Below are positions 1 to 64,000 of a DNA stretch of 64,000 nucleotides, one piece after another. Numbering within the stretch: position 1 is the first letter of the stretch; the number at the start of each line of letters is the position of its first letter. Below the pieces are notes generated by a model. The model was given only the letters and a program-made list of their open reading frames with translations. It was not told the origin of the DNA and made no database searches. The DNA lies in contig CAWGYD010000006.1 in the NCBI GenBank assembly GCA_963826785.1, forward strand, positions 64,001 through 128,000, read 5' to 3'. This DNA is from an uncultured delta proteobacterium. GTDB taxonomy: Bacteria > Desulfobacterota > Desulfobacteria > Desulfobacterales > Desulfosalsimonadaceae. Both the position numbers and the translations under genes were made by a program.

Positions 1-1051
1 CGGCCAGCTCCGCATCGACGCTCAGCGATTCAAGCAAATCCTTGAATGCCTCTTTTTTTTCCTGATACAGGGCCTTTTTTGCCGCATTGCCTTTGACGCC
101 GCTGGGGGCGGGAAATCCGTTTTTCTTGGTTGCGGTTTTCCGCCATTCACCCTTCTGGGTCAGCAGCAAGTCGCAGAGGCCCCGCCACCGGGGCACCTGG
201 TCCGCCGTCTCCCCGGGCATCGCTTTTATGCCCCGGCAGGTGCACAGGGGGGAATCGGGTTCGGTTTCAATGAGGTTTTCTGCCGCAAAGCAGGCAAGAT
301 CAATGACATTTTCCCATTGCTGCTCTTGAAACCGGCAGCAGACGTCATTGAGGTGTTCCTCGATGATTTCTTCAAGATTTTTTTCCAGCATCTCCCGCTG
401 GCGCACCTCGTCATCTGCGGCGGCCACATGGCGCAGCCACTGGTCTCTTCGGGCCAGCATGCCGGCGATCAGTTCCTCCACCCGGTCCAGATGGTTATCC
501 AGGTGCCGGATCAGGGATTCAATGGACGGGCTCCACCGGGCGCCCGACTCCAGATCCGCCACGGTGTTTCCGGCGGCCTCCCGGTAGAGGTCGTCCGCCT
601 GCTCGGTAATCGCCGGGGATGCGCCCATCCGGGATAAAAAGGGCATCTGCCTGACCAGGCCCGCGCACAAAGAATCAATGGTCTGCACCCGCAGCCGGGA
701 GGGATTTTCAGAAAGGTTCCATTCTTTCTGCTCGTTGCGCAAAAGCGCATCCCTGGCCAGCATCCAGGTCCGGCGGGCATGGGGGGCCTGGGGCGGGTCT
801 GGGCATTTTGCCGCTGAAAGCGCCTGCATGATGCGTCCGCGCATTTCAGCGGCGGCTTTCCGGGTAAAAGTGATGGCGATGATCTGCTCGGGCTCCTCCA
901 CCCGGGAAAGCAGCTTGAGATACCGCTGGGTCAGCAGTTCCGTCTTGCCGGACCCCGCCGGCGCCTGGACGATAAACGACTTTTCCGGATCAAGTGCGGC
1001 TTCCCGCTCATTTGCATCGACGATTTTGTTTACCATTTTGTGCTCATCCAT
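1..1051 (-). CDS. addA: UvrD/AddA-type ATP-dependent helicase-nuclease subunit A (5' part; runs off the window start)
   Basis: Absent from the ORF track because there is no stop in the window. Manual translation gives MDEHKMVNKIVDANEREAALDPEKSFIVQAPAGSGKTELL...IIAITFTRKAAAEMRGRI, i.e. Walker A and UvrD motif Ia. It lies directly downstream of the addB-like gene. Alternative start at 1036. Confidence 0.9.
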   Translation of the reverse strand, partial: MDEHKMVNKIVDANEREAALDPEKSFIVQAPAGSGKTELLTQRYLKLLSRVEEPEQIIAITFTRKAAAEMRGRIMQALSAAKCPDPPQAPHARRTWMLARDALLRNEQKEWNLSENPSRLRVQTIDSLCAGLVRQMPFLSRMGASPAITEQADDLYREAAGNTVADLESGARWSPSIESLIRHLDNHLDRVEELIAGMLARRDQWLRHVAAADDEVRQREMLEKNLEEIIEEHLNDVCCRFQEQQWENVIDLACFAAENLIETEPDSPLCTCRGIKAMPGETADQVPRWRGLCDLLLTQKGEWRKTATKKNGFPAPSGVKGNAAKKALYQEKKEAFKDLLESLSVDAELA

Positions 1052-1111
1052 CCGCCGGGTCCGGGCGCGGTCCTTCGCTCATCTTGAAACGAAAGAGGGG
1101 TTGGCTGCATT

Positions 1112-3838
1112 TTATTCCTCCAGCAGGTCGGCCTCGCCAATACGGCACAACGGCCCCAGGTCGCAGTACCGGCAGCTTATTTCTTTGGACACGGGGGCCA
1201 CCGCCGCCTGGCCTCGGCGGACCTCCATGGCCAGGGACTCGATCTTGATCCGCCAGCAGTTCATGATCTCATCCATTGACGAAAACACTTGCGAATTCTT
1301 ATTGGCTGCCTGAAGCCCCCGGATCCCCGGGGCAACGGTCTCATCGAAGGCAATTCCCCGGTACCGGGAATCGCCCCTTCGGACCTGGGCGAACAAAACG
1401 CCGGCCACCGGTTCTGCGGCCATGGTGCTGTAAAGGGGCAGCTGCGGTTCAGTCAAACGTTCGGAAAACCAGTCCGATTCACTGGTTGTGCCGGTTTTAT
1501 AGTCGATGATGACCAGTCCGCTATCCGTCTTGTCGATTCTGTCCGCAAAGGCTTTGAGTGAAATACCGCCGATCACCATTTCAATTCGTTTTTCCCGGTC
1601 CGCCACGGAAAAATCGCCTCTTTGCCGCTCCAGGCCCAGCCATTCATGCATCAGCGCCACCAGCCGTTCCTGTTCCAGGCGGGTAAATGCCGGGGTAAAC
1701 ACCTCCGGATGCTTTTCTTTCAACATGGCGATGGAGCGATCAACCGCATCGCGGACAGCTTCGCCCAGCGCGTCTTCCGCCCTGGACAGCAGTCCCGAAA
1801 GGGATGCCAGATCCTGCCACAGGTACTCCAGCGCCCCGTGCACCAGTGTACCCCGATCCCTGGCGGAAAGCCCCGAAACCGGTGTTTCCAGACCCTCGGC
1901 GCATAACCGGTATTGCGCAAAAGCGGAAAACGGGCAGAGGGCCTGGGCTTTGAGCAGACCGGTTCCGCCCCGGGCACCGGCATTTTCCGGTATTTCGGGG
2001 CCGGTCATATCCTCAATCTTTTCCATTTCAGCCGATGCCGCGATTTGGGCCCGCCAGTTCGCAGAGCGATTTTCGAACTCAATCGGTCCGCTTTCGGCCA
2101 GGTGGGTGACCAGCGGACTGGGGAACAGCTGCGCATCGCCTTGCGCTGCCGGATAGCTGACTACAATGTGATCCGCGGACTGGAGCAGGCGGTCCGTGAT
2201 TGTTTTGGCAAAGCGGCATTCCCGGCCGGCTGAACTGTGCGCCACATCATATTTTCGCTGAACCCCCACCGGCAGGAAGGGATTGGGATCGGCGGGTTTG
2301 GGCCACTGCCCGTCGTGCATTCCCATGATCCAGAGATGATCGAAATGCTCACCGGCCGCTTCAAGCACCCCCATGATCTGGACAGGGGCATCGGCGGATT
2401 CCGGCTGAAAGGTCTGTGCGCTCAAGAGGGTTTTAAAATCTGACAGCGCAGTGTGCAGGTCTGTTTCTGCACCGGTACGGTCCAGGCCGCAGAACTCGGA
2501 CAGCGCCGCCCGCCAGGCCTGAAGGGTTTGGAATTCAATGGAGGAGAGCGGGCGGTCCCCCGGCCACCCCAGGGCATCGAGCAGAAGGGAAAAGGCGCGT
2601 GCCCATTGGGACGGATGCTGCTGTTCCGGCTGCTTGTCCATCAGGGCAAGAAAATCTTTCAGACGGGCGGATAGCGCCGGGCAGATAAAAAATCGCGGAT
2701 GATGCCCGTCGGTGATCCGCCTGAACAATTCCGCATAACTGATACAAGAAACATTGTCTTTTCTCAGCCGGGCGTCCAGCACGGCCCGGCGCGACCCTTC
2801 GGCCGATGCGCCGCCGATATACTCCGAGCATAAAAACGCGCTGTATTGATTCACATCCATGGGCTGCATGGCAAAGACCAGCATTTTGAAGGCGGCGCTG
2901 ATAACCGGCAGGCTGTAAAGCGCCTCGCCCATAGAGATGTTATACAGCCGGTTCGGTGCCTGATCCAATGACAACACCCGGCCGGGATGAAATTCATCAT
3001 CAAAGACCCGGATCATTTCCCGGCGCCGGGCCTGCAGGTCCGGGACAATAATCCCGATGCGGCCGACTCCTTTTTCCACCAGGCTCCGGGCCCAGCAAGC
3101 CGCCGCAGCCGCTTCGGAGGCGGCATCTGCAAATTCATGGCGTGCGGCATGCCCGGTCTTCAAAGGGGATTTCAGCACAAATACCCGGCCGCCTGCGGCT
3201 GAAAAGGCGTCCAGCAGGGTCTTTTCTCCGGGGGTAAATTCGTCAAACCCGGCAAAGACAACTGTTTTGGGCGGAGGCAGCGTCCCGGAGGCGATCATCC
3301 CCGCAATCTTTGCCGGAAGGGCGGCGCTGTCCACCCACCTGTTTTTTTCGCAGCGGGCTTCGAAAGACTCCGCCCATTTCAAAAACACCGTTGTCTCCGG
3401 CCCCGGCAGCTGCCGGATTTCTGAGACCGGAATCTGCCAGGCGTGCATGATCTCCCAGGCCTGCCGGGCAAGGTTGGCGGCCTCGGTAATATTGAGCAAG
3501 TGCGCGCCGGATTTGGAATGCAGTATGATCTGTGTCCAGAGGTGCCGCTCCTGAACGGAAGAGAGCAGGAGCATCGGGGATGCCGTACTTTCGATTTTCT
3601 GTAAAGAGACGGCCTGATCTGCCATTTTTCGCAGAAAGGCGGCATAAGGAAGAATATCCGGGGTTTCCCAGACCGCATGCCCGGAGCGGATTTGATGGTC
3701 GGTGTACTGATCAAACAGGTTCCGGGCAAGTCGCCGGTTTACGGTGACCACCGTGGCCCCGTCCGTCACCAGCGGCAACAGCCGGTCTTCGGGAATGTTT
3801 TCCGGATGCGTCATCGCCATATTTGAAGAATCGGGCAT
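1112..3838 (-). CDS. addB: AddB-like DNA repair protein with C-terminal PD-(D/E)XK nuclease and Fe-S staple
   Basis: 908 aa; inactive helicase-like N-terminus; ADRID...IIDYKTG nuclease motif; Cys pattern LCPF...CRYCDLGPLC; paired with addA. Confidence 0.85.
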   Translation of the reverse strand: MPDSSNMAMTHPENIPEDRLLPLVTDGATVVTVNRRLARNLFDQYTDHQIRSGHAVWETPDILPYAAFLRKMADQAVSLQKIESTASPMLLLSSVQERHLWTQIILHSKSGAHLLNITEAANLARQAWEIMHAWQIPVSEIRQLPGPETTVFLKWAESFEARCEKNRWVDSAALPAKIAGMIASGTLPPPKTVVFAGFDEFTPGEKTLLDAFSAAGGRVFVLKSPLKTGHAARHEFADAASEAAAAACWARSLVEKGVGRIGIIVPDLQARRREMIRVFDDEFHPGRVLSLDQAPNRLYNISMGEALYSLPVISAAFKMLVFAMQPMDVNQYSAFLCSEYIGGASAEGSRRAVLDARLRKDNVSCISYAELFRRITDGHHPRFFICPALSARLKDFLALMDKQPEQQHPSQWARAFSLLLDALGWPGDRPLSSIEFQTLQAWRAALSEFCGLDRTGAETDLHTALSDFKTLLSAQTFQPESADAPVQIMGVLEAAGEHFDHLWIMGMHDGQWPKPADPNPFLPVGVQRKYDVAHSSAGRECRFAKTITDRLLQSADHIVVSYPAAQGDAQLFPSPLVTHLAESGPIEFENRSANWRAQIAASAEMEKIEDMTGPEIPENAGARGGTGLLKAQALCPFSAFAQYRLCAEGLETPVSGLSARDRGTLVHGALEYLWQDLASLSGLLSRAEDALGEAVRDAVDRSIAMLKEKHPEVFTPAFTRLEQERLVALMHEWLGLERQRGDFSVADREKRIEMVIGGISLKAFADRIDKTDSGLVIIDYKTGTTSESDWFSERLTEPQLPLYSTMAAEPVAGVLFAQVRRGDSRYRGIAFDETVAPGIRGLQAANKNSQVFSSMDEIMNCWRIKIESLAMEVRRGQAAVAPVSKEISCRYCDLGPLCRIGEADLLEE

Positions 3839-3839
3839 T

Positions 3840-4940
3840 TTAATCGGTTTGAAGATACCCCATGACCTTCAGGGCTGTTTTAGAAAACGCGTAGCGGTCA
3901 AGGCTTTGCCGCCGCACCCACTGGTGGCTGATCCAGCCGTCCAGATTCACGCGGCCTGAAATATACTGGCAGATAAAAATCTGCGACACAATCTTAAAAT
4001 GGGTGAAGGCATGCCGGACCGCGGCCGGCTGTGCGACGATCCTGGCTTTCACGTTAAGACTCAGAAAAATCAGTCGTTCGCAGGCGCTTTGCGCCCTTTC
4101 GCCCGCTTCCACGCGGGCGCCGGGGAACTCCCACAATCCGCCCAGCAACCCCTCTTCCGGCCGGCGCACGATCAGCACCCGGTCATTTTTTAAAATCACA
4201 GCCGAAACCATCTGGTGTTCGGGAACCGGACGCCGGGGCTGACGCCGGGGATAATCGTCGACGACATCGTCTGCACAGGCCAGGCAGCATGTATTCAGCG
4301 GACATGCCGGGCAGTTTGGGTTTTTGGGCCTGCAGATCAGGGCCCCCAGTTCCATGACCGCCTGGTTATGCGCGGAAGGGTCCTTGCGGCAGAGGAGGTT
4401 TACGGCAAGGGATTTGTAGATGCCATGTGATGCAACGGCATTGACCGGTGCATCGACCCGGTAGAGGCGGGAGAACACCCGCTTGACATTGCCGTCCACC
4501 ACGGCATGCGATTTGGCAAAGGCAATGCTCAATACGGCCGAAGCGATATAATCGCCCACCCCGGGCAGGGCAATAAACGTCTCCCAGTCATCGGGCACCC
4601 GGCCGGACCACTTATCGGCCACCGTCTTTGCCGCCCGGTGGAAATTCCGTATCCGGGCATAGTAGCCCAGCCCTTCCCACAACTTGATCACCGTTTCCAA
4701 ATCCGCATCCGCCAGGGATCGGATATCGGGAAACCGGTCAATAAACCGCTCGTAATAAGGAATCACCGTATTCACCTGGGTCTGCTGGAGCATGATCTCC
4801 GATACCCAGATATAATACGGATTGTCTGTCCGGCGCCAGGGAAGGTCCCGCCGGTTTTTGATGTACCAGGACAGAAGATATTTTCGGATTTTTGCGGTGT
4901 TATCGGCGCTTGGACCGGGGCGGATGCTGTCTTCTTTCAT
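3840..4940 (-). CDS. mutY: A/G-specific adenine DNA glycosylase
   Basis: RDLPWR, VSEIMLQQTQV, WEGLGYY, HhH LPGVGDY, VDGNVKRV, Fe-S CRPKNPNCPACPLNTCC and a C-terminal Nudix-like GLWEFPG. Its stop is 1 nt from the addB start. Confidence 0.97.
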   Translation of the reverse strand: MKEDSIRPGPSADNTAKIRKYLLSWYIKNRRDLPWRRTDNPYYIWVSEIMLQQTQVNTVIPYYERFIDRFPDIRSLADADLETVIKLWEGLGYYARIRNFHRAAKTVADKWSGRVPDDWETFIALPGVGDYIASAVLSIAFAKSHAVVDGNVKRVFSRLYRVDAPVNAVASHGIYKSLAVNLLCRKDPSAHNQAVMELGALICRPKNPNCPACPLNTCCLACADDVVDDYPRRQPRRPVPEHQMVSAVILKNDRVLIVRRPEEGLLGGLWEFPGARVEAGERAQSACERLIFLSLNVKARIVAQPAAVRHAFTHFKIVSQIFICQYISGRVNLDGWISHQWVRRQSLDRYAFSKTALKVMGYLQTD

Positions 4941-5057
4941 GCCTGCAGTCTATGGGATGAGATCGAAAAAGTCCATTCAAATGCCCGGATAGCCCCTCCC
5001 CTTTCATAATGATCTTTACCAAACAGGGAATGGATATCGCTGGCTGCCTGCTCATTT

Positions 5058-5113
5058 CTGGATTCCGGCTTAAAAACGGCCGGAATGACGGAGAGGATAA
5101 TCGTGGAATGACG
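5058..5113. repeat. REP-like palindrome CTGGATTCCGGC-N9-GCCGGAATGACG plus a partial second copy
   Basis: Inverted repeat ATTCCGGC/GCCGGAAT at 5062-5086 followed by GACG; GGAATGACG recurs at ~5105-5113. Confidence 0.55.
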
Positions 5114-5572
5114 AATCGGGTTTCACATCAATGGTGTATATAACACCTCAGTCATTGAGTTTGCATTTGTGCCTTGCATGGCGGGCGCGTGAACAGGGAT
5201 CTGGAGAGCGGATTTGAGATTTTTGCATCGAAGCCGATCCTGATACAGTCTGCCGATGCCGAACTTGAATTCCTGGCCGATCCCAATTGCCACGGGCGGC
5301 AAAAAGATCATTGAGCGGCCAGACCCCTGTTTGCGCGACCCGCCAGACCAGCACGGCCAAACTGCGGAAATTTCCCATGCAAAAGACTGCGGAGGTGGTG
5401 AAGGTTTTACATTTCTGCCCCGCAAAATCGCCCCCCGCCCCCCTCGAGAGGCGGAATAGCGCGTACATAGCAGTTTTGGATCGGCTTCTATGGACTGTGC
5501 CCGGCCTGCCAAGGGGGATGCTTTTTCTGCAGGACACAGCTGATCGGGATATATGATCCAGCCGTTTGGTTT

Positions 5573-6943
5573 TTACTTGAACACCGTCTTCAGCAGCTTC
5601 AGGCTGTTTGAAAACGGCGGGTACCGAAACGGGTTGTCGATCAGGAAAGAATTTTTCATGATGCTTTTCTGATGGGAAAAGGCGTCAAACCCGAATTTTC
5701 CGTGATAACTGCCCATGCCGCTGTTGCCCACGCCGCCGAAGGGGAGCTTGGGATTGGCAAAATGGATCAGGGTGTCGTTGATGCAGCCGCCGCCGAAGGG
5801 CACCCGGTTCAGAACAGTCTCGGCCGTGCGGTCGTTTCGGGTGAACAGGTACAGGGACAGGGGTTTGGGCCGGCGGTTGACCTCGGCCATGACATCCTTC
5901 ATGGCGTTAAAGGTCATCACCGGCAGGACCGGACCAAAGATCTCCTCTTCCATCACCGGGTGGGACCAGTCGATGCCGTCGAGCACCGTGGGTTCGATAT
6001 ACAGCTGATCGGCATCCGTTTCCCCTCCCCGCCAGAGCTTTTCCCGGTCGATTAAGGCCGACAGCCGGTCGAAATGCCGTTGATTGACAATGCGCGGGTA
6101 ATCGGTGCTCTTTTTGATATCGGCCCCGAAAAATGACCCGATATGCTTTTCCAGCGCCCCCAGGAATTCTTCCCTGACGGTTTCATGAACATATACATAA
6201 TCGGGGGCGATGCAGGTTTGTCCGGCGTTGATGAATTTTCCCGATGCCACCCGCTTTGCCGACAGATCGATATCCGCATCCGCATCGATGATGCACGGGC
6301 TTTTGCCGCCCAGTTCCAGGGTGACCGGGGTGAGGTGTTTTGCCGCCGCCTCCATGACGATCCTGCCCACCCCGGGGCTGCCGGTAAAGAAGATGTAATC
6401 AAACGGCTGCTCCAGCAGGGCTTTGCTCACCCCCGCATCGCCCGTAACCGTGGCGATGTAGTTGGGATCAAAATACTGCTCACAGAGCCATGCAATGATA
6501 TCGGATGTGGCCGGCGAAAACTCGGAAGGCTTGATCACCGCGCAGTTGCCCGCTGCCATGGCATTGATCAGCGGGTTGACGGCCAGCTGAAACGGGTAAT
6601 TCCAGGGGGAGATGATCAGGGCCGTCCCATAGGGTTCGGGATAGATGTAGCTCTTGACCGGAAAATGATAAATGGGGGTTCTTACCCGCCTGGGCCGGGC
6701 CCATCGCCGGGTATTGCGGATCATGTGCCGCACCTCGTCCCGGGCCAGCCCCACCTCGGTCAGATACCCCTCGTAGCGGGTCTTTTTCAAATCCTGGTGC
6801 AGCGCGGCCAGGATCTTTTCTTCATTCTGGATAATGGCATGCTGCAGCAGGCGCAGCTGCTTGACCCTGAAGGAGATGTCCCGGGTCCGCCCCGATAAGA
6901 AAAATTCCCGCTGCCCCCTGAACAGTTCCGAAATATCGGTCAT
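5573..6943 (-). CDS. NAD(P)-dependent aldehyde dehydrogenase (ALDH3-like)
   Basis: PWNYP, KPSE, FTGS, LELGGKSP, catalytic NAGQTC, EEIFGP, PFGGVGNSG. Confidence 0.96.
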   Translation of the reverse strand: MTDISELFRGQREFFLSGRTRDISFRVKQLRLLQHAIIQNEEKILAALHQDLKKTRYEGYLTEVGLARDEVRHMIRNTRRWARPRRVRTPIYHFPVKSYIYPEPYGTALIISPWNYPFQLAVNPLINAMAAGNCAVIKPSEFSPATSDIIAWLCEQYFDPNYIATVTGDAGVSKALLEQPFDYIFFTGSPGVGRIVMEAAAKHLTPVTLELGGKSPCIIDADADIDLSAKRVASGKFINAGQTCIAPDYVYVHETVREEFLGALEKHIGSFFGADIKKSTDYPRIVNQRHFDRLSALIDREKLWRGGETDADQLYIEPTVLDGIDWSHPVMEEEIFGPVLPVMTFNAMKDVMAEVNRRPKPLSLYLFTRNDRTAETVLNRVPFGGGCINDTLIHFANPKLPFGGVGNSGMGSYHGKFGFDAFSHQKSIMKNSFLIDNPFRYPPFSNSLKLLKTVFK

Positions 6944-7343
6944 GATGCCCCCTCTCGACAGATGGTTGTCAAATTTTTATTTCCGCATGGCCGCAACTAT
7001 TAAAACATGATTATGACAAATACATAGGCTCCATAAGGCCGCCCCGCAAATATGGGCCGCATTTGAAAATGCCGTCTCCGCCCGGATTTACGTCCTCTTT
7101 AGCAGATGATAATCATTGCATCAGATAATAAAAAGGCACAGCCGGGCTAATGAGTGGGCATTTTTATCAATTGCGGAAATGAAATCCTTCAAAGTTCCGG
7201 TGCCGGGGGGGGACATTTATGATGTATGTGTAGAAAATCCATCATTTATAGATGGACACAAATCTTTTTTTGTCATATCAGATCTCTTGACATGTAAACG
7301 GGTATCTGGTCTGTTAAACAGATTGGAGCCAGACAAAATCATT

Positions 7344-9035
7344 ATGCAGACATTTACCGAGATGAATTCACAGTACAAAGAATCGGCCAATAAGGAACTG
7401 GTAGCGGACTGGGATCGGCTGTTCAAGGTGTTTATCCGACCCGAGGATGACGACTGCCAGGCCGTTTTGATCAAATACATGGAGCGGATCCTGTTTGAGC
7501 TCCATGATTTTCTTAAAAAACACGTGGGCATCACCGAAGCCAGGAGCTTAAAAGAGCTCTCCGAGAGGTTCACCGATACGGTGATCAGTGAAAACCCGGA
7601 AAAGAAACTGGCCGACGTGATCACCTGCCTGATCAAGGACATCGCCCCCCAGGCGGTAAATGTGACCTCCCCCTATTTTGTGGGGCACATGACCTCTGCC
7701 ATCCCGTTTTTCATGGTGCATCTCAAAACCATCGTGGCGGCCTTAAACCAGAATATGGTCAAGCTGGAAACATCCAAGGTGGTCTCCATCATCGAAAAAC
7801 AGGTGATCGCCAAGATTCACCGGCTGATCTTCGAGGAAAGCGAGGCCTTTTACCGCACCCACGTGCAGAACACGGAAACCACGCTGGGCGTGTTTGTGGA
7901 AGGGGGCACCACCGCCAACCTGACCGCCCTGTGGGTGGCCCGCAATGCCAAATTCCCGCCGAAAAACGGCTTCCACGGGATTGAATCAGACGGTCTTGCC
8001 GCCGCTTACCATGCCTATGATATCAGCCGCTGCGTGGTTCTGGTCTCCCGGCTGGGGCACTATTCCCTGCGCAAGTCCGCCGGCGTGCTGGGGATCGGCA
8101 ACCAGAACATCATTCCCATCGACATCGATGATAACAACCGGGTCGATCTGTCGGCCCTGCGGCGGACCATTGCCCATTTCAAGAAAAACGAACCGAAAAC
8201 GACCATTCTGGCCATTGTGGGCGTCGCGGGAACCACTGAAACCGGAACGGTGGACGATCTTGAAAGCCTGGCCGACATTTGCGACGAAAATGGCATCCAT
8301 TTCCACGTGGATGCCGCCTGGGGCGGCCCCACCCTGTTTTCAAAACAGTATAAATATTTGCTGAACGGCATCAAGCGTGCCGACTCGGTCACCATCGACG
8401 GCCACAAGCAGTTCTACATGCCCATGAGCTGCGGCATGCTCTATTTAAAAGACCCGACACACATGGACATGATCGCCTACCATGCCAACTATGTGAACCG
8501 CTGGGGATCGGTGGACCTGGGCATCAAGTCTTTAGCCGGCTCCAGGGAAGCCAATTCCCTTATCTTAGACAGCGCATTGAAAATCATGGGCACCAGGGGG
8601 TATTCCCTGCTCATCGACCATGGCATCGAAACCGCCCGGGAATTTGCCGAAGAGATTGAAAAAAGGGATTTGTTTGAACTTACCACCCGGCCGGAACTCA
8701 ACATCCTTACTTACCGGATCTGTCCCCGGCCGATTCGGGAAAGACGAGCGTCTGCAGACCCTGTTGAGCGCCGCCAGATCGACGAACGCTTGAATTCCGT
8801 CAACCGCAACCTCCAGCGCATCCAGCGGGAAGCAGGATTCAGCTTTGTATCCCGCACCAAACTGAGGCTTCACGAAGACCCGGGAAATGAAATCGTGGTG
8901 CTCAGAAGCGTGATCATGAATCCCATGACCAGCATCGACATTTTAAAAGAAATCCTGGACGAGCAGGAAAAGATCTTTAAAACCCGACTGCAGGGAAAGC
9001 TGACGATGGAGGCCCATACAACGGCATCTGTTTAA
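7344..9035 (+). CDS. panP: Group II PLP-dependent decarboxylase, PanP-like aspartate 1-decarboxylase
   Basis: FVGHMTSA, GGTTANLTALWVARN, HYSLRK, GTTETG, HVDAAWGG, PLP-lysine DGHKQ, GSR. Start moved from TTG 7116 to ATG 7344 (7362 also possible). Confidence 0.8.
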   Translation: MQTFTEMNSQYKESANKELVADWDRLFKVFIRPEDDDCQAVLIKYMERILFELHDFLKKHVGITEARSLKELSERFTDTVISENPEKKLADVITCLIKDIAPQAVNVTSPYFVGHMTSAIPFFMVHLKTIVAALNQNMVKLETSKVVSIIEKQVIAKIHRLIFEESEAFYRTHVQNTETTLGVFVEGGTTANLTALWVARNAKFPPKNGFHGIESDGLAAAYHAYDISRCVVLVSRLGHYSLRKSAGVLGIGNQNIIPIDIDDNNRVDLSALRRTIAHFKKNEPKTTILAIVGVAGTTETGTVDDLESLADICDENGIHFHVDAAWGGPTLFSKQYKYLLNGIKRADSVTIDGHKQFYMPMSCGMLYLKDPTHMDMIAYHANYVNRWGSVDLGIKSLAGSREANSLILDSALKIMGTRGYSLLIDHGIETAREFAEEIEKRDLFELTTRPELNILTYRICPRPIRERRASADPVERRQIDERLNSVNRNLQRIQREAGFSFVSRTKLRLHEDPGNEIVVLRSVIMNPMTSIDILKEILDEQEKIFKTRLQGKLTMEAHTTASV

Positions 9036-9162
9036 AAGATTTCAAAGACCATCGTAATATCGTCTCCATGACGTATTGATGTTGTTTTACGCATCAAATT
9101 CTAATTGGCAGGAATCTTTGCTCTTGAATATGAATCAAGGCATTTCCCATAGGAGGCGCATC

Positions 9163-9372
9163 ATGAAGCTCAAGTACTGGATTCCGTTTATCTGCTTTAT
9201 CATCCCCACCCCGGTCATCACCTACTTCATGTGGGAAACCCATGTCTGGCAGCCCTTTCCCTTTGAAGAAACAAAAGCCATTATCGGAATGCTGGTGATG
9301 TGGTTTTTTGTGGGCGTAACTTATTTTTCGGGCATTCATGCTGTTTTAAAGGATGTGAAAACAACCGGATAA
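9163..9372 (+). CDS. Small two-TM membrane protein, unknown function
   Basis: AGGAGG RBS at 9151, ATG at 9163; two hydrophobic segments. Confidence 0.7.
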   Translation: MKLKYWIPFICFIIPTPVITYFMWETHVWQPFPFEETKAIIGMLVMWFFVGVTYFSGIHAVLKDVKTTG

Positions 9373-9391
9373 ATCGGATGTTTTCGCTACG

Positions 9392-9982
9392 CTATCCCGT
9401 CACCGCCTTCCGGCCCAGTTCAAAGGCCTTGAGGTTGGTCTCCACAAAGGCCTGCTTGGTGGTGTCGGCGATGGCCGCGGTCACATTTTCTGCAGTGATG
9501 GGAAGAACGCCGGTTTCGATCAAGGCCCCCAGCAGCACGATGTTGACCGCCAGTTCGTTTCCCGCCTCCCTGGCCAGGGCATTGGCATCCAGGGTAATCA
9601 GTCTGCCCGTTTTAGACGCGATCAGGTCCTTGATGGTATCCAGGGTCGGATAGACGCCCTTGCCGATGGCCGCGGTAAATGGGGGAAGCGGCGAAGTGTT
9701 GGTGATCACCACAGTTTTTTTGTGGCACTTGTTCAGTGCCCGCAACGCTTCCAGGGGTTCGAACCCCAACAGGATGTCGGCCTCGCCATCGGAGATAATG
9801 GTGCTTTTGGCGTCGCCGAAAATCATGGCGGACTCCACCACGCCGCCCCGCTGGGCCATGCCGTGGATTTCGCTCATCCGCACCGGGATGTCCTGCCGGG
9901 CCGCGGCCTCCCCCAGCACCTTGGAAGCCAGCAGGTTTCCCTGACCGCCCACCGCCACTATGATCAATCGCGTTGTTTTCAT
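9392..9982 (-). CDS. iorB: Indolepyruvate:ferredoxin oxidoreductase beta subunit
   Basis: VGGQG, SEIHGMAQRGGVV, GEADILLGFEPLEALR; follows iorA. Confidence 0.93.
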   Translation of the reverse strand: MKTTRLIIVAVGGQGNLLASKVLGEAAARQDIPVRMSEIHGMAQRGGVVESAMIFGDAKSTIISDGEADILLGFEPLEALRALNKCHKKTVVITNTSPLPPFTAAIGKGVYPTLDTIKDLIASKTGRLITLDANALAREAGNELAVNIVLLGALIETGVLPITAENVTAAIADTTKQAFVETNLKAFELGRKAVTG

Positions 9983-9994
9983 TCGATTTTTCTC

Positions 9995-11845
9995 CTATTC
10001 CTTCAACGGCACGATGGCGTGTTCCGGGCACACCTGGGCGCAGACGCCGCAGCCGGTGCACAGGGATGCATTGATCTGCACCCGGTCATCTTCCACGAAA
10101 AACGCCGGGCAACCCAGGTCATTGATGCAGCTGCGGTGATTGGCGCACCGGTCGCTTACGGTAAAAGGCCTTCCCGTCAGCCGTTTCATGTTCTTGTCCA
10201 TCAGGGTGCAGCTCTGCTTCGCAATCACCACGGAAATACCCGGGTGGGAAATGGCTTCCTTTATGGCCGCGATGCTCTTTTTGACATTGTATGGTTTGAT
10301 GACGCTGACATGGTCCACCCCGATGCCCCGGACCACCGATTCGATGGACACCCGGCCGTAGCCCTCGCAGTTGAAATTGGCCATGTCCACGCCCGGGTGG
10401 GGCTGGTGGCCGGTCATGGCGGTGGTCTGGTTGTCTAAAATCACCAGGGTGAAATCATGATTGTTGAATACGGCGTTGATCAGGCCCGGGATGCCGGAAT
10501 GGAAAAAGGTGGAGTCGCCGATAAAGGAGATCACCTTCTTGTCGATGACCTGGGAAAACCCGCACCCGGTGCCCACGGACGAGCCCATGCAGATGAGAAA
10601 ATCGCCGTTTGAAAGCGGCGGCAGAAATCCCAGGGTGTAACACCCGATATCCGTGGGCCGGATGTTGTCGATCCCCTCCGTGGCCTTGTTCACCGCATAG
10701 AAGGTCGCCCGGTGGGAGCATCCCGCGCACAGGTTGGGCGGCCGCTGGGGCAGTTCGGGAAGGTCCGACAGATCCGGCGTATCCGCCGCCTCGCAGGCAA
10801 TGCCGAAATACCCGGCTATTTTGGTCCGGACCAAGGCAGGGTCGTATTCAAACAGCCGGGAAAAAAGCGTCTCACTCTTTCCGGCAATGGAGCGGGTAAA
10901 TCCGATCTCCTGGGCAAAGGCTTTGACCGCCTCTTCCATGTACGGCTCGCCTTCTTCCACCACCAGGACTTTTTCACACCCATCGAGAAACGATTTGACC
11001 AGACCCGCCGGCATGGGATGGGAAAACCCGATGCGCAGGATTTTGACCTTCTTTTCGATCCCCAGATCCCTTACCGCATCGGCCACGTAATTGTAGCTCA
11101 CCCCGTTGCAGATGATCCCCCAGGCGCCGGTCCCCTCGGTGAAATTGTAGGGGGAATTGACCGCCAGCTGCTCGGCCTCCCCGATCCGCTTGAGCAAACG
11201 GATGTGCAGTTTGCGCGATACGGCGGGCACGGTGACGAAATTGAAGGGATCTTTGGAAAAATCGCCCCGGGTGACGGGCTTTCGCAGGTTTCCGAATTCC
11301 ACGGTGGCCGTGGAATGGTTCAGACGGGTGGTGGTCCGCAAAAACACCGGCTCCTGGAGTTTTTCGGACAGATCGAAAGCATAGCCCATCATCTCCTTGG
11401 CTTCCTGGGCCGAGGACGGCTCCAGGACGGGCAGGCCGGACAATTTGCCATAATAACGGTTGTCCTGCTCGTTCTGACTGGAAAACATATAGGGATCGTC
11501 GGCGGTGAGAATCACCAGACCGCCTTTGACGCCCACATAGGCGAGCGTCATCAGGGCGTCGGCGGCCACATTAACGCCCACGTGCTTCATGATGCACATG
11601 GAGCGCACGCCGGCGTTTGCGGCCGCGGCCGCCACTTCCAGAGCCACTTTTTCGTTGGTGCTGTATTCGAAATACAACTCGCTTTCCCGGCTGATCTGAA
11701 AAAAATTGGCCGATATTTCAGACGAAGGCGTGCCCGGATAAGTGGAAGCAAAGCCGATGCCCGCTTCCAGCGCCCCCCGGACGATGGCTTCATTGCCCAG
11801 CAGAAACATCTTTTTGCCGGGCGCATCATGTAAAAGCTTGTGCAT
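9995..11845 (-). CDS. iorA: Indolepyruvate:ferredoxin oxidoreductase alpha subunit
   Basis: LLGNEAIVRGA, YPGTPSSE, NEKVA, MKHVG, RPPNLCAGC, DIGCY, TPP motif GDSTFFHSG...DN, C-terminal ferredoxin CTGCGVCAQVCP. Confidence 0.96.
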   Translation of the reverse strand: MHKLLHDAPGKKMFLLGNEAIVRGALEAGIGFASTYPGTPSSEISANFFQISRESELYFEYSTNEKVALEVAAAAANAGVRSMCIMKHVGVNVAADALMTLAYVGVKGGLVILTADDPYMFSSQNEQDNRYYGKLSGLPVLEPSSAQEAKEMMGYAFDLSEKLQEPVFLRTTTRLNHSTATVEFGNLRKPVTRGDFSKDPFNFVTVPAVSRKLHIRLLKRIGEAEQLAVNSPYNFTEGTGAWGIICNGVSYNYVADAVRDLGIEKKVKILRIGFSHPMPAGLVKSFLDGCEKVLVVEEGEPYMEEAVKAFAQEIGFTRSIAGKSETLFSRLFEYDPALVRTKIAGYFGIACEAADTPDLSDLPELPQRPPNLCAGCSHRATFYAVNKATEGIDNIRPTDIGCYTLGFLPPLSNGDFLICMGSSVGTGCGFSQVIDKKVISFIGDSTFFHSGIPGLINAVFNNHDFTLVILDNQTTAMTGHQPHPGVDMANFNCEGYGRVSIESVVRGIGVDHVSVIKPYNVKKSIAAIKEAISHPGISVVIAKQSCTLMDKNMKRLTGRPFTVSDRCANHRSCINDLGCPAFFVEDDRVQINASLCTGCGVCAQVCPEHAIVPLKE

Positions 11846-12264
11846 GTCTATTCCTTACAAATAGGGGTTACCCGAAAATCCGCACCTTGCGTTCAGGTAA
11901 GCCAAGGTGTCTCAAATGGCGGCGATCCGCCGCTTTTTGCGATTAAAACGCCAATATACCAGCCATTCCCGATGTGTAAAGTCTTTTCTATTTTTACCCG
12001 GCATTTCGCCCGGGGAAGCCTTTTTTGATCTTCATTGAAAAAGCTTCATGTTTTTCAATGTCATCGTTTCTGTATTTCAGCAGTCGCACGTATGTTTGGG
12101 GAAAAAGGTCTTTACAACCCGGACGACAAGGGATATAGTATAAAATATAGTTATTTACAAAGCCCGCATCGACCATGGTGCAATTTACGATTGGCGATGC
12201 TCATTTTTTTTTCATTTGCGGTGCGCACACCGCATTTTTTTTTAAAGGAAATATATCGAGTCAT

Positions 12265-12885
12265 ATGGAACCTTACGCCACGATCGTCATCGCCTCCCGG
12301 AATGCGGGGAAAACCAGGGAAATCAGGGAGCTTTTGGAAGGATTTCCGGTGGAAATCAAAAATCTGGATGATTTCGGACCCATTCCGGAAGTGGAAGAAG
12401 ACGGCAGCACCTTTGATGAAAATGCCTACAAAAAATCGAGCTTTACCGCGCGAGTTCTCGGATACCCGGCCCTTTCCGATGATTCGGGACTCTGCGTGGA
12501 CGCACTGGGCGGTGCGCCCGGCGTCCATTCGGCGCGGTTTGCGGGCGAAAACGCCTCAGACGATGAAAAATGCATCCGACTGCTTGAAAAACTGAAAGGG
12601 GCCCCGAACCGCAGCGCCGCTTTTGAGTGCGTCATCTCCCTGGCCGTGCCTTCCGGTGCGGCCCTGACCTATGACGGCCGATGCGACGGCATCATCACCG
12701 AAGAACCGCGGGGCGAGAATGGCTTCGGTTACGACCCCGTGTTTTTCTATCCCCCCATGGACAAGACATTTGCGCAGCTGACCCGTGAGGAAAAAAGCCG
12801 CGTCAGCCATCGCGGCAAAGCCCTGCGGGAGCTGCGGAACGAATTTGAAAAGGTGCTGGAATGGATCCGGCAGCAGATGGAATAG
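12265..12885 (+). CDS. rdgB: XTP/dITP diphosphatase (Ham1 family)
   Basis: ASRNAGK, E-DGSTFDENA, DDSGL, PGVHSARF, GFGYDPVF, SHRGKAL. Start reassigned to ATG 12265. Confidence 0.95.
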   Translation: MEPYATIVIASRNAGKTREIRELLEGFPVEIKNLDDFGPIPEVEEDGSTFDENAYKKSSFTARVLGYPALSDDSGLCVDALGGAPGVHSARFAGENASDDEKCIRLLEKLKGAPNRSAAFECVISLAVPSGAALTYDGRCDGIITEEPRGENGFGYDPVFFYPPMDKTFAQLTREEKSRVSHRGKALRELRNEFEKVLEWIRQQME

Positions 12886-12922
12886 AAGAAAAGTCAGGCG
12901 TCAGGAATCAAAAGGAGCCGCC

Positions 12923-13504
12923 ATGATCGAGGATTTAGTCAAAAGGACCCGGAGCTGCCGGCGATTTAACCAGGACCGGCCCGTTTCGATGGAAATGCTG
13001 GAGTACCTGGTCAACCTGGGCCGCCTGTCCGGGTCGGCCGCCAACCGCCAGCCGCTGAGATACGTCATTTCCTGTGATCGAAAGGTCAATGCGGAAATTT
13101 TTGCCTGCCTGGCCTGGGCCGCCTACCTGAAGGACTGGAAGGGGCCTTCGGAAGGACAACGCCCCGCGGCCTACATCGTCATGCTGGGAGATACCGGGAT
13201 TACCAGCCAGTTCTGGTGCGACGACGGCATCGCCGGACAGAGCATTCTATTGGGGGCGCGGGAGAAGGGAATCGCCGGGTGCATGATCGGCGCCATCCAA
13301 CATGACAGGCTCAAAAAAGTGCTTAGTATTGAAGACAGATATAAGATCATGCTGGTTATCGCACTGGGCGAACCGGCGGAGGAAGTGGTGATCGAAACCG
13401 TTGCCGAAGGCGGAGATATCCGGTACTGGCGGGATGAACAAGGCGTTCACCACGTTCCGAAGCGGCCGATGTCCGAAGTGATCATCGGCAGATATACGGG
13501 ATAG
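12923..13504 (+). CDS. Nitroreductase family protein
   Basis: RSCRRF, SAANRQP, DDGIAGQSILLGA; AGGAG RBS before ATG 12923. Confidence 0.9.
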   Translation: MIEDLVKRTRSCRRFNQDRPVSMEMLEYLVNLGRLSGSAANRQPLRYVISCDRKVNAEIFACLAWAAYLKDWKGPSEGQRPAAYIVMLGDTGITSQFWCDDGIAGQSILLGAREKGIAGCMIGAIQHDRLKKVLSIEDRYKIMLVIALGEPAEEVVIETVAEGGDIRYWRDEQGVHHVPKRPMSEVIIGRYTG

Positions 13505-13545
13505 GATTATGAAACGGCCCTAAATTCTAAAATGGGGAGAGGGAT

Positions 13546-15189
13546 ATGAAGCTCCAAGCCGAACTCAGAAAAATCAGAAACACGCAGTACAATGTGTACA
13601 ATAACCTGAAACGATCGGATTTGATCCGGCAGGTGGTCCAGTTCAATGAAGCCATCCTCACCAGAAACGGCGCCCTTTCCACGTGGACCCCGGCGGATTC
13701 CACCGGTCGCTCACCCAAGGACACGCTGATTGTCAAGCGCCCTGAATCCGAGATATTCATCGACTGGAGTTCGCCCAACAACCTGCCCCTCGACCCGGAA
13801 ACATTCGACATGCTGCTGGCCGATGCACTTGCCTGCATCCGGAAAAAGGACCGGCTCTATTTTACCGACCGGGTGGTGGGCGCAGACCCGGCATTCGCCG
13901 TTCCGGTGAGAACCATCACCGACCGTGCGCTCACCAGCCTGTTCACCAAGAACATGTTTCGCCCCATCCCCGAAAATATCGATTCCAGCGTATTTATCGA
14001 AAACGACTTCACGCTGATCGTGCTCCCCTATGACAAGCTGGACAAGAAAAAATACGAAGGCCGCCTGCGCAAGACCGAAAACGGCGAGACCACCGACATG
14101 GTCATCGCCATGGATTTCGTGCGAAAAGTCGGGCTGGTTTACGGTTCGGCCTATTGCGGCAGCGTAAAGAAGCTCATGTTCACGGTCATGAACTACTACC
14201 TGCCTTTTGAGAAGATCCTGCCGCTGCACTGTTCGGCCAATGAGGGATCGGCCGGTGACGTTACCCTGTTTCTGGGGCTTTCCGGAACCGGCAAGACCAC
14301 GCTTTCCGCCGACCCGCACCGGGCCCTGATCGGGGATGACGAGCACGGCTGGAGCGACAACGGCATCGCCAACTTCGAATATGGATGCTATGCCAAGCTG
14401 ATCGATCTGGACCCCAACAATGAGCCGGAAATCTTCCATGCCGTCTTCCAGGAACGCGAGTATCTCAATCACGGCGCCATTATCGAAAACTGTATGACCT
14501 ATCCCGACGGCAGCGTGGACCTGTCGGACGACAGACTGACCCCCAACAGCCGGGCATCCTATCCCCTGTCCTTTTTGCAGAACATCAAAAAAGAGGCCAA
14601 GGGGGGGCACCCCAATACCATCATTTTTCTGACGGCGGACGCCAACGGCGTACTCCCCCCGGTGGCCCGTCTGAATCCGGAACAGGCTATGTTCTGGTTC
14701 CTGATGGGATACACCAGCAAGCTGGCCGGCACCGAAACCGGCGTGGTCACCCCGGTGTCCACTTTTTCGCGCTTCTTCGGCCAGCCGTTCATGCCCAAGA
14801 ATCCGGGCAACTATTCCTCCCTGCTGGGACAGAAAATGAAGCAGCACAACACCCGGGTCTACCTCATCAACACCGGGTGGAGCGGCGGACCGTTCGGCGA
14901 GGGCCGCCGGCTCGCCATCAAGAATACCCGGGCCATGGTGGACGCCGCCATCGCCGGCAAGTTCGAGGGGATCGAGCACACCCGGGACGACCTGTTTCAC
15001 CTCGATGTCCCCCATTCCTGCCCGGGCGTTCCCGACGAAATCCTGCAGCCGAAGAACACCTGGGACAACAAAAGCGCCTTCGATGACCGGGCAAGGGCGC
15101 TGAGCCATGAATTCTGCGACAGCTTCACCAAGAACTACAAGGACAGCGATATCGATGAGTCCGTCGCTTCCCAGTGCCCCGGGATGTAA
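13546..15189 (+). CDS. pckA: Phosphoenolpyruvate carboxykinase (ATP)
   Basis: TGRSPKD, LHCSAN, GLSGTGKTTLS, LIGDDEHGW, EYGCYAK, GYTSKLAGTE, NTGWSGG. Confidence 0.97.
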   Translation: MKLQAELRKIRNTQYNVYNNLKRSDLIRQVVQFNEAILTRNGALSTWTPADSTGRSPKDTLIVKRPESEIFIDWSSPNNLPLDPETFDMLLADALACIRKKDRLYFTDRVVGADPAFAVPVRTITDRALTSLFTKNMFRPIPENIDSSVFIENDFTLIVLPYDKLDKKKYEGRLRKTENGETTDMVIAMDFVRKVGLVYGSAYCGSVKKLMFTVMNYYLPFEKILPLHCSANEGSAGDVTLFLGLSGTGKTTLSADPHRALIGDDEHGWSDNGIANFEYGCYAKLIDLDPNNEPEIFHAVFQEREYLNHGAIIENCMTYPDGSVDLSDDRLTPNSRASYPLSFLQNIKKEAKGGHPNTIIFLTADANGVLPPVARLNPEQAMFWFLMGYTSKLAGTETGVVTPVSTFSRFFGQPFMPKNPGNYSSLLGQKMKQHNTRVYLINTGWSGGPFGEGRRLAIKNTRAMVDAAIAGKFEGIEHTRDDLFHLDVPHSCPGVPDEILQPKNTWDNKSAFDDRARALSHEFCDSFTKNYKDSDIDESVASQCPGM

Positions 15190-15213
15190 GATTTTACGAT
15201 ATTGATGTGCAGC

Positions 15214-15255
15214 AAAAGCCCCTGTGCGGTGAAAACACCCGCACAGGGGCTTTTT
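15214..15255 (+). terminator. Rho-independent terminator after pckA
   Basis: AAAAGCCCCTGTGCGG...CCGCACAGGGGCTTTTT, a long perfect stem with a T-tract. Confidence 0.9.
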
Positions 15256-15463
15256 CATTCGGCCTTTCCCCCGCCTCAATACCCCATGATCCCATTCCCA
15301 TCCCGGTCGCCCCACTTCCCCCGAACAGGCAGATGAACACCCCGTATTGCAGCAGCAAAATACAATATGCACCTTATCGACTGTCCTCTTGACAAAATTT
15401 ATCATGTGTCCAGATGCGCCGCATCGGATTTGATACGAATTTACATTGGAAAGCGGATCGAAA

Positions 15464-16522
15464 ATGGCGATAAAAGGGGAAATCCAGAGTTATGGCGAAT
15501 TCAGCAAACGCGTGCTCATCGCGATGGCGATTGCCATATCCATGGTGGGGGTCATGGCCCTTTTATGGTACACGGTGCGCGTTCTGGAACTGATCTTTTT
15601 TGCCATTCTGGGGGCAGCTTTTCTAAGAGGGATCGGCGGTTGGGTGACGAGTTGGTCCAAGCTTCCCCACAGTGTTGCCATTGCACTGGTCCTATGCTTC
15701 ATTTTTGCATTGATCGGCATAGCGGTCTGGCTTCTGTCCCCCCACGTCCAGGAGCAGGTCAATAAAATGCAGCAGGAACTGCCCCGCGCCATCGATGAGA
15801 TCAACAGGTTCATCCGGACGTATGCGGACGGGTTGGCCGGACAGGAAAACCCGGAAAAAAAACTGCTGGGAAACGTCGGGGAGGCCGCCGGCAAAGTGGG
15901 AAAGGTTTTTTCGATTACACTGGAACTGGTGGAGGATTTCGTTATCTTCTTTTTCCTGATGCTGTACCTGGCCTTTACCCCGGAGACTTACATCCGGGGG
16001 ATTGTCCTGCTGTTTCCGGTCGACCGCCGCCAATCCGCCGCCGCAATCATTGAAGATCTGGGCTCCACCCTGAAATGGTGGCTGATCGGAAGATTTTCCA
16101 CCATGACCATAGTGGGCGTCTTGAGCGGCATCGGGCTGTGGCTGCTGGGCATACCGCTTGCCCTGACGCTGGGCATTCTCGCCGGACTGCTCACGTTTAT
16201 CCCCTATATCGGCGCGATTATCTCCGGCATTCCCGCAATTTTGATCGCCCTGCTCATCAGTCCCACGTACGCCACTTACGTCATCCTTCTTTATACCGCC
16301 ATCCATGCGGTGGAAGGATATATTCTGGCCCCGCTCATCCAGGAACGCACCGTTTTTGTCCCCCCCATGCTCCTGTTGTCCATGCTCACCGCAATGACCA
16401 TTCTTATCGGCATCCCGGGCCTGGTCATTGCCACACCGCTGACCGCCGTCTCCCTGGTATTGATCAAGAAGATCTATATCGAAGGAATACTGGGCGATCA
16501 CTCCGTGCTGCAATCAGAATGA
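15464..16522 (+). CDS. AI-2E (PerM) family transporter
   Basis: Multi-TM protein; FIPYIG, EGYILAPLI, GLVIATPLTA motifs. Confidence 0.9.
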   Translation: MAIKGEIQSYGEFSKRVLIAMAIAISMVGVMALLWYTVRVLELIFFAILGAAFLRGIGGWVTSWSKLPHSVAIALVLCFIFALIGIAVWLLSPHVQEQVNKMQQELPRAIDEINRFIRTYADGLAGQENPEKKLLGNVGEAAGKVGKVFSITLELVEDFVIFFFLMLYLAFTPETYIRGIVLLFPVDRRQSAAAIIEDLGSTLKWWLIGRFSTMTIVGVLSGIGLWLLGIPLALTLGILAGLLTFIPYIGAIISGIPAILIALLISPTYATYVILLYTAIHAVEGYILAPLIQERTVFVPPMLLLSMLTAMTILIGIPGLVIATPLTAVSLVLIKKIYIEGILGDHSVLQSE

Positions 16523-16997
16523 GACCGGCGTCTTTCGGCCGGAAGCAATAGGGCCGGCAAGCAGCCTTTTGCCCTTCCATCTTTTTAAATCATCATCTCC
16601 TCAAAAACGGCAGCTTCTGATTATCGGCGAAGGTTGGCTGTCTCGCCGAGAAGACCCCAATACCAACCGCTTCGGACGCAAAGAAAAAGACTTGAAGTCC
16701 GTATGTTAAGCTGATATAAAAAGTACCACAATGTGGTAGCTGTACACATGCCCGATTTTGGATGCCCAACTCTTACCAAAGGCCACTGAACTGAACCGGA
16801 ATCGCCCCCCCGCCTCAAACTTCCTCAGCCCGATGACAAATGTGAGGACGACAACACATGTCCGGAACACATTGAACTTACAGCCTGGTTGCGCATCTCC
16901 ATGTGATGCATACCTTCGATATGAAGCCATGATCCCGTTTTCGTGGCCTGTTCGTGATGAAACATGCACGTAATTCCAAAAACAAGCAGGAGGTCTT

Positions 16998-18224
16998 ATG
17001 CGAAATATCGTCATTCTCGGCGCCGGCGCCGGCGGAACCATTGTTGCCAACCAGCTGCGCCGTGAGCTGGACGACAGCGAATTTCGGATCATTATCATCG
17101 ACAAGGACGAACAGCACCACTACCAGCCCGGGTACCTGTTCATTCCATTTGGCATTTACGGCAAGCAGGATGTTCTGCGGCCAAAACGCGAATTCATCCC
17201 AAAAGACGTTGATTTTGTGATCGACACGGTGACCCGGGTCGATCCGGAAAAGCGGCAGGTGACCACTCAAAGAGGCAGTTATGATTACGACTGGCTGGTG
17301 ATCAGCACGGGATGCCGGATCGCGCCGGAAGAGGTCGATGGCCTGCCCGAAACCTGGCAGGAAACCGCCTTTGATTTTTATACCCTGGAAGGGGCCCTCA
17401 ATTTGCGCCGGCAGCTCAAGTATTTCGATTCCGGCAGATTGGTGCTAAATATTGCCGATACACCTTATAAATGCCCCATCGCCCCCATCGAGTTCGTGTT
17501 CATGGCCGATGCGTTCTTCACCCGAAACGGCGTCCGGGACAAGGTGGAGATCGAAATGGTCACCCCGCTGGACGGCATTTTTACCAAACCGGTGGCCACC
17601 CGGGAGCTGACCCAGATGGCGGTGCAAAAAAACATCAAGCTGCGAACCCACTTCACCCTGGCGGAGGTTGACGGCAAAAACAAGACCATCATTTCGGCCA
17701 AAGGCGAGGAGGTGGGCTACGACCTGCTGGTCTCCATTCCGCCGAACATGGGAGACAACAGCCTGCTCGAATCCGAGCTGTCCGATCCCATGGGGTTCAT
17801 GCGGACCGACAGATACAGCCTGAAATCCCTGGATTTTGATCGGGTTTACATTCTGGGCGACGCCACCAATGTGCCGACCTCCAAGGCCGGTTCAGTGGCC
17901 CATTATGAATCCTATACCGTTACGGAAAATATTCTGCGCGAGATTGACGGTCAGGAGCCGAAGGGAACCTTTGACGGCCATGCCACCTGTTTTCTGGCCA
18001 CGGGGTATGAAAAGGCCACCTTGCTCGATTTCAGCTACACCGTCGAGCCATTGCCGGGCAAGTTCCCCCTGCCGGGCCTGGGGCCATTCAATCTCCTCAG
18101 TGAAAGCCTGGCCAATTACTGGGGCAAAATGCTTTTCCGTTGGGTTTACTGGAATCTGATGATGCCCGGCCATGAACTGCCGCTGGAACCGCAGATGAAT
18201 CTGGCCGGTAAAACCCGGCAGTAG
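16998..18224 (+). CDS. sqr: Sulfide:quinone oxidoreductase-like FAD-dependent oxidoreductase (type III-like)
   Basis: GAGAGG, HHYQPG, KCPIAP, GDATNVPTSKAGS, DGHATC; AGGAGG RBS; followed by a DUF1641 gene. Confidence 0.75.
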   Translation: MRNIVILGAGAGGTIVANQLRRELDDSEFRIIIIDKDEQHHYQPGYLFIPFGIYGKQDVLRPKREFIPKDVDFVIDTVTRVDPEKRQVTTQRGSYDYDWLVISTGCRIAPEEVDGLPETWQETAFDFYTLEGALNLRRQLKYFDSGRLVLNIADTPYKCPIAPIEFVFMADAFFTRNGVRDKVEIEMVTPLDGIFTKPVATRELTQMAVQKNIKLRTHFTLAEVDGKNKTIISAKGEEVGYDLLVSIPPNMGDNSLLESELSDPMGFMRTDRYSLKSLDFDRVYILGDATNVPTSKAGSVAHYESYTVTENILREIDGQEPKGTFDGHATCFLATGYEKATLLDFSYTVEPLPGKFPLPGLGPFNLLSESLANYWGKMLFRWVYWNLMMPGHELPLEPQMNLAGKTRQ

Positions 18225-18256
18225 AAGAATCGGTTGTTTAAAGGAGGAAAGTCCGT

Positions 18257-18922
18257 ATGCCAACCATGGAAGATATTGATGCGCGCCTGGAGCGCATAGA
18301 GGAAATGCTTCTGCCGCTGAGCCGTTCGGCCAGGGCGGCAAACGAACTCAAGCATGAACTGGAGCCGCGGGTCAACGAAGCCGTCAAAGCCATTACCATC
18401 GAACTTGCCGAACTCGAGCCGTATTTTCAAAGTGAGGATCTGGTTCTTTTGATCAAGCAGATGGCGATGAGCGTCCGGCATTTGACCTACGCTTTAGGGA
18501 TGATGAACAAGGGGATCGATTTTATAGATGTGAGTGAGCCGTTGCTGCGCGACAGCATGCGCCAGCTGATCGAAACGCTTGACCGGCTGGAAAGAAACGG
18601 GGTGTTTGCGCTTGGCAGAAGCCTTCTTCAGGTGGCCGAAGAATTCGCGAAGCACCACAGCGAAGAAGAGATTGACGGGCTGCAAAAAACCATGCTGGGG
18701 CTCATGAAGGCGGGCGTAAAGCTTTCCGGCGATCGCTCCCTCCAGAATATCGAAAAACTGGCTCAGATTCCGGGCCTGCTGGAACTCGATGGCGTGCAGA
18801 AAGCCGGCTTCCTGGATCTGTTTAAAGCCCTGCGGGAAGACCGTGTCAAGCAGGGGCTTGGGGCGCTTCTCAACCTGATGCGCGCATTGGGGGCGGCGGT
18901 GGAAGCGGGCCAGGCCCGATAA
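18257..18922 (+). CDS. DUF1641-domain helical protein
   Basis: All-helical; C-terminal GFLDLFKALREDRVKQGLGALLNLMRALG; position after an sqr-like gene is typical. Confidence 0.75.
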   Translation: MPTMEDIDARLERIEEMLLPLSRSARAANELKHELEPRVNEAVKAITIELAELEPYFQSEDLVLLIKQMAMSVRHLTYALGMMNKGIDFIDVSEPLLRDSMRQLIETLDRLERNGVFALGRSLLQVAEEFAKHHSEEEIDGLQKTMLGLMKAGVKLSGDRSLQNIEKLAQIPGLLELDGVQKAGFLDLFKALREDRVKQGLGALLNLMRALGAAVEAGQAR

Positions 18923-18940
18923 TGACAGCGGCTCGGGTAT

Positions 18941-19754
18941 TTAAGCCATTCCGGCCTGACATTTCGTCTGCCCATGTGCGGCTATATATTGGTGATCAAA
19001 GGCCACACCGATTTCCCGGGCGGCCAGGCGTGCGATTTTGCCCTGGGCCCGGATATATCTTCCCATCCGGGGGTGTTTAAAATTCAGCGTGACCGGGTCG
19101 CCGGGCGCGTATTTATGCATTCCCGCCTTTTCCGTACGGATGGAGATGCCGCTGTCGCTGATGTTGTGGGTAAACTCGCACTGAAGAAATCCTTTTACGG
19201 AAAAATGGACAGGCGTCATGTAATCTGTGCGCGCAAAGCGCCTTCGGGAACTCCCCGAGACTTGATTTGCAGATGCCCAGCAGCCGGCATCGCTCAGCCA
19301 GGGACATCTTCATGATCATATCGATCAGCTTCTTGGTGACCCCACCGGAATTTTTGCCGGCAGGATGATCCGGATGGGGGGAGTTGGCCTGCAGCAATTG
19401 CAGCTTTTCGCCATCCGGCATATTCATTACCGCCTGGATCAGCTCCCGGGTGACCTGTGAAATATTGATGTTCTGCAAAGCGCGCGGGCGTGGGGATTTA
19501 GAAGATCCGCCAGTGCCCGGTTCGGCAGTCTTTAACGGAAGCGAAAATGTCTTTGTTTCCGGTCCGGTGTCTGTACCTGCAGGTTGAAATGCACGGGTTT
19601 CCCGGAACAGAACAAAAGGTTTGCCACCATTACAAAAATCGTTTCCGCCCCCCGCATCCATTTCCGGGATCAGCAATTGCCGATTTTCCCCCATAAACAG
19701 CATCAGCCCGACGGCCGCCCCCACCAACAGGATAAACAGAATTATCAACAACAT
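18941..19754 (-). pseudogene. Membrane-anchored PilZ-domain protein, frameshifted (pseudogene or sequencing error)
   Basis: ORF 19113-19754 and ORF 18941-19219 join if 1 nt is removed near 19253-19256, restoring SSRRRFARTDY...NISDSG (RxxxR and D/NxSxxG). Confidence 0.75.
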
Positions 19755-20068
19755 GACAGCACCCCTGCAAGAACATTTCAGATACAGATAAATGGAAGCT
19801 GGTCAGCAGCCCGCCCACACCAGAAAAAACGGCTGCCCAAAATCCATTTAAAAACCCCGTTCAATTTTTCATCGACGCCTGGGTTTCACCAGATCATAAT
19901 ATCAGATCCTCTGCATCAAATTTAAATATCCATTTCCTTTGCAAAATAAGTTTATTTGATGCGGATTGTCAAATTTTGAAACGCAAAAAAAAATCTCTCT
20001 TTACGGCCATTAAATGCTATACATTTTGTTTTTAAACAACCCGTCACATCCCAGACAGCTTTGAATCG

Positions 20069-21343
20069 ATGCTAATTGCGCAGAACAAATCCCTGATCCG
20101 GATCATCTTTACCCGAAGGATGCTGGTGGCACTGATGATGGGGTTTTCCAGCGGGCTTCCCCTGATGCTCACCTTATCCGTGCTCCAGGCCTGGATGACC
20201 CTCGAGGGGGTGGATCTGTCCGTGATCGGGCTGATGGCGCTGGTGGGGCTTCCCTACACCGTCAAATTTCTGTGGGCGCCGGTGCTGGACCGCTTTGTCC
20301 CGCCGGTTTTCGGGAGGCGCCGGGGATGGCTGCTGATCGCCCAGGCGCTTCTGGCGGGGGCCATCATCTGGCTGGGGTTTTCGGAGCCGGCCGGGCGGCC
20401 GGCCCTGACCGCCTTTGCCGCATTCCTGGTGACCTTTTTTTCTGCCTCCCAGGATATCGTGGTGGATGCCTACCGCCGGGAGGACATCCCGGATGCCGAA
20501 CTGGGGTTCGCCTCATCCCTGTACATCAACGGATACCGGATGGGCATGCTCCTTTCCGGCGGCGGCGGGCTGATCCTGGCGGGCTACCTGCCTTTTCGCA
20601 TGGTCTACCTGGTGATGGCCGGGTGCATGCTCCCCGGCATCATCACCACCCTGCTGGCCCCGGAGCCCGCCATGCATGCCGGACCGCCCAAAAGCATGCG
20701 GGCGGCGGTGATCGATCCCCTGGCCGAATATTTCAGCCGGCCCGGCGCCGTCTGGATTCTATTGTTTATCCTGCTCTACAAGATCGGGGATTCCATGGCC
20801 TCGGCCATGACCACGCCCTTTTACCTGGAAGTGGGATACACCACCGCGCAGATCGGGGCGGTGGTCAAGATTTTCGGGTTCTGGGCCGTTCTTGCCGGGG
20901 CCCTGCTGGGCGGTATCATGACCCTGCGGGTGGGCATTTTCGGAGGGCTGTGGGTTTTCGGCATTCTCCAGGCCATTTCCACCGCCTGCTTTGCCTGGCT
21001 GACCCAGACGGGGCCGAGCATTTCCGCCCTGGCCGCGGTGATCGGGTTTGAAAATTTAACCAGCGGAATGGGGACCGCCGCGTTTGTGGCGTTCATGGCC
21101 CTGCTGACGGACAAACGGTTCACCGCCACACAGTATGCGCTCCTGAGCAGCCTGATGGGCGTGCCCCGGGTGTTTGCCGCGGCCCCCACCGGTTTTCTGG
21201 CCGGCGCTGTGGGGTGGGCGCCATTTTTTCTCATCTGTGCGGCCGCCGCCATTCCCGGACTGTTGCTGCTGTTTAGGTTCGGCGGCTGGCAGTTCGCCTC
21301 AACGAAACCGGACGCCGCCCATGCGGCCGATACGGCGGCATAA
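20069..21343 (+). CDS. ampG: AmpG family muropeptide MFS permease
   Basis: GFSSGLP, KFLWAP, GRRRGW, SASQDIVVDAYRRE, YINGYR, FTATQYALLSS. Confidence 0.93.
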   Translation: MLIAQNKSLIRIIFTRRMLVALMMGFSSGLPLMLTLSVLQAWMTLEGVDLSVIGLMALVGLPYTVKFLWAPVLDRFVPPVFGRRRGWLLIAQALLAGAIIWLGFSEPAGRPALTAFAAFLVTFFSASQDIVVDAYRREDIPDAELGFASSLYINGYRMGMLLSGGGGLILAGYLPFRMVYLVMAGCMLPGIITTLLAPEPAMHAGPPKSMRAAVIDPLAEYFSRPGAVWILLFILLYKIGDSMASAMTTPFYLEVGYTTAQIGAVVKIFGFWAVLAGALLGGIMTLRVGIFGGLWVFGILQAISTACFAWLTQTGPSISALAAVIGFENLTSGMGTAAFVAFMALLTDKRFTATQYALLSSLMGVPRVFAAAPTGFLAGAVGWAPFFLICAAAAIPGLLLLFRFGGWQFASTKPDAAHAADTAA

Positions 21344-21552
21344 AACCGGGACCCAGCGCGCCTTATTACGCCTTTATTTTTCCGATCCAGTGATTATGTT
21401 TGCAGTTCATTGCCTTGTTACGGCGATCATCCGCTTACTCCCCTGTGATCCCCGATTGGTATTGAAAAGCCGGGCGATCATGTTAAGATTGAACCGAACC
21501 GGAACCATCTCCGGTGTGAAATTAAAATCGACTTGGATAATAAGCATTTATT

Positions 21553-23340
21553 ATGACGCAACATATAAGTGATGTACAGGAATGGCGGCAGCATCTCAAA
21601 CGGATCGAGAAGCTGACTGAACAACGGCGGCGGATCCTTTCGCTGCCGCCGGAACAGGCCATCAACGATATTCTCGATCACCCCCAGGCCACCGCGCTGG
21701 TCCATTCGTTTGCAGAAGAAGATTTCTTTTTCCTGATCCACGATATCGGCCCGGGCGATTCCCTGGAACTGCTGTCCCTGGCTTCGGACCGGCAGTGGGA
21801 ATTCATCCTGGACGTGGAAACGTGGCAGCGCGACCAGCTGCATCTTCCCGCCATGATTCACTGGATGAACCTGATGATGCAGGCGGACCCGAACCGCTTC
21901 GTGCGCTGGGCCATGTCCGACAAGCAGGAAATGATCGAATACTGCCTGTTCAAGTCCATCGACGTGATCATCCGGGAGCATGACCAGGACCCTTCCGACT
22001 TCGATGATGGTTTTACCACCGTGGACGACATCTTTTATTTCCGCATTCCGGAGGCATCCGATTCGGACATGGAGGCTAAATCAGAAGCGGATAACAAAGA
22101 CGATCCCGATACGGATGATGCCGAGGATACCCGCAAGGCGTTTCTCACCAATATGCTGCACCGCATGGCATCAAACGACCATGTGGCCTTTCAGCAGCTG
22201 CTGCTGCGTTCCCTTACGGTCATTCCAGCGGAAAGCGAGGAAGAGGCCTACCGCTTTCGGAATGTCCGGCTGGCAGAAAAGGGCTTCCTCCCCTTTGACG
22301 AAGCCGTGGGCATCTACCAGCCCATCAACACCGAATACCTGAAAAAGCAGAAAAAGCATGTCGCAGAGCGGGTGGAGGAAGGCTTTTTTATTCCGGCCCC
22401 CATCAACCATGCGGCGCTGATGGGGGTGGACAATCTCTTCAGCCGGAACCTGGCCCGGATCACGCTTGAGGATTCCTTAAACCAGATCCAGATCGAATTT
22501 GCGGCCCTGTGCAACCGGATCATCGCGGCCGACCAGGAGCCGATCCGGAGCCGGGAAGAACTCCGGGCGGTGGTCAAGAAGACCTGCGCCTACCTGGAAA
22601 TCGGGCTGGAAAAGATGGCCGGCGGCAAAAACCGGGCCGACGACAGCCGGATTGCGGCCTACATCCGGACCTACCCGCTGATGGATATTTTCCGGATCGG
22701 GTACTCCCAGGTGGCCAATCTGCGGAACAAGGCCCTGAGATGGCGCAAAAACAGCTGGTTTGCCGAAAGGAAGCTGGCGCTGAGCTTCTGGGGAGAGCAC
22801 CTGGTGGGCATGATCGGCGGACTGCTGCTCAAGCGTCCCCGGTTTTTCGATAATTTTGAAACCGGCGTGATGTATCGGGAATTTGAGTCCATTAAGGACG
22901 TCAAGCGCGCCCGGGCCGCCCTGAAGGAAGCGATGGTCTTCGACGACCTGCTCTCCTGCATGGCCATCCGGACCGATATCTTCCCGGAAAATCATTTCAT
23001 CACCTTCAAGAACCTGCTGCTCACCCTCTGGGCGCGCCATGAACTGAAAATGGCGTCCATCCCGCAGGAAATCCCGGTGGAGCGATTCCGCTCCTTTTTC
23101 GAAGATCTGTGGGAAACCGGGGGGGAGACTGTCGCCATCCGGGAAGAAAAGAAAACCGGGTTTTTACGGTGGCTGTCCGCGGAATCCGGATTCACCGATG
23201 GGGAAATTTCGGAAAACATGGGACATTTCCTGGAGGGCCTGTTTGCGGAAATGGCGGATGAATACCGGGAAGTGCGTGCAAAAGAACTGGAACCCCGGTT
23301 CGTTCATCTGTTCCTGCTGAAGGATGGCCATAAGGCCTGA
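21553..23340 (+). CDS. Conserved hypothetical protein, DUF6178-like
   Basis: 595 aa acidic helical protein; EEDFFFLIHDIG, FILDVETW and EEEAYRFRNVRLAEKGF resemble the deltaproteobacterial DUF6178 family (recalled, not searched). Confidence 0.65.
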   Translation: MTQHISDVQEWRQHLKRIEKLTEQRRRILSLPPEQAINDILDHPQATALVHSFAEEDFFFLIHDIGPGDSLELLSLASDRQWEFILDVETWQRDQLHLPAMIHWMNLMMQADPNRFVRWAMSDKQEMIEYCLFKSIDVIIREHDQDPSDFDDGFTTVDDIFYFRIPEASDSDMEAKSEADNKDDPDTDDAEDTRKAFLTNMLHRMASNDHVAFQQLLLRSLTVIPAESEEEAYRFRNVRLAEKGFLPFDEAVGIYQPINTEYLKKQKKHVAERVEEGFFIPAPINHAALMGVDNLFSRNLARITLEDSLNQIQIEFAALCNRIIAADQEPIRSREELRAVVKKTCAYLEIGLEKMAGGKNRADDSRIAAYIRTYPLMDIFRIGYSQVANLRNKALRWRKNSWFAERKLALSFWGEHLVGMIGGLLLKRPRFFDNFETGVMYREFESIKDVKRARAALKEAMVFDDLLSCMAIRTDIFPENHFITFKNLLLTLWARHELKMASIPQEIPVERFRSFFEDLWETGGETVAIREEKKTGFLRWLSAESGFTDGEISENMGHFLEGLFAEMADEYREVRAKELEPRFVHLFLLKDGHKA

Positions 23341-23466
23341 TTCCTTTGATTTCACATCCGGACACGATTGACCGATTCGTCCGGCAGGACTATCCGCTGG
23401 GGGCTGCCTCTCTGCCGGGATAACCCCATTTAAAAAATCTTTACTCATTTAAAAACGGAGGAAACA

Positions 23467-23832
23467 ATGAATGGCAACCAATTGAACGACCTTGACCTGT
23501 CCGTCGACAAACAAAACCTTTACCGGGAAGAATCCATGACCGACCTGAAGGTGGCTTCCATCCGGCAGCTGATCCCCATCAAGACCGACGGATCGGTGGA
23601 TCCGGAGCGAAAACCCGTATTCATCGGGCACACCCAGCTCATGTCACCCGATGGCCCCCTGCCCGTCCAGGCGCACCTGGAAGCGGATTCGTTCGAACAG
23701 GCTTTGGAGAAATTTCCGGCCATCATGAAGCAGGCCATTTCGGAGATGATCGATGAACTCAAGAAATGGCAGCAGGAACAACAGCAGCAGGGAAAAGGCG
23801 ACGATTCCCGCATTATCATTCCCCGCATGTAA
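23467..23832 (+). CDS. Small conserved cytoplasmic protein, copy 1
   Basis: GGAGG RBS; NLYREESxTDLKVASIR...FIGHxQLMSP.GPLP...SRIIxP; paralogue of 25780-26148. Confidence 0.85.
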   Translation: MNGNQLNDLDLSVDKQNLYREESMTDLKVASIRQLIPIKTDGSVDPERKPVFIGHTQLMSPDGPLPVQAHLEADSFEQALEKFPAIMKQAISEMIDELKKWQQEQQQQGKGDDSRIIIPRM

Positions 23833-23859
23833 ACAGCCCGCTTCTCCGATTGCCCCGAT

Positions 23860-23892
23860 TGCCCTGCGCCGGCTCTAAGCCGCCGCAGGGCA
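23860..23892 (+). terminator. GC-rich hairpin (terminator or stabilising element) after 23467-23832
   Basis: TGCCCTGCG-C-CGGC-TCTAA-GCCG-C-CGCAGGGCA; no T-tract. Confidence 0.4.
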
Positions 23893-24293
23893 GCACCTCA
23901 TACATCCTGGCAGGGGCATTACATGTTCCTGCCGGTGATCAATTTCTTGCAGCTCCCCCTGCCCCCCTCAAAAGGCGGGTTAAAATTTTTCATGGCAGCG
24001 ATTGCTGAGGGGCAGGGGGCTCAGACCCATCTTTTCATCTGTTTTACCGCTCAAGATAATGGTTGTATCCGGGTTTTGCCCGTGTTATTAGCTCTGACCG
24101 ATTAGAACATCCGGAAAATCCGTCCGGGCAGTACAACTGAAAATAAATGTCATGGAAAATTTCTTCACGTTCCCGTCCCCCCGGCGATATCGTCAGATGC
24201 CGCCGTTCTCGACGTCCATGTAAAAAAGTCTGAAGAAAACCGTTCCCAGCCCAGTTCACATGCGCTTTGCGTTTTAATTTCCATTGAGCCCGT

Positions 24294-25682
24294 ATGCACG
24301 ATTCCCATTGGACCGACCTGAAGTATTCCTTTATTGACGGAGTGTTCGCCCATATTTTCGCCACGCTGACCGGCGGGTTGTTTCTGACCGGTTTTGCCCT
24401 GTTTCTGGGAATGAACGAGCTGATGATCGGGATGCTGGCCGCCATTCCGTTTTTGGCCACCATATTCCAGTTTCCGACCTGCTATTTCCTGGAGCGCCGG
24501 GGAAGCCGAAAACGATTCACCGGAAGGGCCGCCCTGATCGCCCGGACCCTGTGGATGCCGATCCTGATAATCGCCCTGCTGCCCGGAAACGGATACGGGG
24601 TGAAAGGATGGATCATCCTCGGGCTCATCTTTGCCTCCCATGCGGCTATTTCCGTCAGCTATGTTTCCTGGCTGTCCTGGATTTCCGATCTGGTGCCCGC
24701 GGGGATACGGGGCCGATTTTTCGGTTCGCGAAATATGCTCTGCGGGGCGGCGGGCATGACGGGCATGCTGGTGTTCGGCAATCTGCTGGATCATTTGCGG
24801 CACAACGGCGACCCGGCCATCGGGTTTTCCATCGTACTGACAGCAGCGGTGCTCTCCGGGCTGATCAGCCTTTTGTTCCAGAGACGCATTTCAGAACCGG
24901 CCTGCAGGATTTCTCCTGAACCTTTAATCCCTTTTGCCAAGGGGATCCTGCTGCCGTTTAAACGGAAAAACTTCCGCCGGTTCATCCTGTTTTCTTTTTT
25001 CTGGAATTTTTCCGTCTATTTCGCCAGCCCGTTTTTCACCCTGTATTTCCTGAGAAACCTTCATTTCAGCTATTCATTTGTGGCGCTTCTGGGAACCGTG
25101 TCCGCCCTGGCCGACCTTCTGGGAATGCAGGTATGGGGCCGCATTGCCGACCGGGTGAAAAACAAGGCGGTGATCCGGCTGGCGATGGGGTTTGTCGTCT
25201 TTCTCCCCCTGGCATGGTCGGTGATCGGGCCGGACAGCCTGGTTCTGCCGATCCTGTTCCATTTCCTGGGGGGAGGCTTCTGGGCCGGCATCACCCTTTG
25301 CACCAACAACCTGCTGTTCGGCCTGGCTCCGGCGCAAAACAAATCCTTTTACCTGTCGGGCTACAATCTGGCCGCCGGTCTGGGAGCGGCCATCAGCCCG
25401 GTGGCCGCCGGACTGATCTTAAAACTCATCGACGGCATGCCGTTTCAGATCGGAGCCATCCCCATCCTGCCGCTCCAGATGATCTTTATCACCTCCAGCG
25501 TCCTGCGGCTGGTCAGTTCCCAGCTCATCCTGGCCGTGCGGGAACCGGAAGAGGCATCCCCGGTTCAGGTGATCCGGATACTCAAAAATGTCCGGGTGCT
25601 CAATATCGCTTCCGGATTCAACCAGCTGCTGCATCCGTTCGTGGAAATTTCCAAAGAGGCCCAATGCGAAAAACATAGATAA
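24294..25682 (+). CDS. MFS transporter
   Basis: About 12 TM segments; WISDLVPAGIRGRFFG and WGRIADRVKNK loop motifs. Confidence 0.88.
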   Translation: MHDSHWTDLKYSFIDGVFAHIFATLTGGLFLTGFALFLGMNELMIGMLAAIPFLATIFQFPTCYFLERRGSRKRFTGRAALIARTLWMPILIIALLPGNGYGVKGWIILGLIFASHAAISVSYVSWLSWISDLVPAGIRGRFFGSRNMLCGAAGMTGMLVFGNLLDHLRHNGDPAIGFSIVLTAAVLSGLISLLFQRRISEPACRISPEPLIPFAKGILLPFKRKNFRRFILFSFFWNFSVYFASPFFTLYFLRNLHFSYSFVALLGTVSALADLLGMQVWGRIADRVKNKAVIRLAMGFVVFLPLAWSVIGPDSLVLPILFHFLGGGFWAGITLCTNNLLFGLAPAQNKSFYLSGYNLAAGLGAAISPVAAGLILKLIDGMPFQIGAIPILPLQMIFITSSVLRLVSSQLILAVREPEEASPVQVIRILKNVRVLNIASGFNQLLHPFVEISKEAQCEKHR

Positions 25683-25779
25683 ATTATCTGTTGCAGCTTC
25701 CGCCGATTCGTGAAAGATTTGACAGAATATTTTTCGGAACCTATTTTATTAATAAATCCAATATAAAGGGAGGTCTTTC

Positions 25780-26148
25780 ATGAATGGTGAGCAGCAGTTG
25801 GACAGCATCAGTTTCACGGTGGACGAAAACAATCTGTACCGGGAGGAATCCATCACGGATCTCAAGGTGGCATCCATCCGGAAGCTGGTTCCCATCAAAT
25901 CCGACGGAACGGATGATCCGGGCAGAAAGGCGGTTTTCATCGGCCACTCCCAGCTCATGTCCCCCCAGGGACCGCTGCCCATCCAGGCCCGCCTGAATGC
26001 TGACAACATCTCCGACGCCATGAAGGAATTTCCCGGGGCCATGAAGCAGGCGCTGGCCGGCATGGTGGAAAAATTGAAGCAGTACCAGGATCAGCAGGCC
26101 CGCCAGAAACAGCAGGGCGAATCCCGTATCATCGTCCCCAAAATGTAA
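25780..26148 (+). CDS. Small conserved cytoplasmic protein, copy 2
   Basis: GGGAGG RBS; paralogue of 23467-23832. Confidence 0.85.
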   Translation: MNGEQQLDSISFTVDENNLYREESITDLKVASIRKLVPIKSDGTDDPGRKAVFIGHSQLMSPQGPLPIQARLNADNISDAMKEFPGAMKQALAGMVEKLKQYQDQQARQKQQGESRIIVPKM

Positions 26149-26193
26149 TCTCCTCAATTCTCATTACACTCCGGAAGAAGAAAGGCGCTTTTG

Positions 26194-27465
26194 ATGCCTT
26201 CGCGACTTTGTCTGCACAATACCCTGACCGGACGCAAGGAAATCTTCAAACCGGCGGATAATCACCATGTAAAGATCTTCACCTGCGGCCCTTCCATTTA
26301 TGACTGGCCGCATATCGGCAACTACCGCACCTTCCTGTACGAGGATATTCTCCAGCGGTATCTGGAATATAGCGGGTATGAAGTCGAACGGATGATCAAC
26401 TTCACCGACGTGGAAGACAAAGCCATCGAGCGGGCCCGGAAGAAAGGCATTTCCCTGGATCAGCTCACCCAGCCGGTGGCCGATGCATTCCTGCAGTCCT
26501 GCCGGATTCTCAAGATCAAGCTGCCCGCAGACATCCCCCGGTCGTCCACCACGGTGGAGGCGGCGGCGGAGCTGACCCGGGCGCTGATGGAAAAAGGATA
26601 TGCCTACCGGCACGGACAGGATGTTTATTATGATCCTTTGAAATTCAAGGGTTTCGGGAAGCTTTACGGCCTGGACATGAGCAAGTGGCCCAAAAAGAAA
26701 GTCCGTTTCGGCAGGGACACGTACCCGGGTCAGCGGTGGAACCTGGGAGACTTCATCCTGTGGAAAGGGGGGCGCTGCCGGCCGGAAGACGACGCCTGCT
26801 GGGACACACCCCTCGGCCAGGGGCGTCCCTCCTGGAATATCCAGGACCCGGCCATGATCTCAAGCCGCCTGGGCTTTCAGGTGGACATCAGCTGCGGCGG
26901 CGTGGACAACCTATACCGGCATCATGACTACATCATCGCCATCATGGAGGGTGTGTCCGGTAAACCGTACGCGCAGTACTGGCTTCACGGGGAGCATGTT
27001 CTCTCCGACGGGAAAAAAATGTCCAAGAGCCGGGGCAATATCCTCTATATCAAAGATCTGCTCACCTCCGGATACCTTCCTCACCATCTCCGCTTTTTCC
27101 TGATCTACGGCCATTACCGGGAGAAAATGAATGTCTGTGACGATCAGCTGCAGCTTGCCCGGGGGAAAATCGACACCTTTGCGGACCTCGCCTGTTACCT
27201 GAAAGATAACATATCGACGTATGGCGGCTCCGAAAAGGCCGCATCCCATCGGGTCGACCGCATCAGAACCGATTTTGAAAAGCACATGAACGATGATCTT
27301 AATGTCCGGGCCGCCTTTGACGCCACCTACGAAAATTTGAAAAAACTGGTCCAATTCAAAACCGAGGGCAAACTGAAGCAAAACGACTGCGAAAGGGCGC
27401 TTGCGGAAATAAAACGGATCGATCAGGTGTGGCAGGTTCTCAGCTGCAGGATTTTTAAGGACTGA
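26194..27465 (+). CDS. Cysteinyl-tRNA synthetase-like class I ligase paralogue (atypical active site, no anticodon domain)
   Basis: LHNTLTGRKE, FTCGPS, HIGN, NFTDVEDK, DFILWK, GRPSWNIQD, KMSKSRGN, DALR-like MNDDLN. The protein ends about 55 aa after that motif. Confidence 0.85.
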   Translation: MPSRLCLHNTLTGRKEIFKPADNHHVKIFTCGPSIYDWPHIGNYRTFLYEDILQRYLEYSGYEVERMINFTDVEDKAIERARKKGISLDQLTQPVADAFLQSCRILKIKLPADIPRSSTTVEAAAELTRALMEKGYAYRHGQDVYYDPLKFKGFGKLYGLDMSKWPKKKVRFGRDTYPGQRWNLGDFILWKGGRCRPEDDACWDTPLGQGRPSWNIQDPAMISSRLGFQVDISCGGVDNLYRHHDYIIAIMEGVSGKPYAQYWLHGEHVLSDGKKMSKSRGNILYIKDLLTSGYLPHHLRFFLIYGHYREKMNVCDDQLQLARGKIDTFADLACYLKDNISTYGGSEKAASHRVDRIRTDFEKHMNDDLNVRAAFDATYENLKKLVQFKTEGKLKQNDCERALAEIKRIDQVWQVLSCRIFKD

Positions 27466-27469
27466 GGTT

Positions 27470-29362
27470 TCAATTCCCGGCTTTTGCGGTCTGCCGCCTA
27501 TCCAGATCGTAGTGGAACATCTCGATGCGCGTGTCGTCAAGGCCTGCGCCATGAACTTTCCGGCAGGCCTGGTGAACGAAATTGACGATCTGAGGATCGA
27601 CGAGATAGCTGTATGACGTTTCCCAGGTAATCCAGCCGCACCGGGTGTTTTTCAGCAGCAGGACAAAGTCGATAAAATTTCGGGGCAGATCCTTCATCGA
27701 CTTGATCGGTTTAGATTCTGAATCATAGTAGTATGGTCTGAAATAGGGCCCCGCCACCAGGGTTTCCCTGTCCGGGTTGTATTCTTTCTGCAAGGTCTTG
27801 TAGGCAACCGATGGGCTGCCGTAGAGCGGGTGACGATTGTACAATCCGTCATATTCCATGTAGAAAACAAATCCGACCCTGGCCAACAGCAGAAAGGTCA
27901 GAATAAAAAGCGCGGTTTTCGATCTGAAACTGCGGCCCAGAAGAATAAACAGATATACGATCAGCATGATCCCAAAGACATTGCAGTGGGCGCTGTACTT
28001 GAAACCCGGGTATCGATTGGCCGTAAAGACGAAGAAAATAATGGCCACCGCCGTGATCAGGTACAAAAAAGCCAGACGGTCCCTGAAGGATTTCTGCTTT
28101 ATGCAGCATACGACCGCCCCGCCGATGAGCAGGATGGAAATGCCGGCTTCCATGGAAAAAGGGTAGGCAAACAGGTATTTGAAATACACATAGTTGTGGA
28201 TTTTAAAAAAATGCAGGTTGTCCAAAAACCATTTCATGGGAAGATAGTGGATCAACACCGGCAGGGTCAAGGCAGACAGCATGAAGATAAAAATATATTT
28301 CTTTTGGGGTGCGGTGACGGCAAGATATAGAAAAAACAAAAACCCGATCGGCAGGATGAGAAGTGAATTCGGGTGGATGATATACGCAAGGGGCAGTAGT
28401 GCCAGTGCCGCCAGAAAATACCCGTAATGAAAATTCATGAAGGTCTTGTAAAAACCGGCGACCCTTCCCGAATGTTCACCGATGTCGAGTTCCTCGGTCA
28501 GCGTCCGGTAAACCGCATAGCCCAGAATCAGAAACAACGGGATCAGCAAGGCGTACATCCGGGTCCACCGGAAAAAATCCACGTATTTCGGATAGAGCAT
28601 GATGGTTGCGGCAAAGATATACGCAGAAAACCGGTCCCTTGAGAAATGATGCGCCACGATATAGGACAGGAGCACGAACAGGACACCGAACAGGACCGAA
28701 ATGATTCGGGAGGACCATTCCGATATGCCGAAGATTTTATATGACTGGGCCACCAGCCAGGTATGTGGCCATGACCGGGTATAAACGTTTTCTGAAAGCC
28801 GGTTTTCCAGAAAATCCCACTGGTTGAATTTTCCGGCATGGTAGTACCCGGCCGCACTGCCCACCACCAGGTACTCATCCGTCCGAAAATCCAGATTGTC
28901 CAGTTTATAGCTGTAAATCGCCATGGATGCGGCCACCAGAATCATCAGGCCGGCTGCATACACCCGTTTCCCGGAATATGTTGCGGACCTGGAACTTCCA
29001 GATGCAGTCCTGCATTCCCCGGCAGGCCTTTCGCCGCTTTCTTCTGCCAGAAGCGCATTGATCTGCTGCCGATGGAAAAATACATATGCGATCCCGATCA
29101 GCGTTGTCAAAATGGCAAGACTGACGCGTAATATTGAAACCGGCGTGTGATAGAGGGTGCGGTCATAATCGGAAAAAGAAGCGCAGACCGACAGGACCAG
29201 CAGCACAAAAAACAAGGCCGTTAAAATTCGGCCGGCAGTAAACCATGCATACGCATTTCCGTCCTGCCCGGGCGGCGTATTTTTTGGGGAGGCCGCTTTT
29301 GTCCCGGCTGATTTGGAGGCAGAATTATTTATTCGGCCATTTTTCTGCCTGCTCTTTTTCAC
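27470..29362 (-). CDS. GT-C fold membrane glycosyltransferase (ArnT/PMT-like)
   Basis: DE motif in the first loop (FRTDEY), IFGISEWSSR, RMYAL and many TM segments. Its GTG start overlaps the upstream TGA. Confidence 0.8.
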   Translation of the reverse strand: MKKSRQKNGRINNSASKSAGTKAASPKNTPPGQDGNAYAWFTAGRILTALFFVLLVLSVCASFSDYDRTLYHTPVSILRVSLAILTTLIGIAYVFFHRQQINALLAEESGERPAGECRTASGSSRSATYSGKRVYAAGLMILVAASMAIYSYKLDNLDFRTDEYLVVGSAAGYYHAGKFNQWDFLENRLSENVYTRSWPHTWLVAQSYKIFGISEWSSRIISVLFGVLFVLLSYIVAHHFSRDRFSAYIFAATIMLYPKYVDFFRWTRMYALLIPLFLILGYAVYRTLTEELDIGEHSGRVAGFYKTFMNFHYGYFLAALALLPLAYIIHPNSLLILPIGFLFFLYLAVTAPQKKYIFIFMLSALTLPVLIHYLPMKWFLDNLHFFKIHNYVYFKYLFAYPFSMEAGISILLIGGAVVCCIKQKSFRDRLAFLYLITAVAIIFFVFTANRYPGFKYSAHCNVFGIMLIVYLFILLGRSFRSKTALFILTFLLLARVGFVFYMEYDGLYNRHPLYGSPSVAYKTLQKEYNPDRETLVAGPYFRPYYYDSESKPIKSMKDLPRNFIDFVLLLKNTRCGWITWETSYSYLVDPQIVNFVHQACRKVHGAGLDDTRIEMFHYDLDRRQTAKAGN

Positions 29363-30264
29363 CGCCGGCCTCCGGGAAAAACGCGCGTTGAAATAGCCGC
29401 TTCAGGGATCTCACGCATTTCTTCCTTTACTGTTGTCGGGGCAAGCATAAATTCCACGAAAAGTGGTTTGTGATCCGATGACACGGCACTTTCCAGCACC
29501 ACCGGGCTTCCCGGCTTTACTGAAAGATACCTGGGGCTGTAGAATATGTGATCCAGCGGGCAAATGAATGCTTGCATCTGGCGCGATTCCGGGTTGAAGC
29601 CGACCGGAAAAAGCCCCAGAGATTTTGCAATGTCTTCCAGATAGCGCATCCGACTTTTTTTCCAGGTATTAAAATCCCCTGCCAGGATAACCGGCCCTTC
29701 ATGGTTTGCAATCCGCAGTGCGATATGCTGCAGCTGTTCCTGAAATTCGGCAAAACTCCCGAAATTAAGGGCGTGCAGATTGGCCACCATCAGCTGGGTC
29801 TTCGATGGAGAGAGGACATAGCGGGACAGCAGGGCGGATTTGGGCGTGTTCAGTATCGGCTCCAGGCCATTTGAAAGCAAGGCATCGGCATCCACGGGCT
29901 TTGCCCGGGAACCGGTGAGAACCCCGGAATAGGCATTTTGATCCCCCTGGAAAATATTGGGGGAAAAGGCCCATCCCACGCCCGTCACAGACATCATTTG
30001 AATAAATGTTTCTTCCAGGCAAACTTCCTGGAGCAGAAAAAGATCGGGTTTTTTAAATTCGACAATGTGTTGAAATTCCCGCTGCCACCCGGGTCGGCCG
30101 CTCTGCTTGTAAACGTTCCACGAAAGCACCCGGATGGCACTTTCATCGGTACACAACGCCGGATAGTCCGGACTGCTGACGACAAAGGCATTTCGAACCG
30201 GGACCAGGGTGCAGGCGGCCAGAAGCAGGATAGAAATTAAAATGATCCGGCAGATGGATTTCAT
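29359..30264 (-). CDS. Endonuclease/exonuclease/phosphatase family lipoprotein (YafD/UPF0294-like)
   Basis: Lipobox LAAC; SWNVYK, LLQE, NLHALNF, AGDFNTW, LDHIFY, SSDHKPL. Confidence 0.88.
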   Translation of the reverse strand: MKSICRIILISILLLAACTLVPVRNAFVVSSPDYPALCTDESAIRVLSWNVYKQSGRPGWQREFQHIVEFKKPDLFLLQEVCLEETFIQMMSVTGVGWAFSPNIFQGDQNAYSGVLTGSRAKPVDADALLSNGLEPILNTPKSALLSRYVLSPSKTQLMVANLHALNFGSFAEFQEQLQHIALRIANHEGPVILAGDFNTWKKSRMRYLEDIAKSLGLFPVGFNPESRQMQAFICPLDHIFYSPRYLSVKPGSPVVLESAVSSDHKPLFVEFMLAPTTVKEEMREIPEAAISTRVFPGGRR

Positions 30265-30360
30265 GAACCCTTTTCGCTCCCGCCGTTAACCCGGTTCAGG
30301 TTACTGCATTTTTCTAACCCGTTATTCCTTTAAACGCAACCCGTTGTTTATCGTTGCCCA

Positions 30361-32805
30361 TTAATTGACAACGGCCTTTCTGCTGCCCTTCCGGACCAGG
30401 CGGATGGTCTCCTTGATCTCCTGGGGGGAAACGCCTTTTCTCAATGTTTCCATCTTTTCCATCACCCTGGCAAACACGATGCCCTCGGCCGCGCTGATCC
30501 ATTCCAGCTGGAGCCGCTCGGTGCGGATGCCCAGCTTCTCCATTTTTTTATGAATCTTCTCGATCCGCTTTTCGGTCCAGTGGTTGGCATTGATGTAGTG
30601 GCAGTCGCCGATGTGGCAGCCGCTCACCAGGATCACCGGGGCGCCCTTGGCAAATCCGTGCCAGATGTACTTCTCGTCCACCCGGCCGGAGCACATGGTG
30701 CGGATGATCCGGGCGTTGGCCGGGTACTGGAGCCGGGAAACCCCGGCGTAATCGGCCCCCGCATAGGAGCACCAGTTGCAGGCGAAGGTCAGCACCTTGT
30801 CTTCGGGGTTTTCGGCCAGCATGGCATCGATCTGGTCCGTGATCTGCTCGTCGGTGTAGTGGTTCATGATGATCGCGCCAAACGCGCATTCGGCCGCGCA
30901 GGTGCCGCACCCGGCGCAGGCCGCCGAATTGATCACCGCGGGCGTCTTCTTTTTCACATCCACGGTGATGGCATTGTAGGGGCACACATCCGCGCACTTG
31001 CCGCACGACTTGCACTGTTCCGCCACCACCTCGGAGGTGATGGCCTCGGTGGTGATCTTCCCCTGGTGCATCAGCCGGATGGCCCGGGCCGCGGCGGCCG
31101 AGGCCTGGGTGACCGACTCCTTTATGTCCTTGGGGCCTTCCGCGCATCCCGCATAGAAGACCCCCCGGGTGGCCGCGTCCACGGGCTGCAGTTTGGGATG
31201 GGCTTCCAGGAAAAAACCGTCCGGGGTCAGCTGCAGCCCCAGGATTTCCTGGAGCCGGCGGGTGCCCGAAGACGGCTGCATGCCCAGGGCCAGCACCAGC
31301 ATGTCCAGATCATGAAACTCGATTTTGCCCGTGGCCGTGTTTTCCACCGCCACCCGCAAACTGCGGTCGGCGGTCTCCTCCACGGTTCCGGGAAGGCCCC
31401 GCACGTACTGCACGCCCTGGCGGCGGCTCCGGGTGTAGAGGTCTTCAAAGCCTTTGCCGAAAGCGCGGATATCGATATAAAACACCTTAATGTCGATCCC
31501 GGGATAATGTTCCTTGAGCACAAGCGTACTCTTGACGGTGTTCATGCAGCAGGTATTGGAGCAGTACTCCTTGCCCTTGCGGGCGGAGCGGGATCCGACG
31601 CACTGGATGAACCCCACCGATTTGGGATGCCTTCGATCCGTGGGGCGGATGAGTTCCCCCTGGGTGGGCCCGCCGGCATTGACCAGCCGCTCGAATTCCA
31701 GGCTGGTCAGCACGTTTTCAAAACGGGTATAGCCGTATTCGTCAAGTTCCGTGGGATCGTAGGGGGAAAGCCCCGTGGCCACGATGATGGACCCCACGCT
31801 CTCCACGATCTCCTCGTCGGACATGCTGAAGTTGATGCAATTTTTGTCGCAGGCCTCCATGCACTTGGCGCACACGGTGGGGTTGTGCCCCAGACATTCG
31901 TTGACATTGACCACATAGGCGGAGGGGACCGCCTGGGGAAAGGGCGAATAAATCGCCCGCCGGGAGGACATCCCCATGTTGAACTCGTCGGGGCGCACCA
32001 CCGGGCAGACCTTGGCGCATTCGCCGCAGGCGGTGCATTCCTTTTCCTCCACGTACCGGGCTTTCTTGAGGATCTTTACATCAAAATTGCCCACATATCC
32101 CCTGATATCCACCACCTCACTCATGGTGAGGAGTTTGATCCGTGGATGCCGACCGGCATCCGTCATTTTCGGACCCAGGATTCAGATGGAGCAGTCCATG
32201 GTGGGAAAGGTCTTGTCCAATTGGGCCATGACCCCGCCGATGGAGGGTTTTTTTTCCACCAGCACCACTTCGTAGCCGTTGTCTGCCAGGTCGAGTGCCG
32301 CCTGGATGCCGGCAACCCCGCCCCCGATGACCAGGGTGCGCTTGGTGAGCGGCAGGGTTTCCTCGAACAGCGGGAACAGGCGATGGACCCGGGAAACAGA
32401 CATGCGGACCAGGTCTTCGGCTTTTTTCGTGGCCGCATCCGGCTCCTTCAGGTGCACCCAGCTGCACTGCTCCCGCAGATTGGCCATCTCCAGCAGGTAG
32501 GGGTTTAAGCCCGCGGACAGCATCATCTGCCGGAAAGTGGGCTCATGCAGGCGCGGCGAACAGGAGGCCACCACGATCCGGTCGAGGCCGTTTTCGAAGA
32601 TGTCGTTCTTGATCTCCTGCTGCCCCGGCTCGGAACAGGCATAGGCGATGTCCTTGGACACCACCACCCCGTCCAGGGCCGCGGCGGTTTCGGCCACTTT
32701 TTTGCAGTCCACCGTCTGGGCGATATTCAACCCGCAGTGGCAGACATACACGCCGATCCGGGCCGGCGGGGCGCTCTGCGTGTTGGGTAGAATCGATTCC
32801 ATCAT
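30361..32805 (-). CDS. hdrA: Heterodisulfide reductase subunit A-MvhD fusion, selenoprotein (UGA at 32182-32184 read as Sec), ~814 aa
   Basis: ORFs 32182-32805 and 30361-32166 are in frame: ...KTFPTMDCSI-TGA-ILGPKMTDAGRHP. GVYVCHCG, CSPRLHE, GGGVAG, QCVGSR..CSNTCC, two ferredoxin inserts, C-terminal MvhD FACNWCSY...MCSGRV...GCHIGDCHY. Confidence 0.93.
32144..32184 (-). promoter_or_regulatory. Bacterial SECIS element of hdrA
   Basis: mRNA reads UGA, 20 nt, then GGAUGCC-GGUC-GGCAUCC: a perfect 7-bp stem with a G-initiated tetraloop. Confidence 0.85.
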
Positions 32806-32873
32806 GGTTCCCTTTTCTTGATTACTGTTTTATGATGATTCGCAAAAGGTCCAATATCTGCCGTTTTTTCTCA

Positions 32874-32903
32874 TTGGACGCTCGATGTTCGGTGTTCGAC
32901 GTT
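32874..32903. repeat. Four degenerate heptamer tandem repeats (consensus TTCGAYG)
   Basis: TTGGACG CTCGATG TTCGGTG TTCGACG TT in the spacer between the hdrD-like gene and hdrA. Confidence 0.55.
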
Positions 32904-32917
32904 AATTCTTCATCTCT

Positions 32918-34492
32918 CTATGCCCAATAGATCGTTCTTGCGATCATGCTCACCAGGTCCATGGTCTCGATTTGGAGCTCCGGCCCGAAGAACGGATCCT
33001 CCATGGCGCATTTCAAATGGATCTGGCACTTGGGGCACGAAGTGATCATCAGGTCGCTTCCGGTGGCGCGGGCCTGTTTCAGGCGGCTGACCTGCAGCGC
33101 CTTGCTGTAGGCGTCGCACCCGGTCCAGCCGGTGTTGCCGCAGCAGATGGCCGCCCCGCTCCGGTCCTGCATTTCGGTAAAACCTTCCGGTTTCAGCCGA
33201 TTGATCAGGCCGCGGGAAAGATCCGGCCGATTCTCGAACCGGCTTAAGCGGCAGGAATCCTGGTAGGTCACCCGGCGTGCGTCCTCCTTGAAGGCCACGG
33301 CCCCTTTTCCGATCTCCATTTCCAGAAAATCATAGATGTGGGTGACCGTAAACGGCATATCCACCCCGGCGGCCGGATAATCCCGGGAAAGGGTATAATG
33401 GCATTCCGGGCAGGCCGTGATCACCTGCTCGATACCATGGTCCGCCAGCAGCTGCGCGTTGAGCGCCGCCAGCTTGATGAAGTTGTCCCGGTCCCCCGTC
33501 CACAGCAGATCGTGGCCGCAGCAGCGCTCCTGGTCCAGGACGGCCGGGAACACATCGAAAAAGTTGAGCAGCCGCAGACTGTCATGGAGGATATTCAAGG
33601 TCTTCACACCCAGCGTGCTGCTGAAATACGTATCATAGTAGGGCGCGCACCCGCCGAAAAACAGAATGCGGCTATCCGGGTCCGTACGGATATCCCCGGG
33701 CAGGTGATTGTATCGCTTAAGCTCCAGGCCGGGTTCGGTCATGGTCCGCATCAGGGAATGGAAGAAGCCCCCGTGGGACTGGTGGCCCTTCTCGCCGGTG
33801 GACTGGAGATAATGACGGATATCGCGCACAAATTCGGGGAAATTGACGGCCGAGGGACACCGGTCGTAGCAGAGACCGCAGGTGAGGCAGGCCCATATTC
33901 CATCCTGAACAGCCGGTGAATCGACCTTCCCGGCGATGATGGCATTGGCCAGGGCGCGCGGGGAGAACGGTTTTCCCGCCAGGGCCAGGGGGCAGGCGGA
34001 CGAGCATTTCCCGCAGTCCTGGCAGGCGTAGACATCATGCGCGGAAACAATGTCGGTGATCGGCCGTGGGCTTGTTTGTCCGTTTCTCGCCAGGGTTACC
34101 GGGCTGTGCCCCAGGCTGCGGATCTGTTCGCAGAAATTCTTCAAAAACTGCAGCAGGTCATCGGCCTCCTCCGGCAGAAAGGTAGCCAGCTGAAGACGCT
34201 GGTTGCTCAGACCCAGCAGCTCCAATATATCCCGGGTATCGTCCGTGTTGATCCGGGCCGTTTCCGTACCGCTGCCGTATCGGCAGGTTCCCGGTTTGCA
34301 CCCCACCAGCACGACGCCGTCCGCCCCCATTTCAAACGGTTTGAACAGCATGGATTTGCTGATCCGCCCGGTACAGGGGATCCGGATCATCCGGATTTCG
34401 GCGGGAATATCGGCACAGCGGTCCTGAAGCGTCTGAAACGCCGCATGGGGCCCCCAGTTGCAGAGATATAAGACGATGTTGTATTGATTCAT
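32918..34492 (-). CDS. MvhD-HdrD fusion (2Fe-2S module, 4Fe-4S dicluster, two CCG domains)
   Basis: N-terminal LCNW..IPCTGRI..GADGV..GCKPGTCRY; CQDCGKCSSACP and CLTCGLCYDRCP; CCG1 GC..ERCCG..ACPEC; CCG2 DSC..ICCG..SCPKC. Confidence 0.9.
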   Translation of the reverse strand: MNQYNIVLYLCNWGPHAAFQTLQDRCADIPAEIRMIRIPCTGRISKSMLFKPFEMGADGVVLVGCKPGTCRYGSGTETARINTDDTRDILELLGLSNQRLQLATFLPEEADDLLQFLKNFCEQIRSLGHSPVTLARNGQTSPRPITDIVSAHDVYACQDCGKCSSACPLALAGKPFSPRALANAIIAGKVDSPAVQDGIWACLTCGLCYDRCPSAVNFPEFVRDIRHYLQSTGEKGHQSHGGFFHSLMRTMTEPGLELKRYNHLPGDIRTDPDSRILFFGGCAPYYDTYFSSTLGVKTLNILHDSLRLLNFFDVFPAVLDQERCCGHDLLWTGDRDNFIKLAALNAQLLADHGIEQVITACPECHYTLSRDYPAAGVDMPFTVTHIYDFLEMEIGKGAVAFKEDARRVTYQDSCRLSRFENRPDLSRGLINRLKPEGFTEMQDRSGAAICCGNTGWTGCDAYSKALQVSRLKQARATGSDLMITSCPKCQIHLKCAMEDPFFGPELQIETMDLVSMIARTIYWA

Positions 34493-34541
34493 ATTGTAAT
34501 CTCTTCGACTCGTGTAATCAAAATGGATTCACTATACATAT

Positions 34542-37500
34542 CTACGATTCGATCAATCCTGAATCCGAGGGCGCCTTCGGACATGCCCCCTCCCCTTTCA
34601 CCCCGGAAAGCAGTTCCGCCAGGGTCTGTTCCAGCACGGCCTGGTTGCGGTAGGGGCTTTCGGCTGCGCCGGACGGGCATACGGAGATGCAGTTGCCGCA
34701 TCCCTTGCAGAGGGCTTCGTCCACTGCGGCATACCAGCCATTGATGTCATTTGCCTTAAAGGAAACCGCATGGTACGGGCAGACCCGCATGCAGCGGCCG
34801 CACCCCCGGCATATATCCGGATCCACGACCACGGTGTATCCCTTGTTCTGGCGGGGCCCGCGGGGCATGACGGCGGCGGCCTGGATGGCGGCGGCATATC
34901 CTTTTTTCCGTTTTGAGATGGCGATGTTCGGCGGATCGGCCAGAAACAGGCCGGGAATGGCCGTCGCCCCCGGATAGAAAAACGGGATGCCGGTCACCCC
35001 CGCGGTCTGTTCGCGGGTGGTCACGGTAATGGCCGGCAGGCCTTTTTGATGAATGTACTCGATGGTCTTTCTCGATTTTTCCCCCAGGATCACCGCCCCC
35101 ACCTGCAGGGTTTGATGGAAGCCGCCCGACTCGAACATGATTTCAAACTCGCCGATGGTGCCGCTGATGCTTTTCACCCGGGCGCCGGCAAAATGGTGGA
35201 TGTTGGGATGGGGAGCAACCCGATCGTCTGCCGAAAACAGGAATACATCCAGCCCCGCATCCGCCAGGGCCTGCCCGCTGGTCCGGGCCGATTCGGAATC
35301 CCCGATGACCGCGGTGGCGAAGTTGTAGTTGCGGGCCAGCGCGGGAAGGGCCTTCAATCGCCGGGCCCGGACCATGGACCGGTCGATCAGGCCGGTGAAT
35401 TTTTTCAGCGCCGCCTGCGGGTCCGATCCCACCAGACGAAGGACCTCCCCCCGCAGGTTGCAGGTTTCCACCATGGACCGGCTCACCCCGGTGGCCGTGA
35501 ACAGGGCCTGCTTGAGCCGGCTTTTCTGGTCCGTGCAGGAGTTGCAGACGTAATTCAGGGGGCAGCAGACGCAGGACGCCAGCACCACCCGGGTAATCCC
35601 CTTGTTTCGGATGGCACGGAGAATGAGCGATGCGCCTTCGGCCGTGCACGCGGCGGTGATGGTTTGCACGTGCACCACATCCGGCCGGTGTCCCATGGAT
35701 TCGATGTAGTCGTCCATTTCGGGCATCCAGCCCATGGAATCGTTGCACCGGCAGGCGAATACGCCCAGGCGGATGACCGGTGAAAGTCCCTGGTCCGGCA
35801 TGAGAAACGACAGGCCGTGCCCCTTGGTCCGGTTGGACTTGCGCCGGTCGAGCATCAGCAGGGCCCGGGCCGCGGCATCGAATCCTCGCACGAACATGGC
35901 CGAAACATCGGTGTCATCGGCTTTGCGGCCGTAGGCCCGGATGACGTCCTCCCCCTTGATGGAGGAAGCCACGGCGGGATCGGCGATAATGATGATGCCG
36001 GCATGCTCGATGCTTTCCGCTTGCCTGTCGGCATGGTTGACGGCGCCGATGGCGGCGCAGGCCGTCTCGCATTCCAGACATTCCGAGCAGACGCCGCACT
36101 GGAGGCACCGGCCGGATTCGGCTGCTGCCTGGTCTGCGGAAAAACCGGAAGCCACCTCGGCAAATCCCGTTCTTCGCTCCTCCAGGGCACACTCCGGCAT
36201 ATTGGTGCGGCCGCAGCGGGCAAGATCGGCCGGTATGTCTGCAAAATTTCTGGACTGCGGCCGAACGGGCGATCGGTCGGCAAAAATGTCGTCACCGGCA
36301 TTCAACGCCTTCTTGCAAAGATCCCGGTGCACCGACCGGGCCGCCGCCTTTCCCGAGGCCATGGCGTCCACCACCGATCTGGGGCCGGACACCGCATCAC
36401 CCGCCGCATACACGCCGGAAATGGCGGCATGCAGGTACTCGTCCGTGCCGATGGTCCCCTTGGGGGTGACGTCAAAAGGAAGCGCGGCCTCACGCCCGGA
36501 AAATTCTCCCTGCTGGCCGATGGCCACGAAGGCATGGTCGAAGGCCAGTTCAAAAGGTTTTTCGCCGGGCACCGACACGGGCCAGGCGATCCCGTTTTCA
36601 TCTTCAGGACCGGGTTGGGTGGGCATGCAGCGAAGCGCCTGCAAACGGCCGTTGGAGGACATGAATTCGATTACCCGGGTGCGATCGATGATGCGGATGC
36701 CTTCCGCCCGGGCCGCCTCCACCTCCAGGGCGTCGGCCGGGATCATCGATTCCGGAAACCAGGACACCAGGGTGACCTCCGCGCCGATGCGAGACAGGGT
36801 GCGGGCGAGATCGAAGGCCGCGTTCCCGTCCCCGATGACCGCCGCCTTTCCATCCAGGGTCTTTTTTTCATCCCGGAAAAATTCACACAGAAACGACAGG
36901 CACCCGTGCACCCCTTCGGCATTCTCGCCGGGAACGCCGAGCTTCCGGTCCTTCCAGGTGCCGGTGGAGACGATGACGGCGTCAAATTCAGTTTTCAGCG
37001 TTTCCAGGCCGCTGGAAAGATCCACCGGATGGCCGGTCGTAAATGTCACCCCGAGATTTTCGATGTATTGAAGTTCCCGGTCCAGGATATCCCGGGGGAG
37101 CCGGTGGGGGCCGATGCCGTAGCGGAGCAGTCCGCCGGCTTCCTTCTCCTTTTCAAAGACGGTCACCGGATAACCGTACCGCGCCAGTTGCGCTGCTGCG
37201 GCCAGACCGGAGGGGCCGGAGCCGACCACGGCAATTTTTTCCTCTTTTGGGGGCGTCTTTAGCGGTGCGGGGAAAGGTTGCCCCGCCTCATGGTCCGCCA
37301 CGAACCGCTTGATGTCCCGGATAGCCACGGGTGCATCCACCTCGCCCCGCCGGCAGGCGGCTTCGCAGGGATGGGTGCAGATGCGGCCGCAGATGGAGGG
37401 GAGCACATTTTCCCTCCGGATCAGCTCCAGTGCCTGGGCATAGCGACCGGCCCGGGTCAGGGCGACGTAGCCCTGGGCATTGACCCCCAACGGACAGTTT

Positions 37501-37967
37501 TCCTGGCACAGGGGACGCTGTCGCTTGTCGATCATGACGCGGCCGGGCAGGCTCTGGCGGCCGTTGAATTTTACCGCCTTTTCCCCCTGCCCGGTTTCCA
37601 CCGGGCAGACGTCGGCACACTTGCCGCACAGAATACATTTCTCCGGATCCACGTACGAGGCGGCCGCCTTCAGGCTGACCCGAAAACCCTGGGGGCTGTG
37701 CTTGATGGAATTGATTTCGGCAGGCAGAATATACTTGATGCCCGGATTGCGCAGAATCCGGATCAGGCCGGGGCGGTGCGCGTAATTGAATGCAAGCCCG
37801 GACTGCAGCCGCCATCCGTTTCGGGAAAGCTTCTGGTCCAGATCGGCATCGGCATCCACCAGGGTCACGGGAATACCCAGTTCCCCCAGTTTGTTGGTGG
37901 CGGCGATTCCCGCCGGGGTGGCACCGATGACCATCACCCGGTGCAAACGATCTTTCAGGTGTTTCAT
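34542..37967 (-). CDS. HdrL-like multidomain flavoprotein: degenerate HdrA modules with a GltD/NfnB-like NAD(P)H oxidoreductase insert
   Basis: CILCGKCADVCP; CQENCP..CGRICTHPCEAACRR; GSGPSG, GGLLRYGI, GDGNAA, YAAGD; RCLQCGVCSEC; GVFACRC..NLR; C-terminal 2x[4Fe-4S]. Its start overlaps the korC stop (ATGA). Confidence 0.85.
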   Translation of the reverse strand: MKHLKDRLHRVMVIGATPAGIAATNKLGELGIPVTLVDADADLDQKLSRNGWRLQSGLAFNYAHRPGLIRILRNPGIKYILPAEINSIKHSPQGFRVSLKAAASYVDPEKCILCGKCADVCPVETGQGEKAVKFNGRQSLPGRVMIDKRQRPLCQENCPLGVNAQGYVALTRAGRYAQALELIRRENVLPSICGRICTHPCEAACRRGEVDAPVAIRDIKRFVADHEAGQPFPAPLKTPPKEEKIAVVGSGPSGLAAAAQLARYGYPVTVFEKEKEAGGLLRYGIGPHRLPRDILDRELQYIENLGVTFTTGHPVDLSSGLETLKTEFDAVIVSTGTWKDRKLGVPGENAEGVHGCLSFLCEFFRDEKKTLDGKAAVIGDGNAAFDLARTLSRIGAEVTLVSWFPESMIPADALEVEAARAEGIRIIDRTRVIEFMSSNGRLQALRCMPTQPGPEDENGIAWPVSVPGEKPFELAFDHAFVAIGQQGEFSGREAALPFDVTPKGTIGTDEYLHAAISGVYAAGDAVSGPRSVVDAMASGKAAARSVHRDLCKKALNAGDDIFADRSPVRPQSRNFADIPADLARCGRTNMPECALEERRTGFAEVASGFSADQAAAESGRCLQCGVCSECLECETACAAIGAVNHADRQAESIEHAGIIIIADPAVASSIKGEDVIRAYGRKADDTDVSAMFVRGFDAAARALLMLDRRKSNRTKGHGLSFLMPDQGLSPVIRLGVFACRCNDSMGWMPEMDDYIESMGHRPDVVHVQTITAACTAEGASLILRAIRNKGITRVVLASCVCCPLNYVCNSCTDQKSRLKQALFTATGVSRSMVETCNLRGEVLRLVGSDPQAALKKFTGLIDRSMVRARRLKALPALARNYNFATAVIGDSESARTSGQALADAGLDVFLFSADDRVAPHPNIHHFAGARVKSISGTIGEFEIMFESGGFHQTLQVGAVILGEKSRKTIEYIHQKGLPAITVTTREQTAGVTGIPFFYPGATAIPGLFLADPPNIAISKRKKGYAAAIQAAAVMPRGPRQNKGYTVVVDPDICRGCGRCMRVCPYHAVSFKANDINGWYAAVDEALCKGCGNCISVCPSGAAESPYRNQAVLEQTLAELLSGVKGEGACPKAPSDSGLIES

Positions 37968-38566
37968 GCAATGGCTCCTGTTTTTCCTGCGGCTTTTTTC
38001 TCCCGCCCCTTGAGCTGCGCCAGGCCGAAATCATATCCTTTGGTGAAGGCCTGGGTGTTTTTCTCCTCGGTTCCCTTGGGCACGGATTTGACCACCGTTT
38101 CCCGGGCGGCCTCCAGGGAGATCTGCCGGGTGATGGCCGTGAAAAATCCGATCATGATGATGTTGGCCATCATTTTCCGGCCAAGCTCTTCGGCCAGGCG
38201 GGTGGCGGGAATGGCGAAGGTGTCGTTCCTGACTTTACCCGGCGACACCAGGTCCTGGTCGATCAGCAAAAGGCTTTCGGGCTTGATCTGTCCGATGTAT
38301 TTTTCGAACCCGGACTGGGACATGCAGACCAGGATGTCGGGCCGCATGATATACGGATAGTGGATGATCGCATCGGAGATGACGACCTGGGCGCTGCAGG
38401 CCCCGCCCCGGGACTCGGGTCCGTAGGACTGCACCAGTGTGCTTTCCCGGTGATCCCCGATGGCCGCCGCCTCTCCCAGAATTTTTCCGGCCAGAACGAT
38501 CCCCTGGCCCCCGAACCCGGTGATGATCACCTCGGTCTTGTTTACGGTTGTCTGAATATCCGGCAT
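37964..38566 (-). CDS. korC: 2-oxoacid:ferredoxin oxidoreductase gamma subunit (substrate unknown)
   Basis: GFGGQG, QSYGPESRGG, NIIMIG. Confidence 0.88.
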   Translation of the reverse strand: MPDIQTTVNKTEVIITGFGGQGIVLAGKILGEAAAIGDHRESTLVQSYGPESRGGACSAQVVISDAIIHYPYIMRPDILVCMSQSGFEKYIGQIKPESLLLIDQDLVSPGKVRNDTFAIPATRLAEELGRKMMANIIMIGFFTAITRQISLEAARETVVKSVPKGTEEKNTQAFTKGYDFGLAQLKGREKKAAGKTGAIA

Positions 38567-38621
38567 GAGTTCAACCTGTTTTGTCGTCTTCAGTTTAGTC
38601 GTTTATCTGCCTGAACTGCCA

Positions 38622-38740
38622 ACATCCCCCTTTAATTCCCCCATCAAGGGGGATTGGTTCAGATCCTTTTCCTCCAAATTTCAACTTCAGAGGGACTGAG
38701 GGATCTTTAATCCCCCCTTGAGGGGGGCGAAGGGGGGTGT
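38622..38740. repeat. Inverted pair of REP-like elements (REPIN-like) between korB and korC
   Basis: ACATCCCCCTTTAATTCCCCCATCAAGGGGGATT (38622-38655) resembles the reverse complement of 38709-38740 (ACACCCCCCTTCGCCCCCCTCAAGGGGGGATT). Confidence 0.7.
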
Positions 38741-38753
38741 CTCCCGCCTCCTT

Positions 38754-39602
38754 CTACACCAGCCGGCAGGTCTTGTCGTAATTTTCGATGCATGTGGGCC
38801 GCTGGGTGTCAACGAACTTGCCCAGGATGATGCCCTTTTTGAAATCGATCTCCGAATCCGCCGGGTGGGCATTGTTCTTGATGATGCTTTTGTCCTGGTA
38901 GAGCTTCAGGGTATCGATGGATTTCTCCTTGTTGCGCCGGCCGTAGTTGATGGGGCAGGGGGAAAGCACCTCGATGAAGGAAAACCCCTTTTTCCCCAGC
39001 GCCTCCTGGATGGACAGGGTCAGGTCCCGGGCGTGCAGGATGGTCCACCGGGCCACGTAGGTGGCGCCGGAGGCATAGGCCATCAGCGGCAGGTTGAAGG
39101 GGGCTTCCGGGTTTCCCGTCGGCGTGGTGGTGGTCTTTGCTTTAAACGGCGTGGTGGCCGCGGCCTGTCCGCCGGTCATGCCGTAGTTCAGGTTGTTTAC
39201 GCAGATCACCGTCAGGTCCATGTTCCGGCGGGCCGCGTGGATGAAATGATTGCCGCCGATGGCGAACAGGTCGCCGTCGCCGGAAAACACGATGACGTTG
39301 AGTTCCGGGTTGGCCAGCTTCAGCCCGGTGGCGAAGGGTATGGCCCGGCCGTGAGTCGTATGGAATGAATCCAGGTTGATATACCCGGCGGCGCGGCCCG
39401 AGCAGCCGATCCCCGATACCATGGCCACCTTGTCCAGATCCACGATGGTGCTCTTGATGGCGGTGAGGCAGGCGGAAAATGCCGTTCCGGTTCCGCAGCC
39501 CGGGCACCAGATATGGGGAATGCGGTCCGTGCGCAGCAGATCATCCAGCGGATGATGATTGTCCGGCAGCATGTCAGCCGCTTTTTTGGGTTTTCCGGTC
39601 AT
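38754..39602 (-). CDS. korB: 2-oxoacid:ferredoxin oxidoreductase beta (TPP-binding) subunit
   Basis: WCPGCG, SGIGCS, HTTHGR, GDGD...NN, YGMTGGQ, SPCP. Confidence 0.92.
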   Translation of the reverse strand: MTGKPKKAADMLPDNHHPLDDLLRTDRIPHIWCPGCGTGTAFSACLTAIKSTIVDLDKVAMVSGIGCSGRAAGYINLDSFHTTHGRAIPFATGLKLANPELNVIVFSGDGDLFAIGGNHFIHAARRNMDLTVICVNNLNYGMTGGQAAATTPFKAKTTTTPTGNPEAPFNLPLMAYASGATYVARWTILHARDLTLSIQEALGKKGFSFIEVLSPCPINYGRRNKEKSIDTLKLYQDKSIIKNNAHPADSEIDFKKGIILGKFVDTQRPTCIENYDKTCRLV

Positions 39603-39603
39603 G

Positions 39604-40749
39604 TTAAAACGCCTCCTTCAACATCGAAATGACCTGTTCCGGAGAAATGATGGTCCCGCCGGTGTGCCCCACCAGGTAAGCCGGGGCCTTCCCGCCGGCG
39701 CACCGCTGGACCTCCAGGTGGATCTGGCCCAGGTTGATTTCCACCGTGACAAACCCCTTCACCTTTTCGGCCAGCTCCCGGATCTTTTGCTCCGGAAACG
39801 GCCAGACCGTGATCAGCCGCAGCAGGCCTGCCTTGATCCCCATTTTCCGGGCCTCATCCACCGCCGCCAGACTGGTGCGGGAGGATACCCCATAGGAGAC
39901 CACGACGATTTCGGCATCATCCAGCAGATAGCCTTCCGTTATGATGATGTCATCGAGATTTTTCAGAATCTTCCCGGTGATCCGCTCCATCATTTCGGCC
40001 TGGGCATCCACGGTCATGGCGGGATATCCCTTCTCGTCATGGGTCAGTCCGGTGATATGGATGTGATAACCCTGCCCGGCCACCGCCATGGGGGCCACTC
40101 CATTGGGTCCGGGGGTATACGGCTTGTAGCGATCCTTGCGGCCCTTGGGGCCGGGCCGGGAAACCAGGCGGATCGCACTGGCTTCCGGGATCACCACCTT
40201 CTCGCTCATGTGCCCCACGATCTCATCGGCCATGATCAACACCGGCAGCCGGTAGGTTTCGCTCAGGTTGAATGCGGTAATCGTCTGGTAAAAGGCTTCC
40301 TGTGGAGAAGCCGGGGCCAGGGCGATGATCTCGTAATGCCCGTGTGATCCCCACCGGGCCTGCATCATGTCCGCCTGGGCGCCCATGGTGGGCAGCCCGG
40401 TGGATGGCCCGCCCCGCTGGACATTGGCCACCACGCAGGGGGTTTCGGTGACGATCCCCAGCCCGATATTCTCCATCATCAGGGAAAAACCCGGGCCGGA
40501 GGTGGCGGTCATGCTCTTCACCCCTCCCCAGGAGGCGCCCAGGATGGAGGCCATGGCGGCGATTTCATCTTCCATCTGGATGAACGTTCCGCCGATGCGG
40601 GGCAGCCGGGCCGCCATGCGCTCGGCGATTTCCGTGGCCGGGGTGATGGGGTATCCCCCGAAAAACCGGCATCCGGCTGCAAGCGCCCCCTCGGCACAGG
40701 CCTCGTCGCCCGTCATGAAGTGTTCGCCCGTTAAAACCGCTGGTTTCAT
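39604..40749 (-). CDS. korA: 2-oxoacid:ferredoxin oxidoreductase alpha subunit
   Basis: GYPITPATE, QMEDE, TATSGPGFSLM, QRGGPSTGLPT. Start reassigned to ATG 40749. Confidence 0.92.
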   Translation of the reverse strand: MKPAVLTGEHFMTGDEACAEGALAAGCRFFGGYPITPATEIAERMAARLPRIGGTFIQMEDEIAAMASILGASWGGVKSMTATSGPGFSLMMENIGLGIVTETPCVVANVQRGGPSTGLPTMGAQADMMQARWGSHGHYEIIALAPASPQEAFYQTITAFNLSETYRLPVLIMADEIVGHMSEKVVIPEASAIRLVSRPGPKGRKDRYKPYTPGPNGVAPMAVAGQGYHIHITGLTHDEKGYPAMTVDAQAEMMERITGKILKNLDDIIITEGYLLDDAEIVVVSYGVSSRTSLAAVDEARKMGIKAGLLRLITVWPFPEQKIRELAEKVKGFVTVEINLGQIHLEVQRCAGGKAPAYLVGHTGGTIISPEQVISMLKEAF

Positions 40750-40842
40750 ATTTCCTCGTTGCAACTTCTCATGTGATTATCATCTCTCGTGCCGGATGTG
40801 CCCGCGTCAATTTCGCTTCCGTTCACGTTTTGTCAAACCGCT

Positions 40843-41124
40843 TCAGCCGGCTGTTTCCTGAACTGCCGGATCCGCTTCGACGGAGTACACCGCAAACTCC
40901 GGGCATATGTTTTCGCAGTAGTGGCAGTTCACGCAATCGTCTGATTTGACCATCTCCGGCGGATGATACCCTTTTTTATTAAACTTCTTTGAAAACGCCA
41001 GGACCTGCCGGGGGCAGTATTCAATGCAGTAACCGCACCCTTTGCAACGATCCTCCAGGATGTGTACGACTCCCCGGACGATCTCGATATCTTGCGCATC
41101 TAATGGAATTCGCCAAAACGCCAT
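40843..41124 (-). CDS. korD: 2x[4Fe-4S] ferredoxin-like delta subunit
   Basis: CKGCGYCIEYCP and CVNCHYCENICPEFA; first gene of the kor cluster. Confidence 0.9.
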   Translation of the reverse strand: MAFWRIPLDAQDIEIVRGVVHILEDRCKGCGYCIEYCPRQVLAFSKKFNKKGYHPPEMVKSDDCVNCHYCENICPEFAVYSVEADPAVQETAG

Positions 41125-41580
41125 ATCATTTTTCCGCCTGCAAATAGGATTTTGTGGTCAATGATTCCAGCCCTTCGCGGACCGGAAGATGGGGACTGGA
41201 TTTGCCTCAATCCCGCACTCCCCCGGGGGTTCGAAGCGCAATTCCCGCGAAAATGCAAAATGGGGGCTGTCCACGAATTTTAAGTTCTTTTTCCGCAACA
41301 TCTCCCAGCGGGCAGAACGCTTTTCACATGCCATCGGGATTGCTGAAAAAAGATTAATATTATCCTCAACGTCAAGATGTAATCAAGTGATATTTTGGCA
41401 CCAGGTGATAAATTCTGGCTTACCCCCTTAAATTTTGCCGGGGTTTCGATGTGCATTTCGCCGGCCGGGAGAAACTTTCACTGTTCTGCCGCCCGATACG
41501 CACTTTTTTTCGTCTGTGAAATCAGCATTATGAGATAAGGCTCAAAAAAAATTGGATACCATATGATTTTCAGGCTGGTT

Positions 41581-41970
41581 TTACGAGCGGTTCAACATGA
41601 AAAACATAAAATTGAGATAAGTGGCGAAAAGCACCCAGGCCAGGTAGGGGCACAGAAGAAAAGCGGCTATGCGGCTGCTGTGGTAAAAAAGAGCCAGCAA
41701 TCCAAAAAGCGTGATATCCAATACAAGGATATCCGCCAATGCGGCCAGGGGGTTCTGGAGGCTGAAAAAAAGCCAGGTCCAGATAAAATTGGAAATCAGG
41801 TGAATGCTCAGGATGGCCAGGGCAGCCATGGGGAAGATTTTTTCCGGGGAGCGCAGGTACAGAATAATGGAGATGGTGATCATGGCATACAATACCAGCC
41901 ATACCGGGGTGAAGACCCAGTCCGGAGGTGTCAGCGGCGGTTTTTGCAGGCTCTGATACCAGGGATTCAA
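41581..41970 (-). CDS. tspO: TspO/MBR tryptophan-rich sensory protein
   Basis: WYQSLQKPPLTPPDWVF.PVW, NFIWTWLFF, PYLAWVLFATYLN. Confidence 0.92.
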   Translation of the reverse strand: MNPWYQSLQKPPLTPPDWVFTPVWLVLYAMITISIILYLRSPEKIFPMAALAILSIHLISNFIWTWLFFSLQNPLAALADILVLDITLFGLLALFYHSSRIAAFLLCPYLAWVLFATYLNFMFFMLNRS

Positions 41971-42076
41971 TAGACGATCTCCTCAGGAAAAAATCCGGAA
42001 ACGCACATCATGAACCATAAAGCTTTATTTCAGATGCCGCAAATCGGATGCGGCCGTAAAATAAATGGCCCGGGGT

Positions 42077-42613
42077 TTATACCCCGTCATCGTTTTCAAA
42101 TGCCCCGAAACACCGGTACCACCAGAACAGGGTCCCGAAAAACAGCACGTACAGCTCGTGCCCCCGATCTTCAAATTCCGTGATGATACCCGCGTTGAAA
42201 TGCATCCGGAACAAATTGATGGCGTTTTTATAATAAATGGTGCCGATGGGTGAACCCTCCAGCAGAATGCTGGAGGTGAAATGGCTTTTCGAACCCGGAC
42301 CGCTTTTTCCAAGATACGATAACGTGCGATCTCCGATGCTCAGAAACTCGGGGAAGTACAGCCACTTGTCCTTGAGTTCATTTTCGATTACGCCTGCCGG
42401 CGATCCTTTGTATGTCAGTTCCCTCGATGTTGTAAACCGCAGCACCTCGGTTGAGCCTCCGGTGATGGAAAAAACCGGATTCCGGGTGCTCCCCCTGACG
42501 ACAAAGGGTTTCAAGGCGCCATCATTGATATCCCTGAGTGATGCGGAAAAGGTGTTGAACCATCTTCTCGGACGGCAAAGATAATACTGTGTTTTCATGG
42601 GCGTGGCTTTCAT
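42077..42613 (-). CDS. Hypothetical protein (beta-rich with a C-terminal hydrophobic helix)
   Basis: 178-aa ORF filling the gap upstream of tspO; no recognised motif. Confidence 0.55.
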   Translation of the reverse strand: MKATPMKTQYYLCRPRRWFNTFSASLRDINDGALKPFVVRGSTRNPVFSITGGSTEVLRFTTSRELTYKGSPAGVIENELKDKWLYFPEFLSIGDRTLSYLGKSGPGSKSHFTSSILLEGSPIGTIYYKNAINLFRMHFNAGIITEFEDRGHELYVLFFGTLFWWYRCFGAFENDDGV

Positions 42614-42969
42614 ACGGCAGATCCGGAAAATGACTGACTTTACACAAAATCAATCTGCCGGATCAAGCAGTATTTTACCCGATTTTCAACTGCCGCAAAA
42701 TACAGGCAGCCAAGACCGCCCACCCGCATGGCATCCAAAAGAAAAGGTTCTCTTTTTTCCCGCGAAGGCGGGTAGGAAAAACCGTTCACCCTGTTTTTGC
42801 GATCCCTCAAAAAGCCGGGACCAATTGATGAACGGATCCCCAAAACCAGGGGCGCGGATCAGATCAACGGCGCCATGAAAAAATAGGGGTGGCTTTATGT
42901 TCCCCCCCATATTATGTATTACGGTAAAAAACATACGCAACACAGGAAAACAAACACTATATTTTACAA

Positions 42970-43476
42970 ATGAGCCCATCATCGGCCATGCGGACCGAAT
43001 CCGCATTCATTCGTACCAATATGCCCCTGCTCCTGGCACGTTTTTCCCTGTCCTATTATAAAGAGGCATCCTGCGTCGAATATTTCATCAACAGGCGCGA
43101 TATTCCGGATACGGTGTCTTCTTCGCTGGTCTTTTCCTGCAACTCCGCGGCAAGGGATCTGCATGTATCGAGATTTCACCCCGGACTTTACCTGCAGCCC
43201 GATTCAAAATACCTATCCGCCGCGTGCTTCTACCTTCTCATCCATCACTGCGCAAACGCTTACGAAATGGATGATGCCTTCCACATCAGCCTTGAAACCA
43301 TCCCCGTGATCAGCGACAGCTTTTACATGCAACTCAAGGATTTCAATTTCCATATCCGCAGATACGGCCTGGGCAATGTGGTTGAACTGATCAGCGATAT
43401 CATCCGGCTGCCCGTGGATACGAGCATGATCAAAGCACACATTTTCGGCGAAGGCGAAATCCCGTTTCTGAAATAG
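42970..43476 (+). CDS. Hypothetical protein, possibly a divergent GNAT fold
   Basis: 168 aa; KYLSAACFYLLI and ISLET...SFYMQLKDF resemble GNAT motifs A and B. Confidence 0.55.
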   Translation: MSPSSAMRTESAFIRTNMPLLLARFSLSYYKEASCVEYFINRRDIPDTVSSSLVFSCNSAARDLHVSRFHPGLYLQPDSKYLSAACFYLLIHHCANAYEMDDAFHISLETIPVISDSFYMQLKDFNFHIRRYGLGNVVELISDIIRLPVDTSMIKAHIFGEGEIPFLK

Positions 43477-43519
43477 CGTTCGAGTTTGCCTGCACCTGAA
43501 GAAACAGGCAGGGATCGGC

Positions 43520-44431
43520 TTACTCGGATTGGGTCAAATCGAGCCCCCGGCGAATCTCCCGGGCAAGCGCATAGGCATCACCGCTTTTGATCATGTGATC
43601 GAAATAGAGCTGGGGCTGCTCGCCGGTTTCCTGGTTGTACAGGCATCCCTGGTACCATTGCAGTTCATTGTACATGAGCTTGACCACCGGGTCGACCTCT
43701 TCCGCCCGCATGGCGAAATCGGACATGACTTCCGCATTATCGCCACCGGTCGGTTTGAATTCGATATTGGTGGAAATATTCGCCTGGGGATTCACGAGGG
43801 TATTTCCGATGGTGATCGGGTCTGATCGGTACACCCAAACGGTGATCACACCATTTTCGCCGGTTTCGGCGTGCCCCCGCAGGATGTTGGCCAGCCGCTT
43901 CGGATCCAGCGGGGAGGACGTATTTTGCGGCGACTGCTGGGGAAAGGGCGTGGCGGTGACCCCCAGTGCGGCCTTGACCGACCGGGCAAGCTTCAGCGGA
44001 TCATCCGTTCCCCGGAAATGGACAAACCAGATCTGCGGGTCCGTCGGTGCATGCTGATGAAAGGCCTGAAAAACCAGTCCGTTCTCCAATAGAGCCCCAA
44101 TAAACGGGTTCACCTCATCCTCCAGAAGCGCCACATCTGCATTGAGGAAGGCCTTTTTGTTTTCAAGGGGCTGAAAGAAAAGGTCCCCCTCGATTTCAAA
44201 ATCCGACGAAAACGTAACCCCCTCCGGCCCCTTGACCTGACCGATGTCTTTGCGCCCGAAGCTAATTTGAAGCACCTCGTTTACAACTTTTCCCTTGGCC
44301 CCGATAATGTCTTCGATACCTTTGACCGGCAGATTCGCAGGCTCATTTGAAAATGCCTGCCCTGCGGCAAAGACCCAGAAAACCAGGCTTGCAATAACCA
44401 GGGCCAGACTTTTTTGATGATTGATTCCCAT
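43520..44431 (-). CDS. Secreted DUF1259 (LppY/LpqO-like) protein with tandem domains
   Basis: Signal peptide after ATG 44431 (GGAG RBS); two repeats: EDEVNP..AFHQH..PQIWFVHF and EEVDP..LYNQETGEQPQLYFDH. Confidence 0.75.
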   Translation of the reverse strand: MGINHQKSLALVIASLVFWVFAAGQAFSNEPANLPVKGIEDIIGAKGKVVNEVLQISFGRKDIGQVKGPEGVTFSSDFEIEGDLFFQPLENKKAFLNADVALLEDEVNPFIGALLENGLVFQAFHQHAPTDPQIWFVHFRGTDDPLKLARSVKAALGVTATPFPQQSPQNTSSPLDPKRLANILRGHAETGENGVITVWVYRSDPITIGNTLVNPQANISTNIEFKPTGGDNAEVMSDFAMRAEEVDPVVKLMYNELQWYQGCLYNQETGEQPQLYFDHMIKSGDAYALAREIRRGLDLTQSE

Positions 44432-44534
44432 TTTGACTGTCTCCTTTATAACGGCTCGATAAACGTTGTGCCCATAAAATCCGGCGGCCCGCAGGCATTC
44501 ATTTTCCTGCAGGGAGAACCGGATTTCCCGTTTC

Positions 44535-45134
44535 TTAATCATAACCAATCCGCTCCCGCCCGAAATCAGGTTTACTCCCTAAAATCAGAACATGGATGCG
44601 GTATTTTGTGAGCCTGCGCAAGTAAGGAGATTTGCCGAAAAACCGGATGGGTGCGGGATCATCCGGAAAAAAAGGAAGGATGTGAATAAAAATCTCGTCG
44701 TCGAACCACGACGCATGGCGAAACTCAAATGACGCGCGGCACTGCGGCGGCAGCAGGGAAAGGAATTCCTTTAACCGCGGCACGCCTTTCTTCAGGTTCG
44801 GCGGCAGCTGAAACAACAGTGCGCCCAGGCGCTCCTTCAGCACGTCTGCCGTGGCCAACAGGGTGGCCAGCGATTGATCCGCATCCTTTAGCCGCTGAAT
44901 GTGCGTAATCTGCCGCGGCGCCTTGAGCACGAATCGAAAATCCGCCGGTACGGCATCCGCCCAGGCTTCAAGGACGGTTACCGTCGGCATGCGGTAAAAA
45001 GTGCTGTTGATCTCCACCGCCCGAAAATGTCTCCCGTAATAACCCAGCATCCCCTTTGCCGGCAGGCCTTCAGGGTAGAAGGACCCCTTCCATTTTTTGT
45101 ATGCGTATCCACTGGTGCCCGCGTAGAAATGCAT
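44535..45134 (-). pseudogene. DUF72 (YecE-like) gene, 3'-truncated
   Basis: GTSGYAY..WKGSFYP, VEINSTFYRMP, KAPRQITH, LFQLPP, EFRHASWF; similarity stops abruptly at ~44690. Confidence 0.75.
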
Positions 45135-45137
45135 GAT

Positions 45138-47006
45138 TCAATTGGATTGAGTAGAGGGGGCGGCCTGCCCCGCGTCCAGCAGCTGCTCCCGGCCGGTTTT
45201 GACAAATTCCTGCCGGATCTGTTCGTAGGCGGCCGGAGTCAGCAGATGATAGGTATCGTCTCCCCGGCGGCGAAAGTAGATGGTCATGTCCGGAAAGGAT
45301 TCAATATTGAAGTGTTGACGCTTGAAGGGGCGCACCAGGAGTTTCTGGGTATTGGTGAGAGAAAAATCGTCGATGATCCGGATGTAGTCGGGCATCCATT
45401 TGGGGTCCATGCCGCCCGCCTTCTGCTGGCGGTCAAACCAGGAAAACGCCGCCGCCGGGTCGAAGGGGGCGCCGTCGTTCAACTGCAGCGCCACCATCAC
45501 TTTTTCGTCGGACACTTCAGACGGCGCCCCGAAGGCGATGGCCAGTTTCACGCCGGGCAGCCGGGAAGCATACTCGGCCACGTTTTCGGCGGAAAAGTTT
45601 TCCCCGTCCTTTCTCACCCAGTCGTCGGTGCGGCCGTTGAAATACAGGTAGCGCCTGGAGTTTACGATCCGCACATGGCCGAGGTCTCCGGAGTGGTAGT
45701 AGCCGTCCCTGAATTTTTTTTCCGTGGCGCGAAAATTTTGGAAATAGCCTTCAAACCGCAGGTTGTTCCGGCCGGTCTTTTTGGCGATCTCACCCACCGC
45801 CTGGGCGTAGTTGACCAGAAAGCCGCTGTCATTGACCAATCCCGGCGGACAGATCCCCCCCGTTTCATTTAAGATCACCACATCCTTTTGGATTTCCCCC
45901 ACCGAGTCAATGGGATCGCCGGGCTTGTTTACGGTCGTAATCACCGCTTCGGTGGAGCCGTATATTTCATAGATGTGCTCCATCCCCAGATAGCCGATCA
46001 ATTTTTGCCGGTCCACGGCCGGGGCGCCATTTCCATAGGCCGCCCAAAACCGGTTGTTCGGATGCCGGGCCAGGGCGTTCTCCACCGCTTTTCCGCCGCC
46101 GTATTTTTTCTCCAGGGCGGCGATGATGTAATGCAGCGGCTGACCCACGTAATTCATGAAGGTGACGCCGTATTTCAGCATATCCTCTTCAAAGGCGCTG
46201 GCGCTGAAGCTGCGCTTCAGGACAAAGCCGGATCCGGAAACCAAGGCGGTCAGCACCCCGATGAACCAGGCATTGGAATGAAACAGGGGATTGGCGATAT
46301 AGCCCACATCGTCTTTTTTCAGGCGGACGGCGCTCTGCACCACGAACCCGGCCCCGAACATCTTGAGATGCGCGCAGGGCACCCCCTTGGGCATCCCGGT
46401 GGTGCCGGAGGTATAGATGACCAGCACCGGAGCGGTATTGTCCATGGGCGGCTTGTATTGGGCTAAACTTCTGCCCTCCGACCGGAAAAGGGCATCTTCG
46501 AGAAAGGTGAAACCGCCGGACCGGGCATCCTCGCCACCGCCGGCCACCAGGATGTTTTCAGCTGAAAGGCCGTTGAAATCATCCAGGCCGGCCTTGATTT
46601 CGTCGGCCCAGGCAGGCGTGGTCAGCAGCATTGAAATACCGGACTGGTTGATTACATTGGCCAGGGTGGTCCCCCTGAATCCCGTGTTGATGCAAAACAG
46701 CACGCTGTTGCTCAGCGCCGCCCCGAACGCCGCAAAGAGAAATTCAGGGGTGTTCTCCTGGTAGATGCCCACGGCCAGCTTTTCGGTTTTGCCCAGCCGC
46801 CCCTGCGCCAGGCGTTTTTTTCGCTCGCAGAGAAACAGGTCTGCAAACCGGCGGGCCTGCTTATAGGTGCCGCCATAAGTGTAGCGGGTGTCTTCAAAGA
46901 TGAAAAAGAGACGGTTTCGCCGAAGGGGGCTGCCGGCGGTCAGCCGGACCAGGGTCCCGAAATTGACAAACGGCAATGCATTACGAATGACGGTTTTGAC
47001 GTTCAT
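45138..47006 (-). CDS. Acyl-CoA synthetase (AMP-binding; FATP/FadD17-like)
   Basis: YTSGTTGMPKG, PLFHSNA, YGSTE, YHSGDLG, GRTDDWVRKDGENFS. Confidence 0.9.
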   Translation of the reverse strand: MNVKTVIRNALPFVNFGTLVRLTAGSPLRRNRLFFIFEDTRYTYGGTYKQARRFADLFLCERKKRLAQGRLGKTEKLAVGIYQENTPEFLFAAFGAALSNSVLFCINTGFRGTTLANVINQSGISMLLTTPAWADEIKAGLDDFNGLSAENILVAGGGEDARSGGFTFLEDALFRSEGRSLAQYKPPMDNTAPVLVIYTSGTTGMPKGVPCAHLKMFGAGFVVQSAVRLKKDDVGYIANPLFHSNAWFIGVLTALVSGSGFVLKRSFSASAFEEDMLKYGVTFMNYVGQPLHYIIAALEKKYGGGKAVENALARHPNNRFWAAYGNGAPAVDRQKLIGYLGMEHIYEIYGSTEAVITTVNKPGDPIDSVGEIQKDVVILNETGGICPPGLVNDSGFLVNYAQAVGEIAKKTGRNNLRFEGYFQNFRATEKKFRDGYYHSGDLGHVRIVNSRRYLYFNGRTDDWVRKDGENFSAENVAEYASRLPGVKLAIAFGAPSEVSDEKVMVALQLNDGAPFDPAAAFSWFDRQQKAGGMDPKWMPDYIRIIDDFSLTNTQKLLVRPFKRQHFNIESFPDMTIYFRRRGDDTYHLLTPAAYEQIRQEFVKTGREQLLDAGQAAPSTQSN

Positions 47007-47198
47007 TGGCGCAATCCTGTTTGGCCGGCACTTCCGATGGGATCCTTATTTTCTGGTATTATGAATAATATGCGCAAATGACTGCGATGACAACCTGATA
47101 ACCCATCCATGTGATTCCGGTCTCCTCCCGACAGAAACCTGTTGATCGCATCCTTGATTTGCCATATGAGTGTCACCACAATAAAAAAGAGGAATGAT

Positions 47199-48389
47199 AT
47201 GGTTATTTTACGCAAAAAAGCGGATAAGCCGCCGGAGCCGGAAAAGCCGGAGTACCTGTACCAGAAAAAACCCCGGTATTTCGCCCAGGTGGCCGATACG
47301 TTGAAGGACCTGGCGGTGACGGAACTTACGGAACTGGGGGCGAAGGAACCGGCACCGTCTTTCCGGGGCATCTATTTTACGGCGGACAAGGCCGCCCTGT
47401 ACCGGGTCAACTACTGCTCCCGCCTGATCTCCCGGGTTCTGGCGCCGGTGATCTCGTTTAACTGCCCGGACACGGACACCATCTACAACCGGGTCAAGCG
47501 GATTCAATGGGAACATTTTTTCTCGGAAGACAACACCTTTGCGGTCTTTGCCAATGTATCCGACAGCCGGGTGGATCACTCCAAGTTCGCATCGCTTCGC
47601 GTCAAGGACGCCATCGTGGATTACTTTCTGGGACATGCCGGCCAGCGGCCCAACGTGGCGCCCATGAACCCGGATGTGGAGATCAACCTGCATATCCTGA
47701 AGAACCGGGCGGATTTGAGTATCGACACGTCCAACGGGTCACTTCACCGGCGGGGATACCGGGAGGCGAGCGTGTCCGCCCCCATGCAGGAAACCGTGGC
47801 GGCGGCCGTGATCCGCATGTCCGGGTGGAACGGATCGATGCCGCTGTATGATCCCATGTGCGGGTCGGGCACCATGCTCTGCGAAGCGCTGATGCACTAC
47901 TGCCGGATTCCGGCCGGAATTTTCAGAAAAAATTTCGGATTCGAGCACCTGCCCGACTTTGACCCGGCGATCTGGCAGCGGGTCAAGGAAAATGCCGACC
48001 GCCGGATTCGCGGCATCGCCGAGGGGTTGATCTCAGGAAGCGACAGGGCCAAAGAAGCCGTCAATGCGACGAAAACCAACCTGCTGGGGCTCCATCACGG
48101 AAACCAGGTGCGCATTTCCCAGGCCGATTTCATGGATCTGCCCCCCCAGGAGAATAAAATCATCGTCACCAACCCGCCCTACGGCATCCGCATGGGCGCC
48201 GACGAAGACATGGGGGCGCTGTATAAAAACCTGGGCGACTTTTTGAAGCAGAAGTGCAAGGGGTCGACAGCCTATATCTATTTCGGAGACCGCCGGTATC
48301 TCAAGTACATCGGGCTGAAACCCGAATGGAAAAAACCGCTCAATTCGGGCGGGCTGGAAGGCCGCCTGGTGAAATACCGGATGTATTGA
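47199..48389 (+). CDS. THUMP-domain RNA methyltransferase (RlmL N-terminal/YpsC-like)
   Basis: KDAIVDYF, SLHRRGYR, APMQETVAAA, DPMCGSGT, NPPYG. Confidence 0.9.
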   Translation: MVILRKKADKPPEPEKPEYLYQKKPRYFAQVADTLKDLAVTELTELGAKEPAPSFRGIYFTADKAALYRVNYCSRLISRVLAPVISFNCPDTDTIYNRVKRIQWEHFFSEDNTFAVFANVSDSRVDHSKFASLRVKDAIVDYFLGHAGQRPNVAPMNPDVEINLHILKNRADLSIDTSNGSLHRRGYREASVSAPMQETVAAAVIRMSGWNGSMPLYDPMCGSGTMLCEALMHYCRIPAGIFRKNFGFEHLPDFDPAIWQRVKENADRRIRGIAEGLISGSDRAKEAVNATKTNLLGLHHGNQVRISQADFMDLPPQENKIIVTNPPYGIRMGADEDMGALYKNLGDFLKQKCKGSTAYIYFGDRRYLKYIGLKPEWKKPLNSGGLEGRLVKYRMY

Positions 48390-48390
48390 T

Positions 48391-49956
48391 TCACGCCGGA
48401 TGGGTTGGACTGACCCGCACCGGCTTGATGTTGGGCAGAGCCGCAATTTTATCCATTACCGCAAGGCCTTCCACTTCGCAATTATCGATCATCTCCCCGC
48501 TCACTTCGAAAGGCTCGCCCACCGAAATCCCGAGGGTGGCCGGGTGCAGCTGCCAGCCCCGGGTCAGGTCCGACCCGCCCACCAGGTTGACGGGAACGAT
48601 GTAATCCCCGGGCCGCATATAGGCCTGCATGTATTTTGGATTCACATATTTCATCACCACCGCGCCATCCGTCTTATCGATATACGATCTGGACCCTTCC
48701 GGAAAAAGCAGGAAGCATTCATGCATGACCTTTCTGAACAGGTCGAAATCATCCCGCTTCAGTTCACTCAAGGCGGATGCGTACGCATCATCTTTGCGAT
48801 ACTCCGAAAGCGCGCTCACCTTCTTTGGGTCCATGCCTGCGGTATGGCGTAAAAACGCTTCTTCGTCCTTCATGGCCGCGCGGAAGGTTTCATAATCGAG
48901 CATGGCTGCAAGATCCAGCCCGGCATCCGGCATTTTGATCAGGCACTGGGATTTGCGCGCGGTTTTGCGCAGTTCATCGGCCAGCCCCTGGGTTTTGATG
49001 GCGGTGGTTTTCTGGGAAGGGACGGCGATGAACAAATTGCCCACATTGGCCGCCCCGTTTCGGATCACCACGTTGGAAAACATCCGGGGCCCCACCACCG
49101 TGTTGCAGTTCTTCGTCAGGTCGTCAAACCCCAGCTTGCGGATGACGCTGCGGACAAAGTACGGCCCCAGATACCCTTCATGGTGGCCGATGAAAAATAT
49201 ACGGCGGCCCGATGCCTTGATACTGGAGACCTGCCGCAGGGTCCGGACCACGTCCGTTGCGGCGATCTGTTTCGGGGAGCCATGCTTCCAGGAGATCTTA
49301 TCGCCGTTTGCAGAGACGATGACGATGTCGATGACTTTCTTGCGCTCCGCATATTCGAAGAACCGGTGCCAGAATGCCGAGTCGGGCAGCACCGGATAGA
49401 TGCACCGGTCAAAGGCGAAGGGGACCGCCAGCAGCTGTTCCAGCCGGGACTTTGAAAATTCCTGGAAAAACTTGTGCTGCATCAGCTGGTGCCGGGTTTC
49501 CAGAAACTTTTTGCGGGCGGTGGGAAAATGCCGGTTCACGTCAAAGCCGTGGGTGGCGGCAAACTCCATGATCTCCTCCACCACTTTCAATGCCTTTTCA
49601 TTGTGCGGGGGCATTCTCAGGGAGTAGAGCTTGACCCGCACGAATTCGGTGAGTTCCCCGAAATTGAGCTGGTTTTTCCAGCCCCTCATTTTTGCGATCC
49701 CGTCGGAAAGTCCGGGAACCCGCATGAGCCGGCGCTGGGTTTTCATGGACAGCCGGTCGGCCGCCGCCGCCAGGCGGGAAAAAAAGGAAAACATCCGGTT
49801 GGAGGTCCTGTACAGCATCCGGTTTCCATCCAGATGCGACAGAAATTCCTCGAACTTGTCTTTGTTCTCTTCGAAAAACCGGGCCACTTCATCCGGGTTA
49901 TATTTCTCCCGGGCCTCTTCCCACCATTTAAACAATGCCGGATTTATCAGTTTCAA
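48391..49956 (-). CDS. Hypothetical protein with a PlsC-like glycerolipid acyltransferase domain
   Basis: FLLFPEGSRS (block III), IVPVNLVG (block IV), degenerate block I FFIGHHEGYLG. Confidence 0.6.
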   Translation of the reverse strand: MKLINPALFKWWEEAREKYNPDEVARFFEENKDKFEEFLSHLDGNRMLYRTSNRMFSFFSRLAAAADRLSMKTQRRLMRVPGLSDGIAKMRGWKNQLNFGELTEFVRVKLYSLRMPPHNEKALKVVEEIMEFAATHGFDVNRHFPTARKKFLETRHQLMQHKFFQEFSKSRLEQLLAVPFAFDRCIYPVLPDSAFWHRFFEYAERKKVIDIVIVSANGDKISWKHGSPKQIAATDVVRTLRQVSSIKASGRRIFFIGHHEGYLGPYFVRSVIRKLGFDDLTKNCNTVVGPRMFSNVVIRNGAANVGNLFIAVPSQKTTAIKTQGLADELRKTARKSQCLIKMPDAGLDLAAMLDYETFRAAMKDEEAFLRHTAGMDPKKVSALSEYRKDDAYASALSELKRDDFDLFRKVMHECFLLFPEGSRSYIDKTDGAVVMKYVNPKYMQAYMRPGDYIVPVNLVGGSDLTRGWQLHPATLGISVGEPFEVSGEMIDNCEVEGLAVMDKIAALPNIKPVRVSPTHPA

Positions 49957-50021
49957 GGGTCATCCTTTTTTTCGTGCCTGTGTACAAATCGGGTTTTTCA
50001 CAGACACGGATAGTTCATGTC

Positions 50022-51905
50022 TCAGTTCACGCGCAACAGGAACGGCGGCATGGGAAGGTCCAGGCGGTAGGCGATCGCGCGCAGCAGTTCCGCTTCTTCA
50101 AGGGAGACGATCCTGTCATACAATACACAGTGAGCGCAAGCATTAAAGATCATTTCCCGGACGGCCGGCGTGGAAGCGCCAAACCGGGAAAGGGCGCGCC
50201 CCAGTTCGGTAAAGTCCGCCTCCGGCATGGCTTGGGGGAAAAGCCCGTCTCTGACCGCGGACAGGGTCTGAATGCCGGCATGGTAGGCTTTCTTGACGGT
50301 GTCCGGGTCCGCATGCCCGGCCCGGGCCAGGCGGGAAACGAGGCGGGCCGCATCGTCGGCCAGGTATTCGATGCTTTTGTACACCCGCTTTTTCACCTTC
50401 GGGTAAAAAGCGGAATCCAGGCGATGGGTGATGATCTGCAGCAGGCAGTATTCAAACAGGCTCATCTGCCCGTCGGACTCGGCCAGCACCGAGAGCCTTT
50501 TTTTAAATTCCATATACTGCGCTTCCGACAGGTTTCTCAGGGAAGGCAGGGCCAGGTCCAGCAGGGGAAGCTTCAGGCGGGGGTCGAGCCCGGCCAGCGC
50601 GGACCGGCTTTTACGGGTCCGGGCAACCATTGCTTCCGGAGCCGAGCGCGTAAAATGTTCCAGCTGGGTCTTTCGCGCTGAGGGATCATCATCGAGCAGC
50701 ATGGCGTAAACCACGCATGACGCCCCCAGCGGCTGGTTCAGTTCGTCTTTGACTGGATCGGGGATGTGGCTCAGCAACTGTTTCATGTAGGCCAGATGCT
50801 CTCCGGACACGGTCCCCACCTGGTCCACCGCCGAATCCGCCTCAATCGACGCCTGCCCGCCCGGACCGGCCAGGGCCATGACGGCGGCGGCATCCAGGTC
50901 CAGTGCACCGCTGACCGGCGTCAGGGCGGAAAAATCGCCGGCAAATCCCGGCTCCAGGTACCGGATGCGGGCAGCCAGGGGGGGATGGGTGGAAAACAGG
51001 GAGGAGACCGCGGTGGAAAAAAACATGTGGCTGGCTTCGGCGGCCAGAGGTGCTTTTATCCTGGAGCCGCCGGAAAAACCGCCGATTTTCTTCAATGCAT
51101 TGGCCAGACCCGCCGGATTGCGGGTGAACTGGACCGCCGAGGCATCCCCCAGGTATTCCCGTTGCCGGGAGACCGCGCACTGGATCATTTTCGCAAAAAA
51201 CACGCCCAAATAACCGATGACCACCAGGGCCAGACCCATCCCGATCACCGGGGCCGCCCCCTTCCGGGATCGGGGCCCGGACCGCAGCATGATCCGGCCC
51301 ACCGTGGCAAGCACCATGATCCCGCTGAGCAGTCCGATCAGGCGAATGTTGAGCCGCATGTCGCCGTTTAGAATATGGCTGAATTCATGGCCCACCACCC
51401 CCTGGAGTTCATCCCGGGACAGCCTTTCCAGACAGCCTCCGGTGACCGCCACCACCGCATCTTCCCGGTTGTATCCCGCTGCAAAGGCGTTGATCCCCGC
51501 CTCCTTGTCCAGCACGTAAACCATGGGAACGGATGTTCCCGAGGCGATGGCCATTTCCTCCACCACGTTGAGGAGCTGTTTTTCCTTGAAATCTTTGGTG
51601 GACCGGTCCACCAGCCGCCCGCCCAGGCTCTCTGCAATGTACGGTCCGCCCCGGCGCAGGGCCAGCACCTTGACTGCGCTTGCGCCGATGATAATGGACA
51701 GGGTGGCTGCGCTCACCCATGCAAAAATCTGCGGATCGATCCAGCCGCGGGTGCCGGCGGGCCCGCCGATGTAGTGCTGAAAGAAGAAATGGACCACGGC
51801 ATAGACCGACAGCACGATGCCGGTCACCGCCAGGATATAAAGGAAAATCAAATATGCGCTGTTTCGCCGGGACTGTTCCTGCCGGGCGAAGAAATTTGCA
51901 GCCAT
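50022..51905 (-). CDS. M48 (HtpX-like) zinc metallopeptidase with C-terminal extension
   Basis: NVVEEMAIASG, INAFAAG, HEFSH, SRQREYLGDA, THPPL; downstream of lemA. Confidence 0.92.
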   Translation of the reverse strand: MAANFFARQEQSRRNSAYLIFLYILAVTGIVLSVYAVVHFFFQHYIGGPAGTRGWIDPQIFAWVSAATLSIIIGASAVKVLALRRGGPYIAESLGGRLVDRSTKDFKEKQLLNVVEEMAIASGTSVPMVYVLDKEAGINAFAAGYNREDAVVAVTGGCLERLSRDELQGVVGHEFSHILNGDMRLNIRLIGLLSGIMVLATVGRIMLRSGPRSRKGAAPVIGMGLALVVIGYLGVFFAKMIQCAVSRQREYLGDASAVQFTRNPAGLANALKKIGGFSGGSRIKAPLAAEASHMFFSTAVSSLFSTHPPLAARIRYLEPGFAGDFSALTPVSGALDLDAAAVMALAGPGGQASIEADSAVDQVGTVSGEHLAYMKQLLSHIPDPVKDELNQPLGASCVVYAMLLDDDPSARKTQLEHFTRSAPEAMVARTRKSRSALAGLDPRLKLPLLDLALPSLRNLSEAQYMEFKKRLSVLAESDGQMSLFEYCLLQIITHRLDSAFYPKVKKRVYKSIEYLADDAARLVSRLARAGHADPDTVKKAYHAGIQTLSAVRDGLFPQAMPEADFTELGRALSRFGASTPAVREMIFNACAHCVLYDRIVSLEEAELLRAIAYRLDLPMPPFLLRVN

Positions 51906-51989
51906 GCCTCACCTTTGGGATCGTATTCAATCCGCCGATCGCCGGAAAAAAATCAGTTCCGGCACGGCAGGAAATGGCCAGAAATCCTA

Positions 51990-52014
51990 TAGGGGCGGGC
52001 CTTATGCCCGCCCG
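51990..52014. repeat. GTAG-type REP-like hairpin between lemA and the M48 gene
   Basis: TAGGGGCGGGC-CTTAT-GCCCGCCCG with a perfect 8-bp stem. Confidence 0.5.
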
Positions 52015-52033
52015 GGCGCTGAAAGTCGCCTTA

Positions 52034-52621
52034 TCAGAAGGAGACTTTCGGGGCTTTTTTCTCTTCTGCGGATTCGGTGGATTCCAGAAGCTGGGCCTCC
52101 TTGAAATTGAACATGGTCGAGACGATGGTGTTGGGGAATTTCTCCCGGGAGATGTTGTAGGACATGACCGCGTCATTGAACGCCTGGCGGGCGAACGCGA
52201 TGCGGTTTTCCGTGGAGGAAAGCTCTTCCTGGAGTTGGGAGACGTTCTGGTTGGCCTTGAGATCCGGGTAGGCCTCGGACAGGGCGAACAGCCGCCGCAG
52301 GGTGCCGCTCAAAACACCTTCGGCTTCGGACAGCTGCTTCATCCTGGCCGGGTCGCCCGGCTCCTGGGAGGCCTGCCGGGTGGCGTCCACGGCGGCGCTC
52401 CGGGCCTTTATCACCGCCTCCAGGGTGCCGCGCTCGTGCTTGATATACCCTTTGACGGTTTCCACCAGGTTGGGGATCAGGTCGTGGCGCCGTTTGAGCT
52501 GGACATCGATCTGGGAAAAAGCGTTTTTATACTGGTTCCGGTTCGTGACCAGGGAGTTGTAGATGGCAATCACGGCCGCCACCAGGGCGACGATCAACAC
52601 GAGAAGGACGATACCCGCCAA
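52034..52621 (-). CDS. lemA: LemA family protein
   Basis: YNSLV, SQIDVQLKRRHDLIPNLVETVKGY, EAYPDLKAN, TENRIAFARQAFND. Confidence 0.96.
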   Translation of the reverse strand: MAGIVLLVLIVALVAAVIAIYNSLVTNRNQYKNAFSQIDVQLKRRHDLIPNLVETVKGYIKHERGTLEAVIKARSAAVDATRQASQEPGDPARMKQLSEAEGVLSGTLRRLFALSEAYPDLKANQNVSQLQEELSSTENRIAFARQAFNDAVMSYNISREKFPNTIVSTMFNFKEAQLLESTESAEEKKAPKVSF

Positions 52622-52693
52622 TGTTCACCTCCTTTATGATGGACAAAAATTCAAGGAAACACAGGCATTCGTATCATCGAAACTGCGGGTTGA

Positions 52694-53368
52694 TCAATCT
52701 TTTTTCGGGTATCCCACCGTCTGGGCCAGGGTGATTTCCTGCCGGGGTCCGAGTTTCATGGCCTTTTCCAGGGCGTTTCGGTCCACGGACCCGCGCACCA
52801 CCGTGCCCAGCCCTTCGGATGCGGCAAACAGGTAGACGTTTTGGGCGATAAATCCGGTGTCTGCGGCCGCATAGAACTTTTTCTGATCTTCATCACCAGC
52901 CGATATTTTGGCAAGGTCGGCCACATAGACCAGGTTGACCGGGGCGTTTCCCACAAAATCCTGGGTGCCGGTTTTGGCGCGGATATCGGCTGACGAGATC
53001 TGCTTCAAGGCATTGGCCGCGGCATCATAGAGGAAAAGGCCGTCTTCTTTGGCCACGTAAATGCTGATTTCCTGCCAGTTGCGGGCCGATGGTGCCGTGC
53101 GCTTTCCCGAATCCTTGCGGTTGACGCCGAAAGCGGCCCAGAGCAGGTTGGACAGCACCTGGTCGGAGAGCTTCTGATCGGAAAAATCCCGCGTGGTGTG
53201 CCGCTTTTCGAGCGCTTCCATCAGGGGCATGCCGCCCTGGGTCTGAGGCGCGGGAAGTTGAATGGTTTCAACGGTTTGGTTTTCGGCGACGACCGAAGAG
53301 GGATACAGCAGGAAAACCCCCACGGCAATGACCGTCAGTATCAAAAAAATTCCGATTGCGATTTTCAT
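52694..53368 (-). CDS. Nitroreductase (SagB/ThcOx-like) with an N-terminal signal/TM segment
   Basis: RHTTRDF, LSNLLWAAFG, RTAPSARNWQE, DTGFIAQNVYL. Confidence 0.88.
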   Translation of the reverse strand: MKIAIGIFLILTVIAVGVFLLYPSSVVAENQTVETIQLPAPQTQGGMPLMEALEKRHTTRDFSDQKLSDQVLSNLLWAAFGVNRKDSGKRTAPSARNWQEISIYVAKEDGLFLYDAAANALKQISSADIRAKTGTQDFVGNAPVNLVYVADLAKISAGDEDQKKFYAAADTGFIAQNVYLFAASEGLGTVVRGSVDRNALEKAMKLGPRQEITLAQTVGYPKKD

Positions 53369-53540
53369 TTTTTTCCGCTCCCTTCATTCACACATTTTGA
53401 TAAACCAAGGTTTTTGATCCGCACCGCTTTGCGTCGGTTTCCTAAACGTAATCCGAAATGTGTTCAAAAACAAGTTCAACCCAAGCGTTATTCGCCTATC
53501 GTATCCTTGCTGCCTAGTTTCGATCAGTTGCTTTGCGGCG

Positions 53541-54275
53541 CTAAAAATCCCGATACACCGAAACGTAATAGGAGAAACGGTTGCCCGAGGTATGCGTCAG
53601 CCCCCTTCCCGCGGAGAATAAAAGCTGAAACCCGTTCATCAGGGGGACGGTGCCGCCGCTGTTGAAATTAAAGTTTCCTTTACCGTCCACCGTATCCGCC
53701 GTCTGATGAAAGATTTCACTGCCCACGGTGAGGCCTTCGGAAAATGCGTATTGCACCAGGATGCCGGAAAACCAGTAATCGCTGTTGCCGGCTCCGGTAT
53801 TGATCCAGTAACCTCCGCCGCCGTAAGCCGTCCATTGACCGAAATCCTGCTGCAGCCAGACGGGAAGGAAATACTGAGCCTTCCCGTTTCCGAGCCCCTT
53901 GTCCTGATCTCCCGTGGGAATTTCGACAAGCGGGAAAATCCCCATCATGGGAAGGCCATCCGATCCATGTATCAATTGATATTTCAACCCGAGTTCCGTG
54001 TCCCCGTACCCGAAATGGGATCCTTGATCATCCGGTGAATCATAGGCAAACGGTGCGATGATGTGAAACATCGTATTCGGCAGGATGCCGTAATTATATT
54101 CCACCGCCGGACCCACCCCGCTCACCCCCCCGGCTTCGTTGGTCCCGGCTGAAAAGAGATAAAACTCGCTGTGGAGGTAGCCGACCGGCACGGGATCATC
54201 GGTCACATAGGGCGGGCCGGCAAAGGCAGACGCGGCCGAAACCAGCCACAACAAGATGCAGGCGGATATCCTCAT
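53541..54275 (-). CDS. Putative outer-membrane beta-barrel protein
   Basis: Signal peptide, GPPYVTDDP start, GYGDTELGLKY, PTGDQDKGLGNG, amphipathic strands, terminal F. Confidence 0.7.
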   Translation of the reverse strand: MRISACILLWLVSAASAFAGPPYVTDDPVPVGYLHSEFYLFSAGTNEAGGVSGVGPAVEYNYGILPNTMFHIIAPFAYDSPDDQGSHFGYGDTELGLKYQLIHGSDGLPMMGIFPLVEIPTGDQDKGLGNGKAQYFLPVWLQQDFGQWTAYGGGGYWINTGAGNSDYWFSGILVQYAFSEGLTVGSEIFHQTADTVDGKGNFNFNSGGTVPLMNGFQLLFSAGRGLTHTSGNRFSYYVSVYRDF

Positions 54276-54463
54276 GATGGTTTCCTTTTTCAGCGATAAA
54301 AATACGCATCCGGAAAATATATTTCAAAAGGCATGGAAATATCCGCGGAAAGAGGGGTTATATCGGCAGGAATGGGGGGACATGCTATTGATAATGGAAT
54401 TAGGTGGCAATATTATTAAGCAATACGGATGGAAATTTTTTTACCGAATTTGGAGGAAGCAAC

Positions 54464-55132
54464 ATGAAAAAACTGGCCATTTACATGACAATCGTTTTCT
54501 TTGCGGCGGGGTTGTTGTTCAGCTGCACGTCCGGCACACCCAACAAAACAGCCACCGGCGCCGGTGTCGGTGCGGTGACCGGAGGCGTTGTCGGTGCAGT
54601 GATCGGGCACCAGTCCGGACACAAGACACAAGGGGCTGTTATCGGGGCGGTTGCCGGCGGAGCCATCGGTGCGATCATCGGCAATCGTATGGAAAAGCAG
54701 GCCAAAGAACTGGAACAGGTTCAGGGCATGCAAGATGTCTCATACGACCCGGAGCAAAAGAAAATCGATGCCACCATGGATGTCCTGTTTGATTTCGATT
54801 CGGCGGCCATCCGGCCGTCTGAAAAGCCCAAACTCGATGAACTGGCGAACGTCTTTGCCAAATATCCGGAAAATATCGTGGTCATCGGAGGGCACACCGA
54901 CAGCATCGGATCCGAGGCCTACAATCTCGAGCTCTCGGAGAAGCGGGCCCAGAGTGTGGCCGCGTATCTTCGATCAAAAAACATCAATATTTCAAGCCTG
55001 ACCGCAAAAGGCTATGGTGAAAGCCAGCCGGTGGCGACCAACGAAACCGCCGAAGGGCGGCAGAAGAACCGCCGCGTGGAAATTCAGATCACCGCCGATC
55101 CGAGCCGGGTACCGCAGAACACCAATAAGTAA
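54464..55132 (+). CDS. OmpA-family lipoprotein with glycine zipper (YiaD-like)
   Basis: GGAGG RBS, lipobox LFSC, Gly-zipper, LFDFDS, GHTD, LSEKRA, NRRVEI. Confidence 0.95.
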   Translation: MKKLAIYMTIVFFAAGLLFSCTSGTPNKTATGAGVGAVTGGVVGAVIGHQSGHKTQGAVIGAVAGGAIGAIIGNRMEKQAKELEQVQGMQDVSYDPEQKKIDATMDVLFDFDSAAIRPSEKPKLDELANVFAKYPENIVVIGGHTDSIGSEAYNLELSEKRAQSVAAYLRSKNINISSLTAKGYGESQPVATNETAEGRQKNRRVEIQITADPSRVPQNTNK

Positions 55133-55171
55133 CCAGAGGGATGCGGCATCAGGTCCAATCAAGGCAAAACT

Positions 55172-55363
55172 TCAGATGGGAACATCGTCGACTTTTTCGG
55201 CCACGGCATCGATGGAATCATGGGCGGAATTGCCCAGCACCGGCACGATGGAGACGACGGCTGCCCCCACCCGCATGGGGACGGTGACCAACTTGGTGAA
55301 CACGCAGCCGCCGACCGGGGCGAGCATGAGCAGAAGAATCAGAAATATGAGCCGCTTCTTCAC
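55172..55363 (-). CDS. Small lipoprotein (DUF6726-like)
   Basis: GTG start; VKKRLIFLILLLMLAPVGGC lipobox; TKLVTVPMRVGAAVVSIVPVLG. Confidence 0.65.
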   Translation of the reverse strand: MKKRLIFLILLLMLAPVGGCVFTKLVTVPMRVGAAVVSIVPVLGNSAHDSIDAVAEKVDDVPI

Positions 55364-55391
55364 TGAATGACGCCTTTCTTTAAATGGATCA

Positions 55392-56633
55392 TCAGGCACC
55401 CCGCCTGGCCGCTATGGTTTCCATCAGCGCTTCCAGCCGGGTAAAGGTAGATTCCTTGCTGTATTTTCGGACATCGGCATGATCCACCTCGATCATGACC
55501 GAAGGGATGTCAAACCGGGCGCTCATGATTTTCTGCTGGTCCAGCTGGGTCACGGAATAAGGCTTGCAGCTGCGGTTGCTGGCATACACGATACCGTCGA
55601 TGCCAAGGCGCTGCACTGCTTCGCCCATGGCCTTTGCCCTCAGCCGAAGGCCATGGGGGCAGACATAGGCGTTCTGGGTCCGGGCCAGGTGCTCCAGCGG
55701 GTCGCCCGCATAGGGATAGGGATTGAAACTTCCCTCCACCGTGCCGATGCAGGACGTGTAGGTGGCGCCGACGATGTTGGCCTTGAGCCGGGCCAGGGTG
55801 GAAGACATGTCCCGGAGCTGATGCCAGGGGGCGATATTGTCCCAGAACAGGCGGTATTTTTCGTCCGGTACCGGAAAATCGTCCGCCGTTACCCGCTGCT
55901 CGGTTTCTTCGGCCAGCAGCCGGTAATGTTGTGCGAACTGCTCGGTGCCCCGGGCGATGAGAAACGGCGCCATCTGCACAAAGGAATCAAAGGCGGTGAT
56001 CCCGGAAGGCCGGTGCTCGGCAAAACCTAAAAAACGCTTCCAGTGCTTGATCCCCTCATCGGTGTAAGCGACGGCCCGGGCCGCCCGATCGGCGTCGTAG
56101 GTCTGCCCGGAAAGGGTTTTAATGGTCGCGATCAGGTCTTTGAACTGGGCCTTGATGTATGCCCGGTCCTTTTCTTTCTGGGGCGAATAGGCAAAAGGGA
56201 CATCTATGATGAAATGGGGGATGCCCAGTTCCCGGTGATGCACATCGAACCACTTGACCAGAAGGGAGCAGTTGTTGTTGTCCGACACCAGCAGGTGGGG
56301 CCTGGGAAGCCCGAAGGTGGGGGAATCTTTGCCCCCGTCGGCAAAACACCCGATATCGATGCGCGCATAGGAGCACAGGTCCATGGAGTAGCCGATGCGC
56401 TCGGCCTTTTCACACTGGAGCGCGCCCACCCCCTTGCCCGCGTTCATGGCCGCATGGCTTTCGGGGACGGCATAGACCACGTTTTCAAAGCCGGCAAACA
56501 GCTCGGCCGGCACATTGATGGCGATCCACACCACGAAAGCCCCCTGGCCGGCCCGGGTATGCAGGTCCATATAGGTGTCCCTGATCAGGCCGGACAGATT
56601 TTTGCCGGCCTTCGTCTTTTGAAAGGATGCCAT
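55392..56633 (-). CDS. 2-hydroxyacyl-CoA dehydratase family subunit (HgdA/FldB/BcrB-like)
   Basis: PESHAA, DLCSYAR, NNNC..LVKW, SNRSCKP, EVDHAD, TRLEALME. Confidence 0.88.
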   Translation of the reverse strand: MASFQKTKAGKNLSGLIRDTYMDLHTRAGQGAFVVWIAINVPAELFAGFENVVYAVPESHAAMNAGKGVGALQCEKAERIGYSMDLCSYARIDIGCFADGGKDSPTFGLPRPHLLVSDNNNCSLLVKWFDVHHRELGIPHFIIDVPFAYSPQKEKDRAYIKAQFKDLIATIKTLSGQTYDADRAARAVAYTDEGIKHWKRFLGFAEHRPSGITAFDSFVQMAPFLIARGTEQFAQHYRLLAEETEQRVTADDFPVPDEKYRLFWDNIAPWHQLRDMSSTLARLKANIVGATYTSCIGTVEGSFNPYPYAGDPLEHLARTQNAYVCPHGLRLRAKAMGEAVQRLGIDGIVYASNRSCKPYSVTQLDQQKIMSARFDIPSVMIEVDHADVRKYSKESTFTRLEALMETIAARRGA

Positions 56634-56634
56634 A

Positions 56635-57762
56635 TCATCTCCGATTCAAAATTTCGCCAAAGGCCCGGATGCGGGCATCATGGGCGCCGGTATGCGCATC
56701 GTCGTCCATGGCGATCTCCAGCTGCAGTGTAAAAATCCCGTCTTCCTTCAATTTCTTTTCCAGAAAAGGAAATTCGAAATATTCGTATTCGCAGAATTTT
56801 TCTCCAATGAACACCACGCCCGCGGCCCCGCTTTCCCGCACCCGCCGGATCAGGGCATCTACCCGTTGGTCTGCGGCATACAGCAGGGTGGAACAGGGAT
56901 AATGACGGCGGTAGAAGTTGTCATAGTATTCGGCGGGATCGGGATCCGGCCCGGGAAGGTCCGCATGCGCGCGATGCAGAAAGGCGATGTCATTTCCCAC
57001 AACCCGCAGCCCGGCTGCATGGATGGAAGAGAGCACCGAAACCGGCGGCGGCAGGATGCCGCTGATGACCACCCCGGCATGTGGGCCCCCGTTTTCCGGT
57101 TGATGCCCGGATGCGCCGGAAATTAATGTCTCCAGCCGGTCTACCCGATCCTGCACCGGCGCAAATGCACCGCCAACCGCTGCATCCACCAGGTCGGTAA
57201 ACATCAGCGCCCCGGAAGCGGCCTGCTGCTGCGCCGTCTGGAAAAGGGCTCCCAGGCGCCGGTACAGATGGATTCCCTCCACGAACTTTTCCGGTGAAAA
57301 ACCGACCGCAAACCGGTCTTCCAATTCCCGGACCAGGCGATTGATTTCATTTTTCAGGTAATGCGATGCATCGGTCTGCTCCGGCGGGACCATGGGGACA
57401 TGAATGCGGAACAACGGCATGGACCGGCCCTTTTCTAAATGATGATTTTCAATGATCTCGGGCAGATTGCGCAGGGTATCGCAGGCATTGTACATGAACA
57501 GCCCGTCAAACCGGTCCCCGGCCTCCGAAAGGAGCAGTTCGGTCATGTGCCGGGCCACGGCGCATGAATAGTTCTGCAGGTGCCGATCGCTTGCGGGGGT
57601 CTCGCGGATATCGGCCCTTAGCCCCCACAGAACCACCGGGACCAGGTCCAGGGCGTAAAACAGCGCCAGGGGCGGATAGAGGGGAAAGCAGCCGATGATT
57701 TTGCCCCCGTTGCTTTTCAGATGGTCGAGCTTGTCGATGGGATTTAGCGGCATGGATTTCAA
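56635..57762 (-). CDS. 2-hydroxyacyl-CoA dehydratase family subunit (HgdB/FldC/BcrC-like)
   Basis: IGCFPLYPP, YSC, NACDTLRN, KFCEYEYFE, RIRAFGE. Confidence 0.88.
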   Translation of the reverse strand: MKSMPLNPIDKLDHLKSNGGKIIGCFPLYPPLALFYALDLVPVVLWGLRADIRETPASDRHLQNYSCAVARHMTELLLSEAGDRFDGLFMYNACDTLRNLPEIIENHHLEKGRSMPLFRIHVPMVPPEQTDASHYLKNEINRLVRELEDRFAVGFSPEKFVEGIHLYRRLGALFQTAQQQAASGALMFTDLVDAAVGGAFAPVQDRVDRLETLISGASGHQPENGGPHAGVVISGILPPPVSVLSSIHAAGLRVVGNDIAFLHRAHADLPGPDPDPAEYYDNFYRRHYPCSTLLYAADQRVDALIRRVRESGAAGVVFIGEKFCEYEYFEFPFLEKKLKEDGIFTLQLEIAMDDDAHTGAHDARIRAFGEILNRR

Positions 57763-58114
57763 CAGAATGATTTTATGATATTAAAATATGGTTCAAACAC
57801 TTATCACGGGATTCAAGTTCACATTGCCGGGCTTTCACCGGGCCGCCGTCCGCCGCAGCGCAAAAATCTATCATTTAAATCCGGAAAGCGTGTTGGTTTT
57901 GTATCATAGAAGGCCTTGATGCCGCAACATCCGAGTCGGCTTTCACGATAAATTCCGGTGGACGGCATCGTCCCTGATAAAATTTCATCTTATTGATTTT
58001 AAGACATTTTTGATTTAAAGGAGAAAATTGGCCCGGCCGAAACCCGCAACTCGTTGACACAACGTGTCATTGAAGATATGGTTATTTTTTTTTCTTCGGA
58101 CACAAGGAGTGGTC

Positions 58115-59113
58115 ATGTTCAGACAAGATCGTTGCGACCTCTGCGGGGACTGCCTGGTGAACTGCAGGTGGATTGAAGCCGGGCGGGACCAGGCGGCCGA
58201 ATGGATGAAAGCCATGATGGAGGGCCGGCCCACCCCGGTGCCGCAGCAGTGCATCACCTGCTATGCCTGCAATGAAACCTGCCCGCAGGACGCCAATCCC
58301 TTCGACCTGATCGCCGCCCTGCAGGAAAAAGCCGCCATCGTTTCCCACCAGCAGATTTCAGAGGCGGAAAACCGGCTGTCCTTTTCCGGCGAACTGCGGG
58401 ATCTTCCGGCCGCCGACCGGATCATGAGCATCTGCGTTTTCGGCAAGACCGACGGCCACCTGATCCAGGGCGAACTTTACGACCTGCCGAAAATCGGTGG
58501 AAAACCCTACTTCTGCTGGATCCTGTTCAGCCACATGGGCGCGGAAAGCATCCAGCACCGGCACGCCAGGGAATTTGTGGACCGGCTGACCGCCACCGGC
58601 GCAAAAGAGGTGGTCTGTTTTCACGACGACTGTTACGCCATGCTGGCCAAGATCGCCCCGGAATACGGCATCGAGGTCCCCTTTCGCCCCGTCCACCTGG
58701 CGGAATACCTGGTGGAATACCTCAAAGCCAATGCGGGGCGCCTCCGGCCTCTCGATCTTGCCCTGGCCTACCAGCGTCCCTGCGCCTCCCGGCATACGCC
58801 GGAGAAGGAGCATTTCATCGACGCGCTTTTTGAACTGTGCGGCTCCACCCGGGTGGCGCGCACCTACGACCGGGGAAACGCCATGTGCTGCGCCGGGGTG
58901 AAACTGCTGCTGGGCATGGGCGACCCAACCCCCGAGCAGGAAAAAAATATCGCCGATGCCAAGGCGGCGGGGGCCAAGGCCATGGTCTGCCTTTGCCCCA
59001 TGTGCATGCACTCCTTGCATCAAATGGCCGCCGATGCGGGGCTCCCCCTGATTTTCATCGGTGACCTGGCCCGGATGGCGCTTGGCGAAATTGATATGCC
59101 CCCTTCATTATAA
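58115..59113 (+). CDS. Fe-S-binding CCG-domain protein (HdrD/GlcF-related)
   Basis: AGGAG RBS; CDLCGDCLVNC and CITCYACNETCP; degenerate CCG1; CCG2 RPC..MCCAG..LCPMC. Confidence 0.85.
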   Translation: MFRQDRCDLCGDCLVNCRWIEAGRDQAAEWMKAMMEGRPTPVPQQCITCYACNETCPQDANPFDLIAALQEKAAIVSHQQISEAENRLSFSGELRDLPAADRIMSICVFGKTDGHLIQGELYDLPKIGGKPYFCWILFSHMGAESIQHRHAREFVDRLTATGAKEVVCFHDDCYAMLAKIAPEYGIEVPFRPVHLAEYLVEYLKANAGRLRPLDLALAYQRPCASRHTPEKEHFIDALFELCGSTRVARTYDRGNAMCCAGVKLLLGMGDPTPEQEKNIADAKAAGAKAMVCLCPMCMHSLHQMAADAGLPLIFIGDLARMALGEIDMPPSL

Positions 59114-59123
59114 GGAGAGTGAA

Positions 59124-60902
59124 ATGAGTTCCCCCAAGCCTCCCCGCCGGATATCCGGCGACGACTTCTATGATGCTCAATTTTTTGAAGGGTACCGGCG
59201 GATCGGATATCCGGAAGAGTGGATCGAAGAAGGCCGGCAGCATGATCCGGGGGATGCCTATGTCATCAGCCACCCCAGCTGGTTTTCCGAACCCATGCCC
59301 GAAGTGCCCATGGTCTCCATCTATCAGCTGTTCAAGCAGACCGTGGTCGCCCACCCGGACGATACGGCCGTCATTTTCCTGGACAAGCCCATCACCTATG
59401 CCGCCTTAGATGACATGATCGGGCGCTATGCCGCCCTCCTTTGCGATCTGGGCATCAAAAAAGGCGATGTGGTGGCCACCATGCTCCCCAATTCCCTGCA
59501 GCACCTGGTGGCTTTCTATGCCGCGGCCATGATCGGCGCCGTGCACAGCCCCGTCGATGTCATGTACCAGGCCAAGGAGATCGAGGCCCAGCTGCGTGAT
59601 TCCGGGGCCAGGACCATCCTGATCATGGACCTGCTCTACGATAAGATCGAAAAACTCAAACAGGAAGGGCTGATCGATCATATCATCATCACCCGGGTGA
59701 GGGACTGGTCCAAGCCGGATGCGCGGGCCCCCCGGGCGCTGAAAATCTATTTCGACATCCCCAAGCGCCCCATGCCCGGGGCCATCGACATGTTCGCCGC
59801 CATTGAAAAGCTTTCCCCGCTTGCCGAACCGGCAACGGTCGCGCCGAAAACCGATCCCGCCCTCCTTTTGTACACCGCCGCCATTACCGGCAAATCAAAA
59901 GGCGTCATCGAAACCCATTTCAACCTGGTGTTCAATTCCATTTCCCATGCCCATGCATTCCGGCCATCCGGAATGGAGCGGGAAGTGAATTTTTCCATCA
60001 TGCCCATGTTTCACACGTCGGGGTATCTGCTTCACCAGCTTCCCGCCATCTACCAGGGGGGAACGGTCATCCTGATCCCGATATTCGACGTGGAAGATTC
60101 CTTCCGGATCATCGACACCTACGGGGTAAACGTCATCTTCGCCCCCCCCACGTTCTTCATTGCGCTGATGGCCCGAAAGGACCTGATGGAAGCCTATGAG
60201 CTCGACCGCATCCGGGTCACCATCTCCTGCGCCGCACCCGTCAAGAAGGAGGTTCAGGAACAATGGCGAAAAATGACCGGGCTTACACTCATCAACGGGT
60301 GGGGGATGACCGAAACCAACAGCGGCGGGATCATTTCCATTTCCGGGATCAAGGAGAAACTCGACTCCATCGGCGTTCCGCTCTATTCCGAAGTCAAAAT
60401 CACGGACATGGAAGGAAACATCCTGGCCCGGAACGAGGAAGGGGAAATCTGCTACCGGGGGCTTCAGGTTGCCGCCGGATACCTGAACCAGCCCGATGAA
60501 ACCGAGTCCACGTTCATGCCGGACGGCTGGCTTCGCACCGGTGACCGGGGATATATCGATGACGAGGACTTCGTCTTTTTTTCGGGCCGCATGAAAAATA
60601 TTGTCATTTCTTCCGGCTACAACATTTCCCCCCTGGAGGTCGAACACACGCTGTATCTGCATCCGGCGGTGGAGCAGGCGGTGGTGGTGGCCCAGCCGGA
60701 CCCGAAACGGGGAGAGAGCCTCAAGGCGGTCATTTCGCTGAAGCCGGAATACCATGGAGCCGTCACCGAAGAGGACATGATCAGCTTCTGCCGGGAGAAC
60801 CTGGCGGCTTTCAAGGTCCCCCGCATCATCGAGTTCCGGGAAACCCTGCCCAAGAGCGCGGTGGGAAAAATCCTGCGCCATGCGTTGCGTGATCCGGAAT
60901 AG
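59124..60902 (+). CDS. Long-chain acyl-CoA ligase-like AMP-binding protein
   Basis: AGGAG RBS; YTAAITGKSKG (variant P-loop), PMFH, GWGMTE, WLRTGD, PKSAVGKILR. Confidence 0.88.
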   Translation: MSSPKPPRRISGDDFYDAQFFEGYRRIGYPEEWIEEGRQHDPGDAYVISHPSWFSEPMPEVPMVSIYQLFKQTVVAHPDDTAVIFLDKPITYAALDDMIGRYAALLCDLGIKKGDVVATMLPNSLQHLVAFYAAAMIGAVHSPVDVMYQAKEIEAQLRDSGARTILIMDLLYDKIEKLKQEGLIDHIIITRVRDWSKPDARAPRALKIYFDIPKRPMPGAIDMFAAIEKLSPLAEPATVAPKTDPALLLYTAAITGKSKGVIETHFNLVFNSISHAHAFRPSGMEREVNFSIMPMFHTSGYLLHQLPAIYQGGTVILIPIFDVEDSFRIIDTYGVNVIFAPPTFFIALMARKDLMEAYELDRIRVTISCAAPVKKEVQEQWRKMTGLTLINGWGMTETNSGGIISISGIKEKLDSIGVPLYSEVKITDMEGNILARNEEGEICYRGLQVAAGYLNQPDETESTFMPDGWLRTGDRGYIDDEDFVFFSGRMKNIVISSGYNISPLEVEHTLYLHPAVEQAVVVAQPDPKRGESLKAVISLKPEYHGAVTEEDMISFCRENLAAFKVPRIIEFRETLPKSAVGKILRHALRDPE

Positions 60903-61066
60903 GAAGTCGGCCCTGAAATTAATTGGCGTTGCCAGCGTCGGGTTCATCCCCTGGCCCAAAGGACACGAACCGGCGGCATAAACCAGATGGTGGCCGGACG
61001 AAACATAGATATTTGATCAAAAAGACGGTTTCGTTCCGCCACTGAATATTGAGTGTCCCATATCCG

Positions 61067-62461
61067 ATGAATACCAATTCAAAGTTCTTCTCCGGACTCG
61101 CTGCGGCTGTCTGCATCTTTTTTCTGACGGGCGCGCCGGCGGCTTTTGCCCAAACGGAGACATACGCCCTTTCCGACCTGTACCAGGCGGCCCTGAAATC
61201 CGCCCAGCAGATCCGCATTGCCAAAAACCAGTTGTTTATCGCCGAAAAAGACCAAAACCGGGCCTTTTCCGTGCTGCTGCCCCAGCTGTCCGCCTTTGGC
61301 GATTACATCCGCTACAGCGAAAGCAGCCTGATTCAGCCGGAAACCAATTATGATTACGGCATCAAGCTCCAGCAGCAGTTTACGTTAAACGGCAAGGAAC
61401 TGATCCTGCTGAGGGCGGCAAAGGACACCATCAAGCAGCGCCGGTATGACCTGGATTCGGTTAAGGAATCCTATCTTTACCAGGTGGCGGTGGCCTATTA
61501 TGAAGTAGTGAACCGGAAAAAGCAGGTGGAGATTCTCAGGGAAAATGTCAAGCGGCTGACCGCCTATCGGGATGCGGTCAGGATCAAACTCAAGCTGGAG
61601 GAAGTCCCCAAGACCGACCTGCTTCGGACGGAAGCCGAGCTTTCCGGCGCCGCGGCCGAGCTGATCCGGGCGGAAAATGAATGGGTGTACGCCCGATCCG
61701 CCCTGGCCCGCATGGTGAACATTTCCCCGGATTTTTCCCTGTCCCCCCCGGAAACGAGAGTAAACGCGCAGATGCCCATCCAGGGGCGGCTGGATGAGTT
61801 TGTCGATATCGCCCTGAAAAGCCGGGCGGACATGAAATCCGCTGAGATGTCGGTGAGCCTTGCCGATGATGACATTTCCATATCCAAGGGAGACTACTGG
61901 CCGGTGGTGGGGATCGAAGCGGGCTACCTGGCCCAGGAGACCGACCCTTCCGTGCTGTCCCAGGACAGCATATACGGCGCCGCCAACATCAACCTGATCC
62001 TGTTCGACTGGGGACTTCGCAAGGGAACGGTCAGCCAGAACCGGGCCCGGAAACGCATCGCGAGCCTCCAGGCGGATGAACTGGCCAAGCAGATCGCCCT
62101 GGAAGTGGAAAGGGCCTGGCTGGCCTTGAACACGGCCCAGAATACCATTACCGCCCTGCAGGATAAGCTGGTTTTTTCCCGGGCGGCTTACGAGGCCGTC
62201 ACCCTGCAGTTCAAGCTGGGTCAGGCCGACAGCCTGGACGTGCTGGACGCCAATACCACCCTGCGCAATGCCGAGCGCGAACTGACGGAAGCCGAATTCG
62301 TCCTTTCCCTGTCTAAAATCGCGCTGCAGCGGGCCCAGGGGATTTTTCTCGATCAAATCACCGCCGGCGACATGAGCCGCGGCTGTGCTCCCGAAAAATC
62401 AGATGATGCCGCGCAGCGGGGTGGGGCGCTTTCAAGGAACCTGATAAAGAACTCTTTTTAG
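61067..62461 (+). CDS. TolC-family outer-membrane efflux protein
   Basis: Signal peptide; two OEP repeats (LLPQLS..VAVAYY; YWPVV..LFDWG..LDVLDA). Confidence 0.92.
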   Translation: MNTNSKFFSGLAAAVCIFFLTGAPAAFAQTETYALSDLYQAALKSAQQIRIAKNQLFIAEKDQNRAFSVLLPQLSAFGDYIRYSESSLIQPETNYDYGIKLQQQFTLNGKELILLRAAKDTIKQRRYDLDSVKESYLYQVAVAYYEVVNRKKQVEILRENVKRLTAYRDAVRIKLKLEEVPKTDLLRTEAELSGAAAELIRAENEWVYARSALARMVNISPDFSLSPPETRVNAQMPIQGRLDEFVDIALKSRADMKSAEMSVSLADDDISISKGDYWPVVGIEAGYLAQETDPSVLSQDSIYGAANINLILFDWGLRKGTVSQNRARKRIASLQADELAKQIALEVERAWLALNTAQNTITALQDKLVFSRAAYEAVTLQFKLGQADSLDVLDANTTLRNAERELTEAEFVLSLSKIALQRAQGIFLDQITAGDMSRGCAPEKSDDAAQRGGALSRNLIKNSF

Positions 62462-62570
62462 ATTTCGCCAAAGTACGTGCACGGACTGCGGGCCGCATTC
62501 CCCTTGAAGTGAATCAATTTTGTATTTTCAGAGCGTTGACAGGAAAAACCATTCCGGGAGATCATGACAG

Positions 62571-63953
62571 ATGACGGACGACCGACAGGACACACCCGCC
62601 CCCCCGTTTGCCAAAAAACTGCTGAAACGGCTGTGGGGGCTTCTTCCCATTGCGGCGCTGGTCGCAATCATCACGGTGCTTTCCATGATGATTGCGGCCA
62701 AAACAGACAAGCTCGATGCCCTGAAGAAGGGGATCGACACACTGGAGGCCATGGAACTGGCCATCGGCCAGGCCGATGGCGTGGTGTCCGTGGTCCAATC
62801 CGCAAAGGATCCAAACGACGCCGCCCAGAAGCTGGCCGAGAAGTTTTCACTTACCCCGGATCAGGCCAAAAGCATCCTGCACATGTCCATCGCTTCTTTG
62901 GCCGCATCTGAAAAGGCCCGGCTGGAAAAGCAGATCGCCTATATCAAGGGGCAGATCGCGGCCAACAAGCTCGACATCGAACCCGAGCGCCTGGATGTGA
63001 ACGTGGTGGCCCTTGCGCTTTCCCCCCGTGAACTCAGGGACCGGATCAACCTGCCCGGGGTGGTGGAACCCTGGGTGAAATACAATATCGTGGCCGAGGT
63101 CCGGGGGGAGGTCAGGGAAAAGCGGATTGAAAAAGGGACCCGGGTGAAGAAAGGGGATGTCATCGCGATACTGGATGACCGGGACCATGAAATTGCCCTG
63201 GAGGCGGCCAAAGCCTCCTATGACACCGCCCTGGCCTCGAAAAACCGGCTGGAAAAACTCTATGCCGAACAACTGGCCAGCCGCTCCCAGTTAGACGATA
63301 TCACCGCCCAGATGGAACAGTACAAGGCCCAGATGGACAGCGCCCTGCTCAACCTGGAGCGCTCCACCATCCGCAGCCCCATCGACGGGATCATCAACGA
63401 CCTGTTTGTGGAAAAAGGAGAGTACGTCAACGTGGCCGAACCCGTGGCCGAAGTCATCCGGATGGACAGGATCAAGGTCAGCGTGGGGATTCCCGAATCC
63501 GACGTGAGCGCGGTGGGCAGAGTGTCGGAATTTACGGTCGCCTTCGATGCCTTGAACGGCCGGGCGTATCCGGCAAAAAAGCACTTCCTGTCGCGCTCCA
63601 GCGATCCCAATGCCCGGCTCTACAAGCTGGAACTGGAAATCGACAATCCGGACAACGAGATCCTGCCGGACATGTTCGCCCGGGTGGATATCATCAAGAA
63701 GGAGGTGCCCGAAGCCATAACCATCCCCCTTTATTCCATCATCACCTTAAACGATGTCCAGACCGTATACGTGGTCAACGACAATTTCGCCCATGCCCGG
63801 CAGATCAAGACCGGGATCCAGGAAGGCTGGCGCATCCAGGTCACCGAAGGGCTCTCCCCCGGAGACCGGGTCATCGTGGTGGGACACCGCCGGGTCAGCG
63901 ACGGCCAGAAGGTCAATCTGATCCGCACGATCGACAGCATGACGGAATTGTAA
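62571..63953 (+). CDS. RND efflux periplasmic adaptor (MFP) with a GyrA/ParC-like helical insert
   Basis: N-terminal TM; lipoyl halves AEVRGEV..KGDVIAILD and IRSPIDGII; GIPESDV; ILPDMFARV; GLSPGDRVIVVG. Residues ~45-130 are GyrA-like. Confidence 0.92.
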   Translation: MTDDRQDTPAPPFAKKLLKRLWGLLPIAALVAIITVLSMMIAAKTDKLDALKKGIDTLEAMELAIGQADGVVSVVQSAKDPNDAAQKLAEKFSLTPDQAKSILHMSIASLAASEKARLEKQIAYIKGQIAANKLDIEPERLDVNVVALALSPRELRDRINLPGVVEPWVKYNIVAEVRGEVREKRIEKGTRVKKGDVIAILDDRDHEIALEAAKASYDTALASKNRLEKLYAEQLASRSQLDDITAQMEQYKAQMDSALLNLERSTIRSPIDGIINDLFVEKGEYVNVAEPVAEVIRMDRIKVSVGIPESDVSAVGRVSEFTVAFDALNGRAYPAKKHFLSRSSDPNARLYKLELEIDNPDNEILPDMFARVDIIKKEVPEAITIPLYSIITLNDVQTVYVVNDNFAHARQIKTGIQEGWRIQVTEGLSPGDRVIVVGHRRVSDGQKVNLIRTIDSMTEL

Positions 63954-63971
63954 CATGCAGGAGTCTTTGAT

Positions 63972-64000
63972 TTGATTATTTCCGATACCGCCGTTAAAAA
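63972..64000 (+). CDS. Probable start of the RND (AcrB-family) permease, cut by the window end
   Basis: AGGAG RBS at 63959; TTG start giving MIISDTAVK; position after tolC and the MFP. Confidence 0.55.

Follow-up and report, generated by a model that had tools for sequence, protein, structure and literature searches.

An extra, shortened relative of cysteinyl-tRNA synthetase with a rebuilt amino-acid pocket and acceptor loop

The window analysed here, a stretch of 64,000 nucleotides of DNA from an uncultured delta proteobacterium, carries on its forward strand an open reading frame (ORF) for a relative of cysteinyl-tRNA synthetase (CysRS). The ORF starts with ATG at position 26194, with an alternative TTG start at 26191, and ends with the stop codon TGA at 27463-27465. 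The identical protein of 423 amino acids, in its ATG-started form, is present in the protein collection (P0001), and residues of the paralogue are numbered according to this form. The gene and the features within it are as follows.

26194..27465, + strand: CysRS-like paralogue gene (ORF; protein of 423 aa)
26284..26322, + strand: CGPS...HIGN, comprising Cys31 as the first metal ligand and the HIGH-type ATP motif, here as HxGN (translation, family alignment)
26389..26421, + strand: RMINFTDVEDK strand and loop (translation, family alignment)
26674..26763, + strand: rebuilt connective peptide (CP) loop DMSKWPKKKVRFGRDTYPGQRWNLGDFILW (family alignment)
26833..26847, + strand: WNIQD replacing WHIEC (His206 to Asn, Glu208 to Gln, zinc ligand Cys209 to Asp)
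26890..26934, + strand: SCGGVDNLYRHHDYI replacing HGGGxDLxFPHHENE (Pro233 to Arg, Glu236 to Asp, Asn237 to Tyr, ligand Glu238 gone)
27016..27030, + strand: KMSKS loop (translation)
27139..27462, + strand: DALR-like helical bundle that closes the protein at its C-terminus (AlphaFold2 model)

The Pfam family tRNA-synt_1e (PF01406) matched the protein with 257.7 bits (E = 2e-76), far above chance, and the cysS model TIGR00435 gave 306 bits (305.3 in the genome search), which does not reach its curated cut-off of 340. Since the TIGR00435 match covers positions 2-396 of the 466 in the model, the C-terminal alpha/beta anticodon domain is missing. The AlphaFold2 model of the paralogue (pLDDT 89.1, pTM 0.91) found its best fold match in the CysRS structure 8qhp (TM 0.88), and its C-terminal bundle consists of helices at residues 316-337, 348-365, 371-390 and 396-413. 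The original prediction, made from the letters of the window, described a short, remodelled CysRS-like protein that ends after DALR-like helices. Both points were confirmed: every quoted string is present in the translation (CGPS at 31-34, HIGN at 40-43, GRPSWNIQDPAM with WNIQD at 214-218, DISCGGVDNLYRHHDYI at 231-247 and KMSKS at 275-279), and the TIGR00435 match as well as the alignment to canonical CysRS stop before the anticodon domain. HIGN and KMSKS had also been called intact, which is true of KMSKS; HIGN is present, but as a variant of HIGH.

The paralogue is an extra copy. The proposed search for a canonical cysS elsewhere in the genome was successful (TIGR00435, 586.4 bits), and a canonical cysS accompanies the family gene in all six genomes checked, i.e., the genome of the window and 5/5 other carriers. 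The canonical copy of the window's genome has 476 amino acids and retains the extra C-terminal domain, with the alignment of the paralogue stopping near its residue 411. This domain is also found in the canonical CysRS of the other carriers examined. The genome of the window additionally encodes a CysK-CysRS fusion, in which KMSKS and part of HIGH are lost.

Equivalent sites were assigned by alignment to the canonical CysRS of the same genome, whose numbering equals that of E. coli at these sites. The zinc ligands of E. coli CysRS, which we take to be Cys28, Cys209, His234 and Glu238, correspond to Cys31, Asp218, His243 and Ile247 of the paralogue. Thus, the first cysteine is kept, and the predicted replacements of Cys209 by Asp and of Glu238 by Ile were borne out; two members of the canonical four-ligand set are lost. 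Another residue of the pocket region had been regarded as a new cysteine, in SCGG. This did not hold: the canonical CysRS of two carrier genomes (G002 and G005) combine HIGN with HCGGVDN or HCGGVDH and keep GWH[IV]ECSAM. Because the canonical CysRS of some carriers have both HxGN and the Cys of xCGG, neither is new to the family.

The class I ATP motifs (HIGH as HxGN, and KMSKS) are present in the paralogue and conserved in its family. Residues C31, G32, P33, S34, H40, G42 and N43 are invariant in 118/118 family sequences, and HIGN, HVGN or HLGN was found in all 76 genome loci. K275, M276 and K278 of the KMSKS loop are likewise invariant in the 118 sequences; across the loci, the first Lys is replaced by Pro or Thr in Spirochaetota and the last Ser by Arg or Thr, and the second Lys is retained in each variant listed. 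Within RMINFTDVEDK, Thr71 and Asp72 are common to all six canonical CysRS compared. Arg66 is present in 118/118 family sequences, whereas canonical CysRS have Tyr or His there, and two residues further on the family replaces the canonical Arg with Ile, Leu or Met.

The altered segments are similarly uniform. In the CP loop, W165, P166, F172, D175, Y177, G179, W182, N183, G185 and D186 are invariant (118/118), several of them in columns where canonical CysRS have gaps, and the complete loop motif was found in 66/76 loci. Asp218 occurs in 118/118 sequences, Asn215 and Gln217 in 117/118 each. Arg242 follows with 117/118, and His243, His244, Asp245 and Tyr246 with 118/118 each. Position 247, that of the lost glutamate, is variable (N in 76 sequences, T in 35, I in 3, L in 2, S in 1). 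The proposed check on the conservation of WNIQD gave a clear answer, as WNIQD or WNVQD, together with RHHDY, is present in 76/76 loci.

The same pocket changes were found in more than 120 protein clusters in addition to the 76 loci. At least 120 clusters are listed at 53-100% identity to the paralogue, and a relative is encoded in 244 stretches from species genomes. In an alignment of 36 family sequences, drawn from two domains of life, 80 columns are invariant, ATP motifs included. The carriers that record titles name belong to Thermodesulfobacteriota, Spirochaetota and Bathyarchaeia, and are mostly sulfate reducers, syntrophs and Bathyarchaeia. These groups are anaerobes of sulfidic habitats. 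At least one carrier is cultured (Desulforhabdus amnigena, P0112). The spread is patchy, with the family gene in 9 of 151 genomes from the order. Taken together, the family is real and under selection. With its substitutions preserved throughout a large family, the paralogue is not the decaying copy with unconserved changes that the original prediction had allowed for. No fused forms of the family were detected: a search for longer proteins returned 45, all at 36% identity or less, and these were PALP- or glycosyltransferase-fused CysRS of other types. The source databases label family members 'class I tRNA ligase family protein' or 'cysteinyl-tRNA synthetase', and comparable short CysRS-like proteins appear in the ESM Atlas in clusters with automatic names, among them short forms from Chloroflexota, Methanobacteriota and Actinomycetota. 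Literature searches on CysRS/MshC paralogues, archaeal aminoacyl-tRNA synthetase-like proteins and Bathyarchaeota CysRS yielded no account of the family.

In a tree with CysRS sequences, the family forms a single clade with an SH-aLRT value of 100. Its stem is 1.98 changes per site long, compared with a median of 0.32 for the end branches. It is weakly placed as sister to an HxGN-type CysRS from Bathyarchaeia (support 78). MshC was compared outside the tree, through its HMM, its PDB sequence and fold matches.

The gene neighbourhood, which the original prediction suggested examining, is not conserved across loci. BLAST clustering of 1,024 ORFs from 80 loci and the window yielded only lineage-specific blocks; the largest partner cluster comprises 20 loci, all from one group, and none of the seven neighbours in the window recurs in any locus. 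Pfam scans of 272 flanking ORFs (75 loci) revealed no common theme or partner. In two related loci, a PIN RNase and an RNA ligase follow the family gene on the same strand. Several lineages have redox or thiol neighbours: AhpC lies directly upstream in L082 and L085, L068 has thioredoxin, L048 has MsrB, and L053 has NifU together with a class-V aminotransferase of the cysteine desulfurase family; an OsmC fusion occurs in Syntrophobacteraceae. In L006, the gene is flanked by a FemAB/GNAT-type protein. Genes for tRNAs occur in 4/80 loci (Met twice, Pro and Gln), and Rfam gave no match in the eight loci scanned. A 96-nt 'tRNA-Trp' on contig C1 has weak stems and is likely a false call.

The family is markedly basic. 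Its median pI is 9.17 versus 5.5-6.3 for canonical CysRS, and its median net charge is +10 versus -5 to -16. The surplus is found in the CP domain (median +5 versus -3 to +3 in six canonical CysRS) and in the KMSKS/stem-contact domain (median +5 versus -3 to +3). Single members, however, span net charges from -7 to +28.

These results establish the paralogue as an intact, extra and shortened CysRS relative with a rebuilt amino-acid pocket and acceptor loop. Because pocket and loop are rebuilt, it probably has a role other than ordinary protein synthesis. The original prediction of an adenylating enzyme with a non-canonical acceptor seems fair for a protein that retains the ATP motifs but has no anticodon domain. 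The explanation that we tentatively place first is an active accessory ligase working in two steps, from an undescribed clade split from HxGN-type CysRS, which would choose its acceptor without an anticodon, most likely an RNA. The view that the paralogue is not the cell's working CysRS belongs to this explanation and is held just as tentatively. In the first step, suggested by the conserved motifs, the Rossmann core with ATP would activate an alpha-amino acid to an aminoacyl-adenylate by means of HxGN, GG-D, the MSK of the KMSKS loop and Thr71/Asp72. The remodelled metal pocket may read the side chain through the candidate protein ligands Cys31, Asp218 and His243, three in number because the fourth ligand of CysRS, Glu238, is lost as in MshC. 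Lined by the new invariant residues Asn215, Gln217, Arg242, Asp245 and Tyr246, this pocket could accept cysteine or a closely analogous thiol amino acid, or else a new substrate.

In the second step, the acceptor would be picked by the basic, aromatic-rich CP loop and the basic stem-contact region. It may most plausibly be the acceptor end or a nucleoside of a tRNA, with CysRS* or Glu-Q-RS as models. An RNA is favoured for two reasons: the strong positive charge of the family coincides exactly with the region in which CysRS contacts the acceptor arm, and a gene that travels alone between phyla needs a universal partner. The confident CysRS-like fold, the conserved catalytic motifs, the invariant pocket switches and the canonical cysS in 6/6 genomes are in line with such a ligase, as are the basic surplus in both domains, the missing partner gene (76 loci, 272 flanking ORFs), the lack of fusions, the patchy occurrence, and the RNase and RNA ligase downstream in two related loci. 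The charge is an indirect argument, and its variation among single members speaks against this explanation, as do the few and differing tRNA genes and the missing Rfam matches. In addition, the pocket segment fits the tRNA-independent MshC as well as any CysRS, and the redox and thiol neighbours in several lineages would suit a role in thiol metabolism.

This leads to a possible but rather doubtful alternative, in which the paralogue resembles MshC in function: a thiol amino acid held on a Cys-Asp-His zinc would be joined to an amine or hydroxyl of a small molecule (a sugar, a cofactor or a lipid head group as candidates), giving a protective thiol or related metabolite in anaerobes. MshC (TIGR03447; PDB 3c8z, 8hfm), the cysteine:GlcN-inositol ligase of mycothiol synthesis, is itself a CysRS paralogue of about 410 aa without an anticodon domain, and it works with mshA, mshB and mshD in Actinomycetota. 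This group does not appear in the titles of paralogue carriers, and these mycothiol-type genes were not seen among the flanking ORFs. It is tRNA-independent and uses cysteine although it has no equivalent of Glu238. The two proteins have the same domain layout (TM 0.77-0.79). The pocket segment scored 41.0 bits with MshC and 40.9 bits with CysRS, with MshC as the top PDB match, and both proteins have Tyr at the position of Asn237 (HHEY in MshC, HHDY in the paralogue) and lack the Glu at 238. A Cys-Asp-His site would still be able to bind zinc together with a thiolate, and an Asp-Cys-His zinc site that binds thiolate is known from protein farnesyltransferase. The invariant aromatics W165, F172, Y177 and W182 of the CP loop would fit a sugar or ring acceptor, and the scattered redox neighbours, few in number, may point in the same direction.

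Other observations speak against an MshC-like ligase. The TIGR03447 model gave 183.2 bits, far from its curated cut-off of 485.1. MshC has GWHVECSAI and FPHHEYS where the paralogue has SWNIQDPAM and YRHHDYI, so that only HH-x-Y and the loss of Glu238 are in common; MshC retains WHVEC with the second zinc Cys, His206 and Glu208, whereas the paralogue has Asp, Asn and Gln at these positions. The 272 flanking ORFs contain no glycosyltransferase, deacetylase or acetyltransferase partner family apart from the FemAB/GNAT-type protein in L006. Since the gene moves alone, a multi-gene pathway is a poor fit. Finally, the strong positive charge would be left without an explanation unless the acceptor is anionic.

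It is unlikely that the paralogue serves a different acceptor (a protein, a carrier protein or a membrane lipid) or acts as a metal-swapped back-up CysRS that charges tRNA-Cys when zinc is scarce in sulfidic habitats. A precedent for the back-up exists in the Zur-regulated CysRS paralogues of beta- and gamma-proteobacteria, whose zinc ligands, according to the accessible part of the source, are preserved and whose genes lie in clusters for zinc homeostasis (Haas et al. 2009, PMC2770081). Like these paralogues, the family provides an extra CysRS-type gene beside the housekeeping one; in contrast to them, its ligands are changed, and zur, znuABC and COG0523 are absent from the Pfam matches of the 272 flanking ORFs (75 loci) and of the seven window neighbours. 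The sulfidic habitats of the named carriers would suit a back-up enzyme, Asp in place of Cys makes a harder ligand set, and a basic surface could bind membranes. Ordinary recognition of tRNA-Cys is nevertheless unlikely, because the anticodon domain is absent and the CP loop rebuilt, and a carrier-protein gene is not adjacent.

A decaying copy or a non-catalytic pseudo-enzyme is very improbable. A score below the curated cysS cut-off and the loss of two of the four canonical zinc ligands could be expected of such a protein, but the frame is intact, the 80 invariant columns include the ATP motifs and span two domains of life, the branches within the clade are short after the long stem, and the structural model is confident. 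The CysK-CysRS fusion of the same genome, in which ATP motifs have been lost, provides the contrast.

Least probable is the reading of the paralogue as CysRS*, which the original prediction had named as a relative without an anticodon domain. CysRS* is dedicated to a selenocysteine-like tRNA-Cys(UCA) (selC*) and has SelB* as its partner. In the available part of the published description, CysRS* of the selC*-selB*-cysS* locus is rare, comes from the same bacterial order and, besides missing the anticodon domain, shows an altered CP region (Mukai et al. 2017, PMC5389517). Genuine CysRS* was located via genomes with two selB copies; G097, a candidate with three CysRS-type matches, turned out to have an ordinary ispF-cysS locus. 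The positive control L095 has tRNA(UCA) at 1541-1632, selB* at 1653-3578 and cysS* at 3575-4828, and its CysRS* retains GRPGWHIECSAM (GWHIECSAM) and FPHHENE and scores 407 bits with TIGR00435, above the cut-off. In a tree that includes CysRS*, the CysRS* of G131 groups with four bacterial canonical CysRS (support 97), and a clade of the family with CysRS* was rejected by the AU test (delta lnL 76, p-AU 0.00027).

The loci gave the same answer. No tRNA or Rfam match was obtained within the window, and neither a tRNA, selB nor selC* lies beside the paralogue; selB was next to 0/76 relatives, and a Sec-like tRNA was present in 0/80 loci. The window's assembly (88% complete) has no selB above cut-off and one tRNA-Sec, with no second copy found. 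A possible link to selenocysteine, such as to the Sec-containing HdrA gene 3 kb away, is unsupported, as selD was above cut-off in one of five carrier genomes and in neither of two Bathyarchaeia chromosomes, so that the family also occurs in genomes where selD fell below cut-off. With sepS above cut-off in 0/5 carrier genomes, no link to SepRS was seen either. Thus, despite the missing anticodon domain, the shared order and the nearby Sec gene, the CysRS* reading is refuted by the locus and tree tests.

Knowing the amino acid and acceptor of the family would reveal either a new route of RNA modification or aminoacylation, or a missing step of thiol metabolism in sulfate reducers, syntrophs and Bathyarchaeia. 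Metabolic reconstructions could meanwhile be misled where the gene is automatically annotated as cysS. It is conceivable, albeit doubtful, that the CysRS superfamily has in this family a fourth lineage with a function of its own, next to CysRS, MshC and CysRS*: a horizontally mobile single-gene ligase of anaerobic bacteria and archaea with an Asp-Cys-His metal site, which would activate a non-standard amino acid, or cysteine by a new route, with anticodon-free transfer to an RNA end, a modified nucleoside, a cofactor or a thiol. If so, a new RNA modification, a non-canonical aminoacylation or a redox metabolite would be added to the biology of sediment anaerobes.

Anticodon-blind synthetase paralogues have led to unexpected chemistry before, with MshC to mycothiol, with Glu-Q-RS to tRNA modification and with CysRS* to UGA recoding, and the present family, found in two domains of life, equals them in conservation. 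With canonical CysRS of the HxGN/HCGG subtype (TIGR00435, PF01406; PDB 8qhp, 1li5/1u0b) it shares the fold, namely the Rossmann core and the KMSKS, stem-contact and helical-bundle domains, as well as Cys28, Trp205 and His234; it differs in the absent anticodon domain, the rebuilt CP loop and the changed pocket positions. CysRS* also lacks the anticodon-binding domain, but it has a canonical cysteine pocket and is encoded directly after, and overlapping, selB* behind tRNA(UCA), whereas the paralogue family has a rebuilt pocket, a broad spread and a gene that stands alone. Glu-Q-RS, which has no anticodon domain and glutamylates queuosine on tRNA-Asp, resembles the paralogue in its class I core, its loss of anticodon reading and its stand-alone accessory gene, and it acts on tRNA. 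It differs in its parent synthetase, GluRS, of which Glu-Q-RS (YadB) is listed as a paralogue in the accessible part of PMC9437257.

The target, a CysRS-like paralogue, can be read from a TTG or an ATG, and the 423-aa form starting at ATG is identical to P0001 in the protein collection. All motif strings quoted in the original prediction were found in its translation:

26191 (TTG) or 26194 (ATG) to 27465, + strand: target open reading frame
Residues 31-34: CGPS
Residues 40-43: HIGN
Residues 214-218: WNIQD, within GRPSWNIQDPAM
Residues 231-247: DISCGGVDNLYRHHDYI
Residues 275-279: KMSKS

The protein matched tRNA-synt_1e in Pfam (E = 2e-76). On the NCBIfam model TIGR00435 (cysS), it scored 306 bits, under the curated 340, and the match was restricted to model positions 2-396 of 466; on TIGR03447 (MshC), it reached 183 bits against a cut-off of 485. 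AlphaFold2, run on a 36-sequence alignment, gave a confident model (pLDDT 89.1, pTM 0.91) that finishes in four long C-terminal helices. The closest folds found by Foldseek were CysRS (8qhp, TM 0.88; 1li5, 0.80), followed by MshC (0.77-0.79) and MetRS (at most 0.68).

The target's own genome (4.43 Mb in 11 contigs, 88% complete) contains three CysRS-type genes, the target and two others:

Contig C10: canonical cysS, 476 aa, 586 bits on TIGR00435
Contig C5, L002:592-2856, outside the window: PALP-CysRS-like fusion, 754 aa

The canonical cysS carries GRPGWHIECSAM, HGGGKDLIFPHHENE and a C-terminal anticodon domain. A canonical cysS was likewise present in all five other genomes bearing a target relative (474-555 bits), so that the target is, as proposed, an extra copy. 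In the fusion, the CysRS-like part retains the C-terminal anticodon domain, has a degenerate HIGH motif (HLGE) and lacks KMSKS; PALP is a cysteine-synthase-like domain, and PF00291 was matched on relatives of the fusion. Open reading frames of about 757-857 aa with CysRS-type matches are common across the window's order, and databases label such fusions 'cysteine--tRNA ligase'. The zinc Cys residues of the fusion are also gone in two Syntrophobacter-type genomes.

A word-indexed search placed the target in a family of at least 120 protein clusters (53-100% identity, 362-456 aa), labelled 'class I tRNA ligase family protein' or 'cysteinyl-tRNA synthetase'. Among the sources named are Desulfobacterales, Syntrophobacteraceae-type bacteria, Nitrospiraceae, Bathyarchaeota and Thermoplasmata, with Desulforhabdus amnigena as a cultured carrier. 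Relatives were encoded in 244 stretches of one-genome-per-species contigs. From the best 80 of these, ORF calling recovered the gene in 75, giving 76 loci together with the window. The pocket substitutions and HxGN proved to be conserved in the homologues, as did the CP motif in most of them:

WNIQD or WNVQD: 76/76 loci
RHHDY: 76/76 loci
HxGN: 76/76 loci
Full CP motif WP....[RH]F..D[TN]Y.G.[RQH]WN.GD: 66/76 loci

Variation in KMSKS was confined to the first and last residues, with PMSKS or TMSKS in Spirochaetota and KMSKR, KMSKT or KMAKT in one Bathyarchaeia group. An alignment of 118 family proteins with six canonical CysRS revealed a rebuilt CP loop inserted in the family and nine invariant or nearly invariant switches (canonical to target): Tyr64 to Arg66, His206 to Asn215, Glu208 to Gln217, Cys209 to Asp218, Pro233 to Arg242, Glu236 to Asp245, Asn237 to Tyr246, Phe259 to His268 and Thr276 to Tyr285. 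The position of Glu238 varies (N in 76, T in 35, I in 3, L in 2 and S in 1). A decaying copy is rejected, since the target belongs to a conserved family with kept motifs and switches.

In a tree of 39 family members, six canonical CysRS and three fusion proteins, the family formed one side of a single branch (SH-aLRT 100), with a stem of 1.98 changes per column compared to a median end branch of 0.32. Within it, the Bathyarchaeia, Spirochaetota, Syntrophobacteraceae and Desulfobacterales each formed a group of their own, a pattern that fits inter-domain transfer followed by vertical descent. The family's sister, with weak support (78), was a canonical CysRS encoded by a Bathyarchaeote (G002). 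This enzyme has HIGN together with HCGGVDN, its counterpart in a spirochaete (G005) has HIGN with HCGGVDH, and both retain GWH[IV]ECSAM. HxGN is therefore not an invention of the paralogue, and the Cys in SCGG, previously taken to be new, already exists as the Cys of xCGGxDN in both canonical enzymes. The family probably descends from this HxGN/HCGG-type CysRS subtype. In the window's order, 9 of 151 sampled genomes contained a member at 48% identity or more; the remaining matches listed were all at 38% or less.

Among relatives lacking the anticodon domain, the original prediction had named CysRS*, the synthetase of selC*-selB*-cysS* systems, which acts with non-canonical selC* tRNAs. According to the accessible text of Mukai et al., cysS* lies downstream of and overlaps selB*, behind a selC* tRNA(UCA), and CysRS* is rare, lacks the anticodon domain and has an altered CP1 motif (PMC5389517). 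Searches of the window for tRNA genes and Rfam matches returned none. The own genome has one tRNA-Cys(GCA) and one tRNA-Sec, and a second Sec-like tRNA was not found in its assembly. For a direct comparison, selB was searched in 401 genomes of the order (matched in 380) and genomes with two selB copies were chosen; two matches were frequent. In genome G131, a CysRS-type match over positions 2-371 of the cysS model came directly after selB* (C107:92670-94559), and the locus was complete (L095:1541-4828, on C107):

L095 1541-1632: tRNA(UCA), RF01852, 57 bits
L095 1653-3578: selB*, 641-aa SelB*
L095 3575-4828: cysS*, 417 aa, overlapping selB* by 4 nt

The CP region of this CysRS* differs from 'PTVS', the motif given for Desulfococcus biacutus. 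The enzyme retains HLGH, GRPGWHIECSAM, HGGGADLIFPHHENE and KMSKS, scores 407 bits on TIGR00435, over the cut-off, and groups with four bacterial canonical CysRS (support 97), separately from the target family. Constraining it to a clade with the family was 76 log-likelihood units worse (p-AU 0.00027). The target is thus not a CysRS*: the real one has a canonical pocket and sits elsewhere in the tree.

A link to the nearby Sec gene had also been raised. The gene itself is real:

30361-32805, - strand: HdrA with in-frame TGA at 32182-32184, reading FPTMDCSIU

Because of this in-frame TGA, HdrA is probably a selenoprotein. It is a separate gene on the strand opposite to the target, and its link to the target is unsupported: selD was over the cut-off in only one of five carrier genomes (the own genome among them) and over it in neither of the Bathyarchaeia chromosomes, and sepS was over the cut-off in none of the five. 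Neither selB nor selD was above the cut-off in the own 88%-complete assembly; both probably sit in the absent 12%. A 96-nt 'tRNA-Trp(cca)' called by ARAGORN in the own genome (C1:229358-229453) has weak stems and a long extra arm; it is absent from the tRNA-Sec model matches and probably a false call.

Across the 80 loci and the window, gene order was conserved within lineages only:

Syntrophobacteraceae: hydrolase-OsmC fusion, HPF-CSD, CNNM/CorC, family gene
Spirochaetota: DHO-dehydrogenase-like gene, family gene, GFO/IDH/MocA oxidoreductase
Bathyarchaeum: methylene-H4MPT dehydrogenase-like gene, family gene, DinB
Some Desulfobacterales: family gene, cytidylate-kinase-like protein

The window neighbours (AmpG, DUF6178, two paralogues, an MFS transporter, a 630-aa membrane protein and an EEP-family protein) recurred in 0 of 80 loci. 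The paralogues are 58% identical:

23467-23832, + strand: 121 aa
25780-26148, + strand: 122 aa

They come after the DUF6178 protein and bracket the MFS transporter, have no Pfam or NCBIfam match and are absent near all 80 related loci. The second stops 45 bases short of the target ATG; the stretch 25719-25747 resembles a promoter. The scanned neighbours included no zinc-homeostasis genes. Some neighbours that turn up here and there serve only as leads: AhpC/TSA immediately upstream in two Bathyarchaeia loci (L082:7440-7997, L085:7508-7966), thioredoxin downstream in a third (L068:2033-2437), NifU with a class-V aminotransferase (cysteine desulfurase family) in a spirochaete (L053:6244-7577), MsrB in L048 and Fpg in L033. 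The AhpC and thioredoxin cases are too rare to support stress-gene neighbours in Bathyarchaeia. In two related Desulfobacterales loci (L013:9329-11067, L016:5103-6792), genes for a PIN_5 ribonuclease and a Pab1020-type RNA ligase come after the family gene on its own strand, which may be an RNA-centred operon. At one locus, a FemAB-family protein (L006:6141-7262, - strand) lies two genes upstream of the member that, of those in the tree, is closest to the target (63% identity); FemAB proteins use aminoacyl-tRNA as donor.

The family keeps its ATP-binding motifs as well as Thr71 and Asp72, two residues that are also invariant in the six canonical CysRS; from this we infer that the target would form an adenylate from an alpha-amino acid. 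Its putative metal site retains Cys31 and His243, the second Cys is an invariant Asp, and Glu238 is dropped. The loss of Glu238 would be compatible with cysteine activation by analogy, because MshC, which activates cysteine, also lacks it. Protein farnesyltransferase provides an example of an Asp-Cys-His zinc site with a bound thiolate. A thiol substrate is possible, as is a new one.

The family has a median pI of 9.17 and a median net charge of +10, compared to 5.5-6.3 and -5 to -16 in canonical CysRS. The positive surplus is located in the CP and KMSKS/stem-contact domains, which in CysRS contact the tRNA acceptor arm (1u0b complex). This surplus suggests that the acceptor would be anionic, most simply an RNA end, and a gene that spreads alone would need a universal partner. 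On these sequence features, an RNA acceptor is our tentative choice. A small-molecule acceptor, as in MshC, is somewhat less likely; in its favour, the pocket segment alone matched MshC best among solved structures (41.0 bits), nearly tied with a CysRS (40.9). Other options account for the rest.

Overall, the observations of the original prediction stood, and its interpretation was partly right. The target lineage is a real, conserved, cross-domain group of CysRS-derived ligases, distinct from CysRS, CysRS* and MshC. It is apparently uncharacterised; no paper on it was found in the literature searched, outside subscription journals. In its accessible part, a review names CysRS* and MshC when it lists paralogues of CysRS (PMC9437257), and Zur-regulated paralogues, as far as the available text of two reports goes, retain the zinc ligands (PMC2770081; PMC10957091). 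MshC (FPHHEYS) shares with the target the Tyr at the Asn237 position and the loss of Glu238, but keeps WHVEC where the target reads WNIQD. CysRS* adjoins selB* and tRNA(UCA) and keeps the canonical pocket, whereas the target does neither.

Follow-up and report, generated by a model that had tools for sequence, protein, structure and literature searches.

A GyrA-type C-gate domain in the stalk of an RND efflux adaptor: a putative dimerisation clasp

Near the end of the window, by which we mean the whole 64,000-nucleotide stretch analysed, lies a gene for an RND periplasmic adaptor into whose helical stalk an 80-residue piece of GyrA type has been inserted. The insert is a true homologue of the GyrA/ParC C-gate, not a topoisomerase, and its identity, its fusion to the adaptor and its conservation are near certain. 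As to function, we favour the reading that the insert is a clasp that would pair adaptor protomers, and we put the probability of that reading at about 0.5.

Results

The adaptor gene and its neighbours

The features of the adaptor gene and its operon are collected in Table 1. The operon order is TolC-like gene, adaptor gene, AcrB-family transporter gene, and in the neighbourhood comparison a TolC-like gene was also found upstream of the adaptor in most related loci. By Pfam and Foldseek the C-terminal 320 residues of the adaptor are those of an ordinary RND adaptor; the adaptor model matched TMexC, AcrA and MexA (E 1e-28), and the best PDB match of the transporter was MexK (E 5e-106). With a four-domain core, an inner-membrane anchor and genes for an RND transporter and an outer membrane factor alongside, the 62571-63953 product belongs, judged from its sequence, to the RND adaptor family, in which its domain architecture is new, and a tripartite pump is predicted.

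Table 1. Features of the adaptor gene and its operon (window positions unless a locus is named)
Feature	Position	Strand	Basis
TolC-like outer membrane factor, 470 aa, listed TTG start	61049..62461	+	Pfam OEP, E 5.7e-48
RND periplasmic adaptor (membrane fusion protein), 460 aa, with C-gate insert	62571..63953	+	Pfam HlyD_D23, HlyD_3
N-terminal TM anchor, about aa 22-43	62634..62699	+	hydropathy, single peak, no Cys
GyrA-type insert, 80 aa, aa 55-134: coiled-coil arm 1, globular C-gate head, return arm	62733..62972	+	
C-gate head itself (aa 68-111), corresponding to M. tuberculosis GyrA 401-444	62772..62903	+	model 1-94 vs 8s7k 377-469
Predicted two-fold interface centre, aa 102-114; M105-S106-I107 vs GyrA M-R-L	62874..62912	+	complex prediction contacts
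Adaptor core: membrane-proximal, beta-barrel, lipoyl and alpha-hairpin domains	62997..63953	+	Pfam, model, Foldseek
AcrB-family RND transporter, gene start, 1095 aa	63972..64000, past window end; L001 5973-9260	+	Pfam ACR_tran, E 1.9e-204

The adaptor has a single TM segment, marked by 19-residue hydropathy windows starting at aa 16-30, and five K/R residues are found in aa 1-21. Membrane sidedness was read from the positive-inside rule. Because there is one TM segment with five K/R residues before it and no Cys, and with the adaptor core downstream, the insert is predicted to lie on the periplasmic side, as the first-pass annotation of this DNA had proposed.

Other genes lie near the operon. 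Downstream, at L001 9594-13748, is a gene for a 1384-aa GGDEF + AAA + HEAT protein, and a homologue is found near the operon in 4/19 insert-bearing loci vs 0/61 others, many of the loci being short. A weak C-gate match in this protein in the search of its own genome (E 0.18) was rejected as due to chance; the protein has no PF00521 match. Close to the operon on the other side, at 55392-57762 of the minus strand, are two genes which we take to resemble 2-hydroxyacyl-CoA dehydratase subunits. Homologues of these genes are immediately upstream of the adaptor in 2/19 insert-bearing loci (L037 and L083), and the neighbourhood comparison found no outer membrane factor gene at either. Together with the acyl-CoA ligase gene at 59061-60902, the dehydratase-like genes near the operon hint at acyl-compound metabolism.

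The insert is a C-gate homologue

Alignment with orthologues that lack it gives a net insert of exactly 80 aa (columns 59-138). The first-pass annotation had described an extra segment of about 85 aa at 62703-62960; the reading frame and the segment are where it placed them, and the element is the same, with only the extent corrected to that in Table 1. The insert was without indels in 15/15 aligned carriers, was missing from the 4 non-carriers in the same alignment, and was placed by the alignment between the anchor and the membrane-proximal domain, in the helical stalk. The spacing from TM centre to core is 111-115 residues in 18/19 carriers, the remaining sequence having been cut short in the measurement, whereas it is 29-37 residues in 59/60 measurable non-carriers and 76 in L041.

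Residues 38-133 matched Pfam PF00521, DNA_topoisoIV, at model positions 321-414 of 432 with 35.2 bits (E 8.4e-9), the curated cut-off being 31 bits. In a phmmer search of the PDB, the best match was B. subtilis GyrA (4ddq; E 2.2e-5), aligned over 70 residues without a gap, followed by S. aureus ParC (2inr) and S. aureus GyrA. In tblastn the GyrA of the same genome aligned to the insert through its residues 380-473 of 829, with 33% identity (E 4.5e-7). A profile of the insert found matches in 147/151 genomes of the order, with GyrA/ParC recovered in nearly all. The insert has no WHD, tower, catalytic Tyr or CTD, and so is not a type IIA topoisomerase subunit A.

Structure prediction agreed with the sequence searches. 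The insert-only model, built with 20 insert sequences, had a pLDDT of 83.9, and its top Foldseek match was again 4ddq (TMq 0.84-0.85), the GyrA matches having TMq 0.84-0.87 and, in the best rows, rmsd about 1.5. Against the 48,161 chains of VIA, type IIA topoisomerases took all of the 12 best places: S. aureus GyrA 367-459 came first (Z 14.3, rmsd 2.7 over 93 aligned residues) and human Top2 beta twelfth (Z 7.4), ahead of a thirteenth row at Z 5.8. The match to M. tuberculosis GyrA 377-469 takes in the C-gate, defined as GyrA 401-444 (PMC2923608), along with short stretches of the helices on either side. In the full-length adaptor model (pLDDT 91.6, pTM 0.62) the TM helix runs unbroken from aa 13 to 66 and is followed by the head and by a return helix, aa 112-130. 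The predicted fold is thus a helical head on an antiparallel coiled coil, as in the GyrA/ParC C-gate. The homology claimed in the first-pass annotation, and the near gap-free alignment on which it was based, are borne out by these searches.

The same annotation had also offered the insert as a spacer that would let the pump span a wider periplasm, a role to which the longer TM-to-core sequence distance of the carriers would be suited. The predicted shape is against it, the insert being an out-and-back hairpin and its gyrase counterpart entering and leaving side by side. Further, the alpha-hairpin of the adaptor has no indels relative to insert-less orthologues, and neither the RND transporter nor the outer membrane factor is lengthened. 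Because none of the three is longer, the span of the pump is presumably unchanged, and we regard a spacer as very improbable.

Distribution of the fusion

The insert was found in 21/58 genomes of the window's family. The orthologous adaptor core was present in 20/58 of these, and the insert adjoined the core in 20/20, which answers the question, raised in the first-pass annotation, whether the fusion is conserved; in the 21st insert-bearing genome, G174, the insert is in a short open frame. Full-length alignment to the adaptor was obtained for 12/40 relatives. Among the best 80 of 233 orthologue loci, 19 carry the insert and 61 are without it, and since it is lacking from these 61 the insert is not required for this type of pump. 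The titles of the 19 insert-carrying loci bear Desulfobacterales or higher-rank labels. The same fusion is found in other families too (L040, L049 and P0009), and it accounts for six of the seven metagenome loci, the seventh being GyrA. Further out the fusion is rare: among the matches listed, at least 3/151 genomes of the order had fusion-level scores. At E 1e-19, with the best 12 or fewer candidates per genome considered, the fusion was found in 0/400 other genomes of the phylum, a search that divergent carriers could escape. The lineage to which the fusion is confined is a modest one, represented mainly by metagenome-assembled genomes.

The profile searches turned up two other kinds of frame. 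Short insert-matching frames in G064 (L135) and G069 (L136) turned out to be frameshifted gyrA genes, the frameshifts probably being sequencing errors. In G025:C14 and G044:C350, GyrA-like matches are in frames of about 1190-1205 aa vs the usual 810-890 aa; these are possibly inteins or fusions.

Might the fusion be an assembly chimera, or a recent accident? The genomes searched included no second genome of the window's own genus, which would leave room for such an artefact. On read coverage of 62690-62980, a point raised in the first-pass annotation, sparse contigs gave minor evidence, one of 270 bases covering 62749-63018 with 1 mismatch and bridging the right junction only. The recurrence of the fusion in 20 other genomes of the family, in the six metagenome loci and in the other families above, refutes a chimera. 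The genome's own gyrA is, moreover, intact on another contig and has no DNA-level likeness to the insert, and the GC and GC3 of the insert match those of the gene. The chance of an artefact is negligible.

Origin of the insert

In the adaptor-core tree, 20/22 carriers fall in one clade (SH-aLRT 100), with L040 and L049 outside it, in positions without starred support. A single clade of all 22 carriers was not rejected (p-AU 0.256), a result that does not prove such a clade. When the inserts were placed in a tree with 46 GyrA segments, all 26 formed one group with 91/88 support, from an alignment of only 77 columns. A single origin of the insert is the simplest reading of these trees and of the shared G54 and I122 described below.

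The insert has gyrase spacing, while the parC-like protein of the same genome has a 3-residue gap there, which favours gyrA rather than parC as the donor gene. The identity of the insert to the order's GyrA set is about the same as to a broad GyrA set. Besides the intact gyrA, the genome has a parC-like gene, and the insert showed no DNA-level likeness to either. Its GC and GC3 (0.59 and 0.76) are like those of the adaptor core (0.59 and 0.79). From the lack of DNA-level likeness to the genome's own genes and from the matching GC and GC3, the insertion event is judged to be old. The alignment indicates that an ancestor of this Desulfobacterales lineage took an in-frame copy of the gyrA stretch encoding the C-gate tip into the adaptor stalk.

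Residues kept, lost and gained

To see what the insert retained, 26 inserts, some of them close kin, were compared with 28 GyrA proteins of the order. The buried positions L58, A64, V71, A84, L88, Q98, A99, L107 and L110 are kept in the inserts. The arginines of the GyrA motif M-R-L-x-R-L are not: R is found at aa 106 and at aa 109 in 1/26 inserts each vs 28/28 GyrA proteins. At aa 108 no insert has R; GyrA of this order has Q there. In S. aureus GyrA, the basic patch R429/R431/R432 faces the T-segment, and these residues are needed for supercoiling (PMC8368997); the C-gate basic patch for T-segment passage is not found in the inserts. The GyrA T-G-L that follows the M-R-L motif is not kept either. 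The insert of L040 is the least changed, with its M-R-L motif intact. The insert has thus shed the arginines that handle DNA and kept its hydrophobic core, and the loss of the DNA-facing arginines had been missed by the first-pass annotation.

Conserved residues unlike those of GyrA have also appeared: D80 in 23/26 inserts, H104 in 19/26 and P106 in 20/26. G54, at the left junction, is found in 26/26 inserts where GyrA has R, and I122 in 25/26 where GyrA has mostly Y.

These changes bear on whether the insert could serve to capture CcdB or another gyrase poison as a decoy, or could bind DNA. The expressed GyrA14 fragment titrates CcdB (PMC3001019), and VIA pairs the insert with the GyrA14 chain of 4ely at Z 10.8. 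The CcdB contacts Gln456, Asp460, Arg462 and Gln464 (PMC3001019) correspond by motif to aa 100, 104, 106 and 108, which in the inserts are mostly K, H, P and S/G. The Arg462-equivalent position is P or S in 24/26 inserts, and gyrase is refractory to CcdB when Arg462 is changed to Ser, Ala or Cys (PMC1635281). Further, the insert is predicted to face the periplasm, not the cytoplasm. Given the lost Arg462 equivalent and the periplasmic location, a CcdB decoy is excluded for practical purposes, and this class of reading as a whole is extremely unlikely.

Selection on the insert

A different possibility is that the insert is a passenger that does nothing for the pump: the stalk would tolerate additions at this point, and the sequence would be retained only in so far as it has to fold and leave export unblocked. 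In the L041 adaptor (1696-2961) the same stalk position holds about 42 aa of unrelated sequence, from which we take the site to be permissive. The L041 insert was considered as a C-gate remnant and rejected, since it scored under 0 bits against the C-gate profile. A passenger is also in line with the 61 insert-less loci among the best 80 and with the faster evolution of the insert, mean identity among carriers being 44% for the insert against 65% for the core. Against it, the insert has not been lost from any of the 20 family genomes that have the core, there is no indel over its 80 aa, and D80, H104 and P106 are newly conserved. The dN/dS of the insert is near that of the core, at 0.13-0.40 in 9/10 pairs with the tenth saturated, compared with 0.09-0.16 for the core, the pairs not being independent. 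These dN/dS values indicate that the insert is under purifying selection, and a mere passenger is in our judgement unlikely.

The replacement of gyrase surface residues by family-specific ones would equally suit a monomeric docking knob, with the head binding, instead of a second adaptor, the porter domain of the RND transporter, the cell wall or some other protein of the envelope. The RND partner has 27 clade-specific substitutions, 9/27 of them in aa 644-662, a stretch of the transporter (L001 5973-9260) which we take to be, perhaps, the switch-loop region of AcrB; a PDB search with RND aa 631-706 gave no match, so that this mapping was not confirmed. If it is that region, the substitutions in aa 644-662 would hint at a changed substrate. 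But 26/27 of the RND marks are common to 13/14 carriers, as ancestry within one clade predicts, and neither the RND transporter nor the outer membrane factor has a compensating insert. We consider a docking knob rather improbable, the more so given the homodimer model below.

The insert as a candidate adaptor clasp

The captured piece comprises the whole C-gate head with both arm stubs, the unit of the primary dimer interface. In gyrase, the C-gate is the primary dimer interface (PMC2923608), with the M-x-L motif region located at it (PMC8368997); the interface buries 1100-1200 A^2 and is stabler than the DNA gate (PMC12041858). The isolated GyrA14 fragment is described as mediating GyrA dimerisation (PMC3001019). 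For adaptors, in turn, the dimer is seen as the unit of function, three dimers making up the assembly, and AcrA dimers that have been fused are able to complement (PMC4446572). Taken with the fold, the retention in the family and the selection described above, and with the modelling below, these points lead us to favour a clasp.

In the arrangement that we propose, the TM helix would extend as arm 1 and place a small helical head roughly 25 residues out from the membrane, from where arm 2 would run back antiparallel, as predicted by the model. Two heads would then pair about a two-fold axis, clipping two adaptors together near the membrane. From the geometry, such a head-to-head pair should be compatible with two TM anchors, with the arms both directed toward the membrane. 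The clasp would pre-form an adaptor dimer, the building block of a 3:6:3 pump, and might thereby make assembly with the RND trimer and the TolC-like channel more stable or faster.

Pairing of adaptor protomers had been put forward in the first-pass annotation, and what support it gained came from modelling. The insert homodimer scored 0.60 vs 0.00 for the best of 3 controls, a score that may be memory of the solved GyrA dimers; the mark for complexes is reached by 20/30 true pairs and 1/23 single chains. Across the homodimer runs, at least 95% of the contacts agreed and pLDDT was at least 83, with the two-fold interface centred on aa 105-107. As dimers of GyrA have been solved, the score may reflect likeness rather than binding. 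Conservation is only marginally higher at the predicted interface positions than at the others (2.22 vs 1.66; one-sided p 0.05), a difference confounded by burial. Against a clasp, the centre of the interface is altered, R having become P in 20/26 inserts, and this change together with the lost T-G-L could weaken pairing.

Discussion

Detached C-gate tips are not confined to this adaptor. Of the best 150 of 3575 matches to the insert profile, 141 were GyrA/ParC or fragments, 6 were adaptor fusions, among them P0009 and P0019, both divergent and of full length, and 3 were other proteins. A Nocardia iowensis protein (P0008) has Clp_N with two tandem C-gate tips and has one relative at 66%; P0154 is a Nocardia-type record with detached tips like P0008. 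P0027, a GNAT protein with a detached tip, and P0116, a two-copy tip protein, are each known from a single record. Stand-alone tips are suggested by Atlas clusters of 77-97 aa, which with scores of 0.76 and 0.85, under 0.9, are leads only and may include fragments. We tentatively suggest, with rather more doubt than we attach to the clasp itself, that the C-gate tip is a portable dimerisation module reused several times, here as a natural adaptor clasp that possibly opens and closes to control hexamer assembly.

The first-pass annotation knew of no description of this architecture, and our survey of the literature, covering mostly openly readable main texts, likewise found no account of a C-gate insert in an RND adaptor. 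In one adaptor review, the words 'gyrase' and 'topoisomerase' occur 0 times (PMC4446572), and in the first 300,000 characters of a second, gyrase is named once, as a microcin target (PMC8277102). Databases label the insert-bearing proteins as plain RND adaptor subunits.

The fusion is of interest as a piece of an essential cytoplasmic DNA enzyme apparently reused across the membrane, the signature being that the DNA-facing residues are lost and the core kept. Close relatives with and without the insert allow comparison. If the adaptors are paired, the fusion would be a natural test of the adaptor dimer as the assembly unit of tripartite pumps, and the insert would be a dimer module of about 80 aa with its N and C termini side by side. 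In annotation, PF00521 matches on short or membrane proteins need not mean broken gyrase genes.

The insert resembles the GyrA/ParC C-gate (GyrA14; 4ddq, 5iwi and 4ely) in fold and predicted two-fold interface, with a mean identity of 22-40% over 73 positions when compared with the order's GyrA proteins; unlike GyrA, it comprises about 80 of about 830 residues, has lost the DNA-facing Arg, and is predicted to be periplasmic and membrane-anchored. The adaptor shares with AcrA, MexA and TMexC the four-domain core and an operon with an outer membrane factor and an RND transporter, but it has a TM anchor and no lipid (no Cys), and a folded 80-aa domain replaces a short linker. Extra modules or enforced pairs are known from the N-terminal domain of CusB, the C-terminal domain of SilB, fused DSY0927, TriAB and engineered AcrA tandems (PMC4446572); as that source describes them, these extras bind metal or duplicate the adaptor, and none is topoisomerase-derived. 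The insert-less orthologues of the adaptor in other Desulfobacterales, of about 380-390 aa, have the same operon, the same hairpin length and an RND partner with about 60-73% identity, and they differ in having a stalk of 29-37 rather than 111-115 residues, measured from TM centre to core.
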